Translations under genes and position numbers: made by a program
Virus record (IMG/VR): IMGVR_UViG_3300017565_000002
Location: 64,001-128,000 of that record
From: a virus
Taxonomy: Duplodnaviria; Caudoviricetes
Reading direction: 5' to 3' (one strand)
DNA: 64,000 nucleotides
Shown here: positions 1 through 64,000 of the stretch, piece by piece
Numbering within the stretch: the first letter of the stretch is position 1
How the letters are laid out: each line of letters opens with the position of its first letter
Notes under the pieces: generated by a model
The model's input: the letters and a program-made list of their open reading frames with translations, nothing else
What the model was told of the DNA's origin: nothing
Databases searched by the model: none

Positions 1-2
1 TT

Positions 3-212
3 CTACTCCGAGAGCTTGGATTATTTAAAGCCGAGCAATACGTCGTGTTCTTGTTAGATAAACGAGATGGTAGACCTGCCAAGATAAAGATATGTGACGA
101 TAAAGATCAGATGCAGCTATATCGGAAGTGTTTTAAGACTTTGGTCGATTTCTATTACGATTGGTATATGATTAATCAACGCTACTGGGGTAAAGACCTC
201 CTTGTTAAATAG
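3..212 (+). CDS. 3' end of a gene entering the window, possibly a PD-(D/E)XK exonuclease C-terminus
   Basis: Frame 3 is open from base 3 to TAG at 210-212 (LLRELGLFKAEQYVVFLLDKRDG...FKTLVDFYYDWY...). The family guess is weak. Confidence 0.55.
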   Translation, partial: LLRELGLFKAEQYVVFLLDKRDGRPAKIKICDDKDQMQLYRKCFKTLVDFYYDWYMINQRYWGKDLLVK

Positions 213-248
213 ATTAAACAAGTGATAAATTACTAGGGAGGAATCGTT

Positions 249-692
249 GTGAGTGTTCTGGAGCGAATCGTACTTATTCAAGAAGGTATTTATCATGAAG
301 AACCATATCTGCAAGAAGCATTTTTCAAGACCAAAGAGGAACGAACCCATAAAAAGCAGATTTATGATGAAGTGATTAAAATGCGTAGGAAGCTACTGGC
401 AGAAATCGAAACGACGATTAAAACCAAAGACAATGTCCGGGCTATAGATAATTTGATAACTTCTTATGTTAATAAGTATAAGGACGATAAGATTGCATTG
501 GTCGTTATTAGAAAGGAACTGATCGGTTCACTTTTTGAAAAAGCGTGGGAAATTCAATGGCATCCTAGTAGTTACCATGGCGATGCATTACAGAAAAAGA
601 ATTATAAATTCGATCCAGACGTGATTGATCAGTTGCATGTCCTCTACAGGGACAAGAGGAAGCAGCTTAAAGATCTGATCAAAAAATTGTAA
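249..692 (+). CDS. hypothetical protein, putative internal head protein
   Basis: 147 aa with RBS GGAGG. The N-terminus MSVLERIVLIQEG matches a motif shared with three other ORFs. Confidence 0.75.
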   Translation: MSVLERIVLIQEGIYHEEPYLQEAFFKTKEERTHKKQIYDEVIKMRRKLLAEIETTIKTKDNVRAIDNLITSYVNKYKDDKIALVVIRKELIGSLFEKAWEIQWHPSSYHGDALQKKNYKFDPDVIDQLHVLYRDKRKQLKDLIKKL

Positions 693-703
693 TCAAAAAA
701 GAG

Positions 704-733
704 AGCATAGAGGCTAAGTCCTCTATGCTTTTT
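704..733 (+). terminator. intrinsic terminator
   Basis: AGCATAGAGG-ctaagt-CCTCTATGCT followed by a T run. Confidence 0.8.
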
Positions 734-757
734 ATATTTCCACCATAACGACCAATT

Positions 758-766
758 ATATATGAT
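758..766 (+). promoter_or_regulatory. early-type phage promoter motif ATATATGAT
   Basis: Variant of the recurrent intergenic ATATATNAT motif, upstream of 795. Confidence 0.5.
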
Positions 767-794
767 CATGGTGTAGATTATAATCTAATGGGAG

Positions 795-1508
795 ATGATG
801 AGTTTGAGGTTTCTCGGACGTTTTAGGAGATCAAAGAAAGACCATTTACATGAAATTGATGCTGAGGATCTTAGATTATCAATTATAATCATCGCCAGTC
901 TTCACAGCAGCACACTCAAGCGTATCAATTCATTTGGTTGTCATCTTCCTATTGTCGAAACTATCCTGGCATTTTTAGATACCAATCCCTATTTCAACGA
1001 TGATGATATCAAGAAATATATGATTAGGGTCCTCAATTATGAACGATATTTATTTTCAAGAGGTGTAATAAACATTCTTAACACTGACTACATAGAACGC
1101 CTGCATACACGACTTAAAGTATGGAAGAAAAATCAGGAGAAAGGGAAAGACACCGGTCCTTTTTATTTAAACCGCGACGTGGAGCAGCTAGAAATGTTCC
1201 TCCAATCAATGGATAACACTATGGAGTTTATTGTACATTACGACACTTTATTTACCACCGTCACTCAGAAAGCCATGGATGAAGTTACGAAATACTCCGA
1301 AGCCATGGAGAGGATGTTGGGCCAACATCCTGAAGAGGCAGAAATCATAAATTCTTGTAAAGTCATAGTTACTGTATCGGCATTATACTTAAACGAACCT
1401 TATGGTCAGATATTTAATGACATAGACTCTGAAATTCTCGTCAAGGCACGATTGGCTATAAGGAATACGATGAATGCTATTCAGGAGATTTTATTGCAGA
1501 AAGAGTAG
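795..1508 (+). CDS. hypothetical protein
   Basis: 237 aa ORF with RBS GGGAG, followed by a hairpin terminator at 1501-1529. Confidence 0.75.
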   Translation: MMSLRFLGRFRRSKKDHLHEIDAEDLRLSIIIIASLHSSTLKRINSFGCHLPIVETILAFLDTNPYFNDDDIKKYMIRVLNYERYLFSRGVINILNTDYIERLHTRLKVWKKNQEKGKDTGPFYLNRDVEQLEMFLQSMDNTMEFIVHYDTLFTTVTQKAMDEVTKYSEAMERMLGQHPEEAEIINSCKVIVTVSALYLNEPYGQIFNDIDSEILVKARLAIRNTMNAIQEILLQKE

Positions 1509-1554
1509 AAACCCTACTCTTTCTTTTTTGACGATGATGAAGGGGTGTATTGAT

Positions 1555-1980
1555 ATGGCTATAATGATTATAGAAGAAAAAGATCTATTTACAGTAGATG
1601 AATCTTACCATTTGGTGCACTGCATAAGTGCAGATTATGCATTAGGTAGGGGAATCGCCAAGGAGTTCGATAAACGATTCAATCTTAGGTTTAAGCTCCA
1701 AAGAGTCGGAAGTGGTATCTATCCCGACTGCATACTAATCGGTAGGGTATTTAATTTGGTTACCAAGAAAAGTTACGCCTCGAAACCTACATATAAAACT
1801 TTGGTTGAGGCATTAATTCAAATGAGGCAGTGGGTAGAAGAAAGATTTATATTGAAGCTTGCAATGCCTAAGATCGGTTGTGGGCTAGATAGATTAGAAT
1901 GGGGAAAAGTATTGAAAGCCATTGAGCTTGTATTTGATAGGGTAGATATTGAAATCAGGATATGCATATGGGGTGATTAG
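1555..1980 (+). CDS. macrodomain protein, OARD1/TARG1/Poa1p/DarG-like ADP-ribose hydrolase
   Basis: EEKDLF...LVHCISADYALGRGIAKEFDKRF, FNLVTKK, LAMPKIGCGLDRLEW are hallmark motifs. Start re-assigned to ATG 1555 (RBS AAGGGGTG). Confidence 0.9.
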   Translation: MAIMIIEEKDLFTVDESYHLVHCISADYALGRGIAKEFDKRFNLRFKLQRVGSGIYPDCILIGRVFNLVTKKSYASKPTYKTLVEALIQMRQWVEERFILKLAMPKIGCGLDRLEWGKVLKAIELVFDRVDIEIRICIWGD

Positions 1981-2296
1981 ATTGATAAAAATTGAAGAGT
2001 TGGATAGGCTGATAGAGGTCGGTGCAAGTATTAGGGATATACTCTTAATCGTAGCAGATACAATCTCTAACCAGCCATCAGAATTAGGAAGAGATCAGTT
2101 ATTGACTGAGCATGGCTTACTGAGTGTTATGTATTGCATCTCGGAGCTACCAACTACAACATGTGCAAGAATCCTATGTTATAATGAAAATACTGTCTCT
2201 ATGCTTCCTACGTCTATAAGCAATCTTTTACCAGTTGACCAGACGAGGAATATAGCTAGTATTCTCCAGCAGTGTAGGCAGATTAAAACTGAATAG
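1949..2296 (+). CDS. hypothetical protein
   Basis: 115 aa ORF; the true start may be the in-frame TTG at 1982. Confidence 0.6.
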   Translation: MKSGYAYGVIRLIKIEELDRLIEVGASIRDILLIVADTISNQPSELGRDQLLTEHGLLSVMYCISELPTTTCARILCYNENTVSMLPTSISNLLPVDQTRNIASILQQCRQIKTE

Positions 2297-2301
2297 ATAA
2301 T

Positions 2302-2310
2302 TTATATTAT
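2302..2310 (+). promoter_or_regulatory. early-type promoter motif TTATATTAT
   Basis: Intergenic, upstream of the sbcD-dnaB unit. Confidence 0.5.
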
Positions 2311-2377
2311 CTCGAAGATAAAATTTTTCGTTTCGGTTAACTACCCATTAAAGGGTTGTTTTGAAAGGGTGATACCT

Positions 2378-3568
2378 ATGTATCGTGATAGACTGAGGAT
2401 ATCGGCACATATAGCCGATATCCATATTGGTGTTCATACTATTACCGCGGAAGAGATTAAATATCAGTTATACGAGAGATTTATTAAACCACTAAGTGAA
2501 CTAGCTATACTAGACCTTATCACTGTCAACGGGGATGTGTCCCATTTATCATTGTCGTTTAACTCAAAACTTGCTGAAGTTTATATCTGGTTCTTCGATA
2601 GTATCGTGTCTATCGCAAAGAAGAAGAACGCCGCAATTATCGTCGTTCAGGGTACATTATCCCATGAATACGATCAGCTTGACAATGTCAAAGTGTATCA
2701 GTCAAGTGTTGAAATGTACTTCGCATCAGAACCTATGGTTGTAGAAACCAAGGGGATGCGAATCTATTGTCTTCCAGATATTCATATCAAAAATAAGGAA
2801 GACGAATCTAAACTTTATAGCTTTCCCGATGGTCACTTTGATATGGTATTGGGCCATGGGAGTATAACGGAAACACAGTTTATTAAACAAGAATCCGAAC
2901 ACGCGATATCAAAGAATATTGTCTACGAGAGTAAGCAACTCGTAAGAATCTGTAAAGGACCAATTCTGTTCGGGCATATACATAGTCCGATGAAGTTTCT
3001 GGGGCGGATCTTCTACATCAATTCCTTTACGCGGTATATCCACGGGGAAGAAGCCGACAAAGGATGGATGTTAACTGCTTATATCCCCGAGACTGCACAG
3101 TTTATTGCAGAGCGGGTGATCAACGACCTCGCATTTAACTTCAATATCTTCACAGTTAGCCACCAGTTGTTTGATAAATTGGATGCAGATGAACTTGTTA
3201 AGAAGATTGACAAATTCGTCAAAGAATATAAAGTAGATCGACTTTGTCTGGAGCTTAACTACATGGCAACAGACGCAAATATCGCCAAGATTCAAATCTT
3301 AAGGAATTACTATAGTAGAGATAAGCATGTCAACAAGCTGAAGATTAAAGCGTTAAGTAAGAAAGAAGCCCAATTGATTGAGCAAAATGAACGTCAAATC
3401 GAAGAGAATAAGAAAAGTTACTTGACAGATAAATCGCTTACTTTTGAAGAAAAGCTTCAACGATTTATTGAGGAGGAATACAACGTAAAGGTTCCAATAT
3501 CGAAATTACACACCGTATTTACCAGTGACGATCTACTCATACGCGAAGGAGTGTCAAGCGTACGATGA
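2378..3568 (+). CDS. sbcD: SbcD/Mre11 (gp47-like) metallophosphoesterase nuclease
   Basis: HIADIHIG, VNGD, GTLSHE, GHG and GHIH motifs. ATG 2378 follows AAAGGGTGA. Confidence 0.85.
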   Translation: MYRDRLRISAHIADIHIGVHTITAEEIKYQLYERFIKPLSELAILDLITVNGDVSHLSLSFNSKLAEVYIWFFDSIVSIAKKKNAAIIVVQGTLSHEYDQLDNVKVYQSSVEMYFASEPMVVETKGMRIYCLPDIHIKNKEDESKLYSFPDGHFDMVLGHGSITETQFIKQESEHAISKNIVYESKQLVRICKGPILFGHIHSPMKFLGRIFYINSFTRYIHGEEADKGWMLTAYIPETAQFIAERVINDLAFNFNIFTVSHQLFDKLDADELVKKIDKFVKEYKVDRLCLELNYMATDANIAKIQILRNYYSRDKHVNKLKIKALSKKEAQLIEQNERQIEENKKSYLTDKSLTFEEKLQRFIEEEYNVKVPISKLHTVFTSDDLLIREGVSSVR

Positions 3569-5451
3569 TACAAGGCGTATTAGACGAACCCAAATCGAAC
3601 TACGATACTTCGGTGATGAATGGTACCGCAGGGAAAATCCAAGGCAACTCGGGTATTCGATTTAAGAATATCCCACTAAAGTTTGATATTGAGACACTAG
3701 ATCTCCTATTGGCATTCGCGTTTGACGATACCAATGTCCAAATCACCAGAGCGGCTCTGATCAACCTCAGAACGTTGGTGAATATGTGTAATACAAATCT
3801 ATACCGGACAAATCAAGGGTTGAAGACAAGATTAGAATTCCTTAAACTCATCCTTGAGGCTAGACTTGACACAGGTTTAGCAAATCGTAAGATTATCTTG
3901 AATTACGCAATGGAACGTATTGATCAGAAAGAGTTAGTTCGAGAAGAGATCCTACCGGAGATCAATCGGACAAAACTTAACGGACAAGCTGTACAGCATC
4001 TGAATTTGTTTATTGCCGATCGGTTAATGAACGGATATATCTTAGCGTATCAAGGAGAAATCTTCAAGGCGTATGATGACTTGGAGTCCGGGAACTATTC
4101 TACCTTACGAGACTTTGTACAGCGATTTAAGCACATTATCACAGATCTTATTTATGACATTCGGAATAGTGAGAATTTCCAAGAAAATCTGATGACGATT
4201 GACTTATCATCTGGATTTGAAAATGTCATCAAGCAACTGGTTCAAAAACTGAAAGACCCTAAGAATAAACTAAAGACAGGTTCCCAAGCGGTTAATATGT
4301 TACTTAATGGTGGGTTCGAAGGCGGACGTTCCTACCTTTTCTATGGCTTACCCGGCATTGGTAAGTCAATTCTCTTATTGAATATTTGTATTTGGATTAT
4401 GAATCATAATGAAATCATACCTAATGATCCATCCAAACGTCCGGCTGTATTATATATCACGCAAGAGAACTCTCTGGCGGAAACAATCGAACGGATATTT
4501 AATATGCTGGTCACTGGGGATGACATTCGTAATTATACACCTGAGGAAGTCGCTAACCTGTTAAGAACTAAGGGTGGATTGAGTCTAAAGACGAAATACG
4601 ATATCGATCTTATCGTCCAATACTATGATGACAAAGAGATTTCCACATTGGATTTCTACTCTATCATTGATGATATTGAAGATACCGGAAGAGAAGTTAT
4701 TGCGCTGGTACATGACTATATTGAACGTATTTGGTCATCTATGCGGCTACCGGAACTTCGTCTTGAATTGGCTGCAATCACGAATGATTATTCGACCTTG
4801 GCGAAGCGGAAATCTATACCTGTCATTGGTGCAGGACAGATTAATCGAAAAGGTTCAGATGCTATCGATATGCAGATGGAATCCAACCGTAAAGACTTGG
4901 TTCGATTTATGGGCAAAGGGACTTTGTCTGAATCATGGGCGGCACTGAAGAACCTCGATGGTGCATTTACTATCCACCGAGAAGAGGATGAAGACGGAAA
5001 CGAGTTCATCACCATCAATAAGATTAAATTCCGGGGCAAGAAAGCAAAGAAGAAAAAGAATATGTTTGATTCCTATGTAGCTCACCCATTAGACCCCGAC
5101 AATGGGGCGAAACTCATGGATGATCTTCATTTGGACAAGCCACTATCAAGAGTTACATTATACGAGAACGAAGAAGCCGATATCAAGAAGAAGACTCGAT
5201 CATTGCGAGATCGTAAACCACTTAAGCCGAAGGAAGAATCTATCGAAGAGGTGGAAGAAGATCAGCAGATGAACTTCAAAGTCGTTGAAGAGGCTATTCG
5301 AATGCGTCAACGGATAGAAGAAAAGAATAATCGTATTCCAGATCAGCGGGCAGAGAAGAAGTTCGAAGAAGTATTCTCTTCATATAATCAGACTGGTCTA
5401 TACGTAAGGAATCCGAACGGGTATATTAGATTGACGAGAAAGGTAAGATAA
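3565..5451 (+). CDS. dnaB: DnaB-like replicative helicase
   Basis: Walker A GLPGIGKS, YITQEN, VHDYIE, IGAGQINR. Confidence 0.9.
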   Translation: MIQGVLDEPKSNYDTSVMNGTAGKIQGNSGIRFKNIPLKFDIETLDLLLAFAFDDTNVQITRAALINLRTLVNMCNTNLYRTNQGLKTRLEFLKLILEARLDTGLANRKIILNYAMERIDQKELVREEILPEINRTKLNGQAVQHLNLFIADRLMNGYILAYQGEIFKAYDDLESGNYSTLRDFVQRFKHIITDLIYDIRNSENFQENLMTIDLSSGFENVIKQLVQKLKDPKNKLKTGSQAVNMLLNGGFEGGRSYLFYGLPGIGKSILLLNICIWIMNHNEIIPNDPSKRPAVLYITQENSLAETIERIFNMLVTGDDIRNYTPEEVANLLRTKGGLSLKTKYDIDLIVQYYDDKEISTLDFYSIIDDIEDTGREVIALVHDYIERIWSSMRLPELRLELAAITNDYSTLAKRKSIPVIGAGQINRKGSDAIDMQMESNRKDLVRFMGKGTLSESWAALKNLDGAFTIHREEDEDGNEFITINKIKFRGKKAKKKKNMFDSYVAHPLDPDNGAKLMDDLHLDKPLSRVTLYENEEADIKKKTRSLRDRKPLKPKEESIEEVEEDQQMNFKVVEEAIRMRQRIEEKNNRIPDQRAEKKFEEVFSSYNQTGLYVRNPNGYIRLTRKVR

Positions 5452-5468
5452 GGGGGGAAATATATATC

Positions 5469-5936
5469 ATCCACGATCTTGTTGAGCAATACAAGCTCAC
5501 GCGTTTAGGGTTAATGGCTATGCTAAAGACCGCAAACGAAGATCGAAAAATAATAACAACCATGATCTCTTCCTGTGAGTTCGCCATTCATGTGATGGAG
5601 ACTGGCTATTGGCCAGCTCCAAGGCGAACCATTGATCGGAGAGAAAAAGCAGCTAGAGAATTTTCGATTGCGGAAATTGATCATATACGAAAATATGATC
5701 ACCATAAACCAGTAGTGCCAGAAAATAAGTTGACACCAGAGCAATTGGCAAAGATAGACCAGACATTGTCTATATTATCAAAGCGAGAGAGGGAGACCTT
5801 CGTCTTGATTTACGGTCAAAACTTCACGATGTCGCAAGCAGCCGAATTGCTCAACGTTTCAAAATCTACGATAAATACTAATATCATCCGATCAAAGAAA
5901 AAAATTAAACAGCAAGGAATGACTATCCATAATTAG
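5469..5936 (+). CDS. Xpf/PCF-like phage sigma-like factor (sigma70 region 4 HTH)
   Basis: IHDLVEQYKLT...RKIITTMI...METGYWPAPRRTIDRR...LSKRERETFVL...AAELLNVSKSTINTNIIRSKKKI resembles PBSX Xpf as recalled. Similarity extends upstream of the track ATG (5514) to ATC 5469. Confidence 0.75.
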   Translation: MHDLVEQYKLTRLGLMAMLKTANEDRKIITTMISSCEFAIHVMETGYWPAPRRTIDRREKAAREFSIAEIDHIRKYDHHKPVVPENKLTPEQLAKIDQTLSILSKRERETFVLIYGQNFTMSQAAELLNVSKSTINTNIIRSKKKIKQQGMTIHN

Positions 5937-6313
5937 GATAGCCGTCCTTGCTGTCTTTCTTTATTAATGATATCTTCCACAATCGATCGATCCGACCGGT
6001 TGAGAAGATAGATTTGCTCAGGTACGAAAGTTTCGACGATCATATCGTTGAGCATGAGAATCAGATAGAAGAGGTTTTCACTTCCGTAGACTTCCCTTGC
6101 TAAGAGTCTGGGTTTAAACTTATAACGACTCACGTCTCCGGGATTTAATGAAACTAGAATTGCATTTGACTTTAGTGTGTCAATGTAAGGCTCAATAGAA
6201 ATACGTTGTAAAACTTCAAAGCCATCGATAACTTCAAGTTTAGAAACTTTCCTGAGGTTGAAGAAGTCGATAGATACTTCGTTAATATACTGGGATAATG
6301 TCTTAGACGCCAT
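5933..6313 (-). CDS. baseplate wedge protein, T4 gp53-like
   Basis: YKFKPRLLAREVYGSENLFYLILMLN fits the gp53/LysM-like pattern. Confidence 0.65.
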   Translation of the reverse strand: MASKTLSQYINEVSIDFFNLRKVSKLEVIDGFEVLQRISIEPYIDTLKSNAILVSLNPGDVSRYKFKPRLLAREVYGSENLFYLILMLNDMIVETFVPEQIYLLNRSDRSIVEDIINKERQQGRLS

Positions 6314-6328
6314 GGATAATCCCTCCTA

Positions 6329-6727
6329 TTAGGAAAATGGTACAATAATGGCTTCTTTGAAATCAAGATCGGGAATATAGATCTTTACCTTACTGCCGGT
6401 CGGGAATGTATCATATCGATAATTGATATTACTCTCATAGGCGTAGGAGATCTCCCGGTGATGCCGCTTAAATAAGTCCGAAACTTTTATGGATACGTAG
6501 TTGAGATCCGTAAAGAGTTGAGATACCACAATATTCTCTTTAGATACAAACATCGTTTTATGGATTGGAATTGAAAGAGGTTTGGATGTCGCCGTCTTAT
6601 CCGTCATGATTGCCGGGATAAACACATCCATACTGGGTGAATTGGCTGAAAAACTACTTATGGTATAACCAATCATATATTCTTTAAGACCAGGCGTTCT
6701 GATTTTTGGAATCATTAAATATAACAC
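6329..6727 (-). CDS. hypothetical protein, possibly structural
   Basis: 132 aa, co-oriented with the gp53-like gene, RBS GAGAGGTG. Confidence 0.65.
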   Translation of the reverse strand: MLYLMIPKIRTPGLKEYMIGYTISSFSANSPSMDVFIPAIMTDKTATSKPLSIPIHKTMFVSKENIVVSQLFTDLNYVSIKVSDLFKRHHREISYAYESNINYRYDTFPTGSKVKIYIPDLDFKEAIIVPFS

Positions 6728-6749
6728 CTCTCGAAAGGGTAGATTTATA

Positions 6750-7247
6750 ATGAAGAAAAAGGGATTCGTTCACATTAAAGAATATGACCTTACCAAAATG
6801 ATTTTGGATAGACTTGATATCGATATTGAAGATGATTATGTGATGATCAATGGTATCGAACCCCTGCAATATAAAGACAAACCACTTATCTTGCCAGACT
6901 ATAAAGATTACATGGCTTATATGAATAGAGGTGTGGTTTTTAGACCATTTTCCAACCTTTCACATGCACAATACCTTATCAATATGTTTTCTGACATAAA
7001 TTCCTGCACAGTCATTTTTGAATATATGAATAGTGAGCGAGTGAAAAAAGATGAAGACGTTAAGCTGTATGATGGTGTCTTGGTAATCAGTGATGATGAG
7101 AAGAAAATGCGTCGACGTATGACATTCAGGGGTGTAAGAAACATCTCGGTCTTGATGACTGCAACCGTGATGAAGTCTATCATGGATTACGATGCATTCC
7201 ATGCGCTGATTTATGATATCTTAAAGATTGACAAAAAAATCGTTTGA
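6750..7247 (+). CDS. hypothetical protein
   Basis: 165 aa ORF with RBS AAGGG. Confidence 0.7.
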   Translation: MKKKGFVHIKEYDLTKMILDRLDIDIEDDYVMINGIEPLQYKDKPLILPDYKDYMAYMNRGVVFRPFSNLSHAQYLINMFSDINSCTVIFEYMNSERVKKDEDVKLYDGVLVISDDEKKMRRRMTFRGVRNISVLMTATVMKSIMDYDAFHALIYDILKIDKKIV

Positions 7248-7256
7248 GGTTAAATT

Positions 7257-8453
7257 ATGGAATGGACTAGTGGACAAAAAGAATGTATACATCTTGCTAA
7301 TCGATGGCTTAAGAAACAGGATAAGCAAGTTTTCCAGTATTCGGGCCCAGCTGGAACCGGGAAGACAACTATCATGCCTGAGATCTTATCGAAGAGTAAG
7401 TTGGATGTAGATACAGAGGTGTTATGCATGGCCTTTACGGGGCGTGCGGCATCTAACCTTAGCTTAAAAGGTCTTCCTGCATCCTCTATGCATTCTGCAC
7501 TTATGGATTGTGTCACTGTTCCTAAGAAAGATGAGAACGGTAGAGAGATTTATGCCAACGGAAGAAAGGTAACAACATGGCAATTTGTCAAAAAGGAATT
7601 TCTCCCTCGATCGATAAAACTATTGGTTATCGATGAGGGTTTATTCGTTGGAACTGAAATGGGTCAAATAGCTGAGTCGTTCGGTCTCCCCATATGTGTG
7701 ATGGGGGACACCGAACAGCTTGGCCCCTTGTATGGGAAACCCTATTTTTTAAACTATGATAATATCGATTATACCTTGGATGAGATTACCCGACAGGCAA
7801 AGGGTTCGGGTATTATTGAACTGGCGACACGAATCAGGCTGGGTCAAGAACTCCCAAGGCGGAAATACAGATTTAAGGATGATGCATTTATCATCCCGAA
7901 GAAAGAGATTACAGATACCGTGTTACTAAACTCGGATATTATCTTGTGTGGGAAGAACCGCACAAGGAATTATTTCAATAAGCGAATCAGGGAAGATATC
8001 TTAGGTATCGACTCCAAATTGCCCGTCAAAGGAGATAAACTCATTTGTCGTCATAACTACTGGGGATATAACCTTGGTGGCATATCCCTGACGAATGGGA
8101 TAATTGGGCATGTTATTAATACACCGGCTAGAAGTAGCATTGATCTAAAATCCAACACAATAAAGATCGATTTTCGTCCAGACTATATCGACTATGACTA
8201 TTATGAAAATCTTCCAGTCGATATCGGCTTCTTCCAAGCAGATTGTGGTCCTGATAAGAAATATGATCCATTCAGTAAAGGGATGAAATTTGAGCTAGGT
8301 CACGCGATTACTGTACACGTTTCTCAAGGTTCTCAGTTTGATACCGCCACCTATTGGGATGAGCCGAACCCTATGATGAGTTCAGATTTGTTGAGACGTA
8401 TACGGTATACAGCCGCGACTCGGGCTAGTCAGTTACTAGTATATGCGGTATAA
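7257..8453 (+). CDS. dda: Dda/RecD-like SF1B helicase
   Basis: GPAGTGKT, VIDE, GDTEQL, EITRQ, HAITVHVSQGSQF, YTAATRA. Confidence 0.9.
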   Translation: MEWTSGQKECIHLANRWLKKQDKQVFQYSGPAGTGKTTIMPEILSKSKLDVDTEVLCMAFTGRAASNLSLKGLPASSMHSALMDCVTVPKKDENGREIYANGRKVTTWQFVKKEFLPRSIKLLVIDEGLFVGTEMGQIAESFGLPICVMGDTEQLGPLYGKPYFLNYDNIDYTLDEITRQAKGSGIIELATRIRLGQELPRRKYRFKDDAFIIPKKEITDTVLLNSDIILCGKNRTRNYFNKRIREDILGIDSKLPVKGDKLICRHNYWGYNLGGISLTNGIIGHVINTPARSSIDLKSNTIKIDFRPDYIDYDYYENLPVDIGFFQADCGPDKKYDPFSKGMKFELGHAITVHVSQGSQFDTATYWDEPNPMMSSDLLRRIRYTAATRASQLLVYAV

Positions 8454-8472
8454 TATTTTTTTAAACTAGTCT

Positions 8473-8484
8473 AACAGATGAATA
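8473..8484 (+). promoter_or_regulatory. late-type promoter AACA-N6-TA (+1 at 8484)
   Basis: AACA-gatgaa-TA immediately before a structured GC-rich block. Confidence 0.55.
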
Positions 8485-8640
8485 TCCGATTGGGCCGCGC
8501 GGATTGCGGGGCTAGTTTCGGATACAGCTTAGGGTATTATACCTCGGTCGTTGAGAAGATTGGCCGATCGAGGTATTTACCCGACCCCAAACCCCAATAT
8601 CTCCCCATACGCCCGCTCTCAGCGTATGGGGAAACTACTT
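8484..8640 (+). ncRNA. candidate structured small RNA (~155 nt), family unknown
   Basis: Stems ATCCGA/TCGGAT, CCGCG/TGCGG, GGGTA/TACCC, ATACCTC/GAGGTAT and GGTCG/TGGCC. G-U pairs favour the + strand. Ends in the hairpin TCCCCATACGC/GCGTATGGGGA (8602-8632). Confidence 0.6.
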
Positions 8641-8665
8641 TTAAATTAATTCTAATTATACATCA

Positions 8666-8726
8666 AACAAATTTATGATTAATACCCATCCTAGAAGCGT
8701 CACTTTATTTTTCAGACATATATTAT
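8666..8726 (+). promoter_or_regulatory. tandem late (AACA-aattta-TG, 8666-8677) and early (ATATATTAT, 8718-8726) promoter motifs
   Basis: Both motifs lie upstream of 8815; leader hairpin GACTTAG/CTAAGTT. Confidence 0.5.
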
Positions 8727-8814
8727 TGACGTGTACTAGGTAGTATATTTAAGTACCGCCTAACGACTTAGCCAGGTCTAAGTTGGACAACCCATTTTAA
8801 GGAGGAAGCAATAC

Positions 8815-9282
8815 ATGTCTAACAAACTTAAGCATCAACTGAAGCAATTGAGAAAGCAGCAAGAGAAGTATCAAGAAGCTGTGGCGTTACAACAAGCCAC
8901 ATGCCCGCATATCAGCAAGAAGGGGAACAGCTGGCTTGTGCCTTTTACCGACGTCGATAAAGTCGAAAAGGGCAGATGCAAAAAATGCGGTGCCGTTATC
9001 TATATCGATCAACACCTGCTTGGTGGAGACAGTCTTAAAATGTCTACGAACGTGGTCAAATCAGTCTTGGCAGAAATTCGCGCGGCAAACCGCGAGGGTA
9101 AAATCGAATTGAATGATTCTGAAATGGATCTTATCACTCGATTCGACGCCCAAATTTTGAGCGAACTTCCAAAGACGATTGAAAGCTTGACGCAGGCATC
9201 TAAGAAGAAAAAGAAAGATAAAGGCAAGAAGAAAGATAAAAAGAAAAAGGCATACAGAGAGTACACACGGAAAAAGTGGTAG
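8815..9282 (+). CDS. hypothetical Zn-ribbon protein with Lys-rich tail
   Basis: CPH...CKKC ligands, C-terminal KKKKKDKGKKKDKKKK, strong RBS AAGGAGG. Confidence 0.75.
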   Translation: MSNKLKHQLKQLRKQQEKYQEAVALQQATCPHISKKGNSWLVPFTDVDKVEKGRCKKCGAVIYIDQHLLGGDSLKMSTNVVKSVLAEIRAANREGKIELNDSEMDLITRFDAQILSELPKTIESLTQASKKKKKDKGKKKDKKKKAYREYTRKKW

Positions 9283-9342
9283 TATAAACTTTCCAACCGG
9301 GTATTCTTATAAAATGATCTTTTGTCGACAGAAGACCATTTA

Positions 9343-9378
9343 CGAGTACGGGAGAAATCCCGTACTCGATTATTTTTT
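9343..9378 (+). terminator. intrinsic terminator
   Basis: CGAGTACGGGA-gaaa-TCCCGTACTCG followed by T-rich tail. Confidence 0.85.
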
Positions 9379-9394
9379 GTAGAGGAGGCTAATT

Positions 9395-9631
9395 ATGATT
9401 AAGACACGCAGAAAACTTATTCCGAAAAGACCGCGTGTTGTGGTGTCTGTGTCGGGTGGTGTAGCGGAGATCGAACATAACCCGGAAAACTTGGGAGTTC
9501 TTATCATAGATTTGGATAATGGGGAATCCCCTGTCGATGTAGTCGTTATAGTCGAAGGTGGGGTTGCCTACGAATGGCAATCCTCAGATGTTAATTTAGA
9601 GATCGTCGATTATGACAATGAAGAAGATTAA
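9395..9631 (+). CDS. small hypothetical protein with internal duplication
   Basis: RBS GAGGAGG; VVVSVSGGVA...IIDLDN and VVVIVEGGVA...IVDYDN. Confidence 0.75.
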   Translation: MIKTRRKLIPKRPRVVVSVSGGVAEIEHNPENLGVLIIDLDNGESPVDVVVIVEGGVAYEWQSSDVNLEIVDYDNEED

Positions 9632-9657
9632 TATATAGATTATAATTTTTTTACCTT

Positions 9658-9710
9658 ATATATTATCTTTTTGGTATCTACTAATTTACAAGACCGAAAA
9701 CAATTCAATG
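9658..9710 (+). promoter_or_regulatory. early (ATATATTAT 9658-9666) and late (AACA-attcaa-TG 9699-9710) promoter motifs
   Basis: Upstream of the gyrB-gyrA unit. Confidence 0.5.
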
Positions 9711-9724
9711 GGAGATGAACAAAT

Positions 9725-9811
9725 GTGGACTTTACTGAAGTTCCAGCAAAGATTATCGATGCCATGACTTATTTTAATACAATATGGCAACAAGTAAAGA
9801 ATTTGAAATAG
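9725..9811 (+). CDS. 28-aa small ORF (MDFTEVPAKIIDAMTYFNTIWQQVKNLK)
   Basis: GTG start after GGGAG; the stop overlaps the gyrB RBS. Confidence 0.4.
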   Translation: MDFTEVPAKIIDAMTYFNTIWQQVKNLK

Positions 9812-9822
9812 GAGGTTGACGC

Positions 9823-12183
9823 ATGTATATCATACATCGGCGACATCGTATCGGGTTTAACCCATACGAGTACAATGATGCGTCCGTAACTGTACTTACG
9901 GAAGACAGACTAAGAGTACGAGCCACACCAAAGCTTTACCTTCCTAACGTAGGGAAGGAAGGTGCACTCCATTTGATTGAGGAAGTTGTGGCAAATGCCA
10001 TTGACGAGATTTCATCTCCGGGATCAGTAGGAAATGAGGTTATCGTTATTTACGATGAAAGGACTAAGACTGTTATTGTGCAAGATAACGGTCGGGGATT
10101 TCCTTTCAATAAGCTATTTGACATGTGTGAAGTTCTGAACTCCAGTGCAAAGATGGGTGAAGGTGCAAGAGCCTACAGTACATCCGGTGGTGTACATGGT
10201 ATGGGTCTTAAACTGGTCAACTATTTCACGGAGTATATGACCATTCATACGGAACGCGAAGGAAAGTCTCTGAAGGTTCATTATGTCGATGGACTTCGGA
10301 AAGAAGTTAAACATGGGAAGTCAAAAGAAACTGGTACTTCTGTAGAGTGGAAATACGATAAACGCTTCTTTACCGATATCAATATCACATGTGAAGACAT
10401 CCTGACGATGTTGAGATTAAAAAGTTATGTACTTCGTCTCGGTGCTTCCGTTATCTTTAAAGGAAAGCTCAAGGATGGTTCGGATGTATTAAAGGAGTTC
10501 AAAGATAATACTTTGAAAGACTTCCTTAAACAGCATTCGATCAGTGTTCCTCCGATTGAAATCTCGGATATCTTCGGAGGCGATAGCATCCACGCGATGT
10601 TTAGCTTCAACTCCGAGGCTACCGAGGGTTATACATTTGCGGCGTATACAAATAATATCTTCAATAAATTGGGCGGTTCTCATGTCGATGGCATTCTGGA
10701 AGGGATAAATAGTTTCTTCCGGTCATATCTATATGACGAATACCTGTCTGATAAAGAAAAGAAAGAATTGAAGATTAAAGCTGAAGATTCTCGACTGGGA
10801 TTAGTGGGTATTGTATCCGTACATACACACAATCCATCCTTCGAGGGTGGTCAGCATAAAGCACTTCTTGGTATGAACTCCGTTAAGAATTTTGCATTCC
10901 GGGCGACCCGGAAGGTATTACGTCAAATGGATAAATCCAAGTTGAATAAATTCGCTGCCATCATCAAGGCTAATGCAAAGGCTAGGCAAGCATCTGAGGA
11001 AAGTAAGAAGAGAGTAAAGAAAGATATTACAAATGCGTTCTCTGCTGATAAGATTGAAAACTTTCGACCAATATCTAAGCGCTCTACGCGGTCAGATACG
11101 GAAATGTTTATCGTAGAGGGATTGTCAGCGATGGGTGCAATGGAAGCTGTTGCAGATCGTGACACCCAAGCATTGCTGGCCATTCGTGGTAAACTCGATA
11201 ATGTATTTGATCTTACGCCAGAAGAAGCTGTTAATAAATCTGAATTCGTATCGAACATGGTCGACATTTTTGGTTGTGGTATTGGGAAGACGTTTGATAT
11301 TAAGAAATTCCCGTATGAGCGTATATACCTTGCGACTGATGCGGATACCGACGGAAATGAAATTGCTTGCCAAGGTGCCATGATATTCTTCCGCTTCTTT
11401 GAACCCGTTGTAACGGCTGGGAAGTTATATCGTGCTGTACCGCCACTATATGAAATTCGTCAAGATGGGAAATCAATGTTTGTCCCAACGAGTCGTATAT
11501 TCTTGACGATAACTCAACAAAACTTCGTTAAGCAAAATACAGTCTATTTGAACGGTAAGCCATTGAGAGGGGACCATATTCTTGATCTCCTGATGCGAAA
11601 CGAGACTTACGTTACTCAAATCAATCGTATTGCAGATGAGTACGCCATTTCTCCAATATTATGTGAGTTTTTAATTAAGAATCAAGCAATTGGGTTTGGA
11701 AATGATACAGTGGATAAGTGGAGCAAAGCACTGGCACGTAATTTTACGTTCTTGAAGGTTCAACCCGGAGAATTTGGTATCTCCATCGTTGGGATGATCA
11801 AAACCGAGTTTAATCTGTTTGATTATGTAAAAGAATTTAGCGAGGACATCCAAACAATATCCCTCGATAGGGAGTTTTATGGGTATTCGATCAATGATAA
11901 AGATAAGTCCCACCTATCCTTATATGAAACGCTGAAAGAATTCGAAAAGTTTCAGCCGAATATCATATCTAGGTTTAAAGGTCTCGGTGAGATGAATTCG
12001 AAAGACATGAAGCGTACGATCATGGAACGGAAAGTCCGCCATAGCATTCGTCTCACAGCAAGGCATCTCCAAGACACATATGATAAACTTGCTGTCATGC
12101 ATTCACGGAGACCAAACTATCAGAAGCTTAGAAAGGAATTCATTTCAAACTTTAAATTCGATATCATGGATATCGATACGTAG
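9823..12183 (+). CDS. gyrB: type IIA topoisomerase B subunit (GyrB/ParE-like)
   Basis: EVVANAIDE, QDNGRG, GGVHGMGL, IVEGLSA, IRGK, ATDADTDG, RFKGLGEM. Confidence 0.95.
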   Translation: MYIIHRRHRIGFNPYEYNDASVTVLTEDRLRVRATPKLYLPNVGKEGALHLIEEVVANAIDEISSPGSVGNEVIVIYDERTKTVIVQDNGRGFPFNKLFDMCEVLNSSAKMGEGARAYSTSGGVHGMGLKLVNYFTEYMTIHTEREGKSLKVHYVDGLRKEVKHGKSKETGTSVEWKYDKRFFTDINITCEDILTMLRLKSYVLRLGASVIFKGKLKDGSDVLKEFKDNTLKDFLKQHSISVPPIEISDIFGGDSIHAMFSFNSEATEGYTFAAYTNNIFNKLGGSHVDGILEGINSFFRSYLYDEYLSDKEKKELKIKAEDSRLGLVGIVSVHTHNPSFEGGQHKALLGMNSVKNFAFRATRKVLRQMDKSKLNKFAAIIKANAKARQASEESKKRVKKDITNAFSADKIENFRPISKRSTRSDTEMFIVEGLSAMGAMEAVADRDTQALLAIRGKLDNVFDLTPEEAVNKSEFVSNMVDIFGCGIGKTFDIKKFPYERIYLATDADTDGNEIACQGAMIFFRFFEPVVTAGKLYRAVPPLYEIRQDGKSMFVPTSRIFLTITQQNFVKQNTVYLNGKPLRGDHILDLLMRNETYVTQINRIADEYAISPILCEFLIKNQAIGFGNDTVDKWSKALARNFTFLKVQPGEFGISIVGMIKTEFNLFDYVKEFSEDIQTISLDREFYGYSINDKDKSHLSLYETLKEFEKFQPNIISRFKGLGEMNSKDMKRTIMERKVRHSIRLTARHLQDTYDKLAVMHSRRPNYQKLRKEFISNFKFDIMDIDT

Positions 12184-12195
12184 TGGAGGGAAGAT

Positions 12196-14658
12196 ATGTA
12201 TCGTTTAAGATTCAAACCCGAATTTGAGCGACAACGTTATGGGGATAATGATTGGGAGAATATCGATAATGAAGATCTGGGATCATTTGATGAGAAACAT
12301 GTTGCAACTCACGCGATGAATCGAAATCTCCAAAGAGATATCCCGTTCTTCTATGACGGTCTAAAGACCGTTCAACGCCGTTTGTTGTACTCAATGGCAC
12401 TGATGGGCCTATGGCCTGATAAGAAAGATCACAAGAAGAATATGACTAAAGCTGCGGGTGTTATCGGTGAGGTACTTACCAGATTCCACCCACATGGTGA
12501 GCTAAGTTCATATAAGGCTCTGATCTATATGCGTCAGCCTTGGAGACACTTACTCCCCTTAATTGATTTCAATGGAAACTATGGGACGGCAAAAGATCCG
12601 AACTCTTACGCACATATGCGATATGTAAGTGCGCGACTATCGGAATTTGCATACGATTGCTTCTTTGACTCTGATGAATGGGACTTGAAATCGGATCTGG
12701 TAGATCGACGTGTATCCTTTAACGGTAAAGATCTGGAGCCGATTTATCTACCGGCCAAATATCCTTTATTCCTTATGGGTTGGAGTAGCGGAATAGGGCA
12801 TGGGTTATCGACAAGTAGTCCGGGGTTTTTGCCACAAGATGCGATGCAGACTGTTATCACATTAATCGACAACCCCGATGCCGATTTTGTTCTATATCCG
12901 GAAGATCCGTTAGGCTGCACAATTCTGGATAAGAAAGTGTTTAAGAAATTTGTGGACTACACACCAACTATCACGGATGATACAAATCTAACATTCCGCG
13001 TTCGCTCTAACTATAGTGTGACAAAGGATACAATCATCGTTCATAACACACCGTTTGAGGTGAATCCGGTTATGATCGAAAAGCGTATCAAAGAACTTGT
13101 TATCGGTGGGAAACTAGATGGTATCTCGGATATTGAGATCAATCTTAGACCCGGAACAATCCCACAGTTAGGTGAAGACGGTAACACAGCAGAGATTATA
13201 ATTGACGTTAAAAAGGGTTTTGACCCACATATTTTGATGGATAAGCTATACAAGGTGACTGAGCTTCAAGTCACATTCCCATTGAATTGTGTATACGTCA
13301 TGACTGATCATAATGTCAAGTTTAATCTGAGACAGAGCATCTTGACATGGATTAACCTAAGACGTCGTGTGTTGAAACGGATGTTCCGACTTCGGCTAAG
13401 CGATGACTCTAAGCGGATATACGTGCTGGATGCTCTTATTAAGATCTTTGATAAAAATGGCATTGAAACTGTAATTAAGATCATCAAGAATAATAAACGC
13501 CAAGAAGCTATCAACCTACTCATCAAGTCGTTTGATATCAGCGATTATCAAGCCAATCAGATCCAGAATATGCGTATTCGGGATTTGTCACCGGAGTCGT
13601 ACGACGACTATGTCAATGAGCGGAAGAAGCTTATGAAGAAGATTGATGAGGTTCAAGAAATCTTGAAATCCAAGAAGGGTATCGACAAACTCATCAAGAA
13701 GCAAATGGAAGAAGGTATACAGAAGTATTCGAGGAAGAGATTGTCTAAGGTCATAAACCTAAGCGATGATAGTGTGGACGACGAATCTACCCACATCGTT
13801 GCTGTTACGGATACGACTTTTGTCAAGAAGTTGTCGACAATAGATGATGGTCTCGGCAAACTCCCTCAAGACTCTAAGTTTATCTTTATGCGGAAAGCCG
13901 TTTCGAATGCAGCCAAGTTGTTTATGTTTACACCGTCCGGTCGAGTATTCAGCGAGTTCGTGCATAAAATAAAGCTGTCTAGCATTGAAGGTGTTGGTAT
14001 GTACTTCCGCCGGAAGATGAAGACTGATGATATCCAGTTTACATCGGCGGTTGCAGCATTAACGAATACAAAGTCGTCGCTTATCTTTGTGACGAAGCGA
14101 GGCGGAGTCAAGCAGACAAAGACAGAAAACTATTTCGCCACGTCACAGAACAGCACCGCGACAAGATTACAAGATGGAGATTCTTTGGTATCCATCATTG
14201 AGTCGACATCCGACAAAGATCGTATCTTGATCTACACCAAAAATGGGAAGTGTGGGCTGTTTAACGTGAAGGATATCACCTTAACGTCCCGTACGACTGT
14301 TGGTGTCATTGGCATAAGACTGGAAGACGGGGATGAAGTTATCGGAGCCTGTCTGGTTGCAAGTAACCACAGCCACTTCATCACAGTCTCCATTAAAGGA
14401 GAGTTCAAGCGAGTTTCACTTGAGACTTCTCTGACCTCTATGCGTAGAGGAGATCTGGGTGTAGACATAATGGCAAGATCGGAAGAATTGAACGCAGTAT
14501 TTTCGATAGATTCGAAGACCAAGTCTATCATGATTCTTGCCGGAGACGAACTAAAGGAGATCGACATTGAGACGATCCCGATTAGAACACGTCTTTCCAA
14601 TGGGGAGAAGCTGATAAACTGGCTTCGGGGATATCAAGTCGTTCGGGTAAATGACTAA
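12196..14658 (+). CDS. gyrA: type IIA topoisomerase A subunit (GyrA/ParC-like) with beta-pinwheel CTD
   Basis: DGLKTVQRR, GEVLTRFHPHGE, YAHMRY (catalytic Tyr); CTD blade repeats such as SRTTVGVIGIRL. Confidence 0.95.
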   Translation: MYRLRFKPEFERQRYGDNDWENIDNEDLGSFDEKHVATHAMNRNLQRDIPFFYDGLKTVQRRLLYSMALMGLWPDKKDHKKNMTKAAGVIGEVLTRFHPHGELSSYKALIYMRQPWRHLLPLIDFNGNYGTAKDPNSYAHMRYVSARLSEFAYDCFFDSDEWDLKSDLVDRRVSFNGKDLEPIYLPAKYPLFLMGWSSGIGHGLSTSSPGFLPQDAMQTVITLIDNPDADFVLYPEDPLGCTILDKKVFKKFVDYTPTITDDTNLTFRVRSNYSVTKDTIIVHNTPFEVNPVMIEKRIKELVIGGKLDGISDIEINLRPGTIPQLGEDGNTAEIIIDVKKGFDPHILMDKLYKVTELQVTFPLNCVYVMTDHNVKFNLRQSILTWINLRRRVLKRMFRLRLSDDSKRIYVLDALIKIFDKNGIETVIKIIKNNKRQEAINLLIKSFDISDYQANQIQNMRIRDLSPESYDDYVNERKKLMKKIDEVQEILKSKKGIDKLIKKQMEEGIQKYSRKRLSKVINLSDDSVDDESTHIVAVTDTTFVKKLSTIDDGLGKLPQDSKFIFMRKAVSNAAKLFMFTPSGRVFSEFVHKIKLSSIEGVGMYFRRKMKTDDIQFTSAVAALTNTKSSLIFVTKRGGVKQTKTENYFATSQNSTATRLQDGDSLVSIIESTSDKDRILIYTKNGKCGLFNVKDITLTSRTTVGVIGIRLEDGDEVIGACLVASNHSHFITVSIKGEFKRVSLETSLTSMRRGDLGVDIMARSEELNAVFSIDSKTKSIMILAGDELKEIDIETIPIRTRLSNGEKLINWLRGYQVVRVND

Positions 14659-14663
14659 AGAAA

Positions 14664-14702
14664 AGGCAGAGAGGATTTCTCCTCTCTGCTTATTTTTTTT
14701 TC
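14664..14702. terminator. bidirectional terminator between convergent genes
   Basis: GCAGAGAGG/CCTCTCTGC with A-run before and T-run after. Confidence 0.8.
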
Positions 14703-16131
14703 ATTCAGGTCCGATCAGGTTCATCAGGCTTTCTCGGTCCTTGGTGTCAAAATGATGAAATTCTTTCAGGATATCATAGCATTCTTGAAGTGTTTGGGGG
14801 TCTTTTGTTTCTTTAGGCAACTCTTCAAGTCCATCGATATAATTCAAATCCTTAGGCCTCAATCCAAAGAACAGAATCCGTATATCATCGTTATTTTTAA
14901 TGATCTTATTCATAGCCTTACGATAGATCACGATATCCTTATCCTTGAATTTACTCTTTTCTGCAACTTTCTTAAATTCCTCCAATTTCTTCTTAGCTTC
15001 ATCTAAATCTTTCTTGATTTCATCATATGCATCTTCGTTTATTTCTTTCTTTAACTCTTTCTCAAGGTTATCGACAATAGCTTGGAATCTTGTTATGTTC
15101 AATGGATGCGGATCAAACGCTAACCGGACGATACTAAAAGGAAGTGAAAGAAGTCGAGTCAGTGGGTTGCGTATCATCAGTGTATTAGCCCGTGTGTTAA
15201 ACTTACCTAGGCTTGAGATTATATCTCCACCATAGCCATACACGGTAGAAATGTAGTCACTTAGTAATTCTTGTCTATATCTGGATTTAAGTGTAAAGAT
15301 GTTTGAAAATGCTATGACGGCTCCCACAACGTTTAGTTTTTTACCGACACCTATGGTGGCTAAGAATATCCTTTTCCATGCGTCTAAAAATATCTTAGTT
15401 GGTTGGTTATGCGTCAAAATTGCTATCGTGTTTCTAATAGTAGTGAAAGTACCAAAAAGACCACTTATAACCAGTTGTGTTTCTTTGGCAGCAACAGCGT
15501 CACGCCTTGGTACTTTCGAAAAGTTATCTATCATTCGAGCTATGAAGTTGTCAACCTTCTCAAATGTAGGCGTTATGAATTTATTTAGCAGCATATACAT
15601 TATCAATGGTACGACAGTAACACCAAATGCCAATGCTGTTAGTGCATTTTGTATCTGGGCGGAAGGTAGAACCATCTTCATTGAGTGACCAATCTCATGG
15701 AGGATGATACCCACACACTCAGCACCAGTGAATTTACCCAATGCCATGAGTGTTAGGTCAATAAATATAACAGCCTCTACCTGGTCTTCTGTCTTAAACG
15801 CAACACCAGTCTCCGTCCGTTGAAGTTCTAATTTTTTAACAACATATTTAAATTTAAAGGTAGTGACTGGAATTGTCATGGCCAACGATGCCGGGAGGGT
15901 ACTGATGACCAGTTTTTTGAAGTTAAACATCTCTTGAAGAATGGCTTGAACCTGTTTAACTTCTTTTCGTCCATCTTTGGACCGCAACGCTTTCTCCATT
16001 AATCTTTCACATTCCAATAGTTTTTCATTTTTCCCATAGTAAGCTTCATGAATCAGTTGTCCCGGGGATTCTGCTGGTGGTGTATCTATTTGACCTTCTT
16101 GTATCAACCGCAATCGCTCACGTATGTCCAT
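14701..16131 (-). CDS. zincin-like metalloprotease (HExxH), putative internal head protein
   Basis: IILHEIGH, downstream E..SD..and HP motifs; N-terminus MDIRERLRLIQEG. Confidence 0.7.
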   Translation of the reverse strand: MDIRERLRLIQEGQIDTPPAESPGQLIHEAYYGKNEKLLECERLMEKALRSKDGRKEVKQVQAILQEMFNFKKLVISTLPASLAMTIPVTTFKFKYVVKKLELQRTETGVAFKTEDQVEAVIFIDLTLMALGKFTGAECVGIILHEIGHSMKMVLPSAQIQNALTALAFGVTVVPLIMYMLLNKFITPTFEKVDNFIARMIDNFSKVPRRDAVAAKETQLVISGLFGTFTTIRNTIAILTHNQPTKIFLDAWKRIFLATIGVGKKLNVVGAVIAFSNIFTLKSRYRQELLSDYISTVYGYGGDIISSLGKFNTRANTLMIRNPLTRLLSLPFSIVRLAFDPHPLNITRFQAIVDNLEKELKKEINEDAYDEIKKDLDEAKKKLEEFKKVAEKSKFKDKDIVIYRKAMNKIIKNNDDIRILFFGLRPKDLNYIDGLEELPKETKDPQTLQECYDILKEFHHFDTKDRESLMNLIGPE

Positions 16132-16157
16132 AATTACCGCCCTTCCATCGAGATATT

Positions 16158-16192
16158 AATGTAGTGTTAAAAACGGTTGAAACAGCTAATTA
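16158..16192. promoter_or_regulatory. divergent pair of late promoters
   Basis: Minus strand AACA-ctacat-TA (16169-16158); plus strand AACA-gctaat-TA (16181-16192). Confidence 0.55.
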
Positions 16193-16220
16193 AAATGAAC
16201 GTTCATCGGGAGGTAAACTT

Positions 16221-17390
16221 ATGGTATCCGAAACTCATGTTGTCGATTCATTATATCCAAGAGTCGAGAAATCTCTTGCCAAAAAAGAAAACGTCAATAT
16301 GTTACTTGCTCATATCTCCAAATTCATCGATAAGAATAATCACATCTTCTTTAGTTTGAATTTTTCCGAACGGCTAGTCTTGGGTGAACATGACAAGTCA
16401 ATTGTGTTCAAGGTCATGGGGATTGACGAAGCTGAGGTTGATAAGGTCATCAAAGAATCTCCCCCTATTGCCGGTCTTAAATGGGTGTCCAACTCCTTTA
16501 CCGTCATGATGGGTATGGCGATTCGATATTTTGCCACAAAGAAGATGAAGAAAGAGGTAGAAGTATGTATCGTCTTTCTAGCATCTTTGTATTATACCTT
16601 GACCCACGTCCGAAGCTTTCCCTATCTTCCAAATAAAGAAACGATGGATTATACCTTGAATAAGAATCCCAAAGTGACCAATAGTTTCATTGTCAAGAAA
16701 GTCGGGACTATCTTTAATCTGATTCGCTACACAAGTGTCACATCCCATAATTTCTATGAGAAAGAACTCATTGGAAAATGTACGGATGTCCAGTTGAATA
16801 ACTATCTATCTGCCATCCGCACACGCGTCGGGTCAAACATGAAAAACTTGGCCACTTATTATTATGAAGACCACAAGGCTAATAATTTCATGAATAAGGA
16901 TACAGAGTCTTTTGAAGAGGAGAATTACCGAACTATCGACAGCACCATATTGGACATTGCTAAGATATCTAGTAAGACTGCAACTAACTTGGTAAGCTAT
17001 CGATTTAATCGGGGGTTTATTGATCAAAGTGCATCTATGGATATAAACACATCACCAACGAAACTTTCCCATATATTAGACAATATCATAGAGTATCACA
17101 GAAGAGATCTGGAGAAATTCATCTCATCTGTGCTAGAGCTTTATGTATTTGAGGGAAATAACAATATCAAAGAAGTTTCAAGCCTCAAGTTTCTGACTCA
17201 CTCTCTTAATCTCTATAAGACAAATTCAACACGTCCAAAAGTAATAGAGATTAAGGAGTTCCTAGATCGTTGGATTGAAGACGGAAGTAAAAAGTTTGGT
17301 AATCAGTTTGTAAGACCGGCTACACTTAATGCCTATCGGAAATGTATCTTTATGGTATTCGTCTATAGTATAAATAGAGAAGCTCGCTAG
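16221..17390 (+). CDS. hypothetical protein, late class
   Basis: 389 aa with RBS GGGAGG; co-transcribed with the RNAP beta fragment. Confidence 0.8.
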   Translation: MVSETHVVDSLYPRVEKSLAKKENVNMLLAHISKFIDKNNHIFFSLNFSERLVLGEHDKSIVFKVMGIDEAEVDKVIKESPPIAGLKWVSNSFTVMMGMAIRYFATKKMKKEVEVCIVFLASLYYTLTHVRSFPYLPNKETMDYTLNKNPKVTNSFIVKKVGTIFNLIRYTSVTSHNFYEKELIGKCTDVQLNNYLSAIRTRVGSNMKNLATYYYEDHKANNFMNKDTESFEEENYRTIDSTILDIAKISSKTATNLVSYRFNRGFIDQSASMDINTSPTKLSHILDNIIEYHRRDLEKFISSVLELYVFEGNNNIKEVSSLKFLTHSLNLYKTNSTRPKVIEIKEFLDRWIEDGSKKFGNQFVRPATLNAYRKCIFMVFVYSINREAR

Positions 17391-17399
17391 GAGGAAACG

Positions 17400-18140
17400 A
17401 TGATGACTAAAAGTACACCGATCAAGGAATATATCTACAGGGTACTGGATGCAATCGACAAAACTGGGGCGAATACAGATCGCTATAGAAAGTATTTTGA
17501 ATCCATGAATGAGGAGCAATTCAAGAAAGAAATCAAAGCATTCCTTCTAGATGAGAATGAACATTTCTTCGTCGAATTGGATGCATTTGAGAATAACTTG
17601 ACAATGGAAGAGATTCAAGAGGCGGCAGATATTGCAAACGTCTTAATTTCCGATTACCTTGTGCTTCCTCATATAAGCGACGATAAAGATGATCCTTATA
17701 TAACCAATGAGAAAGTGATGATTGGTTGGATGCCACAACGGAGGGTCCAGCAATCCAGATCGGTTAAGAACCACCTGTCGGTATCTATCGATAAGCGCAA
17801 TCCGAAAACGGGGCAGGTTATTGATGAAGATAAGAATGCTCGGATGTCGGATAGCGAGATGTACCAACTTCTCTATCAGAACTCTCCGAACGCACTGCAT
17901 GAATTCTTTGGACCAAGATCAGATGATATGGTCATGAAGAATGAAATGCTCTATCAGTTGCAGCGAAAGGGTTCTGTATCCTTGGATGAACTCCCGAATA
18001 GTCCAGAGAATAAAACGTCTCTCAACTATCTGAATTACCTGCTATTGGCCGCAGGGTATACGAGCGATCTGGTTGACGGTAACGGGCTACTCCCCATTGT
18101 AGCGAATAGGGGTGGAAAGCTTTACCGGGATGACGATTAA
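17400..18140 (+). CDS. RNA polymerase beta extreme C-terminal fragment, probably virion RNAP
   Basis: RRVQQSRSVKNHLS...NPKTGQ...ARMSDSEMYQL...LHEFFGPRSDDM aligns with the bacterial beta KRLKHMVDDKIHARS...GQRFGEMEVWAL...LQEMLTVKSDD segment. Confidence 0.75.
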   Translation: MMTKSTPIKEYIYRVLDAIDKTGANTDRYRKYFESMNEEQFKKEIKAFLLDENEHFFVELDAFENNLTMEEIQEAADIANVLISDYLVLPHISDDKDDPYITNEKVMIGWMPQRRVQQSRSVKNHLSVSIDKRNPKTGQVIDEDKNARMSDSEMYQLLYQNSPNALHEFFGPRSDDMVMKNEMLYQLQRKGSVSLDELPNSPENKTSLNYLNYLLLAAGYTSDLVDGNGLLPIVANRGGKLYRDDD

Positions 18141-18202
18141 AATGAATATTTAGGTAACACTAAATCACAGGAGGGTTACAGCACATACATTTTAATACAG
18201 GC

Positions 18203-18211
18203 ATATATTAT
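18203..18211 (+). promoter_or_regulatory. early promoter motif ATATATTAT
   Basis: Intergenic; followed by a leader hairpin and a strong RBS. Confidence 0.55.
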
Positions 18212-18271
18212 CATACAGATGGCGTCATATAAATGTAATGTGCCAAAACTTTTGAAAAGGAGGATAAGAGT

Positions 18272-18421
18272 ATGTCGAACAATGCGAAACATGACACGAC
18301 TAAAAAAGAGCAAAGCCCTACTTACGGTCTTATTCAAGAAGTCGCAATTGGCGAAATTCTTTCCACACAGATGCTCAATGAGAATCAGATAGTTGTGGAA
18401 GATCGTAAATCGGAGCGGTAA
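18272..18421 (+). CDS. 49-aa small protein not in the ORF track
   Basis: AAGGAGG RBS then MSNNAKHDTTKKEQSPTYGLIQEVAIGEILSTQMLNENQIVVEDRKSER*. Confidence 0.65.
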   Translation: MSNNAKHDTTKKEQSPTYGLIQEVAIGEILSTQMLNENQIVVEDRKSER

Positions 18422-18484
18422 TGCCTCTTGGCATTACCTCTTTTCTTTATGCGTCAAAATCTTAAATGCCTAGGAGATGACTTT

Positions 18485-19378
18485 ATGTTTCTTTCGTCCC
18501 AAACTAAGACGCGATATCGGGTGGTAAATCGCAGAAAGTTTATCATTTCATCCACGCTCACAATCCTATTCTTGGCTGCCATGATGTACACGGTAGCGTT
18601 GGGTGTTAGAGCAGGGGTTGTATGGGCAACTGAAGTGATGGCCGTTGAGCCTGAGATTGTGTTGACAGAGGAGATTGCAGAGAACGTGGAAGTGCAGCCG
18701 AAGCCTATCTCATATCAATATTCGATGGGTGATATTTCGATTGACACAGAGGATAAAGATCAATTTATTGAAGAACTCGAAACTCTCCTGACGGAGAGCA
18801 TTCAACGTAATGATGCACTTGAGAATAAATACCAATTACTTAATCAGAATATCAAACAAGTCACAAAGGAAGATATCCGCATCTATAAAGAATATGATTA
18901 TGTATTAGATTACAATTCATCAGATTTTACCGTCGACGATATCAAGATGGTTGAAAAACTATGTAAGGAGTATGGCAATATTGTAAATCCTCATTTATGG
19001 TTTGCCCTTGTAGAATTAGAGAGTGCATATCGGTCGAACACGAAAAACTCCAAATCATCTGCAAGTGGATGGGGACAAGTGATCAAAGGAACAGGTCGTT
19101 ATATATATGAGAATAAACTTAAGCTTGGTACGTACAACCATGCAAAGATGGGTATCAGCAAGGAAGTCAATGCACGTATATCTATATACTACCTAAGCGA
19201 TCTCATTAATGAAACAAAGAGTGTAAACCGAGCACTCATTCGATATAATGGGGGAGAATTGGGAGCGCGGTATGCCTCCATCGTCTCATCCAAATTAAAA
19301 AAGAATAGTAACCTAACTTTAAAACAGGTGCAAACATTTGCAGATAAGGGAATCAAACAATCTGCCACCGCTCTTTAA
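18485..19378 (+). CDS. membrane-anchored SLT-family lytic transglycosylase
   Basis: N-terminal TM segment, coiled coil, ELES (catalytic E), SSASGWGQ, RYNGG. Start re-assigned to ATG 18485 (RBS AGGAG). Confidence 0.8.
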   Translation: MFLSSQTKTRYRVVNRRKFIISSTLTILFLAAMMYTVALGVRAGVVWATEVMAVEPEIVLTEEIAENVEVQPKPISYQYSMGDISIDTEDKDQFIEELETLLTESIQRNDALENKYQLLNQNIKQVTKEDIRIYKEYDYVLDYNSSDFTVDDIKMVEKLCKEYGNIVNPHLWFALVELESAYRSNTKNSKSSASGWGQVIKGTGRYIYENKLKLGTYNHAKMGISKEVNARISIYYLSDLINETKSVNRALIRYNGGELGARYASIVSSKLKKNSNLTLKQVQTFADKGIKQSATAL

Positions 19379-19398
19379 GAGCGTTTATAATATACATG

Positions 19399-19428
19399 CT
19401 CTCCGGCCTATATCGTCGGAGAGTTTTT
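19399..19428 (+). terminator. intrinsic terminator
   Basis: CTCTCCGGC/GTCGGAGAG followed by TTTTT. Confidence 0.75.
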
Positions 19429-19452
19429 CATATACTGATTTTTCCTATGCTT

Positions 19453-19461
19453 ATATATTAT
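19453..19461 (+). promoter_or_regulatory. early promoter motif ATATATTAT
   Basis: Upstream of the tubulin gene; leader hairpin AACTTAC/GTAAGTT. Confidence 0.55.
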
Positions 19462-19519
19462 TAGAGTGAACTTACTTACATAGTAAGTTACACATATACT
19501 AACTGAGAGGTGTTCTAAA

Positions 19520-20737
19520 ATGGACGCAAACAATGAAGCAGCTAGACTATTGCTACAAGGATTGACGCAAGAGCATCCTGCAATGGTGGCAAATAAAAAG
19601 TTGAGGGAGAGAGAATCAGTGGAAGAAAACAAAGGATTTATCGCTGGCGTTATCGGTGTGGGTGCAGGTGGAGGAAACACAGCCCATCTGCTTACAAGTG
19701 CAGAATACGCAACAGCGGCATTGAATACAACACAGTCTGACATGAAAGATATCAACGTTCACGTCAAGCTTGCCATCAAAGGAATTGATGGCTCCGGTAA
19801 AGACCCGAACTTCTCGTCATCCGAATTCAAGCGGGTTGGCAAAGAAATATTGGCAGAAAAGAGCCTTCAGCAAGTTTTGAATAATGATATCATTTTCGTC
19901 ATTGGCACTGGCGGTGGGGGAACTGGAACTGTTGTTTCAATCATGGTTGCCGGGTTCCTCAAGAATGAATTTCCGAACAAGACGATCATTCTTGTCGGTC
20001 TGCTCGGGAGCATCAAAGAAGATCGACAAGAGCAACGCAATATGCGGGCTTTCCTATCCAACCTCGAAACCAAGGCTAAAGTGGCTGGATGTCCGTATAT
20101 GCTATTCGATAATAACCGTGTTAAAAATAAAATGGGAGACGATATCTACACGGAAGTCAACCAAGAAGCCGCGAACGCAATTCGTCTCGTTGCCAAGGAA
20201 TATTTTGTCGAGAACGCGAGGAGCAATATTGACGGTCGCGACTATGCTCGGCTTACGAGCTTTGGGGGTTTGATGTCAGTTTTGACAGTTCCAAACCTCC
20301 AAGTCAGTGTCGCAGATGATAAAGTAGATCTTGTCAGTCGTGTGCAAGCAGCGATTGACAAATCGTCGGCTATTGTGACGAAAGATCCGGAAGCATACGG
20401 ATTCTTCGTGAATACGCATCCGGAAGTTTACAGCAACATCGATACGACCTTTGATGATATCCAAAATCATATTGGTCGTCCGACCGCTGGTCTCGTATTC
20501 AAACATCTTCAAAATTCAACGTCTCAAGGCCCCGAATTTGGTATTATCATGACGGGCATGGAAGCACCGGTCGATCGGTTTACAATGATTGAGCGTCGTA
20601 TCCAAGAGTATGAGAATGTGAAGGAAAAAGCAACACTTCCCACAGTGGACCGAGACGGAACTCAATTGCGCCTGGCCGGAGATTCCAAAGAAGCTCCTAA
20701 CAGCGGCACAGGGTCAAGCTTCTTAGATTTATTTTAA
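19520..20737 (+). CDS. tubulin/FtsZ-family GTPase (PhuZ/TubZ-like)
   Basis: IGVGAGGGN, GIDGSGKD, signature GTGGGGTGT, FDN. Confidence 0.9.
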   Translation: MDANNEAARLLLQGLTQEHPAMVANKKLRERESVEENKGFIAGVIGVGAGGGNTAHLLTSAEYATAALNTTQSDMKDINVHVKLAIKGIDGSGKDPNFSSSEFKRVGKEILAEKSLQQVLNNDIIFVIGTGGGGTGTVVSIMVAGFLKNEFPNKTIILVGLLGSIKEDRQEQRNMRAFLSNLETKAKVAGCPYMLFDNNRVKNKMGDDIYTEVNQEAANAIRLVAKEYFVENARSNIDGRDYARLTSFGGLMSVLTVPNLQVSVADDKVDLVSRVQAAIDKSSAIVTKDPEAYGFFVNTHPEVYSNIDTTFDDIQNHIGRPTAGLVFKHLQNSTSQGPEFGIIMTGMEAPVDRFTMIERRIQEYENVKEKATLPTVDRDGTQLRLAGDSKEAPNSGTGSSFLDLF

Positions 20738-20756
20738 AAAAGGGAGCTGTTAATGC

Positions 20757-21734
20757 GTGAAGATTAACGACAAACCAAAGCCAAAGCAACAACACGATCG
20801 GCCGATTCGAAATCATCCGGTCGGAAAGCAAGAGGGGAATAGAGATACAATACCCCTATCAAAGATTTATGAGTCACCAAAATTCATGCTGAGAAGAAGC
20901 TTGGAGGTGATAGAAGTGGCAGTTCAAGATCAACTCGACACGTTGTTTGATGATTACACCAAATGGCGACGAGGAAATGCAAAGAAACCTGAGTACATTT
21001 TCAACATGCTGTTAGACTTTGCATTCGCAGCAGTATTGCCAAAGATTGTGAAACAGAATTTCGACTTCATCTTGGAACGAGGCGAGGAGTTTAGCGAACT
21101 GCTCTCCAGTGCTGTATCCGAGCTATCGAAGCGAAATCCGCAATTAACCAAAGCCAAAGAAATGATCGCAATCTATTCGACCATCTACGAGGATTTGAAT
21201 GAGCGGAGAATCAAGAAAGTATTCAAACTGGAGATACCGGGGGTAGAATGGGCAGGCGCACTCAAGCTCTGTATTGTGTCCCATGGTTCTGCCGGGCATA
21301 CGATGAACAACACACTCCGGGCAATTTACACGACGTTGAAAACAACGTCGTATGATGTGATCCGGAAGCTGTTTATCAAACTATATGGTAAACATGATCT
21401 AGGTAGAGTTGCTATCCACATCCTTCTTGAGCGGGGATATGATAAGCAGAAAAATAGCTGGATCAACCGTGAACTGTATGATATGATCACAAATTTGGCA
21501 TTGAATGAATTAGAGCGGCTTCCACAGAAAGAAATCAAAAGTCTGCTCGCATTGTATTGCAACGAGAGGCGGAAGAGTGAGTTTGAACAATTCACACGCC
21601 GCCGGGTCAACTTCTCCATGATCGATAGTGACGATTATGAGAAGATTACTAAGGCAGTAAAGAAGCTGGCAAAGAAGAACGATATGTATCGTAGCTTCCT
21701 TGATCAGGGTCACATCACTAAGAAAAAGGGCTGA
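20757..21734 (+). CDS. hypothetical basic helical protein downstream of tubulin
   Basis: 325 aa, GTG start; terminator AAAGGGCTGAT/ATCGGCCCTTT at 21725-21756. Confidence 0.8.
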   Translation: MKINDKPKPKQQHDRPIRNHPVGKQEGNRDTIPLSKIYESPKFMLRRSLEVIEVAVQDQLDTLFDDYTKWRRGNAKKPEYIFNMLLDFAFAAVLPKIVKQNFDFILERGEEFSELLSSAVSELSKRNPQLTKAKEMIAIYSTIYEDLNERRIKKVFKLEIPGVEWAGALKLCIVSHGSAGHTMNNTLRAIYTTLKTTSYDVIRKLFIKLYGKHDLGRVAIHILLERGYDKQKNSWINRELYDMITNLALNELERLPQKEIKSLLALYCNERRKSEFEQFTRRRVNFSMIDSDDYEKITKAVKKLAKKNDMYRSFLDQGHITKKKG

Positions 21735-21771
21735 TATTATCGGCCCTTTCTTTTTTATAATCTAAGGAGGA

Positions 21772-22467
21772 ATGAAGATGTTTAAACCACTTAACCTGCT
21801 TCAACCGGGTTCTACGGTTTCTGGGGGGTGGAAAGTCAGCTTAGCGGATAAAGATATACCCGGCTATCCCTATTCAATTTATTTGGATATACCTGATAAT
21901 AAACTGAAACTGTATATCGATCCCAAGAGTTACATGGATATCACAACTGCTCGCGGGGTAAGTATGCAGGCAATGACAAAAATAGCTATGGTTGAACCTA
22001 GTGTTGATAACCGCGGGAATTGGTTCCCGGTCGTAAAGCTTGGAGAAGAAAACACAGATCACAATGTCGTCATGTTCAATATCGAACTCGATATCGGAGA
22101 CGTGATTACGAGTCTATCGGCGGTTAATCTCCTCGTTCTTACACAGCAAACACTGTTTTTAGATCATAAATACATCCATGGGGTCATTGCGTTTAGTCCT
22201 GATCGCACCACTGAATCACGTCTGTGTATAGAACATGGAATCGAGTACAGTACGTCAAGAACTGTTCGGACGATTGTTTATCCGCCATCCAATGAACCGT
22301 CCATCTCACCACCCGATATGTATCGGGATGTAGTGAGATATGAAACTCCAACGCCGAAAATGGAAATACCAGCGTTGCATCAAGTAACGAAAGACGAACT
22401 TGCGAGAATTTTATTAAATAACTCGCCATCAAACACTTCTATAAATGAAGGTGAAGGGAGAAACTAA
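21772..22467 (+). CDS. hypothetical protein
   Basis: 231 aa with RBS AAGGAGG. Confidence 0.75.
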   Translation: MKMFKPLNLLQPGSTVSGGWKVSLADKDIPGYPYSIYLDIPDNKLKLYIDPKSYMDITTARGVSMQAMTKIAMVEPSVDNRGNWFPVVKLGEENTDHNVVMFNIELDIGDVITSLSAVNLLVLTQQTLFLDHKYIHGVIAFSPDRTTESRLCIEHGIEYSTSRTVRTIVYPPSNEPSISPPDMYRDVVRYETPTPKMEIPALHQVTKDELARILLNNSPSNTSINEGEGRN

Positions 22468-22470
22468 CGT

Positions 22471-23775
22471 ATGGGGTTAATATCCAAAATTGATGGTCTA
22501 AGAAAAAATGAGAAGAAAATAGATGATCGGATTGTGACAGAAATGTCATATCCGTCTGGACTCTTACCTTTAGATTATGCAAATGGTGTACGAGTTGTAT
22601 CATATGACGAAAATGACCGCCCTGTCCATAAGACGGATCTTATCGGATTCGTTGGGGGTTCGAAAATTACAACAATTGGACTATCCGGCACGGGGAAGAC
22701 CGCATTGGCCATTGAGCTGGCAGCCACCGGAATTCATATGTTTGGCGATAAATCCGGTGTTCAACATGCCGATATTGAGAAAGCATCAACGATGCAACGT
22801 CCGATAAAAATTCTTCGATTACCTCCATCTATTTTGAGAGAGACATACGCCATGGATCGCGATATGGCGGCGGAAGACATTGTTGATAAATTTATGTCAC
22901 ATTGTAAGGTAAAGCTTGATAATCGTAAGGAATATACTTACGATACAGGCGTATATAATCTGTATAATGAAAGAATGTATGAACTCTACCCATCGGCTAT
23001 GCTTATCGATTCTTTTGCCATGTTTAAGAGTAAAGAAGTCGATTTGATGGCTGCTAAAAAGGTAGAAGATGTAACGCATAATATGATTGCGGCACAGGCG
23101 GCAAAGTTTAATAAAGGCGTACTGGGGCAGATGGTAGCATACGGCAAAAAGGCAAATGTGTCGATCATTTCAGTCAACCATCTGTTACCAAGTGTAAATA
23201 CTGGATTTTTGCCAAAACCATCTCAACACATGTATTTATCACAGGATGAAATGATGCCTGGTGGCCAAGCTACAATCTTCTTGGCAAACAACATCATTAA
23301 ACTGAAGGTTATGACTAAATGGAATATAGATAAACCCGAGAAAATGGAATATGGGTTCAAAGGGTTCCTAATCGAAGCTCGGTTGTTGAAATCCCGTACG
23401 AATTCGTCGAATATTCCGATTGAGCTTGTATTCGATGGTCGTAGAGGTGGATTTTCAAAACTGATGACGTTATTCCATTATGCATACACTAACAAGATCA
23501 TCCAAGGATCTCCAAACTCTATGTACCTTCCGGGATACACTAGAACTAAGTTTACACGGAAAACATTCGAGGAGAGTGTAGAGAGAGATCCCGAACTTAT
23601 TGAGGCATTATTACATGCTTGCCTTCCAAGCTTAGAAACCATGTTATCAACCGATTATGGTGATAACACAAACGAGGAATCTTCCAGTCAACGCCTTGAT
23701 GCCATGTATATGGCAATCGAGGAGCATGAGAAGGACGTCGAAGATTATAAGAAACGCGGTTGGCTTGATTTTTGA
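22471..23775 (+). CDS. recA: RecA/UvsX-like recombinase
   Basis: GLSGTGKT, HADIE, LIDSFA, ISVNH, PGGQATIFLANNIIKL, KSRTN. Confidence 0.85.
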   Translation: MGLISKIDGLRKNEKKIDDRIVTEMSYPSGLLPLDYANGVRVVSYDENDRPVHKTDLIGFVGGSKITTIGLSGTGKTALAIELAATGIHMFGDKSGVQHADIEKASTMQRPIKILRLPPSILRETYAMDRDMAAEDIVDKFMSHCKVKLDNRKEYTYDTGVYNLYNERMYELYPSAMLIDSFAMFKSKEVDLMAAKKVEDVTHNMIAAQAAKFNKGVLGQMVAYGKKANVSIISVNHLLPSVNTGFLPKPSQHMYLSQDEMMPGGQATIFLANNIIKLKVMTKWNIDKPEKMEYGFKGFLIEARLLKSRTNSSNIPIELVFDGRRGGFSKLMTLFHYAYTNKIIQGSPNSMYLPGYTRTKFTRKTFEESVERDPELIEALLHACLPSLETMLSTDYGDNTNEESSSQRLDAMYMAIEEHEKDVEDYKKRGWLDF

Positions 23776-23782
23776 TAAAAGC

Positions 23783-23791
23783 ATATATTAT
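23783..23791 (+). promoter_or_regulatory. early promoter motif ATATATTAT
   Basis: Upstream of the RNAP beta gene; leader hairpin GAGATGGGA/TCCCATCTC. Confidence 0.55.
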
Positions 23792-23859
23792 ATTTGAGAG
23801 AGATGGGATAAGAATCCCATCTCCTCTATCCGACTTCTATTTGAGGAGGAAACTGCAAG

Positions 23860-25956
23860 ATGTTGAAGCCAGAACAAATTGAAGATCTTCGAAGGATTGC
23901 CGCTGAAATCAAATCTATTGACCATGTATATGGTAGCGGCTTAATGACACCATTTGGGGTGAAGGTCAACTCATCCCGTGCAGCAATGACATATCAACAG
24001 TTGACACAAGCAAAGAATTTGGATACACCGGAAATTGCGAGAGTAAGCACCGGGTATGAGAAAGTATATGGAGACAGGTCCACTTCCTTCTATGAATCAG
24101 AGAAGAAAGTTGATGTGGTCCATAAGATCCAAAAATTTGGCAACGATTCTGTCTATGTATTGATTACCAGAGAGAAAGGAACTAACCACTACGATCTTAT
24201 TGAACGGAAAGCTGTTGAATCTTTCGCTGAATCCAGTGGCGTCAAAATCAACAATGAAGTTATCGACAAGAAAAAACCGGGAAGTATAATTGATAAAGGA
24301 GAAATCCTCTATCGGTCGACTTCCTACGATGAAGATATGAACTATCGTCTCGGCGTTAATGCTAAGACGCTATATATGGTATCACCATTCATTATAGAGG
24401 ATGCTGTAGACGTTTCCAACAGACTTGCGGAAAAGCTAAGAAGTACCTCGGTTCAGACATATACGATACCAAAGAACACCAATGATGTCTTCCTCAATAC
24501 CTATGGGACTAAGCATCATTATAAAGTATTCCCGGATATTGGAGAGAAGGTAAAGGACAGAACACTTTGTGTTCGCAGGCGAATTGACTATAACAACGCC
24601 CAATATCTATTGAAGGGTAAAAACCTTCGCAAAGAGATGCATGGGGATACTGCCTATTATACACCGGCTGATGCCGAAGTTGTCGATATCGACATCTACT
24701 GTAATACACCATTTGATGAATTACCAAGGGACAATGCACATGCCCAGATCAATAAATATCTGGACATGACTACAGCGTATTGGCAAACGATATACGATAC
24801 TTTATCCGAAATCTGCGGGGATGAAAAGAACACTTACTCGGATAATATCGGACTATTCTATGCACGGGCTCGTGATGTGCTGAGTATCGGCAAGCGAGTG
24901 AAGTGGAAAACCGAGGTATCGATTTTTGACAATATGATTATCACGATCACCATAGCAAAAAGTTCTCCGGCAATGGAAGGTTCTAAGTTGGTTGGTCGCC
25001 ACGGAAATAAATGTGTCATATCTAGGATTGTACCGGATGACCAAATGCCGGTAGACGAGGATGGAAATTTCTGCGATATCCAATACAATGCACAGAGTGT
25101 TATCGCGCGTCTTAATCAGTCACAATCCTATGAGCCTGAGATGAATTGGATTGTGGATGAGATTCTAAAAGGTAAAGCATCCAAAGAAGTCAAATTTGAA
25201 TCACTGATGATTTTCTTAAGTCTTTGCAACCCAGATCAGGAGAAAATGATTCGAAAATTCTTCGAACAACTATCCAGGGAGGAAAAGAAGAAATTTTTAG
25301 ATGAAATAACGACGGAATTTGTGACGTTCCAGCCACCTTCAAAGACCGTCACTTTTGAAAATTATTCAAAAATGATTGATAAGTTCAAACCGAAGAAGAA
25401 AAGATTTACAATTAAGAGCAAAGATGGGACCGTGTCCAAGATCCAACGGAAACTGATTATGTCGGATACCTATGTATATCGACTGAAACACGAACCGATT
25501 ACAAAGTTCTCCGTTCGGTCTAAGGGTACAATCAATCCAAGGACGTTTCTCCCGATCAAGTCTCATGCTTACAGCCGGGGGACGGCACTGTTCAACAACC
25601 AAGCGATTCGGCTTGGGACGATGGAGATGGATGTGTTAAGACTGTGTAACGATCCTGCTGCTATCAACTATATGACCAGATTATATTGCACGTCGGTCGT
25701 TGGGCGCAGGGAATTTAATAGACTCCTAAACATGGATATATTCTCTAAAGAGATGCAAATCGACATGGAGAATCATAAATCCAGAGTAGTGGACATGTTT
25801 AACTCCACTTTGCTTGCAGCTGGCTACGTACTTTCCATTGAGCTTGGAGAGACAGAAGAAATCAAGAATGAACTCATGATGGATCTGGCCGAGATGAGCA
25901 AGAAGAATGTTAAGCTTGTGTTTAAACAGTCGTATTTAGAAACTCGTAATAAATAA
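23860..25956 (+). CDS. rpoB: RNA polymerase beta C-terminal half, probably non-virion RNAP
   Basis: SSRAAM, IIEDA, GSKLVGRHGNKCVIS, RLKHEP..KFSVRS, IRLGTMEM. Confidence 0.9.
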   Translation: MLKPEQIEDLRRIAAEIKSIDHVYGSGLMTPFGVKVNSSRAAMTYQQLTQAKNLDTPEIARVSTGYEKVYGDRSTSFYESEKKVDVVHKIQKFGNDSVYVLITREKGTNHYDLIERKAVESFAESSGVKINNEVIDKKKPGSIIDKGEILYRSTSYDEDMNYRLGVNAKTLYMVSPFIIEDAVDVSNRLAEKLRSTSVQTYTIPKNTNDVFLNTYGTKHHYKVFPDIGEKVKDRTLCVRRRIDYNNAQYLLKGKNLRKEMHGDTAYYTPADAEVVDIDIYCNTPFDELPRDNAHAQINKYLDMTTAYWQTIYDTLSEICGDEKNTYSDNIGLFYARARDVLSIGKRVKWKTEVSIFDNMIITITIAKSSPAMEGSKLVGRHGNKCVISRIVPDDQMPVDEDGNFCDIQYNAQSVIARLNQSQSYEPEMNWIVDEILKGKASKEVKFESLMIFLSLCNPDQEKMIRKFFEQLSREEKKKFLDEITTEFVTFQPPSKTVTFENYSKMIDKFKPKKKRFTIKSKDGTVSKIQRKLIMSDTYVYRLKHEPITKFSVRSKGTINPRTFLPIKSHAYSRGTALFNNQAIRLGTMEMDVLRLCNDPAAINYMTRLYCTSVVGRREFNRLLNMDIFSKEMQIDMENHKSRVVDMFNSTLLAAGYVLSIELGETEEIKNELMMDLAEMSKKNVKLVFKQSYLETRNK

Positions 25957-25961
25957 GAGGG

Positions 25962-25988
25962 GAGTGCGAGGAAACTCGCACTCTTTTT
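25962..25988 (+). terminator. intrinsic terminator
   Basis: GAGTGCGAG-gaaa-CTCGCACTC followed by TTTTT. Confidence 0.85.
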
Positions 25989-26008
25989 CGTTTGAAGGGA
26001 GATAAGGC

Positions 26009-28198
26009 ATGGAACCCAAGAAGATTGTAAAGCGACTGAATCGATATATTGATGAAAATCGGTATGCGTCAGCTGCTAGTCTCGTATCATCACCCGATGT
26101 GGCCGAGAGCTTGTTATCATACTTGTATTGGGTGGAGAGAAACATCTCCAATCGCGGAGATTATGATGAAGTAATGAAAGACATAGAAGAAGCAATTGAG
26201 ACTGTTATTAAGGTTTCCAAACTTCTCTATGACATCAACTGGACAAGAACTGGGCTTATGTTCAGACTTATGCCGGACGAAGTGTATGACAATTTGCTTG
26301 AGCGTTATAAGAGTATCAAAGATCAAGAGCCGTTCCCGGACAAAGTATTCTCTGGAATGAGAGATGAATCTCACGACTTTCCTGAATTGGTGGGTACACT
26401 GGATAAGGCATATGAGATTCGAGACATCAGTGACAAAATGTCGCTTGAGAAGTTCTTGAAAAGAATTATGACGTCTATGAACTTGAAGCGATTGGCTATT
26501 GGTATTGGTGAGAAGTACGACGGAACTTCTATTTCGGCAACCTTCTCAACAGTTTCTACATTGACTATTCCATTAAAGGCAACTTCCCGCGGAGACTTCA
26601 TTGAAAATAAAGGAGTCGACATGAGTCGATTGGTCATCGGGCGTAAGGGATTTGGTATAGGCCCATTCCATACCCTGATGGATAAAATGGGTATCCAATA
26701 TGAGGTGATGATCACCGAGGATGGAAGGAATCAGTTATCGAAGCTGACCGGAATCAACTATTCGACTCGTCGAGCAGCCGCTACAGCCGCTGTAAAACGG
26801 CTTACCCATGGCGATCTGTCACAGGATGAGGTTGAAAAGTTCTTTAAATGCATATCTTTGGTCCCACTGAACGTCAATGAGCAATTCCTACGTGTACTAG
26901 ATCTGAGCTGGTTTCAAGCGATGGATCAACTTGGAACTGTTGCAAAGTATGGAGACATCACACCTAAGATTGATATCATTGAGGGTACGTTAGAGGAACT
27001 CTTGGTTCAGTTTACCGACTACGTAGCGAAATATGCAGCCCTCAGAAACACATTGCCCTACAATATTGATGGGCTAGTAGTTTCCGTTGTCGATGAAGCT
27101 GTGCGTAAGGAATTGGGAAGATCCAACAATAAGAATCGTTGGCAAATTGCCTATAAGTTCAATGCATTAGTAAGACGAACGAAGGTAATTGGTATCCTAA
27201 CCACACAAGGACGTCAAGGGTTTTTAGGCCATAACATCCTGTTTGATCCAATCGAGTTCAATGGTGTGCAGTATGATAAGGCACCTGTGAATAATGTGAC
27301 TCGATTTAATGGATTGGATTTACGCATTAGAGATGAAGTATTAGTCTCCTATAATGCAGATGTGATGGGATATCTATATAAAGACGATACCTGTGTGCCA
27401 AACCCCGACGGAAAGAAGATTAAACTTCCGAAACGGTGTGTCAACTGCGAAGAACCGCTAATCATCGTAAAGGATATGCTCAAGTGTACAAACGAGGATT
27501 GCCCCGGTCAACAGATTGGGCGTATCTTAGAGGTTATTCGTATTTTGGATATCGATTTCTTCGGGGAAGAAACAGCTCAAGCCCTGACTGAGAATGGTAT
27601 CACAAATGCGATTGACTTCATCAGTATGGACAGGGATACATTAGCTAAAGTGCTTGTCGGAAAGAACTTGGACAAAGCATGGAAGCAATTCCGGGATAAG
27701 ATAGAAGCCGAGATTGACTATGCAAAAGTAGTGGATCTCCTCCGAGTACCTTCTCTCCGGACGAAGACAGCCAGAAAGATCTTGGATCACATTGGTGTTA
27801 CCAAGTTTCTATCCTTGATGGTAGGTTCTGCAACGCAAACGGGTCAACGCTATCTGGCTAAATCTCTCACAGAAGTTCCGGGTATTAATAAGAATGCGAC
27901 AGGATTTGCCGAGGGGTTAGCAGCTAAGCTTGATGAATTTAATCGACTTGTTGGGCTACTGAATGTCGTAGAAGGAACCCAACCAGTATTTGATAAAATG
28001 GTATTGGTATCAGGGTTTAGACGGGATGACACATTCGAGGAAATCTGTAAGAAATTGAACTATGGTGTGACAGATTCGGGGAAATATGATATTCTGGTTG
28101 TGACACAAGACCGGCTAGATGGGTCTAAAGCACGTGCTGCTCGAAAATCCGGAAAACCGATCTATACGCTTCCGGAATTTATTTCCAAATATAAATAA
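26009..28198 (+). CDS. ligA: NAD-dependent DNA ligase
   Basis: DEVYD, EKYDG (adenylated K), SRGD, DGLV, AYKF, C4 Zn finger, HhH repeats, BRCT-like tail. Confidence 0.95.
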   Translation: MEPKKIVKRLNRYIDENRYASAASLVSSPDVAESLLSYLYWVERNISNRGDYDEVMKDIEEAIETVIKVSKLLYDINWTRTGLMFRLMPDEVYDNLLERYKSIKDQEPFPDKVFSGMRDESHDFPELVGTLDKAYEIRDISDKMSLEKFLKRIMTSMNLKRLAIGIGEKYDGTSISATFSTVSTLTIPLKATSRGDFIENKGVDMSRLVIGRKGFGIGPFHTLMDKMGIQYEVMITEDGRNQLSKLTGINYSTRRAAATAAVKRLTHGDLSQDEVEKFFKCISLVPLNVNEQFLRVLDLSWFQAMDQLGTVAKYGDITPKIDIIEGTLEELLVQFTDYVAKYAALRNTLPYNIDGLVVSVVDEAVRKELGRSNNKNRWQIAYKFNALVRRTKVIGILTTQGRQGFLGHNILFDPIEFNGVQYDKAPVNNVTRFNGLDLRIRDEVLVSYNADVMGYLYKDDTCVPNPDGKKIKLPKRCVNCEEPLIIVKDMLKCTNEDCPGQQIGRILEVIRILDIDFFGEETAQALTENGITNAIDFISMDRDTLAKVLVGKNLDKAWKQFRDKIEAEIDYAKVVDLLRVPSLRTKTARKILDHIGVTKFLSLMVGSATQTGQRYLAKSLTEVPGINKNATGFAEGLAAKLDEFNRLVGLLNVVEGTQPVFDKMVLVSGFRRDDTFEEICKKLNYGVTDSGKYDILVVTQDRLDGSKARAARKSGKPIYTLPEFISKYK

Positions 28199-28208
28199 AT
28201 TGAGTTCT

Positions 28209-28220
28209 AACAATTTATTG
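28209..28220 (+). promoter_or_regulatory. late promoter AACA-N6-TG (+1 at 28220)
   Basis: AACA-atttat-TG, 8 nt before the closing helix of the RNA candidate. Confidence 0.55.
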
Positions 28221-28540
28221 AATCTGAATCTTAGTCGAAGGGTCGCCAGAGGCGATTTTGGATCAAATCTCTTCGTACTCATAATCGCTTTACCGTAGAC
28301 GGAACTGACTGTGCATGTGCGCGGCGGCGAACAATGGGCTAGGGATGTGAAGAGTGCAGGTTGTTTTACCATCGGCCTTGTACTGAAGAATTCCAACGCT
28401 CGGTTTGCATTCTGTCATTTGAGGGAGAGCTGGAGACTGATACGGAGGTACGATCAAACAATTCCAAATGGACCCTGTTTGACTAAGGTGATAAGATCAG
28501 TAACGGACTGAGCCATAAAGGTGCTCAGTCCGTTATCTTT
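28220..28540 (+). ncRNA. candidate large structured ncRNA (core 28228-28489, ~262 nt), family unknown
   Basis: 5' ATCTTAGTCGAAGGGTC pairs with 3' GACCCTGTTTGACTAAGGT. Nested helices 28273-80/28445-53, 28327-32/28403-08 and 28353-60/28376-84. G-U pairs favour the + strand. Confidence 0.7.
28501..28540 (+). terminator. terminator closing the ncRNA candidate
   Basis: 13-bp perfect stem TAACGGACTGAGC/GCTCAGTCCGTTA followed by TCTTT. Confidence 0.8.
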
Positions 28541-28653
28541 GTCGAGTAATTTATAATGACCCATAAAACTAAAAATAGCATGAAATGCGGGAATGTATAG
28601 AAAGAAAAAGGCCTAACCATTTCAAATATTTTAAAACACTACAACGACCAATG

Positions 28654-28662
28654 ATATATTAT
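28654..28662 (+). promoter_or_regulatory. early promoter motif ATATATTAT
   Basis: Upstream of 28706. Confidence 0.55.
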
Positions 28663-28705
28663 AGGATAGTATAACCACTTTAAATCTCGAAGGAGATGGA
28701 AGACA

Positions 28706-29470
28706 ATGATTGAAGCGTACATTAGTTTAAAGACTGCTAAGAAGGTTATGGATTTGGCTGACTGGAAAGACTTTGTCAAGCAAATCACAAAGGAAGCCGA
28801 TGACAGAGACAAAGCCAAGGAAAATATGGATATGGTCATACAGGCTCATATTACCTCGGCGATATCGCAGGCAATTCCGCGTGCTGTGTATTTGAAAGTG
28901 CTTGAATTGTCGAAGCAGGGTCAATTGGAAGATGGTGAGATAGTTGGCTCCGTACATATCGGACCATTATCATATAGTGCAATTGTTTCACGTCAAGAGG
29001 AAAACGGTACAGTTTCCGTCACCCCTCATTTGGATTCCACAGATCCAAACGGCGAATCTTGGTCGTATCAGCTATTCGAGCGTAAGCCATACAAACATCC
29101 CGAGCTTCTGCAAATCATTGCAACGCAAATACTGGATAACGAAGATATCCTGATCGAATGCGTCCGCAATTTCTTTGCAGGATGGACATACGATTCCAAT
29201 AAGGATGTATGGGTTGAAAATGATGCCATGTTTGATTTAAGTTTCACGGATAGCGATATCTCGCATTTTATCGCAATTCACATCATGACGTTATTGTATG
29301 CGCTCGTCAATTCACTTGGAGAGGATGATGCGGAGGGCTATTCCGGTGTGCATATCCCACAGGAAGGTACCTATCTAATTTCCACTTCGTCTGACGGGAC
29401 GATGGTTGTAAGCTTGGTGCCAGACGTTAATTACAAACTTGCAATCAAGAACGACAGACTCAAGTTGTAG
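28706..29470 (+). CDS. hypothetical protein, paralog of 29569-30273
   Basis: SAISQAIPRAVYL, IPQEGTY and AIKNDRL shared with the neighbour. Confidence 0.8.
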   Translation: MIEAYISLKTAKKVMDLADWKDFVKQITKEADDRDKAKENMDMVIQAHITSAISQAIPRAVYLKVLELSKQGQLEDGEIVGSVHIGPLSYSAIVSRQEENGTVSVTPHLDSTDPNGESWSYQLFERKPYKHPELLQIIATQILDNEDILIECVRNFFAGWTYDSNKDVWVENDAMFDLSFTDSDISHFIAIHIMTLLYALVNSLGEDDAEGYSGVHIPQEGTYLISTSSDGTMVVSLVPDVNYKLAIKNDRLKL

Positions 29471-29492
29471 TTAGTCGATTTAAAAATCAAGC

Positions 29493-29501
29493 ATATATTA
29501 T
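29493..29501 (+). promoter_or_regulatory. early promoter motif ATATATTAT
   Basis: Upstream of 29569; leader hairpin AGTATG/CATACT. Confidence 0.55.
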
Positions 29502-29568
29502 TAAACTGAGTATGTGACATACTATTGTATGTATCACATAAATAAATGACTAAAGGAGAATAAAGAAC

Positions 29569-30273
29569 ATGGCAAAATCCTTTATCGAACTTACAAATGA
29601 GGCAACAGTTGCGGCATTCGAATGCCAGCAACTCAACGACGGGCAAGAGAAACATGCCCCCGTCGATTTGGTACTGCAATCTATCATCGATTCCGGCATC
29701 TCAGCGGGAATTCCGAGGGCACTATATCTCCTGATGGAGAAAGATCCACGGGAGGAAGTGTCGATTGAAGTCGGCCCGTTTACGTACGGTGTATCGCTGA
29801 AGAAAACCGGCGAGTCGATGTCGCTTAACCCGATGTTTTCGTTAACCAACGAAAAGAAGACGATCAATGAGTTGGGCGAATATGAAGAAAAGATGATCAA
29901 ACTTATCCCACTCATTGATTCTGTTTCCCAGTCGATCACCAATGATCTGCTGCTCGAAACTGTCATTCATACTTGCAAATTGGACGAGTACGACACAACA
30001 ACTTCCGCATGGGTTGAAAAGGTCAACGACGCGGACAAGGGTGTCGATCTCGACCGGTATACGGTATCGTTCCTGATTGCTTCCCATGTGGTCGCAATTC
30101 TGCACGTACTCGCCAATCAGCGCAATGCCGAGGAATTGGTGAAGTATGAAGTGCCGGGTGAAGGTACTTATACGATCCAATCCGTCAAAGGCAAATGGGA
30201 AATCGGATTCATTGCAAGCAAAGAGTTCAAGCAGGCTATCAAGAACGACCGTTTGGTGGACGCCCTGGCATAA
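29569..30273 (+). CDS. hypothetical highly expressed protein, possibly HU/IHF-like fold
   Basis: C-ending codon bias; VPGEGTYTI...FIASKEFKQAIK resembles the HU beta strand and final helix; terminator at 30288-30322. Confidence 0.8.
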   Translation: MAKSFIELTNEATVAAFECQQLNDGQEKHAPVDLVLQSIIDSGISAGIPRALYLLMEKDPREEVSIEVGPFTYGVSLKKTGESMSLNPMFSLTNEKKTINELGEYEEKMIKLIPLIDSVSQSITNDLLLETVIHTCKLDEYDTTTSAWVEKVNDADKGVDLDRYTVSFLIASHVVAILHVLANQRNAEELVKYEVPGEGTYTIQSVKGKWEIGFIASKEFKQAIKNDRLVDALA

Positions 30274-30369
30274 TTCATATAGTAGACATCCCCAGTATAG
30301 ATTTTATACTGGGGATTCTTCTATTACTAACATCACGAAAATTTTTTATCGTTTGAAGGAGGGTAACAC

Positions 30370-32187
30370 TTGGGATATGTAAGTAAGCTTGTAGCTGAAT
30401 ACTCAGATACACTGACCGAGGATATCAACGAGGATTTGTTTGATCGACGCAAGGGTAAGCAGATACACGAGTTTATCATCGACGATCTCAAATCCATTGA
30501 GATGCTGTCCAATATTTACGTCAAAGATATAGAGTATATTACAGACCCATCGAGAATTGACGTAAAGCTAAATCTGAATAATATAAAGAGCAAGAAGATT
30601 CTGAAGCAAAAGCTAGAGAAACTTATCTCTATCGAACACACAGCCTTCGATGCTCTGAAGTTTACCATTGAAATTGGGCGTAAGCATAAGGTAGAAAACC
30701 TGATCCTTATTCCCAAATATGTGGATCGGTTTCACTTCCTTGTCAATGGGAATAAGACATTAGTCATGTTCCAAGTCATTGATAATGCCATATTCAATCA
30801 GAAAGGTTCCATCATTCTGAAGTCTCGTCCTCCGGCACATATCAGTAAAGAAGCCCGGAAGAAAGCGACATTGCTGGACGTGGTTACCGGGGAAGAATTT
30901 AAAACAGATCTAATCATCATCGACCTGTTTAAGAAGAAGTTCTCCCCGTTGTTTTATTACGCAGCAAAGAAAGGAATACTGGAAACGATCAAATACTTCG
31001 GATATGAAAAGTTTGCAGACATCGTAACCGAAGTGAGAAATCCCGAGCTATTTCACTACTTCAAGATTAACTCTAATCTGATGATAGAAGTCGAGAAGTC
31101 ACTGTTTAATGTGGACGGTTTCTTCAAGACATTCGTCGGGATGTTTACGGGGTTATTCAACGCAAGAACTCGTATTGACGATATTTACGACCAAGACCTA
31201 TGGATTAAACGCCTTGGATCACTGTTCACCAGTTCGTCCAAGAATCAACACAATAAAGGTCTTGATGTGTTGAAGTCGTTTAAGAATATATTGGATGCGA
31301 CCACACAACGTGTGCTCCGGATAGAAGACCGAGAGAAAAATGATGTGTATGCAGTTATGCGGTGGATTATGCGGGATTTTGGCATGCTTCGAAATGCAGA
31401 CAATCATGATCTCCGGAATAAACGTATACGATATAACGAATATATCGCGGCATACTTCGGGATGATCTTGAAGACAAAAGTAAACTATGCCTTGAACATG
31501 AAGAACTATGATCCAGATAAACTGGTGAAAATCTTCAAGCTCAATGAGCATGTTCTATTTAAGGCATTATTTGGTGGGATGAAAGCTTGCCCGTTGTTCC
31601 GATATAATATTGATACGAATGATTTGCAAGCCTTGAATGGATTGAAATTCTCAATCACGGGTATTCAAGGGATTCCGTCCAAACGAGTGAAAGACGAGCA
31701 GAGGGATATCTATCCTTCCCACTTGGGTAAGTTTGAGTTAAATGCAATCTCATCCGGATCACCGGGTTTATCAGGTATGCTAACGCCATTCTGTAAAATT
31801 TATGGGGATGGCTATTTTGGTTCCGAGGAAGAAACGACTAAGAGTCGTTATCGGGCTAAACTGAAGAAGAGGGTTAAGCATATTAAGGAAGATGAGGAAC
31901 GATATGAAAAGATTAAGCAGCATCATGATAATGCTGTAGCCCAGCATGAGAAAAGAATGTGGCTGTATAAATATTCCGCATTCAGGAATCAGAAAGGGTT
32001 TATCAATATCACTCGCCCACAGCATGTTAGAAACTCCAGAGGATACCGTGCGATCAGGCTTAAGATTAGGTTTATTCCGTATGTGAGGAATGAGAGAGGG
32101 TTTATCAAGATCATCCCCATTCTTAACCGGAGACCACGGCTTGTGCGGAAGCAAAATATAGACACAACGAATGAAGACAGACGGTAA
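30370..32187 (+). CDS. rpoB: RNA polymerase beta N-terminal half, probably non-virion RNAP
   Basis: HFLVNGNKTLVMFQ, DLRNKRIR, RDIYPSHLGK...SGSPGLSGML (bacterial [24 protein letters not shown]). Confidence 0.85.
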   Translation: MGYVSKLVAEYSDTLTEDINEDLFDRRKGKQIHEFIIDDLKSIEMLSNIYVKDIEYITDPSRIDVKLNLNNIKSKKILKQKLEKLISIEHTAFDALKFTIEIGRKHKVENLILIPKYVDRFHFLVNGNKTLVMFQVIDNAIFNQKGSIILKSRPPAHISKEARKKATLLDVVTGEEFKTDLIIIDLFKKKFSPLFYYAAKKGILETIKYFGYEKFADIVTEVRNPELFHYFKINSNLMIEVEKSLFNVDGFFKTFVGMFTGLFNARTRIDDIYDQDLWIKRLGSLFTSSSKNQHNKGLDVLKSFKNILDATTQRVLRIEDREKNDVYAVMRWIMRDFGMLRNADNHDLRNKRIRYNEYIAAYFGMILKTKVNYALNMKNYDPDKLVKIFKLNEHVLFKALFGGMKACPLFRYNIDTNDLQALNGLKFSITGIQGIPSKRVKDEQRDIYPSHLGKFELNAISSGSPGLSGMLTPFCKIYGDGYFGSEEETTKSRYRAKLKKRVKHIKEDEERYEKIKQHHDNAVAQHEKRMWLYKYSAFRNQKGFINITRPQHVRNSRGYRAIRLKIRFIPYVRNERGFIKIIPILNRRPRLVRKQNIDTTNEDRR

Positions 32188-32209
32188 TCCGTCTGTCTTC
32201 TTTTTTTTT
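32173..32209. terminator. bidirectional terminator
   Basis: GAAGACAGACGG-taat-CCGTCTGTCTTC followed by T9. Confidence 0.85.
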
Positions 32210-32211
32210 GC

Positions 32212-32928
32212 TTATTCGTACCGATAATAGTGAGTAAGTGCTTTATTGGGGTAACCCTTCGAGTTGAACCGATCGATAACCTCAGCTCTGCCCGACTCAC
32301 CATTCTGGATATTATCCAGTTTGAGATCAATTGTACCAATTGGGAGTTGCAATTGATCATAATGCTTCAGTTTATTGTAGATGAATATCTTGATATCCTC
32401 GGTTGCAAGATCCAAGAACTGTTCAATGACAGACTCAGGAATAGCCGAGAAGCTTGGATAAGCCATCTTGAGAACCAATGCCAGTTGAATATCTCCAAAC
32501 CCCCGTAGCATAATCCGGTTAGGTGGAATGAACTTAAACCGCCTAAAACTATACTTAGCGGATGAAGATAGATTTGTAGCCAAGGAGTTCATGATGACAT
32601 CCTCAATCGTCAAGTTGACTGGACGATAACCATCAAAGTAGCTGGTATCGATGACGGTGGATTGAGGCATAACCATTGCGACTGATATGATCTTTAGGTT
32701 ATTTTCATTTATTTCAGGGATGTTTAGATAGAACTGATCTACGGTCTCCGTCTTATTCTCCTTCGGTTCGTAGTTGTATCTGCGGTAGCATGGGAAATAT
32801 TGAGAGAATATCGGTAGTGTATTCGTCAAGAGATTGTTATGAATCTCCGGATATAGATAATCTAACTTATACTCCACGAGACCAAGACGTTGATTCAGCA
32901 GAATGTCCAAAATTGTATTGAGGTTCAT
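32212..32928 (-). CDS. hypothetical virion protein, possibly neck/head completion
   Basis: 238 aa, downstream of the prohead protease; the neck call is weak. Confidence 0.6.
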   Translation of the reverse strand: MNLNTILDILLNQRLGLVEYKLDYLYPEIHNNLLTNTLPIFSQYFPCYRRYNYEPKENKTETVDQFYLNIPEINENNLKIISVAMVMPQSTVIDTSYFDGYRPVNLTIEDVIMNSLATNLSSSAKYSFRRFKFIPPNRIMLRGFGDIQLALVLKMAYPSFSAIPESVIEQFLDLATEDIKIFIYNKLKHYDQLQLPIGTIDLKLDNIQNGESGRAEVIDRFNSKGYPNKALTHYYRYE

Positions 32929-32952
32929 AAATCTATCAACTCCCCCGCTCTA

Positions 32953-33819
32953 TCATTTAAACGTCATGATATCGCGATAGTAGTCACGAATATAAGACTC
33001 CAGCGGTACATGAACTGTAATATTCTGACCCAGATACGTCCCTTCCAAGACAACTGTGTTTTTATTGTCATATACCCCGGAACTTTCTTGGAGCCCGAAG
33101 AGATCCTTGGCGATCTTGATATTGTCAGAACGTTCCATAACAAAATTGGTAATATTGGAGACGATACTCGAACTTTCCAATAGCGTCATCGAGGAGGATT
33201 CCTTCAGCATTGCATCCGTGTAAGACTTAACTGATACGATGTCCCCTTTATCACTATATGCCTCTTTATGCGAAGGACCATTAACCTGATCGTACGTAAT
33301 AATGGTTAGCGGATGGATGGCAACATTGTTGGAATCAACACCACCAAATGCCCGGAGAGAGAATGCCCATGGGCGATCGGCCATAGCTGTATTATACATC
33401 CATATGCCGTAACCGTATGGTGCAGATGTAACATGGCCTTTTAGAAGATTCCCGACTTTCCGGTAGTTGTCGATATAGTGGGAAGTTTTTTCCGGAAGCA
33501 CCTGAGATTGTCTGGACATCTCCTTAGAGTCTGGATGACCGTACTCACCAGCAAATTGCTTTCTTCGAAGGTGATTTTGGATCTTCGGATTCTCATCCAA
33601 ACCTCTCATGACAACTTGGGTCGGATATCTGCGTTGATTCCAGTTTATTACGTCGAAGCTTTGGAGTGTAGAATCGACGGTGACGGTTTTTATCTTTTCA
33701 CCCGTTGCCCCAATTACTGTATTCTCCCTCAAAATAGTCGTTTGGATATCGTCAGGGTTTACAGCAGCCTCTACAATGTAATAGATCGGAAAACTATTCT
33801 TGCTCGATGTTTTGATCAT
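32953..33819 (-). CDS. prohead core protease, T4 gp21-like
   Basis: INWNQRRYP, GEYGHP, FSLRA, TYDQVNGPSH; C-terminal LxE|S self-cleavage-like sites. Confidence 0.9.
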   Translation of the reverse strand: MIKTSSKNSFPIYYIVEAAVNPDDIQTTILRENTVIGATGEKIKTVTVDSTLQSFDVINWNQRRYPTQVVMRGLDENPKIQNHLRRKQFAGEYGHPDSKEMSRQSQVLPEKTSHYIDNYRKVGNLLKGHVTSAPYGYGIWMYNTAMADRPWAFSLRAFGGVDSNNVAIHPLTIITYDQVNGPSHKEAYSDKGDIVSVKSYTDAMLKESSSMTLLESSSIVSNITNFVMERSDNIKIAKDLFGLQESSGVYDNKNTVVLEGTYLGQNITVHVPLESYIRDYYRDIMTFK

Positions 33820-33889
33820 AACTGCAACCTCCTAATCTAAATTTGCATTTATAAGGTGTTGCATGGTTATTGACGATATTTATATTAGA

Positions 33890-33901
33890 AACATCACTAT
33901 A
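33890..33901 (+). promoter_or_regulatory. late promoter AACA-tcacta-TA
   Basis: Upstream of the head gene cluster. Confidence 0.55.
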
Positions 33902-33929
33902 ATGGAAATAAGTTTAGGAGGGTAAATTC

Positions 33930-34967
33930 ATGAAACTTTCAATGAAACTTCCATTTCTTCAATTGGAGAGCGTCACAGCCGTTTCCAAATTGAATGGCTG
34001 GATCGCTAAATTTTCCTTTACCAAGGAAGTTGTAACACAAGAAGTGCTCGATGAGATATTCGAAAGCTATGATGGAAATATTGACAAGTATTTGGAGGTC
34101 TATACGGTATTATTGAAGAATATTGTGGATAATCGAAAGGTAGAATTGTACCAAAGACTATCCCAAGATATCGAGCAGATCTCCATGGATTTGCAACCTG
34201 AAGAAGGTAGCCAAGTCGATGCGCGAATCAGCAAAATGCTCAACTATCTGGATACGAAAGCAAGACTTCCGGATATTGAGTCGCTGAAGACCAACCTTCG
34301 AGAACTGGTGGCTAAGATACGGAGTCAACGACTTCTCATCTTACCCCAAGAAGATGATCATGAAACAACCGAAATGGTGTTCAACACCCTATCCAATAGC
34401 GATATTCAATTTTCTGCAACTTTGGATGCTGTATTGGAAATGTGCCAAGAGTTATTGGATGCTGGTTTGATAGAGGAGTCTATGGCTACGAAGATGAGAC
34501 GAGCCAAAGACAAAGTTGTCAATACCATAACGAAATTCTCCTTGAAGGATAAGGAGATGTCTGAGAAGTTGAATGAGAAATTCAACCGATTCTTGGGCGA
34601 CTATAAAGAGAATCGGAAAGTTGCTACCTATGATAAACTTGTGAAGGATACTTTTAACCTCTCAAGGATGCTAAAATCCCTTATTGGCTCCGGCATTGTA
34701 GCCCTTCTTGTTCCGGGCGGCGTTCAAGCAAAACTTGTAAGTGCAATCATCTTCTTATTGATTAGATTTGCGAAGGATCGTCGTACAGAAGACAAACACA
34801 AGAAAGTAATCGTCGCGGATTTAAAGTTTGAAAAGACAGTATTAGAAGAAAAGATACGGGATGCGGATACTAAGGGTGATACAAAGAGCAAGTACAAACT
34901 CATGCGAATCAATAATGAAGTTTCACGAGCAATCGACCGTATCACTTACGGCTTAGCTCAAAACTGA
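33930..34967 (+). CDS. hypothetical head-associated protein
   Basis: 345 aa in the head cluster; LQLES and LIEES candidate protease sites. Confidence 0.75.
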   Translation: MKLSMKLPFLQLESVTAVSKLNGWIAKFSFTKEVVTQEVLDEIFESYDGNIDKYLEVYTVLLKNIVDNRKVELYQRLSQDIEQISMDLQPEEGSQVDARISKMLNYLDTKARLPDIESLKTNLRELVAKIRSQRLLILPQEDDHETTEMVFNTLSNSDIQFSATLDAVLEMCQELLDAGLIEESMATKMRRAKDKVVNTITKFSLKDKEMSEKLNEKFNRFLGDYKENRKVATYDKLVKDTFNLSRMLKSLIGSGIVALLVPGGVQAKLVSAIIFLLIRFAKDRRTEDKHKKVIVADLKFEKTVLEEKIRDADTKGDTKSKYKLMRINNEVSRAIDRITYGLAQN

Positions 34968-34986
34968 TACCATTGGAGGTGCAACT

Positions 34987-35619
34987 ATGTCATCATTATT
35001 AGAGCGTTTGCAAAGGATTAAAGAAGGTTTGGTCCTTGAGGCAGATGATAAATATGATATTCCCAAGGAAGAAGAGACAGATAATGATCCACCTCCTGGT
35101 CAAGGCGATGATCAACCTGCGACTTCGGATGATGTTGACAACGAAGATACGTCAGATAACAATCAAGACGACGACACGGATGATAACGCCTATGACATGG
35201 ATGATGAAGGTGGTGATGGCACAGGAGACGACGACGAAGGTGCAGAAACCGATGATGAAGACTCTCCCGAAGATTCATCGGGAAATTCATCCAGACCGGG
35301 GGAGATTATTCCATTAGATGAGATCTCCCGGAAGCTTTTGGTCTATAAAAATTTCAAAACTTACCGGGATATGAGGGATTCGGTAGCAGCACTATTGAAT
35401 ACACTTACTGAAATGCCAACCTCATCAGATGATAACCGACAAGTGATGAATCTATGTATTAGTCAGTCTTCTCAGCTTCTGAATAAGCTGAATGACTATA
35501 TTATGTACAAATATCAAGCGAATAGCTACGAAATTAATTACAAAAATTTTATGGCATTCGTATTGGAAAAAAGACTTATTGAAGAAATTCTCTCCAAGAT
35601 AAACATAGTCGATCAATAA
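34987..35619 (+). CDS. acidic putative scaffold/core protein
   Basis: MSSLLERLQRIKEGLVLEA followed by a long D/E-rich tract; directly upstream of the capsid gene. Confidence 0.7.
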   Translation: MSSLLERLQRIKEGLVLEADDKYDIPKEEETDNDPPPGQGDDQPATSDDVDNEDTSDNNQDDDTDDNAYDMDDEGGDGTGDDDEGAETDDEDSPEDSSGNSSRPGEIIPLDEISRKLLVYKNFKTYRDMRDSVAALLNTLTEMPTSSDDNRQVMNLCISQSSQLLNKLNDYIMYKYQANSYEINYKNFMAFVLEKRLIEEILSKINIVDQ

Positions 35620-35645
35620 TTTTACCAAATCAAATAGTAAAATGT

Positions 35646-35657
35646 AACATATGTATA
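35646..35657 (+). promoter_or_regulatory. late promoter AACA-tatgta-TA of the major capsid gene
   Basis: Nearly identical to the sheath promoter (both continue TAAATCC). Confidence 0.65.
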
Positions 35658-35696
35658 AATCCAATCCCACTCAATGGATAAAAGGAGGAACACAAG

Positions 35697-37331
35697 GTGA
35701 AAAAAGAGTATAAAGAGTCTACATTGGGCCTCGGTACGTTCCGCGACAGGCAGGTAGAGAAGTTCTTTGACCGCCTGTATGAAACGTATGGATCGTCCAT
35801 CGGTAGCGACGTAACACCTTTCTTTAAAACGGAGCAAGGTGTGGAAACGTTCCTTGAGTCGATTAACAACATCCTCGACGAAGAGGAATTCAGCGGCACT
35901 GGTCTTACCAGTTCCATCATGCGCGAAGACGCTGCGGCGCGTTCCGTTGGTGTTCGCTGTATTGCAAAGGAACTGCTCGAAGAATCGGCACAACAAGGTC
36001 TGGCGACGCTTCGCCCGATTTCGCTGACTTCGTTTGGTTTCCAAATTCGTTCCTATACGAAGGCTGTCATGCACCGTGCAGTTAAAACGCTGCAAGCAGA
36101 AAAACCGGCGTTTAAAATCACGGAGCGCAAACAGTTCTTGATCGACATCAACGGCAACAAACGTTATTTCGTTGATGCGTTCAACCACGGCAGCAACCTG
36201 AATGACAACATTCACAAGAAATTCGATGTTACGGTGAACGTTCCCTCCACTGGTGTGGATATGTTCGCTTCCAACTCCATCGATCCTCGGAACAAAATGG
36301 CTGTCGACATCGCCCTGAAGTCCTATACGGCTAAAGAGTCGAATGGCACAGACGATGCCACGAACCTGAAGATCGTTGGACCAAGACGCGAGATCGATCT
36401 GGAAACAGGCCGCTTCTCGATCAACGTTGAATTCGGTACGGACAACGCTAAGGGCGTCATCCACGGCGAATTCGACTTCAACAAAAACCAATTGGTCGCG
36501 ATCACCACGACCAGCAGCCGCATCAAAACGGCTACATTTGCAATGCGTCTGTCTTCTGAGACGCACCTGTCCTCGTTGCAGGTTGGTATTGAGCACATCA
36601 ATACGACTGTAAACATTCCGGACGGCGCGCATATCGAAGTGCAACTCTCTCAAGAATTCACGGACGACGCATCTCGTATGCTCGGCCTGAACATGCTTGA
36701 AGAGTATACGAACCAAATGGGTATCGCGATTGAGCGTCTCGAAGATATTTCGATCTTTGAAAAGATCAAATCTCTCGATTCGTCTGCAATCGTTACCGAT
36801 ACTTTCGACGTTACACCGGACGCCGGGTTTGCATACGGTAAAGAAGAATGGATCAAACGCCAGTTCCATCCGGCGGTTGAACAAATGTGTATCCGTATGA
36901 AATCCGAGCTTCAAATCGACGATTGCCATTTCCGGGTTATTGGTAACCCGATTGACATCCGTCTGCCAAATGCTGCTGGCGAAGAGTACATCTTCCGCCG
37001 CAATCAAGAAATGTCCGGTTCGGTTCGTGTTGAGTACGACTTTGCGGTCGTTACTTCCGGCAACACGATCTTCTACCTGTCTTCCGATCGTGTGCCTCCG
37101 GGCAAGATCCGCATCCTGCTGATCCCGAACACGATCGAAAACAACATCATCACGGTTAACCACTACCGTTATGCGAACTACGTTTCGAACAAATATCGTT
37201 CCAGCTCCAACCCTTCCTTGCCGACTGTAATGGTTTCCAGCCGTTACAAAACGCAAGAATACCTGCCAATCGTAGGTGTTCTTACCGTAACCGGCAACAA
37301 GGCATCTTGGTATACTGATCTCTATCAATAA
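35697..37331 (+). CDS. major capsid protein
   Basis: 544 aa, strongest high-expression codon bias, strong RBS, own terminator, next to protease and terminase; N-terminal LxE sites. Confidence 0.8.
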   Translation: MKKEYKESTLGLGTFRDRQVEKFFDRLYETYGSSIGSDVTPFFKTEQGVETFLESINNILDEEEFSGTGLTSSIMREDAAARSVGVRCIAKELLEESAQQGLATLRPISLTSFGFQIRSYTKAVMHRAVKTLQAEKPAFKITERKQFLIDINGNKRYFVDAFNHGSNLNDNIHKKFDVTVNVPSTGVDMFASNSIDPRNKMAVDIALKSYTAKESNGTDDATNLKIVGPRREIDLETGRFSINVEFGTDNAKGVIHGEFDFNKNQLVAITTTSSRIKTATFAMRLSSETHLSSLQVGIEHINTTVNIPDGAHIEVQLSQEFTDDASRMLGLNMLEEYTNQMGIAIERLEDISIFEKIKSLDSSAIVTDTFDVTPDAGFAYGKEEWIKRQFHPAVEQMCIRMKSELQIDDCHFRVIGNPIDIRLPNAAGEEYIFRRNQEMSGSVRVEYDFAVVTSGNTIFYLSSDRVPPGKIRILLIPNTIENNIITVNHYRYANYVSNKYRSSSNPSLPTVMVSSRYKTQEYLPIVGVLTVTGNKASWYTDLYQ

Positions 37332-37341
37332 TCTGGCACTT

Positions 37342-37380
37342 AAGCCCACAGCCCATAAACGGGCTGTGGGTTTTACTTTT
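37342..37380 (+). terminator. intrinsic terminator after the capsid gene
   Basis: AAGCCCACAGCCC/GGGCTGTGGGTTT followed by T-run. Confidence 0.85.
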
Positions 37381-37397
37381 AAAAAGGAGGATCAATC

Positions 37398-38591
37398 ATG
37401 CAGAAATTTGTATTCAATATTCTAGCCAACCTGCTTGCTGAGATTAAGGCATATAAGAAGTATCAGAATATAGTGGCAATCAAATCACTTTTCAATAATC
37501 AAATCCAAAGTGTCCCCTGTGTGTCGGTAGCGGTAAACGATTCTTCTACAGCTAGTTCTTTCTATGGGGTTATCGTTTATCCCAATATCGTCATTCGTCA
37601 AGGTGTACCTACAGTTATCAACTACGCAATTGAGATCCAGCGCCAAGCAGTAGACCTTCTCTCGCCAGAAGAATTGGCAGCTATGATCATTCACGATGTA
37701 AGCCATAACGTTTTGTCGGCAATGGTCATTCAACGTATTAAGTATGCAATCTTTAAAGCATGTCGTATTACCCACAGTAAGATTGTGGATATTATCTACA
37801 ATATGACCAAACCAATGTGGGAATTAGCAGCTTTGGATGTCTCCAACCGTACGCTTAAGGGGAATATTATTCCGGGGTTGGATATGTATGAACCTGACCG
37901 ATTGCTGGTAGATATGGAGATCTCCGACTACTTCAATTCAGCGCTGAAGAAATATGACACCATTGATTACCTGAACTTGAGCGATCTGGATAGTCAAGAG
38001 ATTGGTGATGCCTATATTGGTATGCATATCATCAAGATGGTTCGAGAAAAACTCCGCGGGATCAATAAAACTTACAATGAACTATTCAACTATATCAAAG
38101 GTCAATATGATACCCGTGTATTTTATGCATTCCCTCGGCTTGATGTCGATGTGAAAGAAGATCGATTCGGTGCCGAGGTGCTTGACGAAGAACAACTAAA
38201 ACCTTATGAGATTCAGCGTTTACAAGAGGGTGTAGTCCAAGGCATTAAGACACATGGTCTGTCCAAAACGGCTGAGATGCTTTTGGAAGCATCTACTGCT
38301 AAGACGTTCTCCAGCGGTAAGATCTCTTATTCTTCACTCCAGCGAGAATTGGACGTGTTGAATTTTAAGATTGAATCCATGGGGAGCAACTATGAGCGGT
38401 TGGCTATCCTTGACCGTATTTATGACAATATCTTTGCACTTGAGAAATACTTGGAGAAAAATCCAAACGATCAAATCATCTGGGATTATCTGAAACGGTT
38501 TATTGGTGTGACAGAATCCATGAAGGATGCCAAAATTGCGAAGAAAAAGTATGGTGTATTCATTGAGGTCCCACCTGGGTACGAGGGGTGA
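37398..38591 (+). CDS. zincin-like protein with degenerate HDxxH motif, putative head protein
   Basis: LSPEELAAMIIHDVSH; internal IQRLQEG and MLLEA sites. Confidence 0.65.
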   Translation: MQKFVFNILANLLAEIKAYKKYQNIVAIKSLFNNQIQSVPCVSVAVNDSSTASSFYGVIVYPNIVIRQGVPTVINYAIEIQRQAVDLLSPEELAAMIIHDVSHNVLSAMVIQRIKYAIFKACRITHSKIVDIIYNMTKPMWELAALDVSNRTLKGNIIPGLDMYEPDRLLVDMEISDYFNSALKKYDTIDYLNLSDLDSQEIGDAYIGMHIIKMVREKLRGINKTYNELFNYIKGQYDTRVFYAFPRLDVDVKEDRFGAEVLDEEQLKPYEIQRLQEGVVQGIKTHGLSKTAEMLLEASTAKTFSSGKISYSSLQRELDVLNFKIESMGSNYERLAILDRIYDNIFALEKYLEKNPNDQIIWDYLKRFIGVTESMKDAKIAKKKYGVFIEVPPGYEG

Positions 38592-38600
38592 AGATGAGCC

Positions 38601-40760
38601 ATGCTCATAAGACCATATAAAGCCAGGGACGAGGAGTATTATGTCGATTGGAATACAACCAATCTATCTTTCGTCCGGACAGCAGTGCTTCTCCAACGGG
38701 CAGGAATCGAGAATTATGATTTCTGCCTTAAGATATACGATAAAGACTTGATTGACATCGACCCGTATGATGAAGATTTGACACTTCAAGACATGGGGAA
38801 AGTCATTCAGGAGATTACAAGGAACTATTTCTATTTCCTTCGAGAAGTATGTCGGGTGCCTGAGGAGGGTGCATCCACGGAAATTGGCGGGGGTACACCC
38901 TTCCTTTTACACCGTGGCAACCTTGCTCAGGCTTGGTGTTTTGAAAATAATATCTCTCACTATTTAGAGCTGCCTCGTCAGTTTGGTAAAACGACAGGTG
39001 CGGTTCAGCGATATCAATGGCAATTCTCTTATGGTACAACATCATCCACAACCATATTCATGAATATGGACAAAGCTGCATCTGTAAGTAACTTGACCCG
39101 TCTAAAAGAGAGCCGATCTCTTCTTCCGGAATATTTGCAGATGCGATTTACACTGGATGATAAAGGTCAGTTGAAAGCAAACACAGATAACGTCAATGAA
39201 ATTAAGAATAAGCAGTTAAAGAACTTGATCATTACAAAGGCATCCGCCCGAAACGTACAGAATGCTGAGCGCGTCGGTCGTGGTCTTACCGTTCCAGCCC
39301 TGTGGTTCGATGAGTTCGCCCATATGATCTTTAACGAAACGATACATGCTGCTGCAATTCCAGCGTTCTCCCGTGCATCTGAGAACGCATCCAAAAACGA
39401 AAAACCATATGCAATCTGTATCACAACTACACCGGGCGACATGGGTACACAACATGGTGCCTATGCATTTGACCTGAAGGAAAAAGCAGCGAAATTTACC
39501 GAAGGGTTATACGACTATTCACCTGAAGATCTAGAAACTTGGATGCGGAAGAACTCCAGTAACACCATGGTCTACATCTCCTTCTCCTTCCTTCAATTGG
39601 GTAAGACGATGGAATGGTATGAGGACATGTGCGAAAAGATGAACCACAACTGGATGAAAATCCGTCGTGAGCTTCTTCTCCAATGGAACAAAGCATCCAA
39701 TAATTCTCCGTTCTCCCCTGAGGACATTGATGAATTGGTTGCAATGTCGAAAACGTCAATTGGTACAATTAAGATCAATAAGTATTATGAAGTATTACTC
39801 TATAAAGAACTTGACGCGTTCAAACGATATCTGGTGGGTGTCGACGTCTCGAAAGGTGTTGGGCGTGACGCGACTGCCGTTGCAATTGTAGATTCAGAAA
39901 CCTTTGAAGTCGTCGGTCTATTCATCAATAACACAATCCGTTCAAGAGAGCTTAAACGATTCTTGCATACGTTGATATTGGATCACCTACCAAACTCCGT
40001 TCTCGTCATAGAGAATAACAATATTGGTGATGCAATTATCGAAGATCTTAAAGCTACACCGTTACGGAGCCATTTGTATTACGACTTTGCAATGCGCTTA
40101 GCAGAAGATAACCGCATCGATGGTGTTATGCAGCAGAAGAAGAAAAATCGTATCATCTATGGTCATACGGTTACGTCCGTGACACGCCCGAAGATGATGG
40201 AGCTTCTCCTAAACTTCGTTGCAAAACACAAATCGAAGATTGCGGTAAAAGAGCTGGTTGATCAGATCCGGCATTTGGAATACAAAAATGAAGAACGAAT
40301 CGATCACCAAGCTGGGAAACACGATGACGCCGTCTTTGCTTACTTGGCTTGTATCTACATCATGTTCTATGGCAAAAACCTCAGTCGCTTTGGTTTATTC
40401 AATAAGTATAACTTTGACGATGAAGGTATGCATGAACGTGAAGTGGGTGAGGATAAGCTTGCCAAGATTCTTAGAAAGGCAAAACTAAATAATCTAGTAA
40501 AACGAGATCCATTCTTGGCCGAGCTTTTCGAGGAGTCTAAAACATTTGCAGAGGCCGACCGAGAAATTGACCGAGAGATGTGGCGAATTGAGGCGGACGG
40601 GGATTCCGATACGATTTTCCAAACATCCGCAGATGGCCCGGGGAAAGTATTAAAGCCAAATGCAATACGAAACCTGAACCAGAGTGCATTAAACCGGCTT
40701 AACCGTACAACCAACGCTGTTTTCGGTATTCCGGATGGGTTTAATGGGAGAGGCTGGTAG
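38601..40760 (+). CDS. terL: terminase large subunit
   Basis: ELPRQFGKT, FDEFAH, ITTTPG, GVDVSKGVGRDATA, HDDAVFA. Confidence 0.95.
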   Translation: MLIRPYKARDEEYYVDWNTTNLSFVRTAVLLQRAGIENYDFCLKIYDKDLIDIDPYDEDLTLQDMGKVIQEITRNYFYFLREVCRVPEEGASTEIGGGTPFLLHRGNLAQAWCFENNISHYLELPRQFGKTTGAVQRYQWQFSYGTTSSTTIFMNMDKAASVSNLTRLKESRSLLPEYLQMRFTLDDKGQLKANTDNVNEIKNKQLKNLIITKASARNVQNAERVGRGLTVPALWFDEFAHMIFNETIHAAAIPAFSRASENASKNEKPYAICITTTPGDMGTQHGAYAFDLKEKAAKFTEGLYDYSPEDLETWMRKNSSNTMVYISFSFLQLGKTMEWYEDMCEKMNHNWMKIRRELLLQWNKASNNSPFSPEDIDELVAMSKTSIGTIKINKYYEVLLYKELDAFKRYLVGVDVSKGVGRDATAVAIVDSETFEVVGLFINNTIRSRELKRFLHTLILDHLPNSVLVIENNNIGDAIIEDLKATPLRSHLYYDFAMRLAEDNRIDGVMQQKKKNRIIYGHTVTSVTRPKMMELLLNFVAKHKSKIAVKELVDQIRHLEYKNEERIDHQAGKHDDAVFAYLACIYIMFYGKNLSRFGLFNKYNFDDEGMHEREVGEDKLAKILRKAKLNNLVKRDPFLAELFEESKTFAEADREIDREMWRIEADGDSDTIFQTSADGPGKVLKPNAIRNLNQSALNRLNRTTNAVFGIPDGFNGRGW

Positions 40761-40783
40761 ATAAACCAGCCTCTTTCTTTTTT
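40749..40783 (+). terminator. intrinsic terminator after terminase
   Basis: AGAGGCTGGT/ACCAGCCTCT followed by T-run. Confidence 0.8.
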
Positions 40784-41362
40784 ACCAGCATAGTGACAAA
40801 AGATTAGATCGATTGAGAGGGTGGGAATAAATTGAGTAGATTGAGAAAAATTCTGATAACTGAAAATAACTTCAAAGCAGTACAAGGTAGGATTAAGAAA
40901 TTCGTCAACTCTTGTACGAATAACGATTATGGATTCGTTTATAGGTGGGGATACGATAATAGCTGGTTTAAGGGTCATCTATCCGAGAAAGAGACTGATT
41001 ACCCTACCGGAATGAGAGAACCTTACGTGGATGAAGAACCCGAGGGGAAATCGAATGATCGCATCCGAATACGATTTATGCAGACATCTGGTATGAGTTG
41101 TACAATTTATGTGCGCGTTGGTGATATAATCAGTATTCAACCTAACAGACTGATTGTTCAGAGTAAATTCCCATATCATGGTCGTAGAAGGAGTTCTGAT
41201 GTGAATTACGTATATGATATGGTCGACAGAATAAAACTCGATACAAATTTCAAACAATGGGTGTGTGGTAAAGAAAGGCATCAAGCCGTTGATCGTATAA
41301 TGAATGGTTAACTTGCCTACCACCTCTTTCTTTTTTTAACAACATAGTGACAAAATATCAGA
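40765..41362 (+). repeat. ~40-45 bp imperfect direct repeat flanking gene 40832-41311
   Basis: 40770-40808 CCTCTTTC-T6-ACCAGCATAGTGACAAAAGATTAGA versus 41323-41362 CCTCTTTC-T7-AACAACATAGTGACAAAATATCAGA. Confidence 0.75.
40832..41311 (+). CDS. hypothetical protein, accessory insertion
   Basis: 159 aa, TTG start, lies between the direct repeats. Confidence 0.7.
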   Translation: MSRLRKILITENNFKAVQGRIKKFVNSCTNNDYGFVYRWGYDNSWFKGHLSEKETDYPTGMREPYVDEEPEGKSNDRIRIRFMQTSGMSCTIYVRVGDIISIQPNRLIVQSKFPYHGRRRSSDVNYVYDMVDRIKLDTNFKQWVCGKERHQAVDRIMNG

Positions 41363-41390
41363 CGAAAATGACCGAAAGGAGACATTACAA

Positions 41391-42164
41391 ATGTCTATTT
41401 ACGATCAGGAGGATGTCGCAAATAAAGCAAAGCTATATGAAATAGCTGCGATCGTTGAAAGTGAATTTTTCATGGAGTCCATCAAGGAGCAAATTGCTAT
41501 GGGGCTTGATTGTTCTCATAGAGACTATCTGAAAGAATTCGAAATTAAGCTCAAACATATCACGGAGAAATATGACGAGAGTGACTACTCGCGGATGATG
41601 GAATACCGCGATGAGTTATATGCAAGTATTGTGCGCTGGATAGAAGAACGATACGATGTCACGGTCCAGTATGACAATGACGAGATATTTAGAATTGTAA
41701 AACAGCTGTATCGTTTCTTCGTTGTGGATTTGAAGGACGCAATCAGATCGTTTTTGTTCTACTACATTCGGGAAAACTATAAGGCGATTCTGAAATCTAC
41801 AGATCCCGAATTGCTCAATACCGAAATCCTTAACTCCGATAAAGCAAAGGATATTGAGGATACGGACTCACTTGTTCTTATGAGTAATATTGGTACAATC
41901 GTTGATACGGTTATTGATATGGGACTTCCATTCGAGACATTCATTCAATATGCAGCTATGTCCGGAGATATTCTCAGTATCAACGAGTTGAACAGTGCAA
42001 GCAATCGTGTACTGTTTATCAGTAGTGAAGAAGGTGTGTTCCAAACCTTAATGAAAGAGATGAAGTCGAACTCCTACGATCATAACATCATCGCCGATCT
42101 TTCTTCTCTTCTCATAAGCTCTTTCATTATAAACAAAGGAGACGACGTAAATGACGACGAATAG
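41391..42164 (+). CDS. hypothetical protein
   Basis: 257 aa, RBS AAAGGAG, late promoter AACA-acatag-TG at 41338-41349. Confidence 0.8.
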   Translation: MSIYDQEDVANKAKLYEIAAIVESEFFMESIKEQIAMGLDCSHRDYLKEFEIKLKHITEKYDESDYSRMMEYRDELYASIVRWIEERYDVTVQYDNDEIFRIVKQLYRFFVVDLKDAIRSFLFYYIRENYKAILKSTDPELLNTEILNSDKAKDIEDTDSLVLMSNIGTIVDTVIDMGLPFETFIQYAAMSGDILSINELNSASNRVLFISSEEGVFQTLMKEMKSNSYDHNIIADLSSLLISSFIINKGDDVNDDE

Positions 42165-43545
42165 TGTTGAAGACCAAAAAGAAAAACCTGCTGTACCCCA
42201 TGTACTTTCAAACCCGAATGTCCCCACACCTATCAAAGCTTTCACAGATGAAGGTGATGAATTAGCCGGTGTTTCTCGGGAAGAGTTACTCGCTGAATTG
42301 GGTAAAACAGGTGAAGTCGAAGAAGGTAAGGCACGCATAATTGAAGATGTCATCACGGGGCAACGTCTGAGGGGAATCTCACCTGAAGAAGAAAGTGAAT
42401 TGGATGCACTGGCTCAGCTATCCCCTGAAACACTCAAGCGTCAATTGAGTCAGGTGGCCAAGCAGAATATTATGTATCTTATGCCGTCTTCCATAACGGA
42501 TGCGGAGGCTGAGGAGATCGTCAAAGGTTTGGAAGAGAAACTTTCCACCATCTCCTACGCGGAAATCAAACGGTTTACCGCTGACGAAGTCCGGGCTTAT
42601 ATCGGAGACGTTGTGTATGACGGTATCAGAAAATTCAACAATAAACCTAACTCGATTGCAAAACGGTTTTTGTTGGAGCTTAAAGATTCAATGGTGCAAA
42701 GCGCCAATCTTATCAACTCACTTAAAGAAGTTGAGATGGCGCTTAAATTCTTTGGCAAAGAAGGTATTGAGCAACTTCACAATGAAATCCAAGCCCAAGT
42801 CAATGAATCGGAAGAAAAACCAGCTACAGAATTGGAAAGATATCTGATTTATCTGGGGCTTTACATCGAACGTCTCAAAACATTTGACGACCATGAAACC
42901 AACAGCTTCGTCTTGACAGAGATTCGTACTTCTGAAGAAAAGATCTCGGCTGTCAAAGAGGCGTTGACTTTTGATCGTATTCTGAAGAAAGCTGAATCAA
43001 TGAAAGAGAAGATCGTCAAAGATTTTAAAAATGCAGATGTCGTTACCCGTGTTATTTCGGACTTCGTCGGAAAGATGAATAATGATCCAACCATCTTGGT
43101 TACTTTCCCTGTGCCAAAGAGTGCAGGAAAGGAGCTTAATGATGCCAAGACATTAGCAGGTATCTGGGTGGCATTTATGGAAATGATCATCATCCAGAAG
43201 GATTTTCCGGATACTCGGGTGTTGACACCTATGGAATATGGAGATATTGTCCTTTTGGTTACCGGCAGTAAAAAGGCAGATGGTGATGAACGTCTTGAGA
43301 TGCTTAAGAAATTTGCAGATGAAACAGGGATCACTCCTGAGGTTATTGAGTTGGCCAGACGGATTGCACTGGTATTTTCATTCATCATGGCAAAGACGTT
43401 TAAACCCACACAGCTTAACGATACACATACGAAATATGTATTGTCATACACAATGAACATCCTCGCACAGTCGATGACTGAGGGATATCGCGAAATGACT
43501 TACAAATTGATTCATGACATTGTCACAATTCTGTCGACACCATAA
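42151..43545 (+). CDS. hypothetical protein
   Basis: 464 aa helical, overlaps the upstream gene. Confidence 0.8.
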   Translation: MTTNSVEDQKEKPAVPHVLSNPNVPTPIKAFTDEGDELAGVSREELLAELGKTGEVEEGKARIIEDVITGQRLRGISPEEESELDALAQLSPETLKRQLSQVAKQNIMYLMPSSITDAEAEEIVKGLEEKLSTISYAEIKRFTADEVRAYIGDVVYDGIRKFNNKPNSIAKRFLLELKDSMVQSANLINSLKEVEMALKFFGKEGIEQLHNEIQAQVNESEEKPATELERYLIYLGLYIERLKTFDDHETNSFVLTEIRTSEEKISAVKEALTFDRILKKAESMKEKIVKDFKNADVVTRVISDFVGKMNNDPTILVTFPVPKSAGKELNDAKTLAGIWVAFMEMIIIQKDFPDTRVLTPMEYGDIVLLVTGSKKADGDERLEMLKKFADETGITPEVIELARRIALVFSFIMAKTFKPTQLNDTHTKYVLSYTMNILAQSMTEGYREMTYKLIHDIVTILSTP

Positions 43546-43640
43546 ACACATTCGAGCATACATCCACAGCGGATGTATGCTCCCTTTCTTTGTATGTATG
43601 GAACATCATGTAAACAAAACGAGAATAGGAGGAGAGTATC

Positions 43641-44384
43641 GTGTCGAAAGCAAATGCGGTCTACTTCAAAGAGCAGGATGTAAAAATTCTGTTGAATACC
43701 TACCAATGTGATATTTATGTACCTCAATATTACTTCGATGTCAAACTTGCCGTACAAGATGGGGATTTATTCGATCTCTTTTTTATTGTAAAATATCGAC
43801 TCTTCCATAAAGAAACGAATGATGTATCCAAGATTCCAGTCTATGACTTTATGATTCCATCCATGTTTTTGACCAGACCGGATGAAGTTCAAACAGCAGA
43901 GATGGATCTCTATGGTACGGTGGAGAAGTTTTCGATCTTTACCTACTATATAAATGGGGAGATTATGCATAACCGGGACATCGTCAAGAACTCCACTTCG
44001 GTAGAGAGATATATCAATCTTTTAAACGACGGAAAGATACGAGTCCCATACGGTAAGGTCAATGAAATAACGAATAAAGTACAGAAGAGTCATGACGTAA
44101 AACTCAATGTACCCCAACCGATTCAACAACTTGTCATCTCGGAAGTCTATCGGGATAAAAATGATCTATCCATACCCGCACGATTGGTTGCGTCATCTAA
44201 GGATAAGGACAACGATAAACTTAGAGGCGTTAATATGCGAGAGAACTCTGCATTCACCTCTACCTTTGCAGGTGTGGGGTTCGAGGATGTCCGTTCAATG
44301 CTCACCGTCGCAGATAACCGAGACGATAAAGAAAGTACGGAATTTAGTACAATAGAAAAAATCGTTCGAGGTGTACGAACATAA
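43641..44384 (+). CDS. RNA polymerase beta' extreme C-terminal fragment, probably virion RNAP
   Basis: NVPQPIQQLVISEVYRDKND and GVNMRENSAFTSTFAGVGFEDVRSML parallel NIPSVHIEMIIRNLVRSKDN and TSMNKANILSSSVIAGLMFEEVKEQL in the beta' at 53874-55064. Confidence 0.65.
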   Translation: MSKANAVYFKEQDVKILLNTYQCDIYVPQYYFDVKLAVQDGDLFDLFFIVKYRLFHKETNDVSKIPVYDFMIPSMFLTRPDEVQTAEMDLYGTVEKFSIFTYYINGEIMHNRDIVKNSTSVERYINLLNDGKIRVPYGKVNEITNKVQKSHDVKLNVPQPIQQLVISEVYRDKNDLSIPARLVASSKDKDNDKLRGVNMRENSAFTSTFAGVGFEDVRSMLTVADNRDDKESTEFSTIEKIVRGVRT

Positions 44385-44405
44385 AAACTGGTAGGAGTAT
44401 TCCCG

Positions 44406-44417
44406 AACAATAGTATA
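44406..44417 (+). promoter_or_regulatory. late promoter AACA-atagta-TA of the sheath-tube operon
   Basis: Matches the capsid promoter context. Confidence 0.65.
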
Positions 44418-44454
44418 AATCCACTTTATAGACAATGAAGGAGGTTTACCACAC

Positions 44455-46224
44455 ATGTTTGATAAGGTCATTATCGTTGACGAGTCTATAGCACCACCAC
44501 AGCCAGCGGTATTGAACGCAACACGCCCCACAGCGTTCATTCCGATCTTTTCTACCCGTGGCTACGGAAAAGACTCGACGCTCAAACTGTTTGAAGGGCA
44601 ATCCCAGTCGGAATTGCTGCGTCGGTATGGTGATCTGAGCTTGAGTGTGAACTTGGCTCCACTTTCCTACGCATATGAATTCCTGCGTGGTGGTGGTGAC
44701 GTTTATATCCGTCGTATAACGTCTTCCACTGCTAACTATGCTCACGCTGTTATCATCGCCAAGGGCCGTGTTAACACGGAGACGAGCAAATTTGAAGTCA
44801 AGTATGTAGTCCAAACCATCGCCAACACGACGGATCTGGACGGCCTCTTGACCGCTGCTGAAGCCTTGTATTCTACGGTAGCGGATGTTGACGGTTATAA
44901 GACATATCCGATCGCAGTTGTTGGTTTGAACTGGTCGGGCGTCGAAGGAAACCGTTATACGTTCCGACTGCTCAGCAATAAAGCACTTGAAAAGGCAATC
45001 CCACAACGGGGCTATCAACTAGAAGTTCGCAAATCGTCCTCTGCTAGTCCATCATCTGTCTCCTTTGCAATCAACGAGGATGCAATGTTGGATGGCGAAA
45101 CAGTGTATGCGAATGACTACGTTGAAGAACAAGATCCGGACATCTACTTTAAGATGCTCAGCACTTACAATCAATACCTGGCGGCGATCGAAACTTATAT
45201 TCCGCCTAGTGAGGCTGCTAATCCAGACATTTTCTTTGGCATTGAAAAGGGAACTACAACCGTATATTCGGATTATGTAATTCTGGGTAGTTCCGTTGAC
45301 TTTACTGCTGTTGGTGGTATTGCATTCGCTGGTGGTGGAGATGGAGATTTTGCAATCGCCAACGCTACGCGTATTGCCAACATGCATACACGTTATGCAG
45401 CATCTTTCGACGATATGCCAACGCTTCTGTTGCTTAACGAGTACCGTTATCCGATCGACTTCGTATTCGATTTCGGTGCAACTCAAGACGTTAAAGATGC
45501 GCTGGTTGCCTTTGCAAACAAACGTAAATCAACGTCCGTTATCATCGATACCGGAACCGCTGCAAAAACATATGCTGCTATTATGGCCATGCGCAAAACC
45601 GGCGATCTGACCTACAACAACGAAAAAGTTACGATCGTGGGTGGTATTGCAGCAATGCGTGACAACTTTACCAATAAGAAAATCGTTATGCCCATGTCGT
45701 TCTTCGAAGCGTATGCGATTCCGACGCATATCAATACGTATGGTGGAGACCGGCCGTTTGCTGGTGCACTCTACTCGTATCCGAATATGATTGCAGGATC
45801 GTATCAACCAGCGTTTTACGATGAGAATGCAACGACAGTTGAAGATTTCGTCGAGAACCAAATCAATTTTGTAATGGAAGATGCTTCTCAGTATACGGCG
45901 TTCCATCAAACGACTTCCCTGAAGGTCGATTCGGCACTTGCCGAACGGAATAACACGTATCTGATGCATCGCATGATCCGCGTTGGTCTTTTGACCGCGA
46001 AGGCTCAGCGGTGGAACTTCTTGGAAGACACCGATATCGAAGAGTACAAATCCACGCTTATCCAAAACATCGGCAATGAGATGGAAGGTAAGCTGTCGGA
46101 GTTCGAACTGGATGCAGTTCGCGAAGGTAATATCGGTGCCGCTCGTAACCGGGTTCTCGTTACGGTTAGAGTAAAATATAAAGGAATCAATAAAGGAACG
46201 ACGTTCCACTACACTGTAACCTAA
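44455..46224 (+). CDS. contractile tail sheath protein
   Basis: 589 aa, high-expression codons; N-terminal IIVDES, C-terminal LAERNN..L..RMIR and QRWNF..D pattern; followed by the tube gene. Confidence 0.85.
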   Translation: MFDKVIIVDESIAPPQPAVLNATRPTAFIPIFSTRGYGKDSTLKLFEGQSQSELLRRYGDLSLSVNLAPLSYAYEFLRGGGDVYIRRITSSTANYAHAVIIAKGRVNTETSKFEVKYVVQTIANTTDLDGLLTAAEALYSTVADVDGYKTYPIAVVGLNWSGVEGNRYTFRLLSNKALEKAIPQRGYQLEVRKSSSASPSSVSFAINEDAMLDGETVYANDYVEEQDPDIYFKMLSTYNQYLAAIETYIPPSEAANPDIFFGIEKGTTTVYSDYVILGSSVDFTAVGGIAFAGGGDGDFAIANATRIANMHTRYAASFDDMPTLLLLNEYRYPIDFVFDFGATQDVKDALVAFANKRKSTSVIIDTGTAAKTYAAIMAMRKTGDLTYNNEKVTIVGGIAAMRDNFTNKKIVMPMSFFEAYAIPTHINTYGGDRPFAGALYSYPNMIAGSYQPAFYDENATTVEDFVENQINFVMEDASQYTAFHQTTSLKVDSALAERNNTYLMHRMIRVGLLTAKAQRWNFLEDTDIEEYKSTLIQNIGNEMEGKLSEFELDAVREGNIGAARNRVLVTVRVKYKGINKGTTFHYTVT

Positions 46225-46267
46225 TCTGACATAATCCTAAATTTCAACCAATAGGAGGGAAAAGCAA

Positions 46268-47047
46268 ATGGCAACTACGGTTAACTACTCCCAGCCAGTA
46301 GCGTTGTCTGATTACGCACTCTGGCTTGGTGTACCTAACGTTTCCGAAGCAATGCTTAAGCAATTCGACCCGGCATACACCGGACACGTTCATATTTTCG
46401 CAACGCGTGTTCCGAAGATCTTTGAAAAATGGTATCCGGATCATGCGAAAAACTTCCGTGCAGTGATCGAACGGGCATCGACCAGTATTACCGGTATTCC
46501 GGAGCTGACGATGAACTACCAAGACCAACAACACGGGTTCGCGGATCGGAAGATCCCACATGCAACATTCTCCGAAATGCCTTTCGACACGGCGACGATC
46601 CGTGTAATGGAGTTCCGGGGACTTCCGGTATACACGATGTTTAAAGATTGGATCGAAAACATCAGTGATCCCCACTCCAAAGTACAGGATTACAAGGGTC
46701 GTGTCGGCCCGGCAGCAACTCAACTTGAATACACGATTATGAATCATTCGGCAGCGTTTATCGTGTGCACGACTGATCCATCGCATACCCGTATTCAAGG
46801 TCGCGCCCACTACATCACGGCAGCTCAACCGGTTGCAATTCCGAACGAGCATTTCAACTGGAATGCCGGAGAAATTGGAATCGTTGAAGGTTATGATCTT
46901 GCATTCCGCGGTGTTCTTCGCTGGGGCGATTACATCGATGCGAAGGCACAAGAATTGTTGACGGCTCGTAAAGCGGTTATCAACTATCTCGCAGAGTACA
47001 GCAATGCTGGAAACGTGAAATCGTTGAGTAAGCCATACGGACTGTAA
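46268..47047 (+). CDS. tail tube protein
   Basis: 259 aa after the sheath; beta-rich, PVYTMFKDWIENI tube-type motif. Confidence 0.75.
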   Translation: MATTVNYSQPVALSDYALWLGVPNVSEAMLKQFDPAYTGHVHIFATRVPKIFEKWYPDHAKNFRAVIERASTSITGIPELTMNYQDQQHGFADRKIPHATFSEMPFDTATIRVMEFRGLPVYTMFKDWIENISDPHSKVQDYKGRVGPAATQLEYTIMNHSAAFIVCTTDPSHTRIQGRAHYITAAQPVAIPNEHFNWNAGEIGIVEGYDLAFRGVLRWGDYIDAKAQELLTARKAVINYLAEYSNAGNVKSLSKPYGL

Positions 47048-47050
47048 CAG

Positions 47051-47093
47051 AAAAAAGACTACACCCATCCAAGGGTGTAGTCTCTTCTTTTTT
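47051..47093. terminator. bidirectional terminator
   Basis: AGACTACACCC/GGGTGTAGTCT with A-run before and T-run after. Confidence 0.85.
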
Positions 47094-49452
47094 AATAGGA
47101 GTCTCCTCCGCCACTATCGTCTGCCATGTCGTCTCCGTCAGTTGTTTCTGCTTCTATCGATGTTTCCATATCTGCTTTAAGTTTTTCTGCGACCGTATCC
47201 TCTTCAATCTTCTTAAGGATCTTATCGATTGGTCGAAAATCGTATGTGAAGTATTCCCGAATGAAGTCTCGGGTAAATAAAGTTCTTTTAGCGTTGATCG
47301 GATCGGCGTCATCCACAATGAATAGCTCGGAGAAGGTTGTAGCCAGATTCTTGGTGGTGTCAATGAGGTCATTTGTGATTTGCATCAGCATGCTTCTGGA
47401 AGGAATGAATGAGGCTTCAATTGTCTTCACTTCTTCATCCGTCAGCTCAAGATCATATTGCATCACCCGTCTAACCAGTTCGGTTAACGGAGCATTTAGC
47501 TCCGCTTGTGCCAGTGCACTAGAGGTAGCAACATCCAAGTTTGCCATCGAGAGTGTTTTTGCAAACTCGACTTCGTTAGTAACGTCTACTACAACGGATG
47601 GCATGTTAAAGGATAGGATGATAGATTTGATCAGGAACTTAAGGAAGTCCGAATCCATATCTACATCTTGCCCCGCGAGAACCTCCGCATTTACCGGTTT
47701 ATGTCCATCCTCAGTCTGAGGTAAGAATAGGTCGACTGTTGATCCTACTGTGCCAATAATTGACGAGATGGAACCAAGATCAGAGAGACGGACTTCTGAT
47801 TGCTGAATAGCTACGATAGCATCCATAACCGATGCCTCGATATCGTTACTTAGACCATTTGACACAAAATACATCGTCCGGTCTGATCCTCTACGTACTT
47901 TGATAAGAATATTATTCAATAGTAGGAGGAGATACATCTTTGCAAAGAAAACGGCATTCTTCATGATTGATCCATCTGCACGTTTAAATTCGATGATATC
48001 ATCTGGGTGAATCAGAATGATATCCCTTTGCTGCCGATGAATGGCGTTATCCCTTAGGAACTCATAGAAGATGTCCATATTATTGAAGTTGGCTTCCAAG
48101 AATTTCGGGGATAGATTCTCGATAATACGATTACCGATCTCTCGAATCATTCGATCTTCAATTTTCTTCATGTTGAATTCACTATGTGTCTGACTATTCA
48201 TCCGGTAGAATGAGAATGTATTTTGCATTGTATTTTGAAGGTTAAACCGGAGGGCATCATCCCGGCGTTCTTCAATGTACACATATGCAACTACTGTATC
48301 TTTCATTCGTATCGGGTATACACGAGCCGGGTCTAGTCTTTCGATTTTACATCCGTTTATCTTAATTTTATCATATTCCTTATTTTGCTGGATCAGACCT
48401 TCAGAAGATGTATGGTCTGCCACAGACGATCTCATCTTGATATTCTTATTATCAGAGAAGAAATCTTCGAATGCAGATTCAAACATGAAGTCGTCTGATG
48501 TCATGACACTTTCTACTAATGCGGAATCATAAACCAGTTTTCTGCTGGTCTTATAAACCTTAATTTCTTTTAAGTAATTATTCACTTCAGTATTAAACTT
48601 TTTTGTCATATCACGAGTAGCTGCCTTGGAGTCTTCCAGTCTGTCGATGTGATTACGTATCGAATCTGTCAGCATATCCAGCATACTACTTTCATTAAGC
48701 ATAAATGATTTACCCTCTGGTAGTAAGCTAGATTCTTTGATAATCTTTGATTTTGTAGCCGCACTGGCATTGTCCCGTTTGATGGCCTCAATAACCGCGC
48801 GGTAGGGAACGACGGTAATGTACTCCACGCCAATGACGAAATAGTTCTCTACAATCGTCCTAATCTTTTTATCTAACTCGTATTTATGTTTGATATTAGA
48901 CGCCATATCCTTCTTGGTGTCTGTATCCAGATGATGAGAAATGGAGAAGGTATCAGACGTAATAACCTCAGGGATAATAACACTATTGATCAAGAGGTTA
49001 ATAACCCGAGAGATTTCCGGAATTGCCCGACGAAGGATTTCATAATCGTTGATGAGTTCGTAGAATTTGTTATCCATCAAAATCATCTGGCGGAGTTCCT
49101 GGAATACCGCAGAATTGTTTTTGATGACATCAAAGATATCATTCGGTTGTGATTGGTTCAGCGATCCATTCTTAACACCCGGTGTTGAATTCGGTCGTCC
49201 GCCGAATAGGCCGAAATCATTCATGCGCGACGAGATATCGGCCTTAAGGCCACCATCTACGGTCTTCTTAACACTATCCTTATTCCTTTCTTGAATCTCC
49301 TTCAGTTTATCCAAGATTCTATCCGTATCGAATAGGTCTTTCTCTATATTATAAGTAGAAAAAGAGGTTGAGCGACTTAACTCGATTAGGTTGGAAATGA
49401 CGTTCGGTACACCCTTTGGAGCCTGCGTGCTGTTTTTAGTCGGCTTAGCCAT
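47092..49452 (-). CDS. portal protein
   Basis: 786 aa; RRGSDRTMYFV, DLFLPQ...AEVLAGQ, KSIILSFNMPSVVV fit T4 gp20/phiKZ-type portals. Confidence 0.8.
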   Translation of the reverse strand: MAKPTKNSTQAPKGVPNVISNLIELSRSTSFSTYNIEKDLFDTDRILDKLKEIQERNKDSVKKTVDGGLKADISSRMNDFGLFGGRPNSTPGVKNGSLNQSQPNDIFDVIKNNSAVFQELRQMILMDNKFYELINDYEILRRAIPEISRVINLLINSVIIPEVITSDTFSISHHLDTDTKKDMASNIKHKYELDKKIRTIVENYFVIGVEYITVVPYRAVIEAIKRDNASAATKSKIIKESSLLPEGKSFMLNESSMLDMLTDSIRNHIDRLEDSKAATRDMTKKFNTEVNNYLKEIKVYKTSRKLVYDSALVESVMTSDDFMFESAFEDFFSDNKNIKMRSSVADHTSSEGLIQQNKEYDKIKINGCKIERLDPARVYPIRMKDTVVAYVYIEERRDDALRFNLQNTMQNTFSFYRMNSQTHSEFNMKKIEDRMIREIGNRIIENLSPKFLEANFNNMDIFYEFLRDNAIHRQQRDIILIHPDDIIEFKRADGSIMKNAVFFAKMYLLLLLNNILIKVRRGSDRTMYFVSNGLSNDIEASVMDAIVAIQQSEVRLSDLGSISSIIGTVGSTVDLFLPQTEDGHKPVNAEVLAGQDVDMDSDFLKFLIKSIILSFNMPSVVVDVTNEVEFAKTLSMANLDVATSSALAQAELNAPLTELVRRVMQYDLELTDEEVKTIEASFIPSRSMLMQITNDLIDTTKNLATTFSELFIVDDADPINAKRTLFTRDFIREYFTYDFRPIDKILKKIEEDTVAEKLKADMETSIEAETTDGDDMADDSGGGDSY

Positions 49453-49509
49453 AAATATCCTCCTTTTTAATAAAAAAATACAGAGTATGGCAGAACCATA
49501 CTCTGTCGT

Positions 49510-50208
49510 TTAGATACGTAACGCGTTGAATACGTTAATCACCTGACAGTGGTCTTTACTCACTGTTGCGGTACATAAAAAGATAGAGTCAGCCGCTAAA
49601 TACGGCGTACATCTGAATGAAATAGTGTCTGCTGTATTGATGGATTGGAAGAGAGATTTGGCAATACGAATATTGAACCCATCTTGATCAATCTCTAATG
49701 GCTTATCACCTTTCATAAGCGCAGTTTTGTCCAATCCCTCAATCATAACACTTTTCGAAAAATCAGCAGTTTCATCTATCTTTCTCAAGATACCACTAAG
49801 CTGTATGAACTCCAGATAATCATCTGGAATCCACTCCATTACCAGCCGATAATTTCCATTCTCTACTTTCTCAATTGTCATCAGGACAGATTCGACGTTC
49901 TTATCTTCCAAAGCTGCCGCTGAAACATTTCCGGAAAAGTAGAATTCAATTCCCCCATCCGTGAGTTGGATATCTTCGATTTGAAAATACCGACTCATGA
50001 ATAGTATACCTGTTACATTTAAGACATATTTCCCGGAGAGAAGTTCCATCATATCCTTCTCAATCTTCTGATGGAATGTGGTAATTGCCATGGAGCCTTC
50101 TATCCGCCATAGGAATACGCCATTCGATACGATAATTTTCTCAGATGTAATCTTATTCAGACTATCGCACACTTTAACAAGTGCGTTAAAGGTTTTGTTG
50201 ATATCCAT
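49510..50208 (-). CDS. hypothetical protein
   Basis: 232 aa with RBS GGAGGG; hairpin terminator at 49480-49506. Confidence 0.75.
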   Translation of the reverse strand: MDINKTFNALVKVCDSLNKITSEKIIVSNGVFLWRIEGSMAITTFHQKIEKDMMELLSGKYVLNVTGILFMSRYFQIEDIQLTDGGIEFYFSGNVSAAALEDKNVESVLMTIEKVENGNYRLVMEWIPDDYLEFIQLSGILRKIDETADFSKSVMIEGLDKTALMKGDKPLEIDQDGFNIRIAKSLFQSINTADTISFRCTPYLAADSIFLCTATVSKDHCQVINVFNALRI

Positions 50209-50281
50209 TATAGCCCTCCAAGAGTTCGTTTATTGAAGGTTAAATTTCATATAAAATAAAAGAGAGTCCTTATGAACTCTC

Positions 50282-50680
50282 TTATTTATCGGGCCGATTG
50301 ATCAATGAGAAATCAATATTACTCTTAGGAAATAATGTAATGATAATGGTTACAAATAGGAGAGTTTGAATGTACATGAAGGAGCAGATTCCGGCGTAGA
50401 TAAGCATCAATGGAATTGCAGTCCATTTGGATGCCGGTTTGTTATAGTGTGACGCTGATAACTGTCCCGTAATCGCCCAATATGGAATGAAAATCACGGC
50501 ACTTGTCATTGCCACAAAGGATGTAATTACACCATCTGTAGCATCGTACACGCGGTTTATGTACATCGCCGTTTTGGAGGCATCGCCTTTATCCATGTCG
50601 GGTTTAATCTTGTTGTGATACATATACACCATACAGGCAACGAAAAGCTGGTTGAGTACGATGAAATCGAAAAGATTCAT
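50282..50680 (-). CDS. membrane protein
   Basis: About three hydrophobic segments. Confidence 0.7.
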   Translation of the reverse strand: MNLFDFIVLNQLFVACMVYMYHNKIKPDMDKGDASKTAMYINRVYDATDGVITSFVAMTSAVIFIPYWAITGQLSASHYNKPASKWTAIPLMLIYAGICSFMYIQTLLFVTIIITLFPKSNIDFSLINRPDK

Positions 50681-50958
50681 TGTATCTTCCTCTCCTCTGT
50701 ATTAAATTCGTCGATCAATAGACGTTCAGCCGATTCTAAATGATCAATTAATTGTCGTATAGATTTTTGAGTCTTAAATGCAAATAAAACAGGTGCATTT
50801 TCGATTTTCAAATCCTGTTCAGTTACATCCTCGGTTTCCGCCCATAGTGGTAAAATAACCACCTGTCCGTCAGTGTCGTCAGCTAATCCGTAGCCGATTC
50901 TGACATCGTTTTCGCCGAGTACAACTGTAACACCGCGATCTTCCTTTATGATTGGCAT
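50677..50958 (-). CDS. small hypothetical protein
   Basis: 93 aa, coupled to its neighbours by overlap. Confidence 0.7.
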   Translation of the reverse strand: MPIIKEDRGVTVVLGENDVRIGYGLADDTDGQVVILPLWAETEDVTEQDLKIENAPVLFAFKTQKSIRQLIDHLESAERLLIDEFNTEERKIQ

Positions 50959-51566
50959 ATTACTATCTCTCCTCTATTTCTGGCATGTAGTAAGAATATT
51001 TCCCTAGCGTTAAATGCCTGCAATGCTGTTAGTGTAATTTCATGGTCCCCTGTAGATTTAATTTTAACAGGATACGATGATAGAGAATCGACAAATTTGG
51101 TCATTTGGACCTTGTCTATGAAATTGAAACTTATAGCTTGTCCATCTCCCAGCTGTTCGGAAATATATTTTACGTTTTCAACACTGCCAGATTTAGCCAT
51201 AGAGAATTCCTCTAATCTGATAAGTACACCTTCTAGTTTTAGACCATCCATAATCCAATATTCTCTAGTTTGCAATGCGTCAGGTACTTTGTTTGCTATT
51301 ACTTCCGGTGACAAGATAATACCTTTATATGCGTCTGTATCCAATGTGAAGAGTTTGAAATATGCTTTGCCCGATTTCGATCGAATATAAGCAGGAAGCC
51401 CTATACCTCCATCCGGTATGCCCGTCAAACATCCCTCGATCGAATCGGAGAAACAGATACGAGGTGTAATCCAATCCTCACTATCTCCTTCTTCAATGCC
51501 GCTTGGAACCTGTGGTGTAAATATACCAGTATGCATCAATGATGTTGAAATATGGTATAATTTCAT
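50946..51566 (-). CDS. putative ADP-ribosyltransferase-fold protein
   Basis: LYHIS...FTPQVP...EDWITPRICFS...VPDALQTREYW: H/S/E triad spacing of the ART fold (inference). Own early motif ATATATAAT at 51601-51609 on the minus strand. Confidence 0.55.
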   Translation of the reverse strand: MKLYHISTSLMHTGIFTPQVPSGIEEGDSEDWITPRICFSDSIEGCLTGIPDGGIGLPAYIRSKSGKAYFKLFTLDTDAYKGIILSPEVIANKVPDALQTREYWIMDGLKLEGVLIRLEEFSMAKSGSVENVKYISEQLGDGQAISFNFIDKVQMTKFVDSLSSYPVKIKSTGDHEITLTALQAFNAREIFLLHARNRGEIVICQS

Positions 51567-51681
51567 ACGTATATCTCTCCTTTATCCTATAGTCGGATGT
51601 ATTATATATAATTCGGTTTAGTCTATGATCCTACAAGGTCAACAAGATAATAACCTTATAGAAGGGAAAGGAGAATAGACA

Positions 51682-52227
51682 ATGTCTGATCTTGAAAAAT
51701 TGCAACGTAAACTGCGCATGATCCAAGAGGGGATCATTCTTGAGTCGGACGACGATGACGAGGATGAAGAACTCGATTTGGATGATGACGATTTGGACAT
51801 TGAGGATTTAGATGATTTGGAACTCGACGAGGACCTTCTGGCCGAAGTTAATTTGGCAATCATCGAAAGCGAAGTCGGCAGTGAGCAGATGCCTTCCTTC
51901 TTGGCAGAACATGCACATGTATTTGTGCGCGATCAACTCTTGACGGAAGATGTAGTAGGAAAATCCTACATCGTCCTGTCGCCGAAAGCAAGACGTCAGC
52001 GGGCAATCAACCTGCTTAAACTGAGGATGGCTCGCAAGGCCGCAGATCCTCGGTATAGAAAGCTGGTCATCGCTCGTAAATTCGTAAAGCGTATGCTCGG
52101 GAAAATCCGGGGAGATAGCCGCTATAAGAAAGCGGAAACCATCGTCAGACGCCAACGATTCAAGATCATTAATAACCCGGCAGCTGTCGCGGCCTTTAAA
52201 AAGGCGCAGACGATGAAATTGCAATAA
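51682..52227 (+). CDS. putative head core protein with acidic propeptide and basic C-domain
   Basis: MSDLEKLQRKLRMIQEGIILES, D/E tract, R/K-rich C-half; late promoter AACA-agataa-TA at 51641-51652; terminator at 52243-52275. Confidence 0.75.
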   Translation: MSDLEKLQRKLRMIQEGIILESDDDDEDEELDLDDDDLDIEDLDDLELDEDLLAEVNLAIIESEVGSEQMPSFLAEHAHVFVRDQLLTEDVVGKSYIVLSPKARRQRAINLLKLRMARKAADPRYRKLVIARKFVKRMLGKIRGDSRYKKAETIVRRQRFKIINNPAAVAAFKKAQTMKLQ

Positions 52228-52291
52228 TCATTCGAGAGAAAGGACACCTCCTATTGCAGGAGGTGTCTCTTCTTTATATTTTTCATTGAAT

Positions 52292-52300
52292 ACATATTAT
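52292..52300 (+). promoter_or_regulatory. early promoter motif ACATATTAT
   Basis: Upstream of the beta' gene; followed by a leader hairpin. Confidence 0.45.
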
Positions 52301-52394
52301 TTCCGAGTAGATGATACATTCTTACCACTTTCATGACAGTAAAGTAGGTAGAGTTTCAGCTACATACTACTTTTAGAGGAGTGAACTGACCACT

Positions 52395-53261
52395 ATGGCA
52401 AGATCATTGGAGCAAATTGGGTGGACCTATGGTATCGATGATATCAAGGAAAAAATCCGCCAGTATGGACGCACGCAACATGGGGGAATCCATGTTGCCT
52501 ATTATCCGACGATTAATCAGTTCGAAACACCTGATGCGTACGAATCATTCGTTGATGTACTGATCGCATCGGTAAAGAAAGACCTGTCAAATTCCCGGAA
52601 ATTACTCCGTAAGATGACGATGGCGTATAAATTTTCCGAGGGTGATGAACTCCGGGAAATGAACTTTGTGCAGTTTGTGTTTAACCTGATTATGTGGGGG
52701 CCGTACATTTATGCACGCATCCCAGTGGGTGAAAAGGATATCTTCAACCCAGAGATTTTTAATAATACCAAATATAACGAATACTACAATAAATTTTCCG
52801 ACAATTACAGGAATCTATTTACGATGGCTGAAATGTCGGAGCTATTCTTCAACGTACAGGTCAATATGAATAAGCTTGTTGTTGCAATTGGCCCTTTATT
52901 CGGTCATTCCATTTCTATCTATGACATGGTTCGACTGGCTAAAGAGCACAAAGAACTCAATGATATTTTCAATACAGAAATCGACTTGGATAATTTCCAA
53001 GTCAAAGAGGCCGAAGAATTCCTTACCTCCCAGACAGAAAGAATGTTCCAAATTCTGATGGGTCTCGGTAATAAGCACAATCCCTTGAAAGCGTTTATCC
53101 GGGCTGGTACAGGCGTGAATAAACATCAAGTACGTGAATCGTACGTGCACGCTGGCTTTAAACCGGACTTAGAGGGAGACACAATTCCAATCACAACGAA
53201 TAGTAATTTGATGACCGAAGGATTAAAGACGCCTGAATCCGTATTTGTAGACTCCAAGGGT
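52395..53261 (+). CDS. rpoC: RNA polymerase beta' C-terminal half, exon 1
   Basis: Ends ...AGTGVN...GFKPDLEG...LMTEGL...FVDSKG at the start of the bridge helix; interrupted by a group I intron. Confidence 0.8.
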
Positions 53262-53873
53262 AAACTCTGCCCCTTCTAAGAGGAAACTCTTAGTCGAATA
53301 ACCTGCCTAATTGCTGGGACGTACTAACGCCCTTTAGCCAACTATCTCTGGTCGGATAGTATGGAGCGAAAGCAGAAATAAGTAAAGGGATGATCTTAGG
53401 ACGAACCGAAAGTCCTCATGATCCGCTATCGTTCGATAGCACAATGTACAATCAGCAGCGAAATATCATTATGCTTATCCCTTTGAGTATATTAATAAGA
53501 ATCCATACAAAAGGATGTAATGACATGTATAAACTTATTCGCAAGGAAGAAGAAAGATGCATACATCAGGGCTCCACATACTAGGAAAAAATAAAGGGAT
53601 ACGGATCACCTTATTCTGACCAAATACAGGCGATTCAAAAGCATAATGATAAACCGTTCAACGATCATTCGAAAGCTGTCTTAGACAGCGAGTAGCCGTG
53701 AAACTCGGCAACAGAAGTAGGGCCCAAGCGGGCGGGTGAAATTCCCTTAAACCGAAATGGCAGGAATCCTAAGGGAGAAATCCTATGGATAAAGAGATGA
53801 TCTCGACGTCTGGAGAAATTCCAGAGAAGTTCATAAGAGAACTGTGTGGTTTAGCGAACTACACGAAGGATAG
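53262..53873 (+). mobile_element. group I self-splicing intron (612 nt, IA-like, no intact endonuclease ORF)
   Basis: Exon ends in U and intron ends in G. P AATTGCTGGGA (53309), Q AATCAGCAG (53450), R GTTCAACGATCA (53656), S AAGAGATGATCT (53792). P3 CCTGCC/GGCAGG, P7 GATCA/TGATC. Splicing restores the frame. Confidence 0.92.
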
Positions 53874-55064
53874 GGACTCAAAGCAGCCGTGATGCAGCAG
53901 GGTGTATCTGATGCAGGATATTTTAGCCGTCACTCCACCTTCCTGACGGCAAATGTTACATTACACGAAGATCCAAATTATTCGTGTGATACTGTCAATC
54001 TCCATACCACACACATCCAATCGCAGAGAGACCTGGATGTGTTTGTTGGCAGATTCATGAAGGTTAAAGATAAAAAATACACAATCATCAAGAAAGATGA
54101 TAAGCATCTGATCGGTACCACAATTCAGGTCAGATCACCAGCTACATGTGCATCCAAAGAAGAGGGTAAAATATGCAGGGCCTGTTATGGGTTTCTGTTC
54201 AATGTGAACTATGGTATGCATGCGGGATTATATGCAGCCATTGATACAAACGAAAATAAAACGCAGTTAGGTTTGTCTGCTAAACATGCATTAGCCACTT
54301 CGAGTGCAGAGATAGAGATCATCGATGAAAAGATGTTCTTGATCAATGAGAATGGTTGGTTATTTACCTTAAATGAAAATATCGATATGAAGAATTATGA
54401 ACTCGTGGTGAACCACTCGGATGTGTACATGGAGAATAAGGAAAACTATGAGCGTTACGATAACTATTTCCTTCAAAGGTTAGTCTTCCGCCATGTGAAA
54501 ACCGGGGAAATATTTGAAGTTTACGAGAAAAAGGAGATTCATTTCTATCTGAGCAGTCAACTATTCACATTGCTTAAGGATAAGAAATTCTTCTCCATGA
54601 CGAATGACGAGTCGACTACGATCCCATTGAAAGAAATCGACACGGAATCGCCACTTGTCTTCCTTCGGATTAGTAATGATGAACTGACAAAACCAATCAA
54701 GCAGCTCACGAAGTTTATCCAAAAGGGAGAGAAGCCTGTTAAAGGCCTGCAAGATTATGATGAATTCATCACGGTATTGAACAAGATGTTCCGGCAAGGT
54801 GGGATGAATATCCCATCGGTGCATATCGAGATGATCATTCGAAATTTAGTACGGAGTAAAGATAACGTACTGAAAACACCTGACTGGTCGAAGCCCCAAA
54901 CGCCGGACATGTATAAACTAACCAGTATGAATAAAGCAAACATTTTGAGCAGTTCGGTTATCGCTGGTCTGATGTTTGAAGAAGTCAAAGAACAGCTTAG
55001 GACACCTCTGACATACCAGAAAACTGAACCGTCGATTTATAGCCTGATGTTTATTAACGAATAA
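53874..55064 (+). CDS. rpoC: RNA polymerase beta' C-terminal half, exon 2 (spliced product 685 aa)
   Basis: GLKAAVMQQGVSDAGYFSR (bridge helix), RSPATC...ICRACYG Zn site, LSAKH trigger loop. Confidence 0.88.
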   Translation, partial: GLKAAVMQQGVSDAGYFSRHSTFLTANVTLHEDPNYSCDTVNLHTTHIQSQRDLDVFVGRFMKVKDKKYTIIKKDDKHLIGTTIQVRSPATCASKEEGKICRACYGFLFNVNYGMHAGLYAAIDTNENKTQLGLSAKHALATSSAEIEIIDEKMFLINENGWLFTLNENIDMKNYELVVNHSDVYMENKENYERYDNYFLQRLVFRHVKTGEIFEVYEKKEIHFYLSSQLFTLLKDKKFFSMTNDESTTIPLKEIDTESPLVFLRISNDELTKPIKQLTKFIQKGEKPVKGLQDYDEFITVLNKMFRQGGMNIPSVHIEMIIRNLVRSKDNVLKTPDWSKPQTPDMYKLTSMNKANILSSSVIAGLMFEEVKEQLRTPLTYQKTEPSIYSLMFINE

Positions 55065-55112
55065 CGATGATAGCCAGAGGATCAACTTTCCTCTGGCTAA
55101 CTCTAAAAAGGG

Positions 55113-55877
55113 GTGAAAACGTTGTTTAAGCGGTTAAGGGAACTGATCAACACAGTCAAGATGATTCCGACTATAGATACAAAGCTGGATAAATTACAGT
55201 CCTCAATAGAAGCAATGAAGAAATACCCAGCTCGAAATATGTGGAACTTTAAACATGTTCCGATTACCGACAATGAACTTTTGGCGACTAAGCTCCAATT
55301 TGAAGCTCGACTTCGCGCCAAATGTGAGACTGAACTTTCTCATTGTCGGAGTAACCTCCAAGAGGCGTTAATCGAATATGACAAACTCCTCTATCAATCA
55401 ACGGATCGAATTGCATCTGGTGATTACACCACCATGATTGTGATTATTACGAAGCTGGATGTGCTAAAAGAGATGATTTTGCACATCCTCTTTGGTCAAA
55501 GTGATATTTTCAGCTTCTATCTTTATTTTGTAGATACGCCACAACTTAGAAATAGTCTGTCCGACCTCCCAACAATCGACGTGAATAAAGTATTTATTAT
55601 CAGCCCAAGTGATGTTGAAGAGTCGGACGATGTGACCACAGATGATACGCGGTATGTCAAAGTGATAATGTATGCCACTAGGCTTATCATATCATCGTCT
55701 GACATCACAGTAGATATCAGTTTAAATCAACGTAAGACTGTACTGCGAGTATTGTATTCGATCTACACCGAGAAATATCATCTCTACCACTTGGCAGGGC
55801 CTGTCAAGATTGAGAATGAGTTTGATCCGGTTGGTGAAGCAAGAAAAATAATCGCCGAATGGAGCCGAGAAAAATAA
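55113..55877 (+). CDS. hypothetical protein
   Basis: 254 aa; its TAA overlaps the thyA ATG (TAATG). Confidence 0.75.
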   Translation: MKTLFKRLRELINTVKMIPTIDTKLDKLQSSIEAMKKYPARNMWNFKHVPITDNELLATKLQFEARLRAKCETELSHCRSNLQEALIEYDKLLYQSTDRIASGDYTTMIVIITKLDVLKEMILHILFGQSDIFSFYLYFVDTPQLRNSLSDLPTIDVNKVFIISPSDVEESDDVTTDDTRYVKVIMYATRLIISSSDITVDISLNQRKTVLRVLYSIYTEKYHLYHLAGPVKIENEFDPVGEARKIIAEWSREK

Positions 55878-56785
55878 TGACAACGAAAACCGCTGATGAG
55901 CAGTTCAATGCACTTGTGATGGACATTTACGAAAACGGGGTGTGGGAACAACCCGAGGACATTCGAGCTAAATGGGCGGACGGCACACCGGCAGCCACAA
56001 AAGCTGTAAATGATGTCCAATTGAAATTCGAAAATCAAGACGATAATAAAGCTCCGATTCTAACAACCAAGTTTGTTGCATGGAAAACGGCGATACATGA
56101 AATATTATGGATTTGGCAGCAGAAGAGTAATGAGATATCCTATCTGCAAGAACGCGGTATTCATATTTGGGATTCATGGGCAGTCCGTAACCCACTTGGT
56201 GGTTTCGGTGGGACGATCGGCAAGGGATATGGTTTCCAATTGAATGAGAAATGTCGTTCGGTTTTCATGCCGAGACCAGATTCTAATTCTGTGTGGACGC
56301 ATTCGTCAGTCGAGATGGACCAAGTGGACTATATGCTCCATTTACTTACCACATCTCCGGGTAGTCGCCGTAACATTGTCACACTCTGGGATAAAAACGA
56401 TTTGGACTACATGACAATCACACCCTGCGTCTGGAGCAGTCAATGGATTCGTAAAAATGGCAAGTTAAACTTGACGGTTAACGTCAGGTCCAATGACATC
56501 TGCGTAGGGAATCCCTTTAATGTGTTTCAATACTACGTGCTACAGCGGATGGTTTCTCAAGTAACGAATATCCCAATGGGTACATTGGTATTTAACATCA
56601 CCGACGCCCACATCTATGATCGTCATTTGGAAACAGCAGTCATCCAAGTCCAAGAGCCTATGTTTGAACCGCCGGTCTTGGAAATTGATCCTTCCGTCAA
56701 GAACTTCTATGATTTCCGCATTGAGCATTTCAATCTGGTTAACTACCAGTATTCGAAGAAATTTAGTTACGAAGTTGCTATATAA
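55877..56785 (+). CDS. thyA: thymidylate synthase
   Basis: PILTTK, AIHEILWIW, IWDSW, YGFQ, RRNIVTLW, PCVW, RSND, NVFQY, DAHIYDRH. Confidence 0.95.
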   Translation: MTTKTADEQFNALVMDIYENGVWEQPEDIRAKWADGTPAATKAVNDVQLKFENQDDNKAPILTTKFVAWKTAIHEILWIWQQKSNEISYLQERGIHIWDSWAVRNPLGGFGGTIGKGYGFQLNEKCRSVFMPRPDSNSVWTHSSVEMDQVDYMLHLLTTSPGSRRNIVTLWDKNDLDYMTITPCVWSSQWIRKNGKLNLTVNVRSNDICVGNPFNVFQYYVLQRMVSQVTNIPMGTLVFNITDAHIYDRHLETAVIQVQEPMFEPPVLEIDPSVKNFYDFRIEHFNLVNYQYSKKFSYEVAI

Positions 56786-56836
56786 TAATGAGGGGCTGTG
56801 AATCTTGAATTCACGGCCCACATTTTTTAGACTGGA

Positions 56837-58312
56837 GTGTATGAGATGGATTCTATTACTGCGAATTATTCACACTATATCGTTCCCGAATACGAAATCG
56901 GGGATTGTGTACGACTGGAGCGAATATTATCTCGATACGACAAACGGAGGTTTCGTCTCAACCCTATTGGGTTTGTCTACGATGCTGAAAAGAAAGAATT
57001 GAGAATCCCAAGAGGGTTGTCAGAGACGCTATTGGAGAGCGTAACGAGACGGAAGATTGTTTATAATGATCAACCCAATGCTTTTGATAAGACGAATATA
57101 AAATTGACGCATCCACCACGGGAGAAATTGCAGGTTCGAGTTATCTCCTTCTTGTGTGGTGGGAGTAGCAAGTATGCCTATACAAAGAATCATACTCAAT
57201 TATTTTGTGATTTGGAAACGGGGAAAGGAAAGACTTATTGTGCCACAGCATCTATTACACATTTCAAACAAAAGGCTGTGGTGTTCACACCGAGTCGAAT
57301 CAGTAAGATAAATGACCAGTGGATAGATACCATACTATCCACGACGGACAGAAAGGAAAAACACATACTGGAAGTCGTAGGGTCAAAAACTTGTTTGGAG
57401 ATTATAGACGGTAAACACCAAGACGTCGAATTCTTTATCTTTGGACGTGCAACGGCTTCATCTTTTGCCAAAAAACATGGATGGGATATGTTCCAGAAGA
57501 TGATTGAAATGACACGTGCGGGGATTAAGATTATTGACGAAGCACATATGGATTTTGAGACAAATGTCAAAATTGACTGCTACTCTAATGTGAAGCGTAA
57601 TTTCTATCTTACAGCTACCGCAGGACGAGGTTCGATTGAAGAGGATATCGTATTCAAAAAGTTATTCGAAGGTGTGCCTATTTTGGGCATGGAACTTACA
57701 ACTATCGAGAATAATTACATCATGATGTTTATATTCCTCTACTCCCATACACCAACGATTGATCAGCGTCTTTCATGTAAGACGAAAGATGGATTATCCG
57801 CTGCATTGTATTCGGAATATCTGGCAAATAAAGAAGGTGCTAGATATGCCTTTTTCACTGCAATGGATAAAGCCATTAAGACAATCGTTATGAAGTACCG
57901 AACAGACGGCGGCAAACTTCTGATCTTAGGATCTACCAGAGAACTACTTAAGACCATCAAGAAATTCCTCGAAGTCAATTATAGTGAATTTTCTATTGGT
58001 ATGTATACGGGGGATGTCGATCGTAAAGAGCGTGAGCAAGAATTGGATAGAGACATTATCCTAGCAACCGATAAAGGTATCGGAACTGGTGCTGATATAA
58101 ACAATCTCCAATTCTTGATTAACGTTATTCCGTATAGTAATAAGATCTATGCAAGTCAGTTATCCGGGCGACTCCGTAATAATGGAAAGCTCGTATTCTA
58201 TATGGAACTTGTCAATAAAGATTTCCATGAGGCGATGGAGCAGTTTGAACGTCGCAAACCACATCTTGCGAAGAAAGCCAAGCAGGGCAAACTGTTCATT
58301 ATAGACGAATAA
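56837..58312 (+). CDS. SF2 helicase (UvsW-like)
   Basis: TGKGKT, DEAH, LTATAGR, GTGADI, QLSGRLR. Confidence 0.9.
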   Translation: MYEMDSITANYSHYIVPEYEIGDCVRLERILSRYDKRRFRLNPIGFVYDAEKKELRIPRGLSETLLESVTRRKIVYNDQPNAFDKTNIKLTHPPREKLQVRVISFLCGGSSKYAYTKNHTQLFCDLETGKGKTYCATASITHFKQKAVVFTPSRISKINDQWIDTILSTTDRKEKHILEVVGSKTCLEIIDGKHQDVEFFIFGRATASSFAKKHGWDMFQKMIEMTRAGIKIIDEAHMDFETNVKIDCYSNVKRNFYLTATAGRGSIEEDIVFKKLFEGVPILGMELTTIENNYIMMFIFLYSHTPTIDQRLSCKTKDGLSAALYSEYLANKEGARYAFFTAMDKAIKTIVMKYRTDGGKLLILGSTRELLKTIKKFLEVNYSEFSIGMYTGDVDRKEREQELDRDIILATDKGIGTGADINNLQFLINVIPYSNKIYASQLSGRLRNNGKLVFYMELVNKDFHEAMEQFERRKPHLAKKAKQGKLFIIDE

Positions 58313-58337
58313 AAAATTATCAGCCTCCAAACCCAAT

Positions 58338-58346
58338 ATATATTAT
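58338..58346 (+). promoter_or_regulatory. early promoter motif ATATATTAT
   Basis: Followed by leader hairpin CGACCAAC/GTTGGTCG. Confidence 0.55.
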
Positions 58347-58410
58347 ACACATGTAGCGACCAACTCTGTAGTTTCAGGGTTGGTCGTATTTATACTAAAG
58401 GAGAGTTGTC

Positions 58411-58635
58411 ATGCATAAGGCAGTATTGACACTAAATCTAAATTCGGTCATCATCGATTTAGATCTAAAGGAGGTCCCTCCTTTCAAGAAGGGTGATACA
58501 ATTAAGCTTAGTAATCAAGCCGGTATGGGAGATACATGGGTGAAGATTATGAGTAACCCCTATTCAACACGAATCGGTCGATGGTCCATCGATGTCGAGG
58601 AAACTTACCCGGTACATTATACTGTGGGGGTTTAA
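58411..58635 (+). CDS. small hypothetical protein
   Basis: 74 aa with RBS AAGGAG. Confidence 0.7.
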   Translation: MHKAVLTLNLNSVIIDLDLKEVPPFKKGDTIKLSNQAGMGDTWVKIMSNPYSTRIGRWSIDVEETYPVHYTVGV

Positions 58636-58638
58636 TAT

Positions 58639-59433
58639 GTGTATAAGCTTACAAAACGGGAATACGTTGATAGTATTTCCATTCCTATTATGTCGATTGC
58701 GAAGAACGTCATTCTTTATCACAAGGTAAAGCTATCTCGACCTAATTTGGATGGAGAGAGAGATTATTACCATAAAGAATTTACCTACCGATCGAAATAT
58801 AAGGAACCTGAAAAGTTGACAACCTTGAGACTATCCCACTCTTCTATTCTAACTATTGAGAATAAGAATTCGGATGGGTATGAATCAATGGTTATCAATA
58901 TAACGAACCGAGATTTTATCGTAGAGTCATTCTCAACCATACTACCGTTTTTCGACGATGAGGAAGTCAAGTTGTTTGTGGAAAATAAAGAAGGGCGATT
59001 CGTTGTCAATCCGAAACTACGGAAAAAGACGATCATCTCTTTTGAAGCAAACAGATTGAGACTTGTAACCGTAAGACCGCACGTTATCGTTTACGATGAG
59101 GACTTATATGACCCAATCGAGGGTGTATTGATTAATTTAACTAGTCAATCACTTTCTTCCGTAGAAGTCCCCTATGAGACGTTCAAAACGTTAATTCGAA
59201 TTATCGATAGATTTGATTTCCACACGTCGGGGTTGGCTGCTTTAACCTACTTGCAATGTGCGGAGATTGGAAAATATGAAATCGATATTGTCAAGACCAG
59301 TCTATCTGATTTTGACGAAGACATGGAACCAGTTTACAAGGTTAAAAAGTATACAGAATCAGAAAATGATTCCACATCCAAACTAGAAACACGCAAATCA
59401 ACTCCACTCAAGACGTTCGATCGAGGGTGGTGA
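58639..59433 (+). CDS. hypothetical protein
   Basis: 264 aa, beta-rich with acidic tail. Confidence 0.75.
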   Translation: MYKLTKREYVDSISIPIMSIAKNVILYHKVKLSRPNLDGERDYYHKEFTYRSKYKEPEKLTTLRLSHSSILTIENKNSDGYESMVINITNRDFIVESFSTILPFFDDEEVKLFVENKEGRFVVNPKLRKKTIISFEANRLRLVTVRPHVIVYDEDLYDPIEGVLINLTSQSLSSVEVPYETFKTLIRIIDRFDFHTSGLAALTYLQCAEIGKYEIDIVKTSLSDFDEDMEPVYKVKKYTESENDSTSKLETRKSTPLKTFDRGW

Positions 59434-59447
59434 AGGAGGAATGTCAG

Positions 59448-60179
59448 TTGAACCTATCAAATGAAATCATTCGGCTTGGAGAGTATATCTACAGGGTGTA
59501 TGATTTTCAAGATGTAGAATCTTTGCAGGTCGGCAACGCGTACATTTTCGGAGGTACGTTTAGAGGATGTCGTATGCGGCGTACAGAAGTGCTCCCCTTT
59601 ATGGGTGAATATCATCCGGATGTTACACAACCCGGAATCTATGCGGACGAGGACGATGAGCTTCATATTGTCCATCCGAAGACAGATAAAGAAAAATCAC
59701 TGTACCACTTATCTCGGGTGTTTAAAATCACACCGGAGACAATCAACACTGATCTTAGTAAGTATCTATCGGAGATTGATGTGAACGATCTGAAATACAC
59801 AGGTCAAGTATTCGAGCCTCCAATTAAAAATATCGATGACGTTGGCATCAAGGCAGTCAGACTTGCCTTATGGTTGAAACGAATCGATTTTAATAGTTAC
59901 AGGAACAGATTTGTAACACCGGCAGATCGAGCAAATGCAAAGAAAGCGCTAATGAAACACTCCACGCTTACTTTCTCCAAGCTCAAAGACTACGCCGATG
60001 TGTTTGATTTGAATTATGGGGTTATCCTATTCGACAAATCAGATGCCAAAGATCCCATGTTCAAAGAAAAGAAGGCTATCGTTGTTTTCAACAACCAGAC
60101 CTTCCCGATTAATGACGAAAATATTTATACGATTTCGACAATTGATGATGTAATATCACGAAGGGATGAGGATGAATGA
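59448..60179 (+). CDS. hypothetical protein
   Basis: TTG 59448 follows AAGGAGG; possible C-terminal HTH. Confidence 0.75.
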   Translation: MNLSNEIIRLGEYIYRVYDFQDVESLQVGNAYIFGGTFRGCRMRRTEVLPFMGEYHPDVTQPGIYADEDDELHIVHPKTDKEKSLYHLSRVFKITPETINTDLSKYLSEIDVNDLKYTGQVFEPPIKNIDDVGIKAVRLALWLKRIDFNSYRNRFVTPADRANAKKALMKHSTLTFSKLKDYADVFDLNYGVILFDKSDAKDPMFKEKKAIVVFNNQTFPINDENIYTISTIDDVISRRDEDE

Positions 60180-60694
60180 TGCTTAAGAAAATAGTTGATC
60201 GGATTCGTGAGTTTATCGAGGATCAGCCGCCGTTGGTTACAGTCAAGATTGTTCCGCACGACCCTTTGTTTATCCCTAAATTTGCAAATAGGGAGGCCGT
60301 AGGTGCAGACGCCAGAGCGTTTATCCAAGATACCGCAGGGTTGCCCCATTATATTGTAATCGGGCCCGGCGAAAAAAGAAAGATATCTTTGGGTATACGC
60401 ATGGAAATCCCATCGGCGTACGAGGCTCAAATCAGACCTAGAAGTGGTCTAAGTACAAAATCGGAACTAATCTTACTGAATTCTCCGGGTACGATTGATC
60501 CGGATTACCGGGGCGAAGTATTCGTCGTCTACAAAAATGTATCAAAGTCTCCTGTACGGATCGAACACGGAGATCGAATCGCACAGATCGTGATTGCTCC
60601 CCGCATGAGGGTAAGGTTTGTGGCTGAAGATGAAACATCTTTGACCAAGACTGAGCGAGGTAGTGGTGGATTTGGCCATACAGGAATACAATAA
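60176..60694 (+). CDS. dut: trimeric dUTPase
   Basis: AVGAD, QIRPRSGL, PGTIDPDYRGE, RIAQIV, RGSGGFGHTG. Confidence 0.97.
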   Translation: MMLKKIVDRIREFIEDQPPLVTVKIVPHDPLFIPKFANREAVGADARAFIQDTAGLPHYIVIGPGEKRKISLGIRMEIPSAYEAQIRPRSGLSTKSELILLNSPGTIDPDYRGEVFVVYKNVSKSPVRIEHGDRIAQIVIAPRMRVRFVAEDETSLTKTERGSGGFGHTGIQ

Positions 60695-60731
60695 AGAGAT
60701 CGGGGGCTTCCCCGATCTCTTCTTTTTTTTT
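60695..60731 (+). terminator. intrinsic terminator
   Basis: AGAGATCGGGG-gctt-CCCCGATCTCT followed by T-run. Confidence 0.85.
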
Positions 60732-60807
60732 CGTAATTTTACATAGTCATAATTATATATCATAAAAGTAGTACATATCAATATTATAAACAGGGAGAGG
60801 TTTTTAC

Positions 60808-61101
60808 ATGCACATTAAAATCAGAAGCACGGTAAGATTCATCGTGAGGCATCTGGGATTATTCATGGTTTTGGCGTTGACTTCGGTTGTAATGGCAGGC
60901 GGTATCAATTCATTATCTTTTGCTGCAACGGCTATTCTATTCGTTTTACTCAGTGTTCCTAGCATGGTTTCGTACATTGTAGTAAGCTTTACGCATAGGC
61001 CGAATCCGCTGGCGGTTCGACTGACTAGACCCGATGTCATATTCGCTTGCTTCGTTGCTTTGATCTATTGTGGCATCGATGCTAATCTATTTTATCCGTA
61101 A
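60808..61101 (+). CDS. small membrane protein (~3 TM)
   Basis: Hydrophobic 97 aa; early motif ATATATCAT at 60755-60763. Confidence 0.7.
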   Translation: MHIKIRSTVRFIVRHLGLFMVLALTSVVMAGGINSLSFAATAILFVLLSVPSMVSYIVVSFTHRPNPLAVRLTRPDVIFACFVALIYCGIDANLFYP

Positions 61102-61175
61102 TTTTATAGCGTGTCAAATATATATGATTTAAGTGTATCGTAATAATAATCACATAAAATGGAGGCAAAAAAATC

Positions 61176-61676
61176 ATGAAAATTATCTTCAAAATCAACG
61201 AATGTGAACAACTGGTAGGTACGATCGATCGTATTGCGGAGATTGTCAATGATAAGTTCGATATGGATATCCCGTTGATCACCAATGGTGACATTTCGAC
61301 AACGGTCGATGCCTTGCTGGAAATCGGCGGAACCATCCCGGCGATCAATATCTCTCAAGTTAACGATGAAATCATCATCGAGTACGATCCGGAATTCATC
61401 GTGGATGTGACCAGCTACATGGAAGCAGTTTCGACGCGGGTACTGGATCTGGCGGTGACATACCGCATTCCGATCATAATGGCAATCGGCGGTGCCAAGA
61501 TGATTATCAACGATGTCATCCCACGCTTCAAGGTATTGTTGAAACCATTCGAATCGGCGTTCAAGATTCTGAGCGACGAACTCGGCAAAGGCGGAGAATG
61601 GGTCATCAACAAATGGCTCGTCTCGAAACAAAAATCTGAGGAACCGCAAACCGAAAATGAGAAGGTCTCGGTTTAA
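61176..61676 (+). CDS. hypothetical protein
   Basis: 166 aa, C-ending codon bias; early motif ATATATGAT at 61120-61128; terminator at 61684-61724. Confidence 0.8.
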   Translation: MKIIFKINECEQLVGTIDRIAEIVNDKFDMDIPLITNGDISTTVDALLEIGGTIPAINISQVNDEIIIEYDPEFIVDVTSYMEAVSTRVLDLAVTYRIPIIMAIGGAKMIINDVIPRFKVLLKPFESAFKILSDELGKGGEWVINKWLVSKQKSEEPQTENEKVSV

Positions 61677-61783
61677 CCAATGAGCGGTGGATAGGGTTTA
61701 CCCTATACCACCGTTTATTTTTTTCCTATTTAAAATCAAACTATGTATTATTATAGGGATATGATCAAAAGGAGAGTGTCTCG

Positions 61784-64000
61784 GTGTACAGATTGATTGA
61801 CTTTGAATGCGAAAATTTCATCGGTATATACAATGGACTTGGACGTAAAAAGCTCCAGATCAGCTTTAAGGAATATAAAGATAAACGGGTCTTTATTATT
61901 CTGGGTCATAATGCAAAGGGAAAGTCCACACTTCTATCTATTCTTCATCCATTCTCAAGTACAACCGACAAACGGGATAAGTTCATCAGAGAAAATAAGG
62001 AAGGATACAAACAGCTCATCTACGAACGTCAAGATGGGGACGATCAAATACGGATTCGTCATGTGTATATCCCCAATGGAAAAGATGGTCACCGAACAAG
62101 AAGTTTTATCCATAAGGTAGTTGATGGTAAAGAGATCGACTTGAACCCTAACGGTAATGTGTCCTCGTTCCATATTGCTGTAGAACGCGAATTTGGAGTA
62201 ACGGAAGACTTCATGAGACTATCCGCTCAGAATGAAGATATGATCTCATTGGTTCGGATGACTGGTGCAAATCGAAAAGACCATATCTACAACTTCATTC
62301 CTAAAGCGGACGATACAACCGTTTACCAGAAAATTGTAGGCAAGAAATATAGGGACGTTAAAGTCTTTCTATCTTCACTGGTAGACAAGCTGGGGAAGAT
62401 GGAAGATGAAATCGTTATAAAGGAACGTCTGGAAGATATTGAAGTGCGTACGAATGAATTGGTGACCAGAAGGGACAGGGGAATCGGCAAGCTCAATAAA
62501 TACGAAGCTGAAATTAAGACCTTGGACCCCAGCGAGAAACTCACAGAACGTTATCGACATATTCGGTCTGAATTGAAAGATCTCAATGAGAAGCAAGAGA
62601 AGCTTCAATCCAAGATTCAAAGACTCATTGGCGATACGGACAAACCAGCTAGTATCACAGAGGTTGATAAAGAGTTGTCAGAGCTGGTAATCAAACGGGC
62701 TTCTCTTCGTGAGAAAATTGTCGGGTTATCGTCTACATTGATAGCTAGACGGGAGACAAAGTCGAGACTATATGACTCAATCGAGGAGAAAGAGTCTTTG
62801 GTTAGACAACTATCTGGGTCTAAGTCGAAATCCGATCTATCTGATCTTCTGGAAGAATACAAGGATAGATTGGTGAAATTCGACAAACGGATTAAGACAC
62901 TTAACACTTCCCTACAGGCGGATGATCTTATCCGTGGAATTGATATCATCTCACACCTGCGAGATTTCATGACTGACATTCATAACGCATCAGAGAATCA
63001 TAATACAATAGAAGAAGCATGTATCTATGCGTTCAGTAATAAGTTTGAAGCTGAATACGCAGAGACAGCCAAAACACTGGAGACAATCAAGGAAAAGATC
63101 AATGGATTGAACACGAATATCGCATCTCTTAACGGGTATGAATATCTCAAGGATACACTAGATAAACGCCCGAAAGATTGCGTAATCGATTCATGTTCTT
63201 TCCTTCAGGACTATCATAAGTGGATTGCAATCGAGAAAGAGATTGACAATCTCCAAGAAAAGTTGGTCGACCTTAGCAAGACGTATAAATCTCTATTGAT
63301 CAGAATGGAGAAGCTGACTGAAATTCATAAGTTGAAAATGAAGATTGAGACGATGATTACGTTTTATAAGAGTAATCTATCGCTAATCTCTAAGCTTCCA
63401 TTCAATGATAGATATGATACGGTTGAAAAGCTCCTCAATCGACTGATAGAACGGGACATGCTCAAGGGAGTAGAGAATAACTTCTATGAACTCATTGAAA
63501 TCCTACAGGATAAAAAAGAGTTCGATGAGATTCGTAGTGTGAAGATCCCACTTCTCATGAATGAGCTTAAGGGCCTACAAGACAATGATGGTGTCGTTAA
63601 CACGCTGAAAACTGAAATTTCCAAACTGGAAAAAGCCTACGAGAACGAAGTCTCTACCATCCAGAAGGAAGATGCGCTACTTGAATCACTAGAAGATGAA
63701 CTGGAACTAATCTCTTCCCGAGAAACGCTAGTGATCGAATTGAAAGAACGTCTCAACTCTTCTGAGCAAAATAAGACAGAAATCATACGTCTATCGAATG
63801 AGTTTGACTCAGTGAAGGGAACGAGCGAACGGATTGAGGAATTACATGCAAAAATCGAGGAACGTAGACAAAAACTAAAGGTTGTAGAGGCAAAACTCCG
63901 CCCACTTACACAGGAGAGAGATCATTACAAACATCAAGAGATGAAAATTAAAGAGTATAAGACGGAGAAAGAAATACTTGAGGAGAACCTGAATCTCCTA
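61784..64000 (+). CDS. sbcC: SbcC/Rad50 (gp46-like) SMC ATPase, runs off the window; missing from the ORF track
   Basis: GTG 61784 after AAGGAGAG: MYRLIDFECENFIGI...IILGHNAKGKSTLL, coiled coils, Zn hook CVIDSC. In frame with the window end; no stop seen. Confidence 0.9.
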   Translation, partial: MYRLIDFECENFIGIYNGLGRKKLQISFKEYKDKRVFIILGHNAKGKSTLLSILHPFSSTTDKRDKFIRENKEGYKQLIYERQDGDDQIRIRHVYIPNGKDGHRTRSFIHKVVDGKEIDLNPNGNVSSFHIAVEREFGVTEDFMRLSAQNEDMISLVRMTGANRKDHIYNFIPKADDTTVYQKIVGKKYRDVKVFLSSLVDKLGKMEDEIVIKERLEDIEVRTNELVTRRDRGIGKLNKYEAEIKTLDPSEKLTERYRHIRSELKDLNEKQEKLQSKIQRLIGDTDKPASITEVDKELSELVIKRASLREKIVGLSSTLIARRETKSRLYDSIEEKESLVRQLSGSKSKSDLSDLLEEYKDRLVKFDKRIKTLNTSLQADDLIRGIDIISHLRDFMTDIHNASENHNTIEEACIYAFSNKFEAEYAETAKTLETIKEKINGLNTNIASLNGYEYLKDTLDKRPKDCVIDSCSFLQDYHKWIAIEKEIDNLQEKLVDLSKTYKSLLIRMEKLTEIHKLKMKIETMITFYKSNLSLISKLPFNDRYDTVEKLLNRLIERDMLKGVENNFYELIEILQDKKEFDEIRSVKIPLLMNELKGLQDNDGVVNTLKTEISKLEKAYENEVSTIQKEDALLESLEDELELISSRETLVIELKERLNSSEQNKTEIIRLSNEFDSVKGTSERIEELHAKIEERRQKLKVVEAKLRPLTQERDHYKHQEMKIKEYKTEKEILEENLNLL

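Follow-up and report, generated by a model that had tools for sequence, protein, structure and literature searches.

Genetic context of the element

The interval that follows the helicase gene in this phage genome raises the question of whether a stretch of ~159 nt, bounded by a promoter motif and a hairpin, is the gene for a small RNA or an elaborate end to the message of the gene upstream. The 64000 bp of DNA analysed here, referred to as the window, correspond to bases 64001–128000 of a 215.8 kb record that has direct terminal repeats and a GC content of 41%. Identical DNA of this phage was found in four DNA sequencing runs from two soil studies, with no RNA run among them, and as the four are identical they provide no natural variation usable for covariation. 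A scan of prokaryote genomes identified no close relative, hence no clue to the host.

The closest cultured relatives of the phage are distant. A protein related to RNA polymerase beta, encoded at 23860–25953 in the window, had its best cultured match in AR9/PBS1 (33.7% identity over 96% of the length, E = 3e-89), and further RNA polymerase beta and beta' pieces (Pfam PF00562 and PF00623) are encoded elsewhere in the genome. No DNA similarity to cultured phages was detected for positions 8400–8820 of the window.

The neighbours of the element are a helicase gene and a type II topoisomerase gene. The helicase and its homologues carry the Pfam domains PF13604, PF13538 and PF13245. The helicase is ~32–34% identical to those of cultured phages annotated as Dda-like or RecD-like, and homologues at 55–64% identity were found in metagenomes only, the closest being P0002 and P0003 (64%). 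The features of the region, all on the plus strand, are as follows.

7257–8453 (+): Dda/RecD-like SF1 helicase gene (398 aa, ORF), the upstream neighbour of the element
8473–8484 (+): AR9-type late promoter motif AACA-N6-TA (AACA 8473–8476, TA 8483–8484), with predicted start at A8484
8478–8678 (+): 66-aa ORF over the element, judged non-coding (no ribosome-binding site, codon score, no homologue)
8484–8642 (+): predicted small RNA, ~159 nt, from the late promoter motif to the terminator T-run
8484–8523 (+): domain 1, a predicted GC-rich stem-loop starting at the predicted +1 (MFE and centroid structures the same; pair probabilities)
8532–8582 (+): domain 2, a predicted long, nearly perfect hairpin (MFE and centroid structures; pair probabilities)
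8583–8601 (+): C-rich, G-poor strand of 19 nt, predicted to be unpaired (probability at least 0.9 at each position)
8602–8642 (+): terminator predicted by folding, an 11-bp hairpin (8602–8632), a 6-nt spacer and TTTT (8639–8642)
8666–8677 (+): late promoter motif AACA-N6-TG for the 155-aa gene, 3' of the terminator (weight-matrix score 9.3 bits)
8718–8733 (+): early promoter ATATATTAT-N6-G for the 155-aa gene (match to the AR9 early consensus)
8815–9282 (+): conserved 155-aa gene, the downstream neighbour, with CPH...CxxC cysteine motifs and a lysine-rich tail (alignment)

The late motif, the two stem domains, the C-rich single strand and the 11-bp terminal hairpin from which the preliminary description had built its candidate RNA were all found where it had placed them. 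No tRNA or tmRNA gene was identified in the window.

Late and early promoter motifs

The late promoters of phage AR9 have the form AACA-(6N)-TA/G, in which the final base is the transcription start, and its early promoters the form AAATATATATTAT-(6N)-G (PMC5312081). The motif at 8473 has the late form, and its predicted start, A8484, is also the first base of the 5' stem. Across the genome, 37 of 161 copies (23%) of AACA-N6-T[AG] fall in the 6% that is intergenic, mostly 15–50 nt before a ribosome-binding site, and 22 of the 26 exact copies of the 9-mer ATATATTAT, which fits the AR9 early consensus, are intergenic. A related complete genome (G001) has 23% of its late and 81% of its early motifs in an intergenic fraction of 7.4%. 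As the phage encodes AR9-like multisubunit RNA polymerases and carries both AR9 promoter classes genome-wide, the motif at 8473 can be regarded as meaningful.

A weight matrix for the late promoter was built on 27 gene-proximal sites (training mean 14.7 bits, sd 4.0, minimum 6.5). The 8473 site scored 10.2 bits, inside the gene-proximal range, and 44 sites genome-wide, 26 of them intergenic and 18 within genes, scored equally or better. The chance of an equal site lying within 20 nt of the start of the structure and on the right strand, estimated from the 18 coding-region sites, is ~0.001. On these scores, the 8473 motif is a credible late promoter of the type used genome-wide.

A match to a sigma-A-like promoter was also seen at 8426–8454, in a region whose count of matches of this type, 11 where 7.4 are expected, shows no enrichment. 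The extended motif TCTAACA was considered as a mark of promoters specific to non-coding RNAs and rejected, as it precedes protein genes too in G001. A second non-coding stretch in the window (28209–28540) follows a late motif of the TCTAACA type and ends near a hairpin at ~28495–28535.

Predicted fold

The predicted RNA has an MFE of -69.5 kcal/mol, compared with -49.3 +/- 3.9 kcal/mol for 200 dinucleotide shuffles (z = -5.2). After correction for GC content, made by regressing MFE on GC content over all 5392 overlapping 160-nt windows of the genome (plus strand), the grid window starting at 8481 ranked first and the RNA span starting at 8484 second. The next outliers were positions 164361–164520 of the genome (window ~100361; z = -3.8), an AT-rich intergenic region with early-promoter motifs, and window positions 7601–7760 (z = -3.7), inside the helicase gene.

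The C-rich strand was predicted to stay unpaired even when the terminator was kept from forming. A G-free run at 8584–8610, 52% C and including CUCC, is a candidate pairing seed, and part of the CUCC motif of the window (8602–8606) falls within the terminator stem. A search of the genome for paralogues recovered the element alone, and a short stretch at 58326 resembling the C-rich block was set aside as a chance match beside an early promoter.

The reverse strand folds about equally (-70.2 kcal/mol, z = -4.4), and the fold alone therefore does not set the strand. The plus strand was assigned from the promoter and T-run, from the direction of the genes and from the C-rich asymmetry common to the relatives. 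The hairpin at 8602–8642 is not a textbook intrinsic terminator, and a strict terminator scan passed over it owing to the 6-nt spacer before the T-run.

Two finer points of the preliminary description fared less well. The pentamer GATTG does occur three times, as noted there, but the repetition is not meaningful, since 38% of shuffles contain a 5-mer in three copies. The alternative pairing that had been taken to allow a pseudoknot or switch was not upheld: 6 nt of complementarity linking the C-rich strand to the 5' domain arise in 19% of shuffles, comparison by eye revealed no counterpart in the relatives, and no fold rivals the terminator.

Relatives of the unit

Conservation in related genomes, to which the preliminary description had looked for confirmation, was found using pattern scans together with helicase alignment. 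Three uncultured phages (loci L002, from a complete 247-kb genome, L015 and L020) have a similarly built unit in the same location, between a helicase gene (60–64% protein identity) and a gene for the 155-aa protein. The late motif before the unit is a canonical AACA-N6-TG in L002 and L020 and deviates in L015, with A for T at -1; in L002 and L020, as in the window, the 5' stem has its first base at the predicted +1. All four units have an unpaired, G-poor, C/U-rich linker containing CUCC, and this is followed by a terminator, an early promoter and the 155-aa gene.

The unit is ~159 nt long in the window and ~117, 96 and 99 nt in the three relatives, and the G-free stretch of L015 extends to 71 nt and that of L020 to 34 nt. 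Folding is more stable than expected by chance in L002 (z = -5.5) and L020 (z = -3.1). The window and L015 have short sequence blocks in common in the linker. Outside the linker the four RNAs are unalignable and their 5' domains differ, which rules out a covariation test. Judging from these loci, the unit is a trait of one sub-lineage, kept by position and architecture and not by sequence. Trans-acting small RNAs are typically retained in this way. In L015, a 46-aa ORF that includes a hydrophobic segment (L015 coordinates 2768–2908) separates the helicase gene from the RNA unit; the window has nothing equivalent.

At ten further, more distantly related loci (L003–L009, viral contigs; L016–L019, metagenome copies of four; and L017, a further contig) only a terminator was found, the helicase gene being followed by a hairpin, a short spacer, a T-run and an early promoter. 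The terminal hairpins of L003–L009, L017, L020, L015 and the window all have a spacer of 3–8 nt before the T-run, and in none is the T-run adjacent; this spaced layout may serve the phage polymerases as their signal to terminate. Where other genes lie between the helicase gene and the 155-aa gene (L007/L051), no such unit was found before the 155-aa gene.

The downstream gene

Orthologues of the 155-aa gene with 40–44% identity are present in L002 (5570–6067) and L020 (4410–4880), and L015 includes the N-terminus. The conserved protein is 155–165 aa long and its gene lies directly after the RNA unit in each of the four phages carrying the RNA. It belongs to no Pfam or PHROG family and has no match in cultured phages. 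In L002, as in the window, the gene is preceded by a late and an early promoter, and the same tandem arrangement is used in AR9 for continuously expressed genes. As the 155-aa gene, which starts 173 nt past the terminator, has late and early promoters of its own, the RNA unit is transcriptionally self-contained. A canonical strong terminator, with an 11-bp stem followed by a T-run, lies after the 155-aa gene at 9343–9368 in the window.

A proposed independent late RNA gene and its alternatives

The element is likely to be an independently transcribed small RNA, by whatever mechanism it acts, and the predicted unit would comprise its own promoter and terminator. The preliminary description had called it an independent non-coding RNA: the sequence analysis backs a candidate that is non-coding, follows a credible late promoter, has its own predicted terminator and is matched by similarly built units in three relatives. 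The fuller reading, in which window positions 8484–8642 (plus strand) are an independent late small RNA gene acting through a C-rich strand that pairs with other RNAs, was judged to be evenly balanced, and the base-pairing mechanism taken by itself is put forward tentatively, as somewhat unlikely.

By analogy with Bacillus phage AR9, the non-virion multisubunit RNA polymerase of the phage would start at A8484, directed by AACA-N6-TA, from mid or late infection onward, and transcription would stop at the 8602–8632 hairpin and T-run. The modelled RNA would consist of a stem from its first base, two very stable hairpin domains, an open C-rich strand of 19 nt and the terminator hairpin. The open strand would be the working part and would pair with G-rich sequences, for example certain mRNAs at their Shine-Dalgarno regions (GGAG/GGGG) or a G-rich RNA made by the phage, altering the translation or stability of its targets, and the hairpins would mainly confer stability. 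As the open C-rich strand is the sole feature common to RNAs with differing hairpins, a base-pairing role is favoured.

It was considered unlikely that the element is simply an elaborate 3' untranslated region of the helicase operon, with a terminator, which shields the mRNA from 3' exonucleases and in which the AACA motif is incidental or weak. From the helicase stop codon to 8473, neither reading of the sequence nor the terminator scan identified any strong hairpin followed by a T-run, and the hairpin at 8602–8642 occupies exactly the helicase-terminator position of L003–L009 and L017, with the same order of hairpin, spacer and T-run. Helicase transcripts therefore probably run into the element and end at its hairpin too, so that helicase mRNA probably has this sequence at its 3' end. 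Since the reverse strand folds equally, the hairpins by themselves give no strand information, which also suits this alternative. However, in the window, L002 and L020 the structure is immediately preceded by a late motif whose predicted +1 coincides with the start of the 5' stem, and the L015 unit is separated from the helicase gene by a small ORF. Protection of the 3' end would also leave the conserved open C-rich linker unexplained.

The evidence for an independent transcription unit applies equally if the late RNA binds a protein, either as a C-rich decoy (for Rho or ribosomal protein S1) or as a hairpin scaffold or RNA polymerase-binding element, and this alternative was also given a low probability. 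The target predictions described below are not significant, and the 5' domains, for all their size and high stability, vary among the phages. C-rich, G-poor tracts are known as Rho utilisation sites, and the long G-free stretches of L015 (71 nt) and L020 (34 nt) resemble protein-binding tracts of this composition. However, the open strand in the window measures only 19 nt, which is little for a Rho site. The element showed no identifiable motif for protein binding, and the Rfam search gave no 6S or other protein-binding RNA family.

A cis-acting leader or attenuator, setting the level of late read-through into the 155-aa gene, would account for the conserved order of promoter, structure, terminator and gene, with the same downstream gene in all four phages, and also for L020, in which no second canonical late motif was seen before the 155-aa gene on reading the sequence. 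This was nevertheless considered very unlikely. No fold competing with the terminator was found in any of the four RNAs, and the 5' arm of the hairpin is unpaired until the 3' arm is made: with the 3' arm withheld, the 5' arm and linker were predicted to be unpaired in the window and L020, and alternative pairing gained 0.5 kcal/mol in L002 and 4.9 kcal/mol in L015. An early promoter lies between the terminator and the gene, joined in the window and L002 by a late one, the gene start is as far as 173 nt past the terminator, and no riboswitch or leader family was matched in Rfam.

A role at the DNA level, as a replication origin or a packaging or recombination site beside the replication genes, appears highly improbable. 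Hairpins are possible on both strands, helicase and type II topoisomerase genes adjoin, and an AT-rich tract (27% GC) is present at 8650–8749; however, the two promoters account for this tract, no iterons or repeats above chance were found, a promoter and a terminator flank the element, and all four phages retain the C-richness of the coding strand.

The weakest alternative, that the element encodes the 66-aa protein (8478–8678) or another small peptide, deserves hardly any credence, and the element was judged to be non-coding: although an open frame of 66 codons spans it, transcription is predicted to start only after its ATG, there is no upstream Shine-Dalgarno sequence (present for 121 of 157 large genes), the codon log-odds of -0.01 are more than 4 sd below the 0.21 +/- 0.05 of phage genes, there is no Pfam or PHROG match and no conserved frame in L002, L015 or L020, and the frame crosses three strong hairpins.

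Comparison with known RNAs

The Rfam search of window positions 7000–10000 (E up to 10) gave no credible match for the element, the pRNA family included, and none was found for L002, L015 and L020 (E up to 1). The pRNA of phage phi29 is a phage-encoded structured RNA of ~120–170 nt with two domains. The element is similar in size and two-domain build, but it does not match the pRNA model and nothing links it to packaging. The suggestion that the RNA has a structural role, such as that of a prohead RNA, was therefore not retained, as nothing links it to virions either.

AR9/PBS1 late units share with this phage the late motif AACA-N6-T[A/G], the early motif ATATATTAT-N6-G and related split RNA polymerase subunits (PMC5312081). 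However, AR9 is a distant relative, its RNA polymerase beta being ~34% identical, and the AR9 helicase-gyrase region has no counterpart of the element. AR9 late promoters are reported to precede protein genes or to mark internal and antisense starts (PMC5312081), whereas in the phage studied here one lies before a unit judged to be non-coding. The main text of the AR9 paper reports antisense RNAs but not small non-coding genes, and does not contain the word 'noncoding' (PMC5312081). This transcription profiling of AR9 is the main transcript-mapping study found for the lineage, and it describes no such small RNAs.

[quoted passage not shown] The phage RNA is like the Firmicutes C-rich small RNAs RoxS/RsaE, FsrA and CsfG in its size, its unpaired C-rich region and its 3' terminator hairpin (PMC8216469, PMC5419742). 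The Firmicutes RNAs pair with G-rich ribosome-binding sites, and the same mode is proposed for the phage RNA. However, there is no sequence or covariance-model similarity between them (Rfam, E up to 10), and whereas the C-rich regions of the Firmicutes RNAs are hairpin loops, that of the phage RNA is a linker, in an RNA encoded by the phage and predicted to be made by its polymerase.

Small RNAs have also been described in giant Pseudomonas phages, for example sRNA005 of 201phi2-1 and its phiKZ counterpart (PMC11512511). These jumbo phages likewise have their own RNA polymerases, and their small RNAs are conserved in position and not in sequence. They derive from 5' untranslated regions and were mapped by ONT-cappable-seq (PMC11512511), whereas the unit studied here is free-standing, follows a gene, belongs to an AR9-like phage and is known from DNA.

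The small RNAs of phages with their own multisubunit RNA polymerases are barely charted, and the element is a plausible new phage regulatory RNA, at the level of a prediction. Its value is limited in that the phage is uncultured and the RNA predicted from sequence. If expressed, it would be a compact example, with promoter, RNA and terminator in ~170 bp all read by the phage polymerase, and a test case both for termination by these polymerases and for late control at the RNA level in a jumbo phage.

Target search

The features that define the candidate seed, CUCC and C-richness, carry little information. Shuffled seeds give duplexes as stable as the best ones with start regions of phage genes (-22.9 and -28.2 kcal/mol), and an architecture scan for further C-rich RNAs in the genome of the phage (G000) and in G001 was too unspecific.

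A purine-rich non-coding element was found in two copies that are 83% identical, at 56539–56819 (plus strand) and 201727–201927 (minus strand) of G000, and a homologous element with a G-run lies directly after a late motif in G001 (L058, near 113514, minus strand). The conserved start of the G-run is the best pairing site of the element for the C-rich strand (-28.7 kcal/mol). Pairing with the G-rich element was rejected as evidence, since, strong as it is, base composition accounts for it: the predicted G-run duplexes range from -28 to -30 kcal/mol and are equalled by 11–17% of shuffled seeds. The G-run motif is present in the complete genomes that carry the C-rich RNA (G000 and G001), and neither is found in G002 or G003. 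This co-occurrence follows phylogeny and is therefore not independent evidence.

A model for a G-rich partner is provided by B. subtilis RosA, which sponges RoxS and FsrA. That the phage has an RNA pair of its own, in which a C-rich regulator meets a G-run partner, or that the RNA shuts off late in infection the early gene at genome position 140572, was considered improbable.

When predicted targets were compared in the two genomes, over 118 pairs of orthologues, the best rank product was 0.0003, a value within chance (median expected minimum 0.0007). The top lead in this comparison, also not significant, was an early gene for a 496-aa protein, at 140572 in G000 and 246141 in G001. The sites lie at 140512–140575 in G000 (window ~76512) and ~246141–246230 (minus strand) in G001, and early promoters are present in both. 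The region of the ribosome-binding site and the cognate RNA can form nine perfect pairs in G000, and in G001 a duplex over 16 positions that includes one mismatch and one G-U pair.

Follow-up and report, generated by a model that had tools for sequence, protein, structure and literature searches.

A new, clade-restricted family of predicted late structured RNAs downstream of the DNA ligase gene in uncultivated AR9-like jumbo phages

What occupies the long gap behind the DNA ligase gene of an uncultivated jumbo phage? The stretch of DNA that we analyzed (here called the window; 64,000 nucleotides [nt]) comprises bases 64001 to 128000 of a viral record that is 215,803 bp long and has direct terminal repeats. 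At about 92 kb of that genome, a 507-bp gap separates a gene for an NAD-dependent DNA ligase from an open reading frame (ORF) of 254 amino acids (aa). The ligase gene (26009 to 28198, plus strand; 729 aa; Pfam DNA_ligase_aden, OB, and HHH_5), our upstream syntenic anchor, has on its 5' side an RNA polymerase beta-like gene (Pfam Rpb2_6; PHROG RNA polymerase beta subunit). By ligase, the nearest cultured phages are AR9/PBS1-type Bacillus phages and Staphylococcus jumbo phages, at only ∼26% identity, and to judge from sequence the source is an uncultivated, distant AR9-like jumbo phage. An initial inspection of the letters of the window (the sequence-only reading) had proposed that the gap holds a discrete late RNA of no known family, framed by a promoter and a terminator of its own. 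The element is present in a single copy in the genome.

We found that the plus strand of the gap is predicted to form a rod-like RNA body of ∼280 nt (28220 to 28501) with paired termini, both in minimum free energy (MFE) folds and in the consensus of the window with its relative L002. The terminal helix, P1, joins 28219-28244 to 28471-28499 (plus strand) and carries one compensatory change relative to L002 (columns 12 to 24 with 257 to 270). The pairing of 28228-28244 with 28471-28489 that had been noticed initially was recovered in the plus-strand MFE fold and reaches further, 28219-28225 being joined to 28494-28499. All of the nested rod that had been described was likewise present in the MFE structure (28273-80/28445-53, 28327-32/28403-08, GGGAT/ATTCC at 28342-46/28390-94, and 28353-60/28376-84). 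Two short hairpins, TCGCC/GGCGA and GATTT/AAATC, fared less well, as they form part of the MFE fold of the window but are not kept in L002, its closest relative. Beyond these helices, a side hairpin stands on the 5' side of a three-way junction (28306 to 28326, plus strand; helix 1 of model R2), and the apical arm (28327 to 28408, plus strand; helices 2 to 4 of model R2) consists of a base helix, GCGAAC/GTTTGC, two inner helices, and a 9-nt apical loop.

The folding energy of 28220-28545 on the plus strand was −116 kcal/mol, with z = −4.2 against dinucleotide shuffles when the terminator was included. The body alone (28223-28495) also folded below its dinucleotide-shuffled controls, modestly (z = −2.6 to −2.9), and the signal on the minus strand was weaker (z of about 0 to −2.4). 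The gap had also been described as a GC-richer noncoding block; it has no conserved ORF, but its GC content is only mildly higher (0.47 to 0.49 versus ∼0.41 to 0.45). Because the single-sequence folding signal in the window is modest, the case rests on comparison with relatives.

The body is framed by signals known from AR9. Just upstream of the rod, as the sequence-only reading had pointed out, lies an AACA-N6-TG motif (AACAATTTATTG; 28209 to 28220, plus strand) that follows the AR9 late-promoter consensus, AACA-(6N)-TA/G, the last base of which is the start site as mapped by dRNA-seq (PMC5312081); the predicted start is G28220. Across the whole window, AACA-N6-TR occurred 51 times where shuffled sequence led us to expect 81, and none of 100 shuffles had fewer than 51, so the motif is not enriched; its depletion is consistent with selection against spurious late promoters. 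Downstream of the body, we identified a terminator-like hairpin with a T-rich tail (ATCTTTGT; 28502 to 28542, plus strand), with 12 perfect pairs and a 9-nt loop. What had been called a perfect 13-bp terminator is indeed a strong hairpin (28502-13/28523-34), but its thirteenth pair forms only across a bulge. A consensus terminator scan missed this hairpin (28502-28534) because its loop is 9 nt long. Outside the RNA, an early-promoter-like motif, AATGATATATTAT-N6-G (28650 to 28669, plus strand), would serve the next gene and resembles the AR9 early consensus, AAATATATATTAT-(6N)-G (PMC5312081). This early consensus (ATATATATTAT-N6-G) is kept almost letter for letter at 28650-28669 and at the equivalent places in L002 to L020, and from these sequences the promoter code of the virion polymerase seems far more stable than the genes that it serves.

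Among the large gaps of the genome, only one other unit of such layout was observed, at 8473-8645 of the window (plus strand). There, a late motif (AACAGATGAATA) precedes a predicted RNA of ∼155 nt that starts in a hairpin (MFE, −68.3; z = −5.0) and is followed by an 11-bp terminator hairpin and an early-promoter-like motif at ∼8719. This unit had no Rfam match.

We fetched the corresponding loci of relatives from metagenomes and viral contigs by way of ligase homologs with 46 to 60% identity. After removal of duplicates, 13 distinct loci remained, including the window, all from uncultivated AR9-like jumbo phages. Every one of them has an RNA polymerase beta-like gene, the ligase gene, an uncalled gap, and a gene of ∼235 to 260 aa; in the window, this last is the 254-aa gene (28706 to 29470, plus strand), which belongs to a family conserved in the loci and gave us the downstream syntenic anchor. 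Behind the ligase gene, the same succession was found in 13 of 13 loci: a late motif, a rod-forming stretch of 270 to 335 nt with no called gene, a hairpin, and an early motif. The promoter-rod-hairpin unit is thus conserved in position throughout. In all 13, the rod has the late motif at its 5' edge (in the form AACA-N6-[T/C][A/G], L012 having C for T), and in L002 and L004 the motif overlaps the ligase stop codon. Given a background of ∼1 such motif per 1,000 nt, this placement is not due to chance, even if only the subgroups defined below are counted as independent. In each locus, the body (counted from the base that precedes the predicted +1) has its first 1 to 4 bases paired to the distant 3' region and is followed on its 3' side by a perfect hairpin of 11 to 15 bp (−17 to −27 kcal/mol). 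An early-promoter motif stands 40 to 90 nt past the hairpin in 13/13 loci; counted from the end of the T-rich tail in the window, the distance is ∼110 nt. The plus strand gave the better folding z score in 12 of the 13, with values from −0.4 to −10.1; three subgroup A members folded at only −0.4 to −1.7.

Some loci carry peculiarities of their own. In L010 (∼3048-3085) and L011 (∼6521-6560), AAUCACU follows the hairpin in place of a U tract, so termination is uncertain in these two relatives, and this end may represent a different 3'-end signal or a processing site. In L009 (6213-6737) and L024, an ORF of 174 aa made of ∼46-residue tandem repeats lies between the ligase gene and an intact RNA unit. 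In L007 (6189-6846), an ORF of 94 aa with two CxxC pairs lies directly 3' of the ligase gene, and a late-promoter motif occurs ∼320 nt past the stop codon, close to the contig end.

The loci fall into three subgroups that track ligase relatedness: subgroup A (the window, L002, L004, and L015), subgroup B (L008, L011, L012, L014, and L020, plus the distant members L013 and L010), and subgroup C (L005 and L009, both AT-rich). Within subgroup A, nhmmer ties the window to L002 (E = 4e-6), and a covariance model of the core (side hairpin plus apical arm) retrieved exactly the four members. Between subgroups A and B, neither covariance models nor nhmmer profiles gave a significant cross-match, and we infer that the subgroups share an ancestor only from their position, size, and topology and from the signals that frame them. 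The search for members outside these loci was broad. AR9 and BpSp have no gap after the ligase gene and no match to either covariance model anywhere in their genomes, which confines the family to the uncultivated clade. A DNA similarity search of 50,697 phage records found no match, a scan of viral contigs with the conserved subgroup B DNA pattern returned six known loci and two chance matches that the model rejected, a ligase-alignment scan of metagenome contigs yielded duplicates only, and a scan of genome contigs for further members found none.

Comparison among relatives provided the support that folding of a single sequence could not. In the core of subgroup A, 80.6% of cells were paired, compared to 31 to 41% in slid controls, and 20 of 35 pairs had changed on both sides, a value that 0 of 500 shuffles matched; these figures come from four sequences only, and the shuffle control ignores relatedness. 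Both sides had changed in 4 of the 8 pairs of the side hairpin and in 16 of the 27 pairs of apical-arm helices 2 to 4, which were 82 to 90% paired. When the window was aligned to L002 over the full length, 21 of 62 consensus pairs were compensatory and none was broken. In the seven sequences of subgroup B, 92.3% of cells were paired (42 to 50% when slid) and 51 of 66 pairs were compensatory, again with 0 of 500 shuffles as high. In subgroup C, 10 of 50 consensus pairs were compensatory. The alignments behind these counts were fitted to models, the sequences are related, and 4, 7, and 2 sequences are too few for per-pair statistics. Compensatory substitution maintains the helices even as their sequences diverge almost completely.

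The same alignments indicate which strand folds. G-U cells far outnumbered A-C cells (60:5 and 27:7), which argues that the folded molecule is plus-strand RNA, not DNA or the opposite strand, and pairing fell by 12 to 14 points when the alignments were read as DNA or on the other strand. Together with the conserved unit, the covariation, and the lack of a conserved ORF, this strand specificity supports the proposal of a discrete late RNA.

We found that the three subgroups have a topology in common: a long closing rod, a three-way junction with a hairpin on its 5' side (the equivalents of the side hairpin are found in subgroups B and C too), and an apical arm with internal loops. One of these loops stands out in its sequence. 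Its purine-rich 5' strand, GTGAAG (28347 to 28352, plus strand), is near-invariant in the four sequences of subgroup A, where it takes the form GWGAAK, and its 3' strand, CTGAAGA (28383 to 28389, plus strand), is invariant there. The helices on either side covary and are wholly rewritten between members while the loop stays fixed. Five subgroup B members have a 4-by-4 loop, GGAU opposite UGAA, in the corresponding position, and every one of the seven members of that subgroup has an unchanged UGAAAA bulge. The apical loops are variable, at 9 to 13 nt.

Does a described RNA family accommodate this molecule? At the gathering score, Rfam 15 assigned no family to the window or to 12 relatives, in keeping with the sequence-only reading; the permissive E-value mode gave only chance matches driven by the terminator hairpin, and a tRNA/tmRNA scan found none. 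The doubts already raised about kinship with signal recognition particle (SRP) RNA, 6S RNA, and retrons proved justified. For 6S RNA (RF00013), there was no model match at E values up to 10 (window 28100-28720 and L012 6430-6830), and the fold has a three-way junction and small internal loops, with no large central single-stranded bubble. For bacterial large SRP RNA (RF01854), there was no Rfam match and no helix 8 with a GNRA loop and symmetric/asymmetric loops, and the 5' Alu domain is absent, since in 13/13 loci the 5'-most bases of the predicted transcript are joined straight to the 3' end. A retron noncoding RNA (msr-msd) was rejected because the whole 215.8-kb genome has no RVT_1 match and the neighboring genes lack a reverse transcriptase domain; the terminal helix does provide retron-like inverted repeats that pair the ends, a feature common to many RNAs and not diagnostic. 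Y RNA/YrlA was set aside as well, as the phage has no TROVE (Ro) domain and Rfam gave no match.

In subgroup A, the conserved loop is G/A-rich and measures 6 by 5 nt, and its counterpart in subgroup B measures 4 by 4; this is not the asymmetric K-turn layout, in which tandem sheared G-A pairs come after a bulge of three nucleotides. L7Ae is absent from the phage, although a host protein could serve at a K-turn-type site. Searches of the phage for partner domains gave no match to SRP_SPB (the SRP54 M domain), L7Ae, dsrm, or Bac_DNA_binding (canonical HU). An antisense regulator of a phage gene was rejected because no complementarity longer than 12 nt was found in the phage's own genome. A 15-nt same-sense match at genome position 63305, inside a reverse-strand coding region, looks like chance. 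We looked for the features by which 6S, SRP, retron, and Y RNAs are defined and did not find them, and we conclude that no described family accommodates the RNA and that the family is new.

Taken together, these results point to a real, new, clade-restricted family of predicted late structured noncoding RNAs. The element is very probably a genuine RNA gene. The explanation that we favor, and consider probable, is that it is a stand-alone gene for a structured noncoding RNA that is transcribed late and acts in trans by binding protein, and that it founds this clade-restricted family. A trans-acting ribonucleoprotein role, as scaffold or decoy, is on its own a tentative assignment. The sequencing runs that contain the element are soil DNA metagenomes, with no RNA run among them, and for this reason we count transcription as inferred. 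By the promoter grammar of AR9, the RNA would be a late product of the phage non-virion RNA polymerase, starting at G28220, ending at the hairpin (28502-28534), and measuring ∼320 nt. With both ends buried in helices and a stable 3' hairpin, the RNA would be protected from exonucleases and could accumulate as a long-lived molecule. It would then act in trans as a protein-binding scaffold or decoy, with the invariant G/A-rich loop of the apical arm, GTGAAG opposite CTGAAGA, as the likeliest predicted recognition site. Sequence constraint in purine-rich apical-arm loops is the usual sign of protein or tertiary contacts, not of antisense pairing, and together with the buried ends and the stable hairpin it leads us to favor a trans-acting ribonucleoprotein.

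A more specific version of the trans-acting reading draws on the two genes that follow the RNA in every locus. The 254-aa product and that of the second downstream gene (234 aa; 29569 to 30273, plus strand) are paralogs with 28% identity. Both are early genes that occur in RNA-bearing loci, and the pair is specific to the clade, cultured phages having yielded no sequence match. For the 234-aa protein, AlphaFold2 gave a confident model (pLDDT, 90.7) that contains two repeats of a helix-helix-three-strand-helix unit. By VIA-align, the whole model matched single-chain IHF (Z = 7.1 over residues 1 to 232), and each half matched HU/IHF proteins at Z = 3.6 to 4.0; Foldseek, Pfam, PHROGs, tblastn against phages, and the ESM Atlas gave no support for an HU/IHF fold of the downstream proteins. 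On the strength of the model, we tentatively regard the 234-aa protein as a single-chain, tandem HU/IHF (DNABII)-like fold. The RNA could then be a late decoy or partner of these early, putatively DNA-bending proteins, which we consider unlikely. As a decoy, the kinked, bulged late rod would pull DNA-bending proteins off the genome before packaging; alternatively, RNA and protein might form a phage ribonucleoprotein analogous to the scRNA-HBsu particle of Bacillus. Were either so, a bacterial virus would have a new type of RNA-based temporal switch.

The element might instead act in cis, an unlikely reading under which it would be either a structured 3' untranslated region that stabilizes the ligase mRNA or a late leader whose hairpin serves as a regulated terminator, controlling late read-through into the two downstream genes, perhaps by feedback binding of the products of these genes. 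Several features of the locus fit such a role: the ligase gene has no terminator before the rod, the L002 and L004 promoters overlap the ligase stop codon, the late promoter stands upstream of the early promoter and its gene in 13/13 loci, and the window holds a second unit of like layout at 8473-8642. In AR9, moreover, continuously expressed genes are preceded by both a late and an early promoter (PMC5312081). The hairpins themselves speak against conditional termination, being long, perfect, and, at −17 to −27 kcal/mol, unlike typical conditional terminators. The rod also closes on itself 2 to 68 nt before the hairpin, and inspection of two loci for antiterminator-type pairing between the 3' strand of the rod and the hairpin revealed a 5-bp possibility in the window and none in L002, so that no conserved alternative pairing was seen. 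Finally, the distance from hairpin to gene and the content of that interval vary, L012 having extra sequence and an extra ORF there.

Another rival reading makes an RNA polymerase the partner. In this decidedly unlikely case, the RNA would be a 6S- or Ms1-like regulator that binds the host holoenzyme or one of the two multisubunit phage RNA polymerases by promoter mimicry, thereby aiding the switch from early to late transcription or silencing the virion polymerase before packaging. Its rod shape, its paired termini, and a size close to that of Ms1, which is ∼300 nt long, are compatible with this, as are the predicted late promoter and the location next to an RNA polymerase beta-like gene. In two reports, AR9-type late promoters are described as being read on a uracil-bearing template strand (PMC5449584, PMC9209446), which makes an RNA mimic conceivable. 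What counts against the idea is that neither a 6S nor an Ms1 model matched, even at E values up to 10, and that the consensus folds show a three-way junction and small loops instead of a large open central bubble. On inspection, the template-strand copy of the late motif, YA-N6-UGUU, was also absent; UGUU occurs in the apical loop of two of the four subgroup A members only, without the YA element, and we therefore rejected the apical loop as a mimic of the late-promoter template strand.

It is very improbable that the inverted repeats belong to a DNA-level element with RNA-like appearance, such as a replication origin, packaging site, cruciform, or recombination site. The surrounding replication and transcription module (the RNA polymerase beta-like gene, the ligase gene, and a 605-aa polymerase-like gene) would suit such an element. 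The strand-specific G-U excess and the loss of pairing when the alignments are read as DNA argue against it, as do the promoter and terminator that frame the element in every locus. A replication origin in particular was rejected on the basis of cumulative GC skew, which turns at ∼60 kb and 168 kb, whereas the element is at 92 kb. The skew minimum at ∼60 kb lies near a 460-bp gene-free gap (56418-56878) just upstream of the window, which makes the region at ∼56.4 to 60 kb of the genome a candidate replication origin.

A small protein gene is scarcely credible: ORFs of 59 to 66 aa do overlap the region in the window (among them a 66-aa GTG ORF at 28311-28511), but L002 has no plus-strand ORF longer than 27 aa and L015 none of at least 25 aa, no ORF is shared within subgroup A (the products are unmatched, with a best E value of 0.4), an ORF of ∼40 aa common to three subgroup B members is broken in L008 and L020, and substitutions track base pairing, not codons.

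Why would such an RNA matter? To our knowledge, structured noncoding RNAs of several hundred nt with clear covariation are rare, and those that have been studied usually do something unusual. Very little is known of noncoding RNAs in jumbo phages, to which a 2026 review of the biology of these phages devotes a single sentence (PMC13282480). The family described here is tied to one promoter class, that of the predicted AR9-type, uracil-reading non-virion RNA polymerase, and to a fixed genomic position. With its promoter class and position defined and its structure well supported, the RNA lends itself to synthesis, to probing, and to use as bait without any need for cultivated phages. Should it prove to be a decoy or scaffold, it would point to a further level of regulation in phages with transcription machinery of their own.

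Comparison with known systems helps to place the RNA. It resembles 6S RNA and mycobacterial Ms1 in being a stand-alone, mostly double-stranded rod with paired 5' and 3' ends and a size in the range of Ms1, and by analogy protein sequestration is plausible; it differs from them in its three-way junction with a side hairpin, in being phage encoded under a phage late promoter, and in having no Rfam match. The small cytoplasmic RNA of Bacillus (large SRP RNA; 271 nt), which binds both Ffh and the HU protein HBsu, is similar in length and elongated fold, and the phage gene adjoins genes for proteins of possible HU/IHF fold. Unlike that RNA, it has no SRP model match, GNRA-capped helix 8, or 5' Alu fold, and an SRP54 M domain is missing from the phage. 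With adenovirus VA RNA I and other abundant viral rod decoys, the analogy is one of function only: they too are viral, late, and highly structured, and the common shape, in which a central junction links a terminal to an apical stem, may be suited to titrating a host or viral protein. There is no homology in sequence or structure with VA RNA I, the virus, host, and polymerase differ, and no bacterial target is known. In genomic layout, the RNA recalls type I 3'-UTR small RNAs such as DapZ and MicL, which lie directly behind a coding gene, share its terminator, and have their own promoter at or over the stop codon; it is three to four times longer than these, almost fully paired, and has no evident single-stranded seed. 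It resembles GOLLD and ROOL, phage-associated RNAs to which no function is known to belong, in being a large structured RNA carried by phages and supported by covariation, and it differs from them in its length (∼300 nt versus 600 to 800), its lack of an Rfam match, and its restriction to one jumbo phage clade and one fixed locus.
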